Source: Pocillopora damicornis
Lineage: Eukaryota
Length of the DNA: 64,000 nt
Direction of reading: 5' to 3'
NCBI RefSeq assembly: GCF_003704095.1
Contig: NW_020844650.1
Coordinates: 124,001-188,000 of the forward strand
Positions 1 through 64,000 of the stretch are shown here, one piece after another. The notes below the pieces were generated by a model that saw only the letters and a program-made list of their open reading frames with translations, had not been told where the DNA came from and did no database searches. The position numbers and the translations under genes are program-made. Every line of letters starts with the position of its first letter. Positions within the stretch are counted from its first letter, which is position 1.

Positions 1-3000
1 AACTGCATCTCTAAATGTCGTATCCTTTCCGCTCATAACATCTACGTCCATGCCAAAAGCAACCTACATAACGACAAAGAATTGAAAATGAAGATGCTCT
101 TTAAACCATTAAAAGCAATTAACAAAGTAATTGTCCAGAAACTCATGCTCGCAGATATTTTTTTATCGTTTTCCTCTAGCCTAAGAGCAGACCCTTATTT
201 TTCGCGCCACAGGACATGAGCTTCTCCGCCCGCGGAAAGATTTGATACGGGTCGGGGAGAGGTTTTCCAGGGGTATAGCACCAGACCCCTGGCAGACCTT
301 TTGCTGATTCGCATTGCAAAAGTCACTCAAGGCCTCCTAAATATGTTTTCCTTCGGTATAACTGAGCACGAAGGATAACTTGCTGGCTGGCGGAGGGAAT
401 TTATATCAACGTTTTCCTGGTGCATGAACCGATATCAATAGATATTCAAAAATATTCACCATCAACTAGATATTAAAAAATACCACGCCGACATTCTGAA
501 ACGATATTCCGACTATTTCTGAAAACTGCAACAGATGTGTCTATGACAACATGTTTGGCGTCTAATTGTTTATGCTTCGTTGGTTTACTACAAAAAGAAA
601 TTCATAATTGGCACTCAAACACACCGTTAAGACAGTATGTACATCTTGCTGATGAGTGGACAGGAATTATGATAGTCACAAATCTTGTAGAAGTGAGATG
701 ATTTACGCGTAACGCCTGTTTATACCGGGCATAATGTTCAATGATTGGTCGAAACGCATCCTAATATTTGGAAAATAACTGTTGATATTCTAGCCAAGTG
801 ATAATCCCTAAAAGCCTTTCCTTAAAATCTAAAAACGGAGGCTATTAAGTATGTTACGTTCTAATTTCCCCTGCTTGAATCTGTCTGATTTATCATTGGT
901 TCATTATGAAAAATTCCCTTTGATCTGATTGGCTGCTATGGTTAGTTTAGTTTCGTTTTCAAAATTTTCGATTGAAATGCGCTCTGACTTGATGACTACA
1001 CAAGGCCAGCTCAGGTGTTACCTTGCAAATGATATCCAAAGCTGCATGACCAAACTGTTCAAGTATGCAAACTTCTGTTTTCCCATCGGCCATTTTGCCC
1101 AGATGAGAGATGAGGAGATCAGCCGTGGCATTAAAAGAACTCATCAAATCTTTAAGGTACCTGTCGGTGAGAAAATGATTTAAAAAGGATAGAGTGAAGT
1201 ATATGCATATTACATCTCAGGAAAATTAAATGTAAGTTCTTCACTGTACATCTACAAATGTAGCAGCAAGAAACTTACATTATTAAATAGAATATAAAAG
1301 ATGGCCAATTTTGAGCTTGGTAAAGAAATAGACAAATATGTTTTTCATCTTGTAATGAGCACGGGAAAAAGAAAACAATTCTGAGTTCACATGAGGAATC
1401 ACATATCAACTTTGTATTGGCCATGCTCACTACAGAGTCCTTGTGGCTCAGTGGTAGGGCATAGGAATGGGAAGGTCTGAGGTTCAATTCCTCATGTGGA
1501 CTAAAAATTTTTTCTTTGTCCCATGTTCATGACAAGACAAAAAACATCTTTCTCTAACACCATCATTATATACAAAATTGAAAGTGTACACAATTAACAC
1601 TTGCAAAACTAACAATACAAGCATTGCTTATTCTTTTCCTAAACATATCAATACAAAGCTCATGATAATACTAAAACCAGCTTGTTTTAAAAAAGTTTGA
1701 TAATAACTTAGCAGCAAATGTATTGTCATAGTGATTCAGGTGTACCCTATGAAAAGCAAGCCATAATTTAGCCTTTCACCCCCAAGGATGATCGAAAAGG
1801 GGTTTCTCCTTTCAACACCTTCACCCAGAAAGATTATGAGAAGAAAGGAAAATGTTCAGAAGGGGTATCTATATGGTTTGATTTAGCACCATATTTTTTG
1901 AAGCTGAAATTATAAGAGGTATGGCAGACAATGTGGGGAACTGATATTTAGATCCTAAAAGTAAAAGGGTTGACAAACTCCCAAAGTTTCCAGAAAATTA
2001 GATCTTGCTACTTAACTAGCCATACTTACTTGCGATGAAAAGCTGGGTTCATTAAGCCACGTCTTTGTTTCCAGACCTCATTATTCACATTGGTTGCCAG
2101 ACCATTACCAAGAAATCTGAAAAAATGTACATCTCATGGTGAAAAGGGCTTCACTACAGGTCACCCAAAGCCAATCTTATTGTAAATATCACAGCATTGA
2201 CTTCACATGTAAAAAGTCTTCATACAAAACTGATTCACATGTGCTACCTATGTCTTACCCAGTTCTGTGGCAACTAGAAGTAACACCATCCCTCTTGGAT
2301 GGGACACCACTCTGTGACAGGTTAACCCTGCCCCCTGCCCCCTGTTCCCTGCCCCCACCCCCTCTACTCCACCCAAAGATGCAAAATTACCATCAGCCTT
2401 CTAATTTTGTAGTTCTGGGTAGAGAGATGTGCTGTGACAGTAAAGCTAAGAATACAACATGGTGAACTTGGCCAGTACAGTTTAAACGCACAACTTTTGA
2501 TCTTGAAACCAGCCCAGATTTGTCATAATCAACCAAGTGATCTTTGCAGTAATGAACACTATACTTAAGCAGTAGTGGCAAGATGGTTTTGCGAATACCA
2601 AAACTTCAAGACCTGTGAGACTTGGTGGAAACTATTCCCAGTAAAATATCAAGTTTATGAGTAAGAACACTAGACCTTGCCCCTTAAACTTTTGTCACAC
2701 TGTCCTACTTAGATACCAAAGAGGACAAACAGAGATTCTTTACTTCCATTTCAGATCAAACTATGGTCTAAAACCTGCAATGTTCTTATACTTTTAAGTT
2801 AAAGAGTCCCTTGCTCTTGCTGGCAGAAACATGACAAACCACAATAAAAATTACACTCCCAGACACATCTGTTGGGACACCTGCTGTCTCCCCTGCCACT
2901 CTCAATGTTGGTCTACAAGGTGGTACAGAGACATTAAGGATTAACAACACTGAGTGAGGGGAAAAAAAAAACCTCATAGATGCTGATCCTATGTATGAAC

Positions 3001-5432
3001 TTTGTAATGGGCCTCGCTCATCATAGAGTCTCTGAGGCTTAGTGGTAGAGCATTGGAGCACAGAATTTGAAAATCCGAGGTTTAATTCCTCATGGGATGT
3101 CATGATTTTTTTCTTTGTCCCATGCTTGTGACAAGACAAAAAACACCTTTCTCTATTTCTTTACTGTGCTCTCATTATCATACACATTATTCAGGAGAAG
3201 TGGTGTCTCGACTAATTATGTCTGGGAGTGTAGCTATGAAATTCAAAACAAACTTTAACAGGTTCACATAAAGTACATTTACCTTTGCCCAAAGAGATAG
3301 CCAAGAGCAGTATAGGCTAAGAAGTGCTTTGGGAGGTTAGAGGTAACAAGAATGTCCTATGAAAAATTGAAAGAAAAAACAATTTTCTAGCCTACAATCT
3401 GAAAGACATCCAAAGCTATGCAAAGCTTCAGAAGTGTTCCTTAATTAAGACATGGGAAAGCACAAAATACCTGATTTAAAACACCAAAATCACAAAAATT
3501 ATCACACCTTCCACATTTGCGTTTCAAGGAGCCTAATTACAAAGAGTTTTTTTGTCCAGATTATTTAGTTTCCAATATACACTATTATGAAACTCAAATC
3601 AATTTGTTTCAGGTAAACTGTATAAGTTGAACTGAAATTAATCTATTCAACTAAATCATTGTGGAAGTTAAAATCGACTTCAAGCTTCAAACTTAATTTG
3701 GAGTCTGTTTAAAAACTCAATAGTAATATGTATACCTATTTATTGGCTGTATAAGTTTATAATGTGTTACATTTGCTCAACAAGTACCTTCACCATCTCT
3801 GGATCAGTTATTACAATAAAGGGGAAATGCATAAACCAACACACAAAAATTGCACCATATTCAATATGCCTGTATAAAAAAAAAAAACAGTCAAATCATA
3901 AGAATAATTTGGTTAAAAATATAAAATTAATTTGCCATTAAGTCAACCTCAACTCAAAATTTATTTATGATCTAGAATATAAAATCACATTTACCAAAGT
4001 ACTTAACCCTTTAGCCCCTAAGAGTGACCAGCATCTAATTTCTCCTTACAATATCATCCCTGAAACACACTTTAAGGTCACAAGAAAAAGGAAAATGATC
4101 ACCTTGTAAAGAAGGTCTCGAAGCAAAACTGTTTATGAAGTTCGAATTTTGTCACCTTTTCAAACATCTTTAATTCCCCCAAGACCTTCAAAAATACCAT
4201 AATTAAAACTAAAACTAGCTCATATCTTCAGCACTGTTAATAGAACAGTTATAAGAATTCACTCCTAAACACTATGACACAAGAAGTTACTCACCACTGT
4301 AGAAATAAGCTGTGAATGGGATTTCCTGCATCACGGCATGCAATAACGTCTTTTGTGTGCCCCGAGAAGAAACTTCAAAAAGAAGTGAAAAAAAAAAAGA
4401 AAAGAAAAAGAAACTAAACAAACATTGTGTGTAGAGTTGTTTGGTGGGAATGCTTTTGTGAAAAATTCCTTCAAATTTCCTTTCTTGTTATTCCTCTTTA
4501 AGTTTCTGAGAGAGACATAAAGCAACTGATGCAGTTGAGAGCTTGACTTGTTTCTTGGCTCTCTACAACCCCCTTCCCCCCCCCCCCCTCCCCCAGCACT
4601 ATAAAGAAGATTTTAGGGGTACCACTACGACCCCCTCCCCTAACTCAAGAACAGTCAATTGATATCAAGTCAGGGTTAATGTTGGGTTAGGGGAGGGGTA
4701 GGTGAGCAGTTGCTCAGATGCTGATATTGATCTAGGTAAGCTAAGGTAGACTTGGGAGAAAGACTATGTTCCCTAACTTCCATAGAATACTAAAGCTCCC
4801 TAATTCTCTAAATATGATGTTTATGGGGCATGTAGCAACAAAAGCTCTCTTGTCGGGTCATTCTTCTTGTTGCAGGAAATTCGATTGCATCATAATGAAG
4901 TGACAGATTGACTGCACTTCTCAAAGTCGCATCCCATGCATTAGTATTTAAAACACCCAGTTCCTTCTCAAAATTATAATTTCGCCAATTATCAATGGGG
5001 CTATCTTTACTTTATGCGATTCAATTTGTTTGCAATGGTTCGTCAATTGTTCTTGCAACATACATTATAAGCAGGGGTTACATTGGTTCCCAAATCTTTG
5101 TGTCCTTCTAAGACTGTCACATAAAGTTCCTAACTGTTACTGATGCAGGCCATGTACACGCACAAATTTGCCAAGAACGGCATACGAAGAAATATGATAC
5201 CCGATGAGTAAATTATCCATAAGATACAGTCATAATTAAGAGGGCAGGTTTAGCCAGAATTGGAAATAAGAGATGTAAGTTGAAAAAAATAAACATCTCA
5301 CCTCGTCAGTGGTGCAGATGGTATGTGGGCAAATTTGCGCCTTAAATGAACTATATATAGCGCAAAAATACAGATAAGGACCAGCAATAAGGCGATCAGG
5401 GCACCAAGTGCAAAAAAAATCTGGTACAACAT
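1..5432 (-). CDS. CYP46A1: Cytochrome P450, CYP46A1-like (cholesterol 24-hydroxylase family), copy A; exons 1-7, continues off the left edge
   Basis: Exons read manually (minus strand): 5432-5302 (MLYQIFFALG...HIPSAPLT), 4372-4295 (FFSGHTKD...LFLQW), 3869-3788 (HIEYGAIF...TDPEMVK), 3356-3283, 2116-2030 (FLGNGLATN..WKQRR.LMNPAFHRK), 1160-1022 (ADGKTEV...ALDIICK), 63-<1 (VAFGMD...). All GT-AG with compatible phases. The motifs and exon boundaries resemble CYP46A1. Confidence 0.9.
1355..1555 (+). mobile_element. tRNA-derived SINE with a partial inverted copy upstream
   Basis: A-box TGGCTCAGTGG (1444), B-box GGTTCAATTCC (1481) and conserved tail ttctttgtcccatg..gacaagac.aaaaacatctttctc. The same family occurs at 3010, 12684 and 14300. 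Confidence 0.7.
3010..3170 (+). mobile_element. tRNA-derived SINE
   Basis: ggcttagtggtagagcattgg...gaggtttaattcctcatggga...ttctttgtcccatgcttgtgacaagac. Confidence 0.65.
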
Positions 5433-6869
5433 TGCGGGAGTGTAGGGTCTACTCGGGAAAACTTCTCCGCTCTGCAACTTCTGCAAGAGATTACAACAGA
5501 TGCGCATGGGAGACCTGGTAACGAATTCTTCGGGTCTTACAAAATTTTAAAATCTACGAGATCGGGAGAGAAAAACACTTTCCTAATATAACCAGATGAA
5601 TCTCTTGGAAGGAAGTGTAAAATTCAGATCGTGAATTCCGTGTTAAAAATGTTCCCATTAATTTTTCTTTTTCTCTAGCAAGACAATTTCAACTGTAAAT
5701 ATGATTTTCAGCTTTTGTTATTGACCAAGTGATTGAAAGGAACCACACAACTACACACTGTTCTTATCAAGTGTATGACCATATCAGTCAGTGTGGAATC
5801 AAATCCGTGGAGAGTTCTGGCTCTCAAGGAGCCTGTCATTAGCGATTGGCTCTCTTCGCTGTTTGATGACCTGTGATGCTGTTTCGGTTTTTCCTCGCAT
5901 CTTGACCAATTAGTGTCGTGTTATATACTTATTCATGAGGCACTGTTTGCAGTTTTAAAGTAATTGTTCACCTTAACACCATTTTGAAGCCAAATTTTAG
6001 CTTTTCAATACCTGTGGCAATAGGTATTTCTTCTTGTTTAAACAATAATAACTTCATGTACCAAGGCTTCTTTGTGTAAGATGTACCTCCTTGAGCCAAG
6101 CCACCACATCCCTTCACCCACTCCACCCTTAACGTCCCTGAGTTGAAAGAGGGCCTTCCAGGGGATTTGAAGGACATCGCAAATTGGACCGAGGAATTTT
6201 TCTTCTGGATCGGTGGGAAATGTTGCCTCTCGGGGAACAGGGAAACTTTTTATTTCATAGATTTAAAGGGCATGCCATATTCACTTGGTATAAAACCCTT
6301 ACTAAGGGTTAAATGTTGATATTTCTCCGCCAGCCATGATGAATCGCAGTATTGCAACTTGGGTGCGAGTAGACTGAAGTCAATTTTGTATATTACAAAA
6401 ATAGCTGTTAATGAATTTGAAATACTCGAGTGGTTTTGGAGATCGAGGAATCACATAACGAAATCAGGTTAACAACAGCCGTTAGAAAGTAATTTTACCA
6501 TTTGGTAAAGTATATTTTCAAGGATTTTTTACTTTTTCTTGATTTTCGCTATCATTTTTAACTCATAATCAGCCACAGTCTACGTGCTTTGAAGACAAGT
6601 GCTTTGAAGCTCGTTTAATGACGTAGCATTTCAGTTTAATTTATTTCAAGGACTCTAAACTAGTTACTTCACAAAACTTTGTGAAAGCACCGTAAGAACA
6701 TACCACATGATTACCTGTTGCTACTAATTAATTAGAGATGTCCTCAGTCTTTCTTGGTCATTAAAATATGCTTTATATGCAGCAATTTCATTGAAGGACC
6801 CGTTTTCTTCACAAATGGAATTTCTGGGAGCTTCTTCCGAACCATTATAGCGAGAGCTCGACAAGTAGG

Positions 6870-9800
6870 TTAATTTCGCTTAGTCAAAGTACACATAACG
6901 CCATCCTTGGGTCGAAGCGTGACTCTTTCAAGAATATCGCGTGACTGTCCAGGTACCAAAGAAAACTTGAACGTCTGAAGGAAGCGTGACAGCAAAATCT
7001 TGGCTTCGATCTGTTTGATGGCAAAACAAGAGGTGATAATCAGAAAATTTTCAAAGGAGAAAAAGCGTCATGAAATAAACTAACGAAAGGAAGTGGCGCG
7101 AAACGGGGCTGTTCTCCTGTTCATTAGTGTGACGATAATATGTCGAAAATCGTTTGATAAAATCTCTTATTAATTACATTGCTCTCTGCCTTGTCACTCT
7201 ATAATTTTAAAAGAAACAAGATAATTTAGAGATTAAAACCAATTCTTACCACCAACCCCTTTTTAATATAAGTCAACTTGTTCTGTTCAAGCTTACAAAC
7301 TCCTCTTGGAAAATAAATGCAACGCGCACTGGGACAGAAACGGGATCCTCTCGTGGAGAGGAGGTCCTACCAAAAGTATCTTGTGGGCATTTTGAGGTGT
7401 GCTTGGTTGTTTTACGAGTACGATTGATCGAAGATCATCAAAAAGAGAAGGGATCATAAGGGATCCCCCCCCCCCCCNNNNNNNNNNNNNNNNNTTGTCC
7501 GATACAGTTCCGGGGTCCAAGTGAAAACGGGAAGTAATTGTAATGAGACCTAAAAGCGGCATCGAGAAAAAAACAAAATTCCTCACACATTAATTTGAAG
7601 CTCCCTTTTCATTTGAAACATATAAAGTTGCGTTGTATACCGGGGATAATGCCTGAGGGTGAAATATTGACGAAGTCACTGTGGTCGTTGTATGAGGCGA
7701 AAATTAATCCTTGAAGCTTTTAAGTCCTGTCATAAGAAACCTCGCTTGTCATACTCACTTTTCAGCGACAGTTAAGTCCTTTTCAAAAACTACCCTCCCT
7801 CGAATGATCACACAACACGAGCGACTGTTACTCTCGCGTTCGAATCAACCTTTTATTGCACATGGCAGTCATACCCGATGTGCTGTTTGGGGTCGGATGA
7901 CCAACAAACAATAGGATTGGCTCTGAACACAATTTAAATCAAAGCACGCTTCTTACAACAACATGGCCGGTTTACTCTCATGTCTTATAGTTCCGTTCGC
8001 TTGTATAATGTAGGTCCTAATGGCGTACATTGAACATCATACACAAAAAGAGAAATGTGGATAGGTTCTCGTTTAATTCCACAAGCGTATTTGCGTCAAA
8101 GGTCACCGTAACATTTTTGTATAGACGAATATAACTAACCAGCTCGTGAAGAGTAGCACTAAATACCTATTGAATTCTTCTGAGTCATCGTCGAATCTGT
8201 AAGGATTGAATTCCTCAGGCTTAGTCCAGTACTTAGGAGATCGGCCGCTGACGAAGGTGCTCATCTACAAATTAATAAGCACAATCTTATTCGTTTGGGG
8301 GAGAAAAAGGAGGAAGCGAAACGAAAAGTTTGTTCTAAAAAATTAAAAAGCTTTAAAGAAAAAATTGCACAACTCAAATAGTCTAGCATTAAGCGCTAGT
8401 TGTTTTTACTAATTGATTTACGTAGAAAAGGAAATTGAAAATTTGACTAAGAATATTTGATATAGTGTTCTGAGCAGTGTTAGGTCATTCTGTGAATTGT
8501 GAAATATGTACATCGATAATTGTAGTAGCGTTCGTGAGTCCATCAACCCTGTGCGAAAGCTACGAAAATTATGAAAATTGAGACGAGGGCCGATTCTCGT
8601 CTACAAAAGGGGAAGGAGCAATTGAATTGTTTGAAGTAAATTTGACATTTGCGCTAACAAGACGTAAATAGAGACAGAGACAGAGATAGAGATAAAGACA
8701 GAGAAACTGCATTATGAAGAGACAATTAATACTATACCAGGATAGGAACGTTGGCAGGTATTTTGTATCCTCCAAATTCTCTATTCTTTTCACAAATTCG
8801 TAATGAACCAGAACCTCCCGCAGGGTATAGACGTAAGGTTTCTTTCAGTACCTATTAAAAGTGACAAGTAGTTTAAGTCATGATCTATGGCAGATACATA
8901 TCATCATAACTCATGCTGACGACGTAGTCATAAAAAAAAGTTTAAAAAGGAAGCGCTATTAACTAATTGACCTAACCTTTACGTCTAATACAGCGCTTTT
9001 CGATTGAGCGCCAAGAAACAAAACTAAAGCGATCACCACGACCAATCAGAACAAAGGACAATGTCAGAGCAACAACTCAGAGCAAAAACAAGCAGTAAAC
9101 AGCTTAAGCGCGGGAAAACAGGAGTGAAAGAGTGACGTTTGGTTTTAGTTTTGTATCTAATTGGTTGAGAAGATGGTGCAAGTTTTCAGGAGCAATCAAA
9201 GCTCGAAGAAATGCAAAAACAATACAATTCAGGATTACTTTCGACAGTAAATTAAAAATTGTTCGGAGGCATCTGGGAAAAAGTACTGCCACTCGTCGTT
9301 AAGCTCTATGTTTTTCAATTCGACTCATTTCTCTTATAAGTTTGCGGGCAACTTCGCCAGAGAATTCTTAAAATGCGCTAATAAACGGCTAAACTGTAGC
9401 TACAAGCCATGAACTATTTAATCCAAAAACTGACCAACCAACGATCCCTAGCAGTCTCGTGAATTCACTAGTATCTGTGTGTGTTTTCTTTTCTTTTTTT
9501 GGTTCAAAAAAGGTTGCTAAAAAGGGAAGCGTTACCAGCCCGAGTTGTTTGAGTTTAGCCAGGTCATCAAACGCAACATGCTGTTTAGGTCCCAGAACAT
9601 CATGTATTTCTTCCAACAAACTGGACGAGAAAAAAAGAAAAGATTACGATGTAATGTAGTTTGTTTGTGACATTCCTACAGACAAACTGAAGTTAACCCT
9701 TTCTCCCCTATGAGTGACCAAGACAGAATTTCTCCTTACAATATCAATACAATACCCACCAGATAAATGATGAGAATAAAGAAAAATATCAATTTAGAGA

Positions 9801-12800
9801 TAGCTAGTTGATCCAATACTAAATTCTCTGAACAAACATTATTAGAATTGTATCGTTGACAGTAAAAAGATTTGCAAATTTGATCTGGAAGCTAAAGGGT
9901 TAAAGAAAACTCAGAAAAAACTCTTAAAAATCAGCCAGGACATGACCTCAGCCTTCTAGATACACGTTGGCTACCACTACCATCCATAGTTTAAAGAAGT
10001 ACTAGTTATATTTGAAACCCGATAGGTTTCTATACGCAACATATTTTGCAGAGGTTTCCCGACCTGATCGTGCACATCGTTCAATACCCTCAATCTGTTC
10101 AGTCACAGTATGTAAGCACGTGAACAGAAGATTGCGTATGGTCAGGGAGTTATAGACATCATCTGCGACATCGTTTATTTCATCTTCGAATTTTCGCAGT
10201 TTTTTAAACTGAGCTCTGAAGCCGCATGGAGGGAAGGACCCAAATGTCATCTTACATTTTTATGGTATATGGCAACTTGAGGAGTGTTCAAAAAATTATC
10301 TTAGTTTAAAATTCGACAATTCAACTTAACTTTCACATCAACTTTGAAACAACTACCACCCCCCACCCCACCCAAGTAACCAACCACTTCCGGGGTTCCC
10401 TCCACGTCAAAATTGGTTGGTCTTTAAGTCTTACCTGTCAACTATCTCCGGATGATTTCCCAGCTCAAGAACACAAAAGCTTAACAAACTGGCTGTAGTT
10501 TCGTGACCTTGAAAGATGGCAATGAAAATAGTAAGTACATACCGAGAATATGCGTCTGCTGCGTGGAGAGATGATAAGAGTTTTTAAGCCAACTGATTTA
10601 CATGCGAAGTGTCTTACCAGCAACGAAGAAAGTAACGAAATCATCCAACATGTCCTCAATTTCAAGGTTTGGAACTGATTCTAGAAAATTAAAAAAGAAT
10701 ATTTATCAGACTGACTGCACACTGAATGACTGACTCACACACTGACTGACCGACCGACTGGCCGACTAATAAACTAACTGACTGACTGGCTGACTGACTG
10801 ACTGATTGATTGACTGATTGATTGACAGAATAACTGACTGACTGACCGGCTGACTGACTGACTGACTAACTCATTACGACTGACTGACTGACTGACTGAC
10901 TGACTGCCGGACTGAAAGACTGACTGACTGACTAGTTGACTGACCAACTGAATGACAGACTGATTGACTGACTAACTGATTGGCTGACTAACTGACTGAC
11001 TGACTGACTAACTGACTGACTGATTGACGGACTGACTAACTGACTGGCTGAGTGACTGTCTAACTGACAGACCGACAGACTGACAAACTAGCTGACTTAC
11101 CGACTAACTGACTAACTGACTTACTTACTGACGTACACATTGGCTGACTGAGTGACTCACCAACTCAGCAACTGAGATACTGATCACACACCTAACAAAA
11201 CTAACCTTGCTGCTGAATAATTCGTTGTAATATATCATCAGGGACCTCTTCTCCTCTTGCCATGACATGCTTTCTTGCTTCAATGACTTTCCTTCCAGTT
11301 TCACGCAAAAACTTTACTGCCTTTATCACGCGCCATTGGTATGGATATTGGAAAATGTTCCACTGAAAAAATGTAAATAAACCAAAGAGTAGAATCATTG
11401 ATGTGCCACTGGTTTAAACATATTCGGATTAATGTCAATATCTTAGCAACTGCACACCTTCCCCTCGCCAAAAAGGTGGCAGCTTGGAGCACTGTATCGA
11501 TTTATTTACTGATTTATCAATCTATGTGGCGCCATGGCACGAATGAAGTACCTTGTGAAAAATGCTCATTTGTGAAACGTGAGCTCCTTCAAAGCTCAGG
11601 GAAACAGCATCTCTAAATGTTGTATCCTTTCCGCTCATTACATCTACGTCCATGCCAAAAGCAACCTACACAACGACAAAGAATTAAAAACGATGATGCT
11701 CCTTAAAACATTTAAAAAAATTAACAAAGTAATCCTAGTTACTCCTACGTCCAGATATTTTTTCATCAATTTCCTCTAGCCTACGAGCAGACCCTTATTA
11801 TTCGCACCGCAGCTAGGACACACGTTTCTCCACCCACGAGACGATTTGGGACAAGTGCGGGAGAGGTTTTCCAAGGGTCTGGCACCGGAACCCTTGGAGA
11901 CTTCGGGCTTGTTTGAAGTTTACCTATTAACACCATTAAGGCAGTGTATACACCTTAGTGGACAGAATTCATGATAATCACAAATATCTTGGTCGTTCAA
12001 TGATTGGTCTAAATGCATCCTAATATTTGGAAAATAACTGTTGATATTCTACTCAAGTGATAATCCCAAATTTTCAACCTAAACCCGAATTTGTTGAAAA
12101 TACAATCAATATCTTTCCTTAAAAGCTAAAAAAGAGGCTATCAAGTATGTAAGCATACATTGCATCACATAAACAAAGGCTGAGTTAGTCTTCTCATGCT
12201 GGCATTTTAATTTCCCCGGCTTGAATCTGTTTGATTTATCATTGGTTCTTTATGAAAAATACCCTTTGATCTGATTGGCTGCTGTGTTAAGTTAAGTTTC
12301 GTTTTCAAAATGCTTCATCTAAATGTGTTCTGAATCACTTACGACATAGGACCAGCTCAGGTGTTACCTTGCAAATGATATCCAAAGCTGCATGACCAAA
12401 CTGTTCAAGTAAGCAAACTTCTGTTTTCCCATCAGCCATTTTGCCCAGATGAGTAATGAGGAGATCAGCTGTGGCATTAAAAGAACTCATCAAATCTTTA
12501 AGGTACCTGTCAACGAGAAAGTGATTTAAACAGGATAGAGTGAAGCATGTGCATATTACATCTCAGGAAAATTCTGAAATGTAAGTTCTTCACTGTACAT
12601 CTACAAATGTAGCAGCAAGAAACATATATTATTATTTAAGAATATGAAACATACTAGAAATAAACATAAATAACTTTTTTGAAATGAGCATAGGACAAAG
12701 AAGATATTCTGAGTACCCATGAGGAATCATACGTGGACTTCGTAATGGCCTCGCTCACCATAGAGTCTCTGTGGCTCAGTGATAGGGCATTGGAGCAGGG

Positions 12801-23250: not shown

Positions 23251-25549
23251 TGATAGAGATCGGAGACATAACGATTTCAGAGCATCACTAGAGCTCTTAC
23301 GAACTAACTTTAACGAACCCGAGAGTTTATGAATATGACTCTCCACTTACAATTGTTTCTCGGATCTTAAAGGTAAAGAACGTAACCGGAGAATTTTCGA
23401 CAAGAGTCGATCCGTAAATGATACCATATCAGCATTGTCACTCTACTTTCGTATAACTTTTTATCAAACTCGCGTTTCTGATCGATACTAAAACCATGCA
23501 GTGGATATTTCGCTGTAAACAAAGGTAACACAATATGTTTAGACGTAAACAAAATCATTCACCTCATAGGTGGATACTAGAAGGACATTGATACCAGAAG
23601 AGTTATTTCTATGAAAAATTACCTGGTAGATTTGCTTTAGATGCCCCCTCAGTGCGGAAGGCACTTCGAGAGGTCGGTTAGGCTGTAAACGATGTCATTA
23701 AAGTTCGAACCTGAAAGTTAACCACAGGTAACAAACCCTGTTGTAACGCTCTTCTTTTAAACTCTGCACATCTCCAATGGTTCTCTGTCACAGATACCAT
23801 AAAATTCCAAAAGTCATGACCCATGAACGCTTTATTCACTCGAGTCGAATTGTTTCAGACGCTAACTGAAATGATCAAGTTGCCAGTTTTCTTTAGGCTG
23901 GACTGAAGCGTCGTGAAATTATTCCGCTTGTTAGTTCGCTTTTCTTCGATAAGGAAAGACCTGGAAACAGATGGTCAATGATTTATTAAAATTATTTTCC
24001 TTGGTGTGTATAATTAACGATTAATTTTATCAATCAGCCAAGCTTTCTCCGACCTGCCTCTTACAGCTAATGGTTAATTTCTTTCCCTTAAAATAAGTAA
24101 AAAAAATGTACAGTTAACTTTCTTTTACGACTAACGATTAAAATTTGACAATTTTTATACCTGACGACTGATTTGTTATTTGCCATTTTACGGTTCACAC
24201 TTAACCTCATTGAGACCCTCTGTAATTAGAAAGGTTTCAGAGATCACCAATTGTTTACAGTGGTACATAGTATTGTGCGAGGTACACAGCTTACCAGCTG
24301 GCCTGATCTTTGACGTTACATCAGTTTCAAGTCTTTTTATATCATTAGGTCTTTGGGAAAGGAAAGCACGAATAGGACCACCTGTTAAAGGCAGTGGTTA
24401 TACTCAATTTTGCTTACAATTTAGCACCAAGATTAAAATCCAAACAGGGTTGATTGTTTCTCAGATCGCTGTTGCGAGCGTAGATATACCTCAAAGAAGG
24501 TTTAAGCCAAAGAACCTCTAAAATACTAGAACCAATAAATTTTCAAAAGGGCCTGCAACTGGAATTCCACTTTTACGAGACTTTACAGTTGCAAAGAAGA
24601 CTTGGAAGCGCAAAGTACCGGCAGTATCCAAAGAGAGAACAGATCGTTTTAAAAATATTCTTTAATAATTAGAGGTAGACTGCGACTTAGGTTTGTAATT
24701 CTGGGATTCTTGATCTTTTCAGCGTTTAAACCATAAAAGATGTAATTTTGTCTTGATTCTATAATTTATTACTTTATATTATTATCGTTGATGAGTCTTG
24801 CAATTACGGAATAGGTGGCTTCAATTTGCCTCTTCATGACGCTCTCCGTATGGGATGACAGAAACATCCATGATGCTTGGTCAGAGCCCAATATGGAACC
24901 TTGTTGACATTTAGTAGAAGTATAAAATGTATAAAGAAGCAAAGATATTTCAAACATTTATAGCAACATTCTCTAAGGAAAATGAAGTTCTGCAAATAAA
25001 AAAAAAAAACCAACAACATACTAAATCATATTTTCTTAATGGAATCTATGCATTGAATTTCGTGCTCCTGCTATAAAAAGCTAAAGCTGTTGCCCTCTGT
25101 CTTCCTCGTGTTATACAATTTCTTTTCCAGTGATATGTTGGTTCAATATCATCTGTATCACTCACACATTCTACTCGTTCTCACCCCGCATTCTTTAACC
25201 TTCATATAATATACCTATAATAGAGTGGTTTGATGAAGATTAGGTGACCTTCCTCGAACAGTTTGGCTACCTGCCCATGGTGCAGGAAGTTTCATCTCGA
25301 TTTGTAGAGGAAAATGTTTTTAAAATTGTATCAGTCACTTTAGGGGAGTTGTTAGGAAGGTTTGAAAATTAACTGGAGAGCAGGGTATCTCATAGGGTGA
25401 GAGAGAAGACAAATTCCCTTTGACATGGGCTCCTGCCTTTAAACATTGGAAAGGGGATGTGGCCTTGGCCTAGTGAGGGCTTTCAAAATTTCTTAAGACA
25501 GAAAAAGAAGAACAAACTATAATAGCCCCTCCCCTCCCCCTCGAAGCCA

Positions 25550-28430
25550 AAATGTCGTCCTGTTGAGTGAGTAAGTGAGTGGGTGGCTGAGTGAGTGTCT
25601 ATGTAACAATTAGCCCACAACTGTCTCCTGCAGTCTGCCGAGTTTTACCCGATATTCCTCGCTCGTGGCTCTTGTTTGTTTTAGAATATCCTTAGTCGTT
25701 CAATGCTTGGTGGCGATTTCTTCGAATCGCTTCGAATTTTACTCAATCATTTTGGTTAAAGAATCAGGCGCAGCTGTCTAAGCATTTATAGAAAAATTGT
25801 AAGGCTGAAAGAATATATCTCAGTACTTTTTGTGGCTACTATCTCCTATAGGAGGCGAAGCCACAGATGTCGTCGAAATGAGTGAGTGAGGACCGAGTGA
25901 GTGATGGTAACAAAAGAATTTTGATATCGACTTATATTTCTTTCGTTGCACACCTTGAACATATTTGCATATTCACCGATTTCACAGAGGCTGTCTGTGT
26001 GTGCTTGGGCTTCCTGTGGTTGGACGTCAAGATAGATAAAAAAAACCATCGTTATCTTCTTCATACCCGACAACGAAATTTCCAACAGTGTTAAGGTATT
26101 TTCATTGTTACGAGCCTTGAGGCGAGCAGCAACTCTATTCTTGACGGGTTTCCTCTGTTCTGCTCGGACGGTCCTGAGCACTTCCGGGGACTTCCGGTCA
26201 CTTTTTTTTCCGAGCCATACCTCGATCTTATGAATGGGCAATGATGATCCTCTGAACACGAAATACTTTGAAATCAGCGGAAATACCTATTGTAAGCAGC
26301 GTCAAAATGGTAAATTTCACGTGACCAGCAGAGTAAGTATTCATCAAGGTGACAATCGCCTTAGCGATGTGTCTAGGGGAAGACAATGTTCTCATTGAGG
26401 CAAACCAATCAAACGCAGTACTTTTTGAAGCACAAACAAATTATCAGTCGCTTATGAAGGTGACTAATAATCAACTACCTATGAGGTAGAGCCTACTGAG
26501 GCACAAACACATACAAATAGCCTAATGTTTTCTATAGATTACAAAGACTTTTATCAGGGAAGAATCGCTTGTGGGGAGCTCGAAAACGAGGTTCCATACT
26601 ATTCTTTGCATTCGGCCCTAATTAGTACTTTCAGTAACAATTATGCATTTATTATATTAGATGGCTATGTTATGGCTTTTTAAGTCTGTAGATAATTGTT
26701 TTTATGTCTTTGATTCACATGTACGTAATTGTTTTGTTATGCCTGATGTAAAAGGTTCTGCTGTTGTTATGAAATATGATATTACCCAATTAGAGCTTTA
26801 GTTATCTTCTCTTTCACTTAAATTGAATAGTGAAATATTTTACTAGTTGAGTTTAACTCCACTATTAATGACACACAGTGTATTGTGCCACCAAACAAAA
26901 ATTCACATAAAAGAAAAAGGTCTGAAGAAATAGAAAGCCAAAGAGAAGAAAGGCTTAAAAAAGCTAGAGATTATAGGAAAAATATTTCAGAAGAAACTGA
27001 AACAGAAATACAAATTAGAATAGAAAAGATGAAAGCATATTGTGCAGTTAAAAAATTAACTCAAACTGAATTTGAAAGAAAAGCTCACTTAGAAAAAAGA
27101 AGGGTTAAATTTAAGCAACAACTTTCAGAGGAAACTGAATATGAAAGGGATCTAAGATTACATAAACAAACATTGTACCACAAGAAGAAGATATTAGAGC
27201 AGTCTAATAGGCCCTTTTGGGGAAAATACTCAACAACATTACTTGAATGAATTTGATGCATGATGGGGAGTTTCATGATCAGGAGTGGGCTAGACTAAAT
27301 ATGTCAAAATTTCACCATTCTATCGTGTATATTGTTTCTCAATGTACTGTTTGTCAAGAAACATGGCCTTTAAAATCAAAACCAAGGTCATCAGACACCT
27401 ATGTGTGTTCAAAATGTTCAAGGGATAAAAAGGGTTTGAATTCAAAAAGTGTACAAAGAAGTTTTCCACTGAAAATTCAACGATACCTTCTCCAGTTTCA
27501 CCTGAATTACAGGGTGTATCACATGTAGAAGAAATGCTTATTGCCGTGCTCTCCCTATTATGAGGGTCTAAATTAATCCAGGAGGACAAATAGGCCATTC
27601 GGGGCGTTGCATTAATTTACCACAAAATGTCAAAGAACTGGCATCTTCATTTCCCAGATACCCTTAGGGTTTATCTGTGATCATTGTTAAAATGAAGGGT
27701 AGGAATGATACTTTAAAAGACGTTATTGTAAGAAGACAAAAGGTACATGATGCTCTGTTATGGTTTGCACAAAATAATCCTCACTGTGCAGATGTAGAAA
27801 TAAATGAACAGGCATTAAATTCATTGCCTGATAATGGTGCACCAACAGATCTTTTAACTGAGGAAACTGAAGATCACATCTTATTAGAGGAAAATATTGA
27901 CCTTGATTTAGGTCCACTTACTGACAATCATTCTGAAGATACAGTGTACAAAAAATCTACTGACATAAGTAGTTTTTAACCAGTTGGTCAGCAACGGGAA
28001 TAATAGCCTAATGCTGTTAGAACTAAACTTTCAGGAAATTATCGAATGTCATGGCTTCTGTTGATGACCAGCCGATAAATGAATATCAAACATAACTTTA
28101 AGCAACTATGGCATTTCCTACTTAATTCCCAGATGGTAAAGGGGACCCTGACTAACCGCACATTAACAAGAGATGTTCCTCTTCTAGAGAGAGTTAAACA
28201 TCTGATAAAGTTTGCGAAAAAAATAAATGGTAAATGGGTTTATTGTTTTGCTAGCCACGCAAGATTTTCATATTGGGCTTTTAATATGATGCAAAGAAAA
28301 AGAACTCATGAACAAACTGGAATATCACAACCCATCTCACTCTCATCATGGTCTGTATTAGAAAAGGAAATAATTTTTTGCATGTGTTATTAATATAACA
28401 CTCCGTGCTCGCAGTACTTCACTTTCTGTA
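25550..28430 (+). mobile_element. Decayed, truncated Helitron/Helentron
   Basis: Frameshifted coding remnants: cysteine-protease-like HQGD...RGRQC (26340) and FYVFDSH (26700); charged coiled-coil (26885-27250); CxxC..CxxC (27345-27420); DUF6570-like EEMLI...[13 protein letters not shown]...IIVKMKG...VRRQKVHDALLW...NNPH; Helitron Rep/helicase N-terminal-like KHLIKFA...FASHARFSYWAFNMMQRKR. (GAGT)n microsatellite near the 5' end, as in Helentron/DINE-type elements. Boundaries are approximate. Confidence 0.8.
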
Positions 28431-29445
28431 AACTTTTAGTTTTCATCTTTTTCATTCTTTTTTTTAACTGTTTTTTTTTAATGGTTCCCTGGTTCCGGAG
28501 GTTCTCTGGCCTCAGTCTTTTGAGGGGTGCGGCGGCGAGATGTTAGATTCTTCTTCGTCTCGGACACGCGAAGACGGATCACACGAAGACGATTCACCTG
28601 AAATGCGAAGACGGACCACGCGGAGACGATTCACATCCCACACTCATCATGGTCTGCATTTTAGATGGAAATATTTTTTTGTATGTGTCACTAATATAAG
28701 ACTTGCTCGCAGCACCTCACTTTCTGCAAGAAAATTCTAGTTTTTAATTTATTTCATTCCTTTTTTTTTACCGTTTTTTTAATGGTTCCGCTGTTTCCGG
28801 TGGTTCTCTGGCCTCGGTCACTAGAAGATTCTGAAAGAAAGTGAAGCGCGGCGGCGAGATGTTAGATCTGTCTTCGCATTGACACGGCGAGCCGTGATGC
28901 AGGGTTGACCACTCGATTCTTCATTAAGTAACTTTCGTTTCTCTCATATGATAGCCAGCCATGTGGAATTCAATGAAGAGGAAGTCGAAGTCTAGTCACT
29001 ACGTCGGTTATTTCGTAAAAGAGATGAAGCAGGTGAACGAAGGTTTGATCCTAAGCTCGGTGCAGAGAGGTTTGATCCTCAGCCCGTTGGAACCATTGAA
29101 CCCGCTCAAGAACCTATGCAGGATGTTCGTCGGTTTGTTCCTGTGCCCGTTGTTGGGTTATATGATAACCAGGCAAAGAAGAAGTGCCGATCTGACGTAA
29201 TCTTACATGCTATTAGGATCTATTAGGTGTCTAACAACAGAAAGACATACATTTGCTTGTGTCCAACGAGGTCACGTTAGACGAGTCCGGAACACTTGCT
29301 CGTCGCACTTCACTTTCTGTAAGAAACTTCCAGTTTTTATTTTATTTAATTCTTTTTTTTTTTTTTATCTTTTTTTTTTTTTGTTAATGGTTCCTCCGAT
29401 TCTGGAGGTTCTCTAGCCTCGGTTTCATGAGGGGCGCGGCCCTGA
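28340..29445 (+). repeat. Three diverged tandem copies of a ~150-200-bp unit (28340-28550, 28640-28870, 29293-29445)
   Basis: Shared core tgctcg..gcac/gtacttcactttctg...poly-T...aatggttcc...gttctct.gcctc.gt...gcggc. Confidence 0.8.
28880..29292 (+). pseudogene. Truncated, frameshifted, intron-less copy of the 5' end of the methyltransferase-fold gene
   Basis: Aligns to 29444-29667 joined directly to 30066-~30226. Junction cctatgcag/gatgttcgt at 29121/29122. Frameshift from the duplicated tattagg(atc)tattagg near 29211-29227. Confidence 0.85.
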
Positions 29446-29511
29446 CACGGTGAGCCCTGATGCGGGGTGGACCGCTGAAGTTTCTTCATTTCTCTCCTAT
29501 GGTTGTCAGCT

Positions 29512-31862
29512 ATGTCGAATTCACCGAAGAAGAAGGAGAAACGGCGTCGTCTATTTCTTGAAAAGGAAGAAGCAGGTGAACGGAGGTTTGGTCCTGAGCC
29601 CGGCGAAAACAGGGTGTTTCTACTTGAGTCCGTTGAAATAGTTGAACCCGCTCAAGAACCTATGCAGGTATTTTACGAGAGGGAAAATACCCTGACTGAA
29701 TTTTGAACGCAGGTGGTTTAGTGTTAACAACTGAGTTGAAAATGTAAATTGATCACCGTAAAGGGTAAAAAAGCTGAAGTTTCGAGCGTTAGCCCTTCGT
29801 CAGAGCGATAGCGATCGCTCTGACGAAGAGCTAAATCTTAAATCTGAAACCAAACTGCATATACTCTATGCAATCTATTAAACAACACTACTTCCGTGAG
29901 ACTGAAGAACAAAACTCTAATGGATGCAAAATGCTTGTGAAGAAAGACGCCATGTTGGATACACCTGAAATTACCCGCTATACTCTCCCACTGACGCGGC
30001 ACCGCAGTTTCTTTAGAAATTTACCCCCTTTATGAATTTTGAACGGTATGTTCCTCCAATTGCAGGATGTTCGTGAGCCTGCTCCTGAGCCCGGTTTTGG
30101 GTTATATGATAACCCGGCAAAGAAGAGGTGCCGATCCGACGTAATCTCACATGCCATTAGGTGTCTGACAGAAGAAAGAAACACATCTGTTTGTGTCCAA
30201 CGAGATCACGTTGGACGAGTCTGGAAGCAACTACAAGAGAGTGGAGAGCGCCAAGCATACTTTGATGATTCACAAGTAATCAGTTCCATAGAAGATGAAA
30301 TTCGGCAGTGGGAGACTCTTCACGATAGCAAGGTACAAAGCAGGAAAGCTTCAGACCTTAATGTGTGTTATCTCGGAGGGGACAATCCTATCAACGATCT
30401 TGAGGTTCTTCTGGACAATGGCGTCCTCCCACAGAATGTTTGGGCAGTGGAGAAAAATTTTGAAACATGCAAGAGAGCACGGGAAGCCATCCGTGGATCG
30501 AAGTTAAGAAATGTCCGATTGTTTGAAGGTGACATCCTTAATTTTATGAAAGACTATGAAGGTAACTTTGATATTATTTATTTTGATGCCTGCGGTACAC
30601 TTCCGTCGGCTAAACAGAACACTCTTAAGATTATCGGATATGTCTTTCAGTATAATAAGCTGACATCTCCAGGAGCCTTGATCACAAATTTTTCATTTCC
30701 TACAGATGAGGAAGATGAGGAAGGACACAGAATAACAGAATTAGTTACAGAGTATTTAAATTACAGGCATAATAATACATCTCAAGAGGGGAATGCTAAA
30801 CGAATGCTTCGTAGTCGAAGGACTGGCGAAGACTATGGTGATTACATCACCTATCAAGTTATTGACTCTGCTTATTTATATATCCCTGCCTTAAGAATGC
30901 TCTCATCCACAAGATCAGGTCGGTCAAGCCCGTTATGGGATCAAATGTTTACAAGTAAAAGTCACTTTCTCAAGCAACTAAGAAAAATAGGTAAAGAATT
31001 GTTTGGCGCAGCCAGTAAATCAAGTCCTGACAGTAAATCTTGTTCAGTTAGTGAAAGTGCCATTGAAGTGACTGAAGCTAGTGAATCGTTCGCTACATCT
31101 ACATCTGCATCTGCAGCCAGTGAATCATTCTCCGAATGTTTTCCTTTTGCAAGGGGTGATTCTTCTGATGAAGAGCTTTCAGCACTGAAAAAAGCATATA
31201 GTGCTTCTAGTTTGTGTAGATGTGGTACTGCTTTGCTAGAAAAAATGAAAAATAATAACCTTTGCAAAGCCTGGTTTATTGAGATTTTACCAGATTGGTG
31301 GTCAACATCAAAATCGGAAACTCAGATCCTCCCGTTTTTGCTTTTGACTCATCTTCTCTCTTATTTTGATGCTTTGATCTCTGCATTTACTAATCACAAC
31401 TTTCAAGAGACATGCATTAAACCCCTTAAAAATGCCCTTGATGAGGCGAAATTTCCCGGATTTCAGAAAGCAGTAGATTTAGATAGATCAAAAAGTTTGG
31501 TTGCTGGCTTACTGTATGGCCAGATGGCATATCCATCATTTCCTGTGGTGGACAAGATGCTACGACTTTGCTACACTGGAAATACAAGGCAGATGTTCAC
31601 TGATGTTTTCATTTTTGACCAGTGTCGGTATGTTTATCAGCAATTTCCTTCCATTAGTTGTGCTGGCTTTGCCATTACAGAACCAGGACAGCAAATGGTG
31701 TTCAGAATGGTTGTGGATGGCTTAAGAAAGCACTTGGAAGACATTTGCTGTGAAGATGTCTTTCCTTATTGTGATGTTGCTAGTAAAGATCCTGTACCTG
31801 AGGGAGTGACTGGCTTCCCAAATAGTGGGCCTATGATTCCCGAAAGGAAAGAGGTGAACTAA
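29512..31862 (+). CDS. Putative class I SAM-dependent methyltransferase-fold protein, 2 exons (29512-29667, 30066-31862), ~650 aa, NLS-like N-terminus
   Basis: Phase-0 intron CAG|GTATTT...TTGCAG|GAT, supported by the spliced-form twin upstream. Rossmann MTase motif order: VCYLGG.NP (I), WAVEK (II), LFEGDI (III), FDIIYFDACG (IV), LTSPGALITNF. Basic clusters SPKKKEKRRR and PAKKRCR. Confidence 0.82.
29710..30032. mobile_element. Penelope-like terminal-repeat insertion in the methyltransferase intron
   Basis: Same family as 17507-17765, with pieces in both orientations. Flanked by the 13-bp direct repeat TGAATTTTGAACG (29697-29709, 30033-30045). Hammerhead-like core on the minus strand at 29773-29806. 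Confidence 0.75.
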
Positions 31863-34199
31863 GTTTGATGAAGGTTGCTGCTAAGAAAAACAAAACATTG
31901 ATGATTTGTGTATGTATCATTAGCATTGCAACAATTGTACTCTTTTTTGATCAAAAACAAAAGAGGTTTTGTATCTCATACTAATTGCTCCTTCTTTAGG
32001 CAATGTAATTCTTTTAACTACTTTTCTTTATGGGTAGTGATCAACGTTTTTCTTTCAGCTCAAAATGAAAGCGATTTAAACTGAATTTCTTAATATTGTG
32101 GTGAAGGAAAAACCCCTCTGTTGTTCTGTGAAGGTCCATCCTAAGGGGAAGACACTAAAACTCTTTTTTTAAGCAAAAGATGAAGCTTAAGGTAGTGCAT
32201 TTGAGGAGGGGGGGTTTATAGTTAAACTTGGTTCTTATTCAGTTTCAAACTATCAGTTATCTGTCTACAATGTGCTCTCCATTGAAGCACATTGTATTAA
32301 TATTACTTACAAATAGATACAAGACCATGTATTCAAGCACTAAAAGGGGCATTGGTTCCCAGGTGCAGGATAATTCTACCCTGAAAAGTAATTAATTGCT
32401 CCCTTTGTGATAAAGAAAAGTTTTAGTGAAGTTAAGTGACCCAAAATTTGGTTCTGCAAGTCATATAATTTGGGTGTTTTGTGTCTGAATATATCACAAT
32501 TTTATGCTTGTTGCCAGATGTAAGTGCCCAAAAACAGATACCTTATTCACTAGGAAAGGCACTGCTGCACTTAGTGAATTTTTTACACCCCAAGTGCAAC
32601 ACTTTCTTGAGTGTGCCACTCATTTGAAAAGTTTGATGCAACAAAGAATTGTTCTCTTTTCACCCTTCACACCCTCACATCAGTATCCATATTCTCCATA
32701 CTCCTCTCTATATGTTTCCATTGGTCTGGATAAGGAGAATTTGTTTTATCATCAAAGCTCAGGTTGGCAATCATTTCCTTTATTCTTGTGATATTAATGA
32801 ATGATTCAGCAGTATTACTGCACGGAGAATTTGGATGCTGGTCACTCTTAGAGTTTAAAGGGTTACTTTAACAGACTGTTAGATTAAAAGAGAATTGAAA
32901 AATAAAAATTTATATACTGAGTATATATTTTTTTATCTGTACAAAAGCATTGTACTGCTTTTTGCAACAAAAATTGAAATGCTGAAAGAAATTGCCATGG
33001 TAAACAAATCTATTGGCAGGTTTCAAAAAGAGCAGGGAAACTTCTTTTAGACTTGAAGCCAAAAGTTTTTCAAATGCTTGATATTGCCTGGCATTTTACA
33101 TCGTGTTCACCTGTATTAAACACAAAAATTTTTAAATAATAGGTTTCAAGTACATAGATGTCTTGTGCGAGGCCAATTTCATTTTCTTATTTAGTTTTGG
33201 CATTATTATGATTGCTACTATTTTTACTTTTATTCTGTCACTTGTAAACAATTCTGGTATTGAAATTTTACAAAATACTTAAACTTGTGATGCAACTAAG
33301 TATTTAGATAATTGTGAGCAAGTTAATTAACAGTAGGTTTTGGGAAGTGATGTGTGTTGGCCAGTGTGTAAATAAACTAGTTGTATGTACATGTTTGGTA
33401 TCAACTGTTAGCATTGTAAATAAAATCATTTTTGCAACTTACACTCATTAGGTAAGTTATGTTATTAATGCAATTCTTAAGTGTAAGAAAGTGTATATGT
33501 CATAATTAGTGAGTGAGTTAGTGATTGGTAATCACCTTTTTTTTTTCAAAAATAAATAAAAATAGCAATAATATCTTATGTAGAGAGAAAATTGTAAGCA
33601 GAATTCCATTATATGTAATCTGGTATAAGTAATCTATTATAGATGGAGCAAACAATTTAATTGTTTTGATATAACTTATGTAACATTATTAGTATTTTAT
33701 ATTATATTATATTATATATATTATTATATATATTATTAGTATATTCCAAACCAGGTATTGTTATTCAATATAATTATAAGCATCATTTTGTAATTTATAT
33801 ATTGTAAGAGGTTTATTTTAAGTAACATTCTGTAGTCATTGCGTTGTAAATAAATAGTTTATTATTTGTGTATCGTAGTGTTTCTGATTTTTAAAAGTAT
33901 GAATAAAAAATTTTAAAAAAGTAACATTGGTGTCTTTTGATTGTCACTTTTTTTTCTCTTCTGCACTTTTCAATTTCCAGTAGTGTCTTCTCTCAACCCT
34001 GATCTCATTTTTTTATCGAGTTTACGTGCTTAAGGGTGAGCTTGGTCCCCCCCTTCTTCATTTGAATTGGTGCATTTGAAATTATAGTAATATGATAAAA
34101 AAATCTTTATAGAGGAAGCTCCCATCACTTTATGTGGTTTTGGAGGAGGTTCAGTATGGCCAGAAAGATGTAACTATTGAAACTTACAAAACTATAGGT

Positions 34200-34640
34200 A
34201 CTAAAATTCTAATATTATAATAAGGGAAATAAGTTAAGAGAAGTTTGACATCTAAGTACTAAATAATATTGAAAGTGGAAGTTAAATTGAAATTACTTTA
34301 AAAATTTAAACCTATTAAGTAATAACATTCTAAAAGAGTTGAGAGGTAACTTTTTTATGTCCATAGGCAGGGTATTCCAATCAGGTAATGCACTATTTAC
34401 TGATCTGAGCAAACTCCAGCTATTACTTGATTTAATGACCCAAATAGTGTCCTTTGAGCGGGTGTTATGACTATCATGGTAATCTAAACATTTCATAATC
34501 ATACTGTTTCTGTTGTTATCATTTATTAAGTTATACATTAAAAAGCAGCGTAGCATTAGTGTTCTGATCGGAAAATTCAGCCAGTTCAGATCTGAAAATG
34601 CTTCATTCGAAGAAAAATTTGGAGCCTTAATCCAGAACCA
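34200..34640 (-). mobile_element. 3' fragment of a CR1/L2-type LINE ORF2
   Basis: SSNEAFSDLNWL....R....C.LMY....HNTRS.......WN.LP..IK...L.SF is the typical post-RT C-terminus. Confidence 0.7.
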
Positions 34641-35289
34641 ACTTGGCTTCCTTATTTTAGGGTTTGCACTTATGTGAGTGATATGGTTATTAACAAATAT
34701 TAGAGGAGATTTATCATGATTTATTAACGCCAAGCAGATGTATTATTTGCTGAGGCAAAACATTTTGGCAAGTATATAAATTTTTGATCTGCATGATCAT
34801 CACTGAGATCGCATTACTCTGAAGTACACAAGTTCGATGATTGTGTTTCAATGGAATGTCCGAGTTTGCTTCTCTTAATAACTTTTGCGAGTCACTTTGA
34901 CAGCCAAGAGGAAAGATCTGCTATTTCACAGCCAAGGGTATTAATCATGAGTAGATCATTAAATAGTGGACCCCCAGACAAGAAAGGAAGGAATAACTCA
35001 GCGAATGTTTCATCATCATAATAAAGAAACATTAAATTGTTTACGGCTGCTATGTGTTTGTCTATCTATAACCCTTCCGTCAAAGTCCTCTGTGTTAGAT
35101 GACCAATTGAATGCTGAATTTTTTGTACAAAGATCGACTCGAAGTCTTTTCGACAGTTTGACATATAAACTGTCTTTTTATCTGGGTGGTAAACAGTTGA
35201 ACTGCCTCCTGTACCTAAATATTGAAGTGCAGATTAAATCCTGTGAAATTCTGTCCCCTTCTCCATTCTACCGAAGAATGGTGGCGATT

Positions 35290-38200
35290 GTTAGAGATTG
35301 ACACGCATCATGGAACTCCGCGCCTTTTTGGCTTTTTCTCTACTAGCCTTGAATATCGGATTTGTTGGAGTACGAGAAAAGCTAATCGCTGGGAATCGCA
35401 CCGGGAAGGCATTTGCCAGCTTTCCTTCCCTTTTAAGCCTTTGGCAAGAAGAAAATTTCACCCTCGGCACTCATCCTATAATTTTAACTTCGAGCCAGAT
35501 TTGCATTAATTACTCAATAAGCACAAGACAATGGTCCTTTGTCATTTGGCACTATAGAACATAAGACAGACTACTGGAGTTAACAAAGCGAATTGTTCAA
35601 CTTCAAAGAAATCAGAACGAGCAGAAAGCAGACTTCTGGATCGTTCGAATTAGCAGAATAGAGGAACACAGAGTATAAGAATACGAGAAAGGTTAATCAC
35701 TAGGAATTGCACCGGGAAAGCAGTTACTAGCTTTCTTTCCCTAGTAAACCTTTAGCAAGAAGAAAACTTCACTCTCGGCACTCATCCTATAATTTTAACC
35801 TCGAGCTGGATTTGCATTACTAACACAAGCAGCTCCTTGATACCCCCAATGTGAGAAACCTGCGGCCAAAAACCACAAACAATGCATTTGCGCCACGTGC
35901 TTTGATGTAACTCATGCGAAGTGTTCAAAGGTTTTCAACCCAAAATATAAATCATCATCTACTCCAAAGGAATGGGTGTGTCCCAAATGTACGATCAGTG
36001 TTTTACCTTTTCATAAGCATGACTTATCACTTTCGGATACCATGAATGATGTATGAACGAGCCTGAAGCCGAGGACCCAGACTTTGTTGATGAACACCTT
36101 CAAGTGTTTCAAGAGAGATCGCATCAGCTTCGAATATTCCACATTAACGCACAAAGCATGGCATCCTCGTTTGACGAGTTACTCGCCACAATCAAAGAGT
36201 ACCATTTTGTCGTCGTGACTATGAGTGAGACATGGCTTAAAGATAATCCACTCCTACTGTAGTATGTCATTCCTGGTTACACTTACGTTTTTCGCAACCG
36301 CAACGAGATCAGTAGAGGCGGGGTTGGGACATATTTGAGGGACGGCATAAGCTATAAAAGGCGTATTGACATCGAGAACATAGCCCAGATCTAAAACACT
36401 TATGGCTAGAGATCCCAGGCCGCAATAAGCATAGTAAAATACTCGATCGAAACTTATTCAGGACTATCAAACGTGGCTAGACAAAGTGGAGAGATTGTTT
36501 GGCCACATGAATGTTCTTTGGAATGGTCTTATTATCGCTACCCGTGATGTTAACGTAAACATGCTTACGCCGAATAGTCCTGACGTAAAGAAATACATTG
36601 ATCTGCTGACAACTCTTAATCTTCATCAGCACGTACACCGCCCAACAAGAACCATCCAAAACACTAATTGACCACATCGTTAGTAACGCACCCGGTCGCG
36701 TTACGTTTTGTAATGTGCTACTCTGTCCAACTATCAGTGATCATTATGGACCATAAGTTTGTATTAACGTAAGAGTCAAATGTTTTCAGCCACGCTACAA
36801 GTTACTCCGTAATGAAAGACAATTCGATGAGACGGCCTTCAAGATAGAACTAAGTAGTGTTTCTTTTAACGTCGTCAGTTACTGTGTTGACGATACAAAC
36901 GAAAAAGTAGACATCTTTAACTCGCTCTCTAAAGATTTCCTGGACAAGCACGCTCCTCAACGTAGAACTAAGATCACGCGACCCCCTGCGCCCTGGCTGA
37001 ACAAGGAAGACATCAGAGAACTCCAGAAAGAACGGAATGTACTCAGGTATTTAGCGCACAAAACAAACTTAGCAAGTATTTGGAAAAACATTTCGTGAGG
37101 TGCGCAAAAAGATCAAGACTAAGATTAAGTCAATTAAACGTGCTTTTTTCAGGAGGGCCCTAACGTCCAATAGGCCCAAAGAACCGCGGAACATCATACA
37201 CCGTATTTTATATCCTAGTCCCCAGTCAATCAAAGTAGACCCTGACGCTCTGAACAAGCACTTCAGCTCCACATCACAACGCTTACTGGGATCAGAGGCA
37301 AATTTATTAGAATTCTCATTAGATCTCATTAATTCCCTTCCCGAAGAGCACCTTACTTGCTCGTTCAACCTTCGTCCTGTTACTCACAGTGAAATAATGA
37401 GGATGTTAACTACTATGAAATCTGACTGTTCAACTGCCGCCGATCAGATTCCTGTAAAGTATCTCAAACTAAGCGCCGATGTCATAGCTTCGCCTCTGAC
37501 ACACATCCTCAACAGTTTTATTTCAATCAGCTCTTTTCCACAGGCTTGGAGGGTTGCTCGCGTTTTGCCCATCCCGAAAGTAGAGTTGAATGTGATCATT
37601 ACTGACCTATCGCTATCCTACGAGCAATCTTTAAAGTCTATGAAAAACTTGTTTTAAATTAACTCCTTGAGTACATAGATCAGAATCAGGTGCTCCGTGA
37701 TACTACATCTGGATACCGTAAAGGTCATTCGACCACTAGCGTTCTTTTATGTATTAGAGACTACATAATTTGAGCCATGAAGAATGGTGATTCAACGCCT
37801 TCCCGGACTTTTCTAGGGCACTCGATACGGTCTAAGAAGTCTCTTGTTCAAAGTCTCGTGCTATCCAAACTTAACTTTAATGACTCCGTCATTTATCCCC
37901 TTCCCACATTTCCGCAGGAAAGAGTACAACGCGCTCAGAATGCTGCCGCTGGCTTCATCTTGAATCGTTTCTGCCCTGAAAGGGACGATCTAGAGCTTGG
38001 CTGGCCACCGACACTAGAATACCCAATTAAACATTCCTAAACTTGGACATCGAGCTCTTTTTAGTGCAGCTTGGCCCGAATACCTTCAACCGCCTTGGCA
38101 CAATTCCAAACGTACACTACGCTCTAGTAATGCGCCTTTGATATAAACTTCTCTAGTTAAGGGTACTTTTCAGGACTCATTGGCGACTTTATTCAATGTC

Positions 38201-38476
38201 CTACCCGCAAGTATGAGGCAGTGTCCAGACTTTGTTACTTTAAAAAATAATTGTTGCACAATTCTCAAGAGCAGAGTAATCATGCGTTTAACCTCATAAG
38301 TGATCATGCGTTTAACCTCGATAAGGTTTTCTTAGTTATGGTAGTTTTTAACAGTTTTCAAGTGCTTTATGTAAATATTAAATGTGTCTTGTGTGCATTA
38401 TGCATTATGTAAGTCGTTAGTTTTTAGTTAGTAGGACGGATTTAGGGCTACCACGTAGAAATACTGTCAATAAATC

Positions 38477-38513
<37 letters not shown>

Positions 38514-38520
38514 GTATTAT
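35290..38520 (+). mobile_element. Decayed CR1/L2-clade LINE (PHD + APE endonuclease + RT, internally deleted)
   Basis: PHD-like QCEK...CICATCF..THAKC...WVCPKC (35845-35995); endonuclease HINAQS...MSETWL, RGGVG, DVNVN, PTR...IDH; RT-proximal D.IP...LK, WRVARVLPIPK, SGYRKGHSTT, DFSRALDT, then a jump to the C-terminal SLVLSKL (QG/YADD core missing); aataaa plus (TTA)n tail at 38469-38520. Many stops and frameshifts. 5' region has a ~140-bp direct repeat (35371/35683). Confidence 0.88.
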
Positions 38521-38880
38521 TCCTTTAAAGACACAGTCTTAAAGAAGAAGTAGAAGCTACTGGGAGCCGGGAATGGGGAAGAAACCCTAGAGTTCTTGGG
38601 GTTTGCTTCCCATTTCCTCTAATCTTGACCCTGTTTCTGTCAAAACACACCAGTCTCTACACCTGTTGATTTTCTTTCTCTCTCTCTCTTTTTTTTTTAG
38701 CCTGCTTCAGCATTTACATGAATATTGTAACTAAGCATGATGAGCTGTTTTGATTGGTCATGTGTTGTACTGACTTAATTTATGCATGGCTATGACGCAT
38801 AATCAGTGGGTTTATTTGATTGCGAAGCCATCGACCTACGCCATTATATTTTCGACAACAGCGCTAGCTTAGTTGGGACG

Positions 38881-39474
38881 ATGACAAAGTACAAGGAAGT
38901 CGATTACAAGGGAGGAAAAAGTCACTGGCCGCTTTGGGCGATACCTTTTCTTATAGCAATCTTGCTCCTTTTGATCGGAGTATTTATTTTGTTGACCCTT
39001 GGCGTCAAACACCATTGTTTGTTCTTCGACTGCGAACAACCGATCGACAAAGTCATCTCGCCGTCGGATGAACTACCTCGTAATGAAGACGTTGTCCTCG
39101 GCGATGATGAAATCAGTATCCACGGAGAACTGATCTTTGAAGAGGGTGCTCCAGACAGTTTACCTCCTAATTCGCATTTACGGGTGAAATTTGAAGACGT
39201 TAGCATGATGGATGCTCCTTCGGTACTTCTCGGAGAAACTATGGTCGACTTGTCGAGCTATGATAAAGCGAAGAACCTGAAGTACGAAATCAAGTCCAAA
39301 AAGCCAGATCTTGGTGGCAGTTACAGCGTTTCTGCGACATTGAACGTAGGCTGGAAGGCGAACAAAGAAGCTTGGATAAAACCAGGCGATTACATGACGG
39401 ACACACATTACGGTGTAAGGATTGAGGACAAGAAACAAGATTACAGGAGGGATATTACTTTGGTTAAATATTAG
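38881..39474 (+). CDS. Type II membrane protein with YbaY/YscW-like domain (paralog 2), 197 aa
   Basis: ATG at 38881; anchor WPLWAIPFLIAILLLLIGVFILLTLGV; domain IHGELIF...PDSLPPNSHLRVKFEDVSMMDAPSVLLGE...YSVSATLNVGW...GDYMTDT...DITLVKY. Confidence 0.87.
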   Translation: MTKYKEVDYKGGKSHWPLWAIPFLIAILLLLIGVFILLTLGVKHHCLFFDCEQPIDKVISPSDELPRNEDVVLGDDEISIHGELIFEEGAPDSLPPNSHLRVKFEDVSMMDAPSVLLGETMVDLSSYDKAKNLKYEIKSKKPDLGGSYSVSATLNVGWKANKEAWIKPGDYMTDTHYGVRIEDKKQDYRRDITLVKY

Positions 39475-40305
39475 CACGAGTTAAGGTAAGGAAAATTATG
39501 CCGCTTCATGAACAACGACCAAATTTCTGCCTTTTACTATTCTGTAAGGTTTGGGAAATCTTTTATCACGCGTAAGGTAACACCAGGAAAGCTGAATTAA
39601 CAATGAACAAAACTTGAAATGCCTACTCATGTTCCAAAAATTTACATCCATAACCTTTAAGAATATTGTAAACGCCCTTTCCTAAAGTTCTGGTAAACAT
39701 TTCAAGCATGTAATGGCTTTCCTTAACGTCTTATACCGTGGGGCTAACATAATTAAGAGCAATAGACTAACAGGTGAGCAGAGTGAGTTACATGAAGATA
39801 AAATAACTGCCAACGAAGCAATATTTTTCTCCATGCGAAATAATCAGCTTAATGCTTATATAAACTCTAATGCTCAGAGTGCCTTATAGGGTAGGTCAAG
39901 TGATATTTAGCCAAGTGTAAATTAGAAATCTATCTTTAGTTCAATATTTTGTTGGTCAAATATTCTATTCTCTCTTGTTTTGGGTTGTACCCTGATTTTT
40001 AGGTGTCGAGGGGAGAAGGGGGCATCATTCTTGCTGTGGACAATGTATAATGAACATTTTTGATTCCCTAGAAAATGTACTTTTTGTTCTGTGTGGAAGG
40101 GGTATCCTTTGAAGCTCAAGGCATGTTTTCCAACTCTCCTTGTTTCTTCAAGAAGTCTTGTGGATATAACAAACTCTTGCTCTTTCTTACACTTGGTTTA
40201 ATCTCCTTCATTGAATTCTACTTAGACATGCTTTTCTATGATATGGTGGAAATCAAGTTGAAGTCTTTCCATTAAAATATAGTTGGTTCCCTTTTTTTTT
40301 CCTTA

Positions 40306-40839
40306 GGCCCAAGTCACACTAGAGCTATTTTTTGTTTGTTTGAATGAGAAATCTGTCAACAAGTAACAAGTCCGACCCCCAGTTTTAAAAACTTACTAAT
40401 TTTTTTTATAATTGCCAAATTTTCACCAATCTTCAAAGGACCCAGTATCCTGCCTTGGAGGCTTCCAAAATTTGGAAAAACAAGCATTCATGTTCTTTTA
40501 ACCATTTAGCTGTCATGATATGTAAGATATGTCTGAATAAAATTTCCATGGCAAGTATTGAAGCCAGCATGAGTAGTGCAAATGTCAACCAAAACACAAA
40601 CGATCTGCAGGAAAAAAAAGGATCAGTTCTTTTGTAGCAATTCTTGTGAAATTTTTTCCTATCTCTTTTTAAAGCAAGATGGGTCTGTGATTGATATATA
40701 AATCAATCAGTGAAGTCTTGGTCGAGGAATATTAGTTTCACGCAACATTTGCCAAAATTTGGTTTGCCAAAATTTGGCTTGCCAAATTGGAAAAGTATCT
40801 GATTTTGGTGGCACTTTTTGCTTTAGTGTGACCCGGCCC
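40306..40839. mobile_element. Non-autonomous DNA transposon with PIF/Harbinger-like TIRs
   Basis: tta|GGCCCAAGTCACACTAGAGC ... GCTTTAGTGTGACCCGGCCC|taa, ~20-bp imperfect TIRs. Confidence 0.7.
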
Positions 40840-43738
40840 TAAGGAAGTTTGTTCATTATTGCAACTCAGTATGTGCCTTTTAAACAAATTTAGAAGTGGA
40901 TGGGTATGGAGTGAGAGATGGGAGACATGGTCTAAAACAAAACATACCCATATTTAAAATTTCAGTATGTTGATATTGCTGCTAATGCTTTTATAACCAC
41001 CTCCTTAAAACTTTGGGCTAAAACATTATTTCCTCATGGGCTTTTATTGGGTGTGCAAGAGAGGAAAGGAGATAAGGGTGCAAGTGGAATAATAACTTAA
41101 ATTTTACTGTTCTTTACCCTCAGATGCTAGATGTACACTTATTCTACTCAAGGACAGATATCACTTGCAGAACATTTTAATTGAAGGATGCACTCTATAT
41201 TACATTATTAATTCATTATTTTAATGCGATAAGCACTGACAAAATCTGACTGCTCATAGATGGTAGCTTATTCATACTGTCAAGCAAAGTGTAAATATAT
41301 CCTAAATTATAACATAATAGTATTGGTGTGGTAGTGGGATAAACATTTTATTTAATGCAATTAAAATTAGACCTGCACATTTTGTGTTTTCTCCGGCCAA
41401 TTACTGTTAAGTCTATGCAGTATTTCAAAATAATTGTGTACTTTTTTTTTTAATTTTGCAACCTACTAAACTAGTTGAGTACATACAAAAAGAATCACCT
41501 TTTGTTCACTGTGGAAATCTCTGAGATAGAATTAAAAAAATATTGATTTTTTTCATAATGAGGGATCATCTATTCTGTATTATCTTTACATTTACACACT
41601 GATTATAATTGCATTTTCTCTCAGAGTGTGGTTGTATCAGGGTGACTTTTTGTTTAAAGAGTTTTAAGTTATTAACTTGGGTGATGTACAGTTTTTGGCA
41701 AGAGACTTGGACAAAATGATCAGCTTATAAATTTAGGGGTGGGGAATATCCTGGATCAATAATCAACCATCTCTATATTTCAGTTTATTGGAGGTTGGCT
41801 CCTCTGTGAGATAAAAAACAAAGCAATGCTTACTTGTTGCCTCTCTGTGTGAGAGCTTCTATAACTTTCATCTTTAATTTTGCTCGAACATTTGCATAAG
41901 GGCTTATTAGTTTTTACCCAACCAGCCTTTGTTCTAGGACTCCTGGATCATTAAATTTTTTTAATCCAAATTGAGTACTGTATAAAAGCTGGTGCTGCTT
42001 GGTTTAAATTTATTTTGATACCTCTCTCAACTGAATGTTTACAAGGTGTTGTCTTTTGTTGGATTTACTTTGTTGAAGAAACTACTGTCATTTGCATTGT
42101 AGTGTAAATTATGTTAGAGAGGCTTGCAAAAGATAATATCTTGCAAAACATGTTAGCTTTTGAATGAAATGAAAGCTAGATGTTGTGAATGTGCGAGCAA
42201 GATTATTTTGTAGTTCAAAAATAAAGAGCAATTGTTATTGGGGCTTTGTTAATCAGTAAGTGAAAGGTGTTGTCTCATCATAAGATTTAAATGACTGGAA
42301 AAGGTTGATAATTCTAAACAATATTATAGGATAAAAATGCAATTTTTATCTCAAATCTGATTTGTGATTTTCTTAAGCTAACACATTGCTTCCCATGTCA
42401 ACTTGAAAATGCTGCTCTCAAGTTATAAAAGACTATCATACAAAAACATTGAATTGATGAGAATGGATAAATTTATGAGCTGGATGTCATGTCAGCTTGT
42501 TTTATCTAGACTACCACAGCCTACTTGTGTACCAAATCACTCAGATTTTTTACTTGGCTTCATAGGATATACTTGTCTTTCTGCTTGTTGCTTTTACTGG
42601 CTAAGTAGAGTGACAACCAGAAATACATCAGAATCTGCAATACCAGGCAGATATTCCATGGTCAGGTATTTTCAGATCTGCAGTTACAGGTTAATTTCCA
42701 TTTTCTTTGGGTGTTTTCAGTTGGAGAAAACTTGAAATATGTCAACCCCTTTTCAGACAAGTGAGTTCCAAGCTCCAAGTAAAATCTTCCACATTCCAGC
42801 ATTCCCCCCTGGTTTATGATATAGGAATTTTCTTAAAAATTTGAATTTTAGCCAATTACACCTGCCATCAAGTTGTTTGTTAACAATCCCTATGGTGTAG
42901 GACAGTGATTCTGTTGAACTGTAACAATACAAGAGGATTATCACCTTTACTAGCATGAAGTTTTTTACTGGGTCTGATAGAAGAACAGAAGAACTTTGTG
43001 CAACCAGTCCAAAATGATGATAAAAATCATCTGAGTTGGAAACGTCTCAAAAAAGATATTTTGAGAGAAACAATGTCTTTGCACTTATCAGAGATTGGGA
43101 AGAAGTCAGAAATTATAATGGGGAAACCTGGTTTTGGTGCGTGTTACTGTTTTATTTTGATATTACCTCCTGTTACAGGAAAGGTTTTTATGACTGCTCC
43201 TGTAGTCCTTGGATATACCTAGATGAATTTTATTTTCTAGATAATTATCATGCTTGATTCACCCTAAATTCGCAGAGTTAAAGTTGCAAGAAACATTTAG
43301 CTGTTATTGTGGACAAATGGTATTGAAAGGCGTAAAAACGACAGCATAATGGGTATTTATTAGAAACGTCGCAACCCCCTCCCCCCCAGCCCCAATCTCC
43401 TCCCCACCTCCCGCCCATGTAAGAGAAGGAATAAGCACAAGATAGCTGCAGGGAAATTTCGATTTCATTCTCCGTGGGAGTGTAAGGTTGATAACACAGC
43501 TGGAGATACTAGAGTTATCTGGCATCTCTTTGTCTTTTATCCACTAGATTTCCTTCTGTATTGTTGTTTTTTCAACTTGGAGAACGATTTGTAGGTTTTG
43601 CGTGCAGATCCGCGCCACTCTAAGTAATATTGAGACACTGCATACTACATGCAGTTAAGCTTATTTAGAATATTGTGCAAGAAAAGTGCTATTTCAGGGC
43701 TGTTACAGCATCACAGGCCAGCACAGACGAAGGAAATA

Positions 43739-44113
43739 ATGGAAATTACTGGAAAAATAATCTTTACGGGCGGCTCTGCGCCCGATGTTCTTCCAACTCC
43801 TTCGTGTTTAACGGTGAAGTTTGAAGACGTGAGTTTGATGGATGCCCCCTCAGTCAAGATCGGCGAATCAGTTGTCGATGTCACAAACATCTACAAGAAA
43901 GGAGAACCACTGATCTTCACCATTAAGTGCCCCAAACCGTCTCCCACTCAACCAGATTACAGTGTTTCTGCCGTTTTAAATGTAGGCTGGAAACCAGACG
44001 GGAACTCGTGGATAAGGAAAGGGGATTATTTAAATGACACCATGCACCATATACCTTTGGAAGTTGGAAAAGATGCGTACAAGATGGACATCGAGGTGAT
44101 TAAGTACCGATAA
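43739..44113 (+). CDS. Stand-alone YbaY/YscW-like domain protein (paralog 3), ~124 aa; may have an upstream exon
   Basis: MEITGKIIF...PDVLPTPSCLTVKFEDVSLMDAPSVKIGESVVDV...YSVSAVLNVGW...GDYLNDT...DIEVIKY. Good-context ATG at 43739, possible acceptor atttcag at 43697, alternative ATG at 43649. Confidence 0.82.
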   Translation: MEITGKIIFTGGSAPDVLPTPSCLTVKFEDVSLMDAPSVKIGESVVDVTNIYKKGEPLIFTIKCPKPSPTQPDYSVSAVLNVGWKPDGNSWIRKGDYLNDTMHHIPLEVGKDAYKMDIEVIKYR

Positions 44114-46061
44114 AAATAGTGAGCTTGGTAAGTGATTTTTAGCACATTCACCCCTGGTACATAATTGTAATGTGAGATAAAGAACATAAATATTGATTTG
44201 ATGTAAAACCAAAATGATTGCCTGTATGTTCACTTTTGGATACAACCTTGAAAGAGGAATACGTTACAGCACGGTTCACGTTGTTTTAGTATCACCAGGG
44301 AAGTAGGTAAGACTTCCCTGAAGAGGTTCTCACACGTCCAGTGTCTTATCAGCATTTTGGGCACACTGATACCATTACTAAACAACATGACAATCATTTC
44401 CTCTTCACTGAGAGGGGGTTACTAACATTGCAGAATCCCCTTCTAACCATGCCTCAAGCTAAAACTGTATCATTGCTGCAGTTTTTCACTCAATTAAATG
44501 CAATATAAACTAGACTCAGAGACACATCGAAGGATTGAGGATATTCTAAGGTCATATAACAACTTTGTAAATCACATAATTTTTCATTATGCCATTTACC
44601 CTCCCCCCTGAAATTCTGTTTCAGAGAATTTAGTCACATTTTTTAATTAACCCATAGATCCACATCATTGAGATTTGGGAGTCTTATATGTGTCAGCTTG
44701 CATGCTATCCAAGCAGCAGGTGCCATCTTGAACCATTATTGATGGATGAGACCCTGCAAAAATTTGATGGTCAAATCCGTATTTATCATGTTTGTGAATA
44801 CTTTCATCTTTTTTTCTTTCAGCTTGTCCTGGTTGTATTATTGGACAGGCTTCAAATTCACACTTTTACTCTGAATTTTTTTGATCTTATTAATTTATTT
44901 TGGGTTTCTATATTTGTCCTTACGAAGTACATGTGTGTGTAGAGGTGTGAAGGTTTGTCTTTGAATTTGAAAGTCTAGTATGAATAAAAAATTTACATTA
45001 ACAGATGAAGATTTTTGTCACAAATCTATTTATTTTCATTAAATATATGTAGGAATTTCATTGATAAATTGATGCCTTGTCTAAAGTTCAATGGAGCTGT
45101 AGATGGTTTTCAGGATGTTTAAAAAATAAATGGTATTTTATTGATAAAAAAAGTTCCATCATCTCTTTTTGGTCTTTGGAAAGTTATTGGTTTAAGGTGG
45201 ACTTCTTGCTGAAGAGGGGGTGCTTGGGTCAATTTTTGCTGGGTATGTGCTGCTGGCTGCTTAGAACCTCTACTCCATTTAAGTCTATTCTTTGACCAAT
45301 TATAAACCCATCTCAGTCACTATCAGTAACACAGTAAAAACTTCATAATTGTGAGCCTTCCAGAATTTTCTTACCCCAAAATATCCCAACAATGTGTGAC
45401 TCCTTTCTAGAAACTCTATTGAAAATGCAACCCTGTGGTAGTCAATTCAGTGATGAAAATGGGACCTCATCCAATGGCTCATCCCCATTAGCCTATTAGA
45501 AAGTACTTCCCCTGGGACTACCAGCTGTTGCTTGCAAAGTGAGTCCATCACCCTCCCCTGGACTAGACAGTTGTGGAAATTTAGTCTAATTAGCCCTGTT
45601 TGCAGTTTATGCAATAGCTCCGTGCAGTTGGGTGCAGATGAGAAGTAAAGAGTAATGGCTGAATGTCACTACCTGAAAAACTATTCACTTACCCCTCCCC
45701 TAAACCAACATTAACCCTAATTTGTTATCAGTTGACTAAGAGTGACAATAATATGGACCTTTTGATTTAAGAGTTATTCCTAATTTCAAGAATTATTCTG
45801 AACAAAGGGATATCATAAGCAGCCAATGAGAAGTGAAAATTAATTTCCTGCATTAAGGGCCGTTTACATGAGTTTCTTCCTCATTATTGGTTATTTTGTT
45901 TCAGCTAGTGGATAACCTTTATTTTTATCACTTTGAAAACGCAGGAAAGCCGCGTGCTCTCCGCGCGTCCTAATCGCGTTTTCAGTTCGTTACTCTGTCC
46001 ATGTTCAACACATATTTTTGATGGGAATAACAAATAAATAAAAACACTCAAAGAAATTTAG

Positions 46062-59596: not shown

Positions 59597-62500
59597 CTCA
59601 AGCCTGCCTGTGGTTTTTGATCATATCTATAGTCTTTTAATTAGAAAATTACATCTAATAAATTAATAACAATTAACGAATTAATTATCGACATAGAGAC
59701 ACGTCACAATTAACATGGAGTTATTTAGCGCTAACTTCGGACAGGTTAGGCGTGGTTTTCAGAGGAGCGGCAATTTCCTTCCTGCTGTTTCCGCGTGAGT
59801 TTTAGAGCCTTCAAAAACCTGCCAGGTTTGTAGCTAGCAAACGAGAAACTTCGCAAATGAAGAGAGTTTGAACTTGTGAGGACTTTTCTTTCAAACGCAC
59901 ACGGAGCAAACTTCGACACGAGAAATACGTTTACCTGCGCGATTCACACCTTCTGTCATCGAATGTTATTTTCATGAAAGGTCAGTTTTATAGTTATTTG
60001 GGGGTAAAGAATTAGTTCGTAAAAGAAAACAGAAAGAAGAAAAATGGGGGAAGAGATGGTAACGTCTTTAACACAAAAGACAAATATTGCGCGCGCGTTA
60101 GGAGTTTGGCCTCACGCGTGTCACGAACCTTGCCCAGATCGTTCAGAAACCTCGTTCAGAAATAACTTTCAAGTGGATCTTCAAATTATGAAACTTTTAA
60201 AAAGAAGAAATGTGAAGTTGAAAGACATTAGTCACTTCAGATTTAAACTTAAAAAACTATTTCCCGGCTATCCATAAGCAACCAGAAGACATTGTTCATT
60301 AGGAAAGATAGTACTATGAAAGATGGAGAGGTAAAAAGCGTTCTTGTGAATGGTGAATACGGGCAGGAAAAGGCAAGCTTGAGAGCACAAAGGAAAACGA
60401 AATCATGGAATCTATTTAAGTAACGGAGGAAGATTGTTTCTGGCCAGGTCGCAGTTGGTAAGATAGCGTAGAGGAAGCAAAACTGTAAAACCTTGCGAGA
60501 GCACGAAGAAAAGCGAGACATTGAAATCAGTGAACAGAGTAACAGCGCGCAGGAAAACAGAGAAAACTAACGCAACAATGCAAAGTTTTACTCTGCTGAT
60601 TGTGAATGTTGAATGCGTGCGTGAAAAGGCGAGCTCACAGAATTGGTAAAGAGAACGCACAAGAGAACGAGATCATGCAAATAAAGGGAGAACACAGAGA
60701 AAAACGAAATTCTTGGAATTAGAGGAGATAAGAGTACGGAGAAAAGCGAGTCAACGGGGAAAAGTTAGAGTAGAAAACGCAGAGAAAGCGAATTGTGATG
60801 AGCAGGGGGTGCAATGCAACGAAAATAGACGAGAGGAATCAGCAGACAACGCAAAGAAAAGTGAAATCATGAAATTCAATAAGGGACGGCGCAGAGAAAG
60901 GCAAAATGGTGGAATAAGTGGATGTAGAGAAAATTGCATCAGTGCAGAGGGCGGAGAAAGATGGTTTTGCAGAAAGCGTAGAGGAAGCAAAATTTGGAGT
61001 GCTGCTGTGAACGCGAAGAGACTCGAGTCATTCAAATAATCGCGTGGAAAACAGTTCAATCGTCTCGCTAGAAAGGTTTTATCTAAACTCTGCTGAGCTT
61101 GGAGCAGATCGCGGAAAAAGAGAGATAGAGATATTAATTTGGCATTCGGAAACAGCGAGACAGCGAAATCCGTGAGGAAATGACGAATTTGTAACATCAT
61201 GGGAAAGCTGGTAAAAAAATGACCTATAAATATTTTTGAGTGCGAACGAACAATGCATTTGCGACGTACCGCGCGCATTAATAAGCGAAATTTTTAAACA
61301 AGAGGAATTTACGGGAAGAAGTGGAATGGCCGAAAAGCAATGGAAAGTAATGGAAGGCGCAATTTATGATCAGGGAAAGACAAAATTTCAAATGTAGCAA
61401 CGGGTGCGAGAAAAAAATTGAATAGAGGCCGAGAAATCGATGCAAAGCACAGGGAAAAAAAAGGAGATCGAAAAGTCAGGCGTAAAAAAGGGACACTGTA
61501 ATATTGTGAAATCAGACATAGCGCGAGAAAAGAATGAATAATAAAAATCAGCCAACGGAGAAAAGGGAAAATTGTGAAATTAGCAAATGAAACGCGAAAA
61601 AACAGAAGAAGGAACCTTTCGATTTTCCAAAAACTCTTGTGCGCTCAGGATAAAAGTGGCTTGTGATGGCAAATTAATAGTTTTTTTTCAGTTATAAAGC
61701 TGTTTGAAATTAAGACATTATAAATTTCTTTTTACATAACAGGGTGGTACCAAGGATTCACTGAAAGCTCCCCTCCTTCCTGTTTTCTGGCGATCTCAAG
61801 AGAGCAGTTATGTGCCCTGCTTCAGAGCACAGGCGAGGCAGCTTTTATAATCCCCAATGTTTTACAAGCAACCACCTGCACAGCTTCGAGGAATGAGGAG
61901 TATTAGATTGACGGACGCATCGACGTCTGACCCCTGAACACAACTCACGGACCAAGATATAGTCTCAAGTCTTTTTTCGGATCTTTAGAAACGATTCCCG
62001 TGGCTACCTCCGTACCTTGCCAAAACGTTGTCTTTGATCCAGAGTACTCAACGAGCTTCGGCTGATGCGATGACTCAGGAAACATGACATAGCCCTATTT
62101 CGCTAAAGAGAAAGATGGTTAAGGCGAGGATCGCTGATGTACAAATGGGTAGACTCAGACGCTATCAAATCACTGAAGGACAAGCGAGCTACTCAAAATC
62201 AGAAACAATAACAAAATGAACTGACGTGACATTACCGCACGAACAGATTCGTCTCCAGGCCTCTTCTGCTGCTCGCTCTTCCTCGAGGGTGGGGCACAAG
62301 AGCTTGGTTGCGTTGCGACTGACGTCTGTGAACAGTTTCTCATTTCCTTTCTACCTCCTCTTTCTCTTTTGAAATCTGATCTTTGTTCCGTCATTCTTAC
62401 CTGTCTTTAACGCCTAGTCTCGTTCGCAGAGCCGAGATCTACTTTGTCAGGACCACGGATTGCAAACATAGCTCTGATGGCAGCTGTCCCAAGTTTTCAG

Positions 62501-64000
62501 AGAAACCTGACGCTCATAATGATCTTTGATATTTTGTCCATGTTATTGACCAATCAGATTTCAGGATCGGAAAAGGGATTTCTTCGGCTTGTTTGCACTG
62601 AGACACTGGTTAAAAGAATCGCGCCTCTTAGAACGAGACTCCCAATATCCTCAAAGTATTGCGTAATATTTTAGAGGCGAGTGGATGGATATTTTACATT
62701 AGTTCTTATGTAATTTATCCTTCTTAGCCACAAGCAGATGCTTATGTTCAATGAATCCTTTAGGAAACAAAGATTTCAAGAAAAGACAGAAAAGGACAAG
62801 ATCAAGTTTATTAACTATGATCCGGTACGTGACACATCAGTCTTTTTCAGCGGAAGAAGTGTGATTTTGCTTTGTTTGTATGTGGTATTTTTTGTAAAAA
62901 TTTGGTATTTTATCTTTTCTTTGATTTCTTTTTTAAGAAGCACCAGTACATTCAAGATACAAGCCAAGAGAAGCATTTTCAACCATTACCTTCGACACTC
63001 GTGACAGACACATTCTACACACGTCACACAATAGATCACACAACACCATGCAGCATCCGGATCATATAGACAAACGTCACAATGCAGTTCAAAAAATAAC
63101 AAGCAGCATACAGATAAGGAGGACAAACGTCACACAAGAAATCACAAAAAATAATGACACGTAATAGATTACATCATATAGGCAATCACACAGCAGATCA
63201 CGCACTATGCATAAAGGTCACACAAAGGCGCATAAGCTCTCTTCATAGTTGAGGTGGGGGCCTCTTCATAAACTTTAAATCAGAGGACTCTGGTTGGGGA
63301 AAGGTCTGAACAACTGACGAACAGACCAACAGCGACTGTACTGTTTAACATAACACTATCAGACAAATCACCCATGCAAATCACAAACAAACTAACTGAA
63401 TTGCTTACCCAACTGCTGACTTAGACCTCCTTCCCCAACTAAACCAGACCTCGCTTTTAGGGCAGGATGAGGTGGTGGCGCCACGGAGTCTGCGTGGAGC
63501 AACGTCACGCTCACCTCTCGGGGTGTGGCGACCCCGCCCAATCCAAGTCTGCTTCCCCTCGGGAACAGCCGCTTTTTGCTTCAGATCAGCAATGCATATT
63601 ATCGTGTATGTTTCATAGGCGGTGACATGTTGGTCTCGGTTTTTTTTTTCATCAAAGTTTTTGAAGCTTGTCCCCTCCTCAACTCGTCTCTTACAACTGT
63701 CTTCTCGCATATCACGTATCGGGGTCAATAAACGGGTTTTTAGCCCCTTGTTGNNNNNNNNNNCGCTGTTGCGACAAGGCGTTGTTACTTGCGCCGCTTA
63801 CTTTCCTTTCTGCTTTGACACTGCTGTCAAAGTTTTTCTCTCTTTTGAAATCGATATTGCGATCGTTTATTCGATAAAGCAGTATCGATATGGCTAATAT
63901 ATTACCGCCTCTGCTCCTTTAAAAATAATCGATATCATTTATGGTATCACCAATTATGGCTATTATAGCTATCCTATCGGTTTGCAGTTGATAGTGATTA
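59597..64000 (+). repeat. Long direct repeat, copy 2 (runs off the right edge)
   Basis: Paralog of 46062-48905, with extra segments at ~60990-61720 and 62367-63588. Confidence 0.9.

Follow-up and report, generated by a model that had tools for sequence, protein, structure and literature searches.

A bacterial-type methyltransferase-fold gene, spliced and expressed, in the genome of the stony coral Pocillopora damicornis

The gene described here lies in a window of 64,000 nucleotides of the Pocillopora damicornis genome (assembly GCF_003704095.1, contig NW_020844650.1, positions 124,001 to 188,000), and the features of the locus are collected in Table 1. Its two exons are joined in frame and encode a protein of about 650 residues, to which the first contributes MSNSPKKKEKRRR...EPMQ. 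An earlier note, made from the DNA letters alone, had described such a gene, and its observation was confirmed overall: the open reading frame (ORF) is intact, every motif named in it was found, the enzyme body does lie in one exon of 1.8 kb, and exon 1 is spliced to exon 2. The intron begins with a GT donor (29668) and ends with an AG acceptor (30064-65); the junction 29667/30066 is present in poly-A RNA-seq contigs from three runs and two studies, with overhangs on the shorter side of 127 nt with 0 mismatches (X1), 161 nt (X2) and 28 nt (X5). The gene is thus both transcribed and spliced, as the proposed exon model had implied. Further upstream lies a truncated and frameshifted duplicate of the 5´ end of the gene, with one TAG inside (tblastn), and the third copy of a 5´-flank-like unit sits immediately upstream of the gene.

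Table 1. Features of the locus (positions in the window; residue numbers follow the ORF 30039-31862)
Feature	Positions	Strand	Remarks
Promoter/5´-flank-like unit, three copies	28406-28516, 28704-28818, 29297-29423	+	Repeat families D1, D4, D5
Degenerate partial duplicate of the gene 5´ end	28962..29292	+	Exon-1-like and exon-2-like sequence, no intron
Exon 1	29512..29667	+	52 codons, ATG start; lineage-specific N-terminal extension with basic cluster SPKKKEKRRR
Intron	29668..30065	+	398 nt, GT..AG, nearly all high-copy repeat; skipped in RNA contigs
Intact ORF	30039-31862	+	607 codons; contains all motifs listed in the earlier note
Exon 2	30066..31862	+	Entire enzyme body and stop codon, single uninterrupted exon; tiled by RNA contigs
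N-terminal helices, aa 23-105	30105..30353	+	Shared with bacterial homologs; Y23, K28, R32, T44, R47, W91; holds PAKKRCR
Rossmann-like core strands 1-5, aa 106-225	30354..30713	+	From model secondary structure, fold matches and conservation
Family-specific helical insertion, aa 226-505	30714..31553	+	About 280 residues, between strands 5 and 6
Disordered Ser-rich linker within the insertion, aa 332-372	31032-31154	+	pLDDT <50
Strands 6-7 (aa 508-527) and C-terminal helices	31554..31859	+	R509, Y512, M519, D522, D527, R530, Y531
3´ untranslated region, minimum extent	31863..32200	+	RNA contigs reach at least 32200

The repeat that makes up the intron has at least 2,698 first-look candidates in the coral's own genome, its 143-nt core (29826-29968) matching at 88-95%, and RNA contig depth within the intron reaches up to 27,000. 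A TGCAG(G) direct repeat flanks the intron, and a palindrome lies inside it at 29778-29845. The homologous locus L090 has the intron, whereas L093 and the upstream fragment 28962-29292 do not; in the intronless homolog (L093, protein P0019) the exon-1-type sequence runs directly into the body. Since in both L093 and the fragment this sequence passes into the body without a break, the intron is, as judged from sequence comparison, a later repeat-derived insertion into an originally continuous ORF, from which it is spliced out. Two points of the earlier note have to be changed. It had taken the first exon for an added exon that carries a nuclear localisation signal; the extension was already continuous with the body, and the repeat-derived intron split the ORF later. 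Its second signal, PAKKRCR, is not an acquired one, because K28 and R32 are conserved in at least 99% of the bacterial homologs. The basic N-terminal tail itself may direct the protein to the nucleus.

In the analysis the two exons were treated separately. The AlphaFold (AF2) model has a class I SAM-methyltransferase fold (pLDDT 85.6, pTM 0.88), and the model and the structural alignments show a seven-stranded sheet of order 3-2-1-4-5-7-6 with an antiparallel strand 7 hairpin. Foldseek with this model returned 30 methyltransferase matches at E<=1e-3, and the top VIA match was 2ift (Z 15.3, rmsd 2.6, 156 aligned), besides the RsmD-like 3p9n (Z 15.1), Trm1 (3axt, Z 15.0) and TYW2 (Z 14.2). The class I methyltransferase fold that had been read from the motifs, with its Rossmann-like core, is thus borne out by model, Foldseek and VIA alike. 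The VIA alignments to methyltransferases cover model residues from about 21 to 528, and therefore the strands at residues 508-527 complete the sheet; the C-terminal block of the earlier note, YTGNTRQMFTDVFIFDQCRYVY at 31572-31637, corresponds to strands 6-7 of the methyltransferase core. The helical insertion matched no known fold when folded alone (pLDDT 66; Foldseek E >1, best VIA Z 4.0), and a likeness to globins at this Z of 4.0 was taken as chance. At the sequence level, searches of the protein and of family profiles against Pfam, NCBIfam and PDB gave no significant match (profile searches of PDB: E >0.4); the sole match in a Pfam scan at E<=10 was Methyltransf_31 (E 0.012).

Sequence comparison places the coral gene in an uncharacterised bacterial family, which can be written as YLxGPEPxNDL...DACGP...LITNF...FDxCRY. 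The searches gave 355 representative matches. More than 100 coral proteins among the matches listed span 95% or more of the query at 44-92% identity and are distinct full-length open copies, with annotated genome copies in Pocillopora, Acropora and Desmophyllum. The second tier is bacterial, with 29-38% identity over proteins of about 500-560 residues, for example from Vibrio parahaemolyticus, Dolichospermum, Pandoraea and Paenibacillus ihumii, and annotated as class I SAM-dependent methyltransferase or as hypothetical protein. In phmmer searches the bacterial proteins were matched with E values down to 1e-56, in both the N- and the C-terminal blocks and in the same domain order; compared with the coral gene they are shorter, have neither the Ser-rich linker nor the basic N-terminus, and are single-copy. 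A scan of genome contigs with bacterial sequences detected bacterial copies in 127 of 185,579 species genomes from at least seven phyla; the family is rare in bacteria and patchily distributed. The family was found on three of 72,556 plasmids and in no phages, which gives no support to a phage vector. In the ESM Atlas, the clusters closest to it are 89-99% bacterial. All named eukaryotic matches were stony corals, among the matches listed (120-150 per search); as the earlier note had expected, no animal or pan-eukaryotic family was matched among them. In the present assembly, paralog searches with four queries found one full copy and the upstream fragment. Other coral paralogs carry fusions, namely C-terminal TPR repeats or an N-terminal HEPN_DZIP3 domain. 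A literature search found no paper on this family, on a methyltransferase-DUF262 pair or on a retron whose effector is of this kind. Among the entries of Table 1 in PMC4878875 is a bacterial 'sam domain-containing protein' specific to corals (Seriatopora_7060), which may or may not belong to the same family.

Over 84 sequences the consensus is YLxGPEPxNDL...NIWAxE...FDIIYxDACGPL...LITNF, and the bacterial motif string that the earlier note had given proved correct. In the coral ORF the corresponding motifs are YLGGDNPINDL, WAVEK, EGDI, FDIIYFDACG (30567-30596) and LTSPGALITNF. Both features that hold SAM in class I methyltransferases are present, the Gly loop (motif I) and the acidic residue ending strand 2 (motif II); the loop after strand 1 reads L-x-G-P-E-P-x-N-D and not GxGxG. 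G114 is conserved in 99% of the bacterial and 98% of the coral proteins, E138 at the end of strand 2 in 93% and 87%. In the motif IV loop after strand 4 (D183-A-C185-G), D183 is invariant and C185 near-invariant, and an Asn, N217, follows strand 5 in LITNF. As a lead only, C185 and N217 recall C5 methyltransferases. Of 50 positions conserved in at least 85% of the bacterial members, 46 are kept by the P. damicornis protein, which retains all 46 core residues common to corals and bacteria. Across 114 coral proteins, bacterial-conserved sites are retained at 95%, compared with 49% elsewhere.

In bacteria, the members of this family sit in mobile and defence islands. In 19 of 61 bacterial loci the gene directly downstream, after a gap of 10-30 bp, is a tandem-DUF262 gene (GmrSD-like; GmrSD_N); the wider neighbourhood contains integrases, N6/N4 methylases, restriction enzymes, AIPR and AbiEii. 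The DUF262 partner protein matches NsnA (1e-58), PD-T4-2_A and GmrSD_N. PADLOC 2.0 profiles gave no match to the methyltransferase-like proteins P0141, P0148, P0146, P0163, P0183 and P0179; since no PADLOC model matches this member, the methyltransferase-DUF262 pair is not a catalogued system. One protein, P0232, is a retron-type reverse transcriptase (E 5e-130) with the family domain at its C-terminus, the single such fusion seen. A DUF262 partner was also sought in the coral genome and none was found; thus the bacterial context may not carry over to the coral.

Taking fold, family and context as a joint reading, we consider it probable that this bacterial-derived coral gene encodes a methyltransferase with a nucleic-acid base as its probable target and a role in conflict. 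The protein would still bind SAM and transfer a methyl group, with the loop of D183 and C185 as putative active site, and its target would most likely be a base in nucleic acid. In the coral it might act in a conflict setting, involving viruses, transposons or microbes, and such a setting would explain the fast evolution, the expansion in copy number and the TPR and HEPN fusions of the paralogs. The fold itself does not pick the substrate, because in VIA the methyltransferases of RNA, protein and small molecules score alike (Z 12.5-15.3). Amino-methyltransferases carry (D/N)PP(Y/F) as motif IV and DNA C5-methyltransferases carry PCQ. The chemistry is not assignable, since the coral motif IV is D-A-C-G and neither of these. 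Two classes were tried and rejected: an exocyclic-amino DNA methyltransferase (N6A/N4C), with no N6_N4_Mtase or N6_Mtase match and D-A-C-G instead of (D/N/S)PP(Y/F/W), and a DNA cytosine-C5 methyltransferase, with no PF00145 match and with DACG and TNF instead of PCQ and ENV.

A further-reaching proposal, possible in our view though doubtful as a whole, is that corals captured half of an uncatalogued bacterial anti-phage module and turned it into expanding, fast-evolving effectors of innate immunity or genome defence. The bacterial enzyme would then have the tandem-DUF262 nuclease as its partner or act behind the reverse transcriptase of a retron, some coral copies would have gained the TPR or HEPN domains, and the effectors would mark or disable viral, transposon or symbiont nucleic acid. 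If this were true, the family would be a novel example of bacterial immunity components taken over by animal immunity and would, in addition, define a new bacterial defence system.

An active enzyme that methylates protein or a small molecule instead of nucleic acid seems rather unlikely to us. The top Foldseek matches include the protein-lysine methyltransferases PKMT1/2 of Rickettsia (similar in length) as well as phosphoethanolamine and natural-product methyltransferases, and PrmA and small-molecule enzymes reach Z values of 12.5-13.7, near those of the RNA enzymes. However, the highest VIA matches are enzymes acting on RNA bases (RsmD-like, Trm1, TYW2, RlmI-like, Trm5), the bacterial neighbours are defence genes directed against DNA or RNA, and one coral paralog carries the fusion to HEPN, a domain of RNase type; none of these points is decisive.

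A reading close to that of the earlier note, which had proposed a possibly nuclear methyltransferase of nucleic acid or a small molecule, is a domesticated nuclear DNA methyltransferase that sets an epigenetic or genome-defence mark like N4CMT and reaches the nucleus through a new N-terminal signal; we regard it as unlikely. The methyltransferase fold would suit such an enzyme, as would bacterial homologs that lie among restriction-modification genes and adjoin GmrSD-like DNA nucleases. Furthermore, SPKKKEKRRR has the form of a classical monopartite signal, Lys and Arg are conserved at many positions, and residues 123-187 match mad2, the N6 methyltransferase profile and predicted methylase of MADS (E 3.5e-8). 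This similarity of the coral protein is local, covering 65 residues, and is absent in the bacterial homologs, which match neither mad2 nor any other PADLOC model. Against a DNA methyltransferase, in addition, no DNA methylase family was matched in Pfam even at E<=10, and nothing that could be recognised as a target-recognition domain turned up. Of the two proposed signals the second is ancestral; the paralogs in Acropora are without the basic N-terminus, and the bacterial relative in the effector position of a retron suggests a toxic activity and not a self-mark.

The rate of change bears on whether the coral copies are still enzymes. Between close loci pairwise dN/dS was 0.93-1.42, indistinguishable from 1 in every region and in no region significantly >1; a value of about 1 also fits relaxed constraint. 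Simple purifying selection, for which the earlier note had looked to dN/dS, is therefore not seen across the gene, but the 46 core residues are protected: 0 of 46 core sites changed compared with 72 of 549 elsewhere (p=0.004), and in a second comparison between close loci 4 of 46 compared with 181 of 538 (p=0.0002). Outside these protected residues, change is fast everywhere. If the coral copies were relics in drift or scaffolds without catalytic activity, expressed and open but no longer enzymes, this would agree with the dN/dS values and with coding sequence that diverges as fast as its flanks (78% vs 82-84% identity to L093). It would also agree with the replacement E138Q at the predicted SAM-ribose contact in L093/P0019 and with C185R in 8 of the 114 coral proteins. 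Yet we judge it improbable: besides the significant protection of the core and its complete retention in the P. damicornis copy, there are the more than 100 full-length open copies, all 12 of 12 indels are in frame, and an open frame is very unlikely at the observed divergence, with 0 of 5000 sequences free of stops in a neutral simulation at about 20% divergence.

The enzyme reading we prefer includes a bacterial origin. In an unrooted tree the coral sequences form one clade (support 100) with a long stem among bacterial clades, and the pair P0154/P0183 is its sister. The contig of this sister pair is gene-dense, has 35-38% GC and carries MYND, AAA, trypsin and dynamin-like ORFs; a search for homologs of the pair returned no relatives with a name. 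Because the tree is unrooted, a position nested within bacteria rests on distribution and not on topology. The gene is physically part of the coral genome, which expresses it as one of its own; contamination is ruled out because the transcript has a splice junction, the intron carries a high-copy repeat of the host, the GC content is host-like, and flanks and loci are collinear in other, independent coral samples. A single old bacterium-to-coral transfer fits best, and it would have taken place before the two main lineages of corals separated. That there was no transfer into corals, the gene being either a bacterial contaminant or an old eukaryotic family lost in most lineages, is highly improbable: the tree is unrooted and the eukaryotic range is known from the matches listed, but the transcript is spliced and polyadenylated, its intron holds a host repeat with thousands of copies, the collinear flanks and the annotated copies recur in independent samples and in three coral genera, and bacteria of many phyla stand against stony corals alone among the named eukaryotes listed.

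To our knowledge, it is rare for a bacterial gene to become fixed in an animal, and a role is known for few such genes. The present family is uncharacterised in both domains of life, and its split methyltransferase core and its catalytic loop are unusual. Its gene neighbours in bacteria point to anti-phage defence. The family in reef-building corals is expressed, has many copies and evolves fast around a frozen core, the pattern that a conflict gene would be expected to show. Identification of the substrate could bring to light a new modification of coral nucleic acid together with a new two-gene defence system in bacteria, and would extend the growing list of immune parts common to bacteria and animals. 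Should the protein be inactive, the locus would still be a well-documented transfer followed by intron gain through insertion of a repeat.

Among known systems, N4CMT of bdelloid rotifers is a bacterial N4-cytosine DNA methyltransferase that was domesticated in an animal and carries a chromodomain (PMC8885841). Both are genes of bacterial type with a SAM-methyltransferase fold, fixed in an animal genome and expressed, and both have eukaryote-specific additions, the chromodomain there and the N-terminal tail and the TPR and HEPN domains of paralogs here. The comparison, which the earlier note had drawn, thus holds as an analogy but not as a family relation, since the coral protein has no N6/N4 DNA methylase match in Pfam; in addition, it has the D-A-C-G loop, a core split by a 280-residue insert and a multi-copy, fast-evolving family.

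The best structural matches are enzymes of the RsmD/Trm1/TYW2/RlmI type (2ift, 3p9n, 3axt, 3a27, 3c0k), with Z 13.6-15.3 and rmsd 2.6-5.7 over 156-215 residues, and these have the catalytic loop directly after strand 4 as well. The catalytic loop of Trm1 also ends in Gly. In contrast, no relation to these enzymes was found at the sequence level, the catalytic tetrapeptide is a different one, and only the coral and bacterial family has these N-terminal helices and this large insert.

A further comparison is with modification-linked defence modules of bacteria whose partners are of DUF262/GmrSD type, namely the type IV restriction system GmrSD, SspE of Ssp systems, PD-T4-2 and NsnA. The bacterial homologs resemble these in being arranged in two-gene operons with a matching DUF262 partner, and the coral protein has its local similarity to the MADS methylase mad2; the homologs differ from the former systems in the methyltransferase-like partner, which matches no PADLOC model. 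Finally, P0232 has the family domain at the place where the retron types RT-protease XI, RT-TIR XII and RT-Toprim I-C carry their effector, and differs from these fused-effector types in that its effector has a methyltransferase fold.

The gene lies in an intact open reading frame of 607 codons, and all motifs quoted for it in the earlier note were found in this frame (FDIIYFDACG and YTGNTRQMFTDVFIFDQCRYVY were re-translated at their exact coordinates; see the table). An upstream ATG starts an exon of 52 codons, MSNSPKKKEKRRR...EPMQ, that extends to a GT donor; behind the AG acceptor the sequence continues with DVREPAPEPG..., in frame with this exon. Sequence searches and folding took the two exons separately. 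The GC content is about 30–43% all along the window, and no compositional island was found at the gene. Parts of the stretch are contained in 18 public runs, 12 of them recorded as RNA, and contigs from four RNA-seq libraries of three studies (three poly-A selected, the fourth, X7, PCR-based) were placed on 28800-32200. The RNA contigs tile exon 2 and extend to at least position 32200. The predicted junction 29667/30066, which skips 398 nucleotides with GT..AG ends, is present in three runs from two studies, and the best contig spanning it has 127 nucleotides on the shorter side without a mismatch. Since the genome contains this join without an intron only in an upstream fragment of about 80% identity, the perfectly matching contigs represent spliced RNA of the window gene.

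Features of the gene, its surroundings and related loci
Feature	Sequence	Position	Strand	Detail
Exon 1	window	29512-29667	+	ATG at 29512
Intron	window	29668-30065	+	GT donor at 29668, AG acceptor at 30064-65
Exon 2	window	30066-31862	+
Intact ORF	window	30039..31862	+	607 codons
FDIIYFDACG	window	30567-30596	+
YTGNTRQMFTDVFIFDQCRYVY	window	31572-31637	+
Palindrome inside the intron	window	29778-29845		32 nt
Intron core	window	29826-29968		143 nt
Frameshifted, truncated, intron-less duplicate of the gene 5´ end	window	28962-29292		exon-1-like and exon-2-like sequence contiguous
Promoter/5´-flank-like unit, three tandem copies	window	28406-28516, 28704-28818, 29297-29423		about 110 nt; the duplicate sits among them
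YscW ORF	window	38806-39474	+	E 1.1e-5, above gathering score
YscW ORF	window	43649-44113	+	E 1.4e-3
DUF6570 ORF	L090 (coral)	649-936		about 2 kb upstream of the homologous gene
P0183	L007	4692-7385		N-terminal MYND zinc finger
P0232	L005, L006	2012-5386, 176-3550		1,124 aa
Tandem-DUF262 gene about 10-30 bp after the match	L012, L019, L020, L034, L035, L040, L043, L044, L048, L050-L052, L056, L058, L063, L065, L067, L081 (bacterial)			conserved two-gene arrangement in Bacillota

A word-indexed search returned 198 proteins; most of the best 120 cover at least 95% of the query with 42–92% identity, and those of the 120 with a species name come without exception from stony corals (Pocillopora verrucosa, four Acropora species and Desmophyllum pertusum). 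An exhaustive search of cluster representatives gave 355 matches. Below the corals follows a bacterial tier with 29–38% identity and lengths of about 500–560 amino acids, in which both the N- and the C-terminal blocks are matched; it includes P0141 from a Bacillota MAG, encoded between a Schlafen/AlbA_2-HATPase gene and a GmrSD_N gene with an adjoining integrase, and P0148 from a Chitinophagales MAG. Named bacterial members, among them Vibrio, Novipirellula, Brevundimonas, Paenibacillus, Mycolicibacterium, Sorangium, Nostoc, Dolichospermum, Pandoraea, Alteromonas, Clostridium and others, are annotated as "hypothetical protein" or "class I SAM-dependent methyltransferase", and the nearest ESM Atlas clusters are 89–99% bacterial. 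A consensus built from 84 sequences of corals and bacteria, YLxGPEPxNDL...NIWAxE...FDIIYxDACGPL...LITNF...FCDxP...FDxCRYxYDWxPT, confirmed the bacterial motif string given in the earlier note.

In a maximum likelihood tree of 61 sequences (LG+C20, quick search, unrooted), all 20 rows of the coral tier form one clade with a support of 100 and a long stem (1.11), within which the robust corals (Pocillopora, Desmophyllum and the window) are set apart from Acropora. This clade is sister to the proteins P0154 and P0183 (support 88) and lies beside three well-supported bacterial clades, with a retron fusion in a deeper clade. These relationships show that the gene originates from a bacterial family. 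The proposed transfer is supported by the bacterial relatives and the coral monophyly; nesting inside the bacteria is not proven by the topology since the tree is unrooted, and the direction from bacteria to coral is inferred from the distribution, at least seven bacterial phyla versus only stony corals among the named eukaryotes. The presence in both major coral lineages suggests that the gene was acquired before their split. The contig encoding P0183 is gene-dense with 35–38% GC and contains AAA ATPase, trypsin-like and dynamin-like ORFs; P0183 may stem from a symbiont, a protist or a large virus. Elsewhere in the window, two ORFs match YscW (Pfam), a type III secretion lipoprotein chaperone domain that one would not expect on the scaffold of a coral; they may represent a further bacterial-like gene or a tandem pair.

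The Pfam search gave nothing but Methyltransf_31 (E 0.012), the NCBIfam search gave no significant match, and the best PDB match had an E of 0.72 with the single sequence and of about 0.4 with family profiles. The AlphaFold2 model, built from the 84-sequence alignment, has a mean pLDDT of 85.6 and a pTM of 0.88, with one disordered Ser-rich stretch (aa 332-372). With Foldseek, 30 PDB chains passed E<=1e-3, and almost all belong to the class I SAM-dependent methyltransferases. An independent structure search (VIA) returned the RsmD-like proteins HI0767 (2ift; Z 15.3, rmsd 2.6, 156 residues aligned) and Rv2966c (3p9n; Z 15.1, rmsd 2.8, 163 residues), Trm1 (3axt; Z 15.0, rmsd 3.4, 215 residues) and TYW2 (3a27; Z 14.2), followed at Z 12.5–14 by RlmI-like, PrmA, Trm5 and many small-molecule enzymes; the alignments span about residues 21 to 528. 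The confident model and both searches bear out the methyltransferase fold, and the predicted structure shows it to be of class I with the SAM-holding features conserved. Strands 1–5 are modelled at aa 109-221, and the previously described C-terminal block (508-514 and 517-527) joins this sheet as strands 6 and 7. The helical insertion of about 280 residues in between, folded alone, had a pLDDT of 66 and no match (Foldseek E >1, best VIA Z 4.0). RNA, protein and small-molecule methyltransferases reach practically the same Z-scores, so the fold does not point to any one substrate.

The earlier note had regarded the first exon as added to the enzyme. Contig depth reaches 27,000 within the intron (29712-30053) and is about 5 over the exons; the intron sequence has at least 2,698 first-look candidates in its own genome, where its core has 88–95% matches on many contigs. 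A TGCAG(G) direct repeat borders the intron. In the coral locus L093 (protein P0019) the gene is a single ORF, in which the basic N-terminus MWRSLKKRTSWRRLFRKR... runs through ...EPIQ/DVREPAAEPG... into the enzyme body; L090, which is 97% identical, carries the intron at the same position. From the intron-less L093, the upstream duplicate and the repeat content we infer that the extension was first part of one ORF and was later split by a repeat element. The idea of an added exon is thus not borne out, since the extension was originally continuous with the body; the intron looks like one gained by transposable-element insertion and is spliced out. The basic N-terminus is confined to the subclade of the window, and Acropora paralogs begin about 10 residues ahead of the conserved Y23. 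PAKKRCR does not hold as an acquired localisation signal either, because K28 and R32 inside it are at least 99% conserved in bacteria. One RNA-seq run has an in-frame GAA insertion after 29525, within the basic SPKKKEKRRR, which is a length polymorphism of this putative signal. The DUF6570 domain is common in Helitron-type elements, and the DUF6570 ORF near the L090 gene shows that the locus sits in transposon-rich DNA.

The P. damicornis assembly contains only one full copy of the gene, and more than 100 distinct full-length open copies were found among stony corals. L090, L092 and L093, all from other coral samples and either orthologs, alleles or segmental duplicates of the window, are collinear with it through the flanks (96.7%, 92–97% and, in the 3´ flank, 82–84% identity). 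Their Nei-Gojobori dN/dS values against the window are 1.42 (dS 0.019), 1.37 (dS 0.044) and 0.93 (dS 0.207), no region differs significantly from 1, and the coding sequence diverges at the same pace as the flanks. Purifying selection is thus not visible in dN/dS, but the frame is kept and 46 core positions, common to the window and the bacterial consensus, are protected. Simulated random substitution left a stop-free frame in 0.08% of trials at 10% and in 0 of 5,000 at 20%, and the 12 indels that separate the window from L093 all preserve the frame. None of the 46 core positions is changed in L092 versus 72 of 549 others (Fisher p 0.004), and in L093 four of 46 versus 181 of 538 (p 0.0002); among 114 coral proteins, retention is 95% at the core positions and 49% elsewhere. 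Of the 50 residues conserved in bacteria, 46 are present in the window protein, including G114, E138, D178, D183, C185, N217, R509, D522, D527 and R530 (ORF numbering). Since L093 carries E138Q, some coral copies may be impaired. Together with the RNA contigs, these data show that the gene is expressed and has a protected core. A frozen core surrounded by sequence that evolves at a nearly neutral rate fits a conflict gene and likewise partial relaxation.

Many coral paralogs (P0036 and P0040 among them) have three C-terminal TPR repeats added, apparently the only reason why Desmophyllum P0035 was mis-named "Sperm associated antigen 1", and a HEPN_DZIP3 domain (E 2.5e-43) is located at the N-terminus of the paralog P0095. 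In bacteria the family is rare: a scan with one genome per species found it in 127 of 185,579 species (about 0.07%; 78 loci kept). Of 72,556 plasmids three carry it, and of 50,697 phage records none. According to our own crude gene calls, a GmrSD_N (DUF262) protein of 760–790 aa is encoded directly downstream in 19 of 61 loci, mostly Bacillota, on the same strand with a gap of 10–30 bp, and upstream in two more. This partner matches NsnA (down to 1e-58, two stretches) and PD-T4-2_A of PADLOC, a catalogue of anti-phage defence profiles. Also encoded near the gene are integrases, N6/N4 DNA methylases, restriction enzymes, AIPR, an AbiEii-type ATPase, UDG, a pAgo-associated-like Schlafen protein and PDC-S53. 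Since none of the bacterial homologs matches a PADLOC model, the methyltransferase-fold and tandem-DUF262 genes are a candidate uncatalogued defence pair. The window protein alone has a local match (E 3.5e-8, aa 123-187) to mad2, the predicted N6 methylase of the MADS system. In the bacterial protein P0232 the methyltransferase-fold domain follows a retron-type reverse transcriptase (PADLOC RT-Protease_XI, 5e-130, aa 244-590), where fused retron effectors sit; we found no description of this retron architecture in the literature. A GmrSD_N gene was not found in the coral genome. The coral gene belongs to an uncharacterised, defence-island-linked family.

Judged from the fold and the conserved SAM-holding features, the protein would bind SAM, and methyl transfer would take place at the D183-A-C185-G loop after strand 4, which is unlike (D/N)PP(Y/F) and unlike PCQ. 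A nucleic-acid base is the most likely substrate, a prediction to which we give an even chance; the leads for it are the best structural matches, the large number of conserved Arg and Lys residues, the nucleic-acid-directed genes next to the bacterial homologs, and the fusion to HEPN. The fast evolution, expansion and fusions would further suggest that the protein takes part in a conflict with viruses, transposons or microbes.

The observation made in the earlier note is confirmed and its interpretation partly supported: most likely, an animal has here domesticated a methyltransferase-fold gene of bacterial descent. Our literature search found no papers on this methyltransferase-fold family. 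A 2016 survey of horizontal transfer in corals contains a coral-specific "sam domain-containing protein" of bacterial source, Seriatopora_7060 (PMC4878875), which might belong to the same family. In concept, N4CMT of bdelloid rotifers (PMC8885841), to which the earlier note had likened the gene, comes nearest; it belongs to another methyltransferase family than the coral gene.
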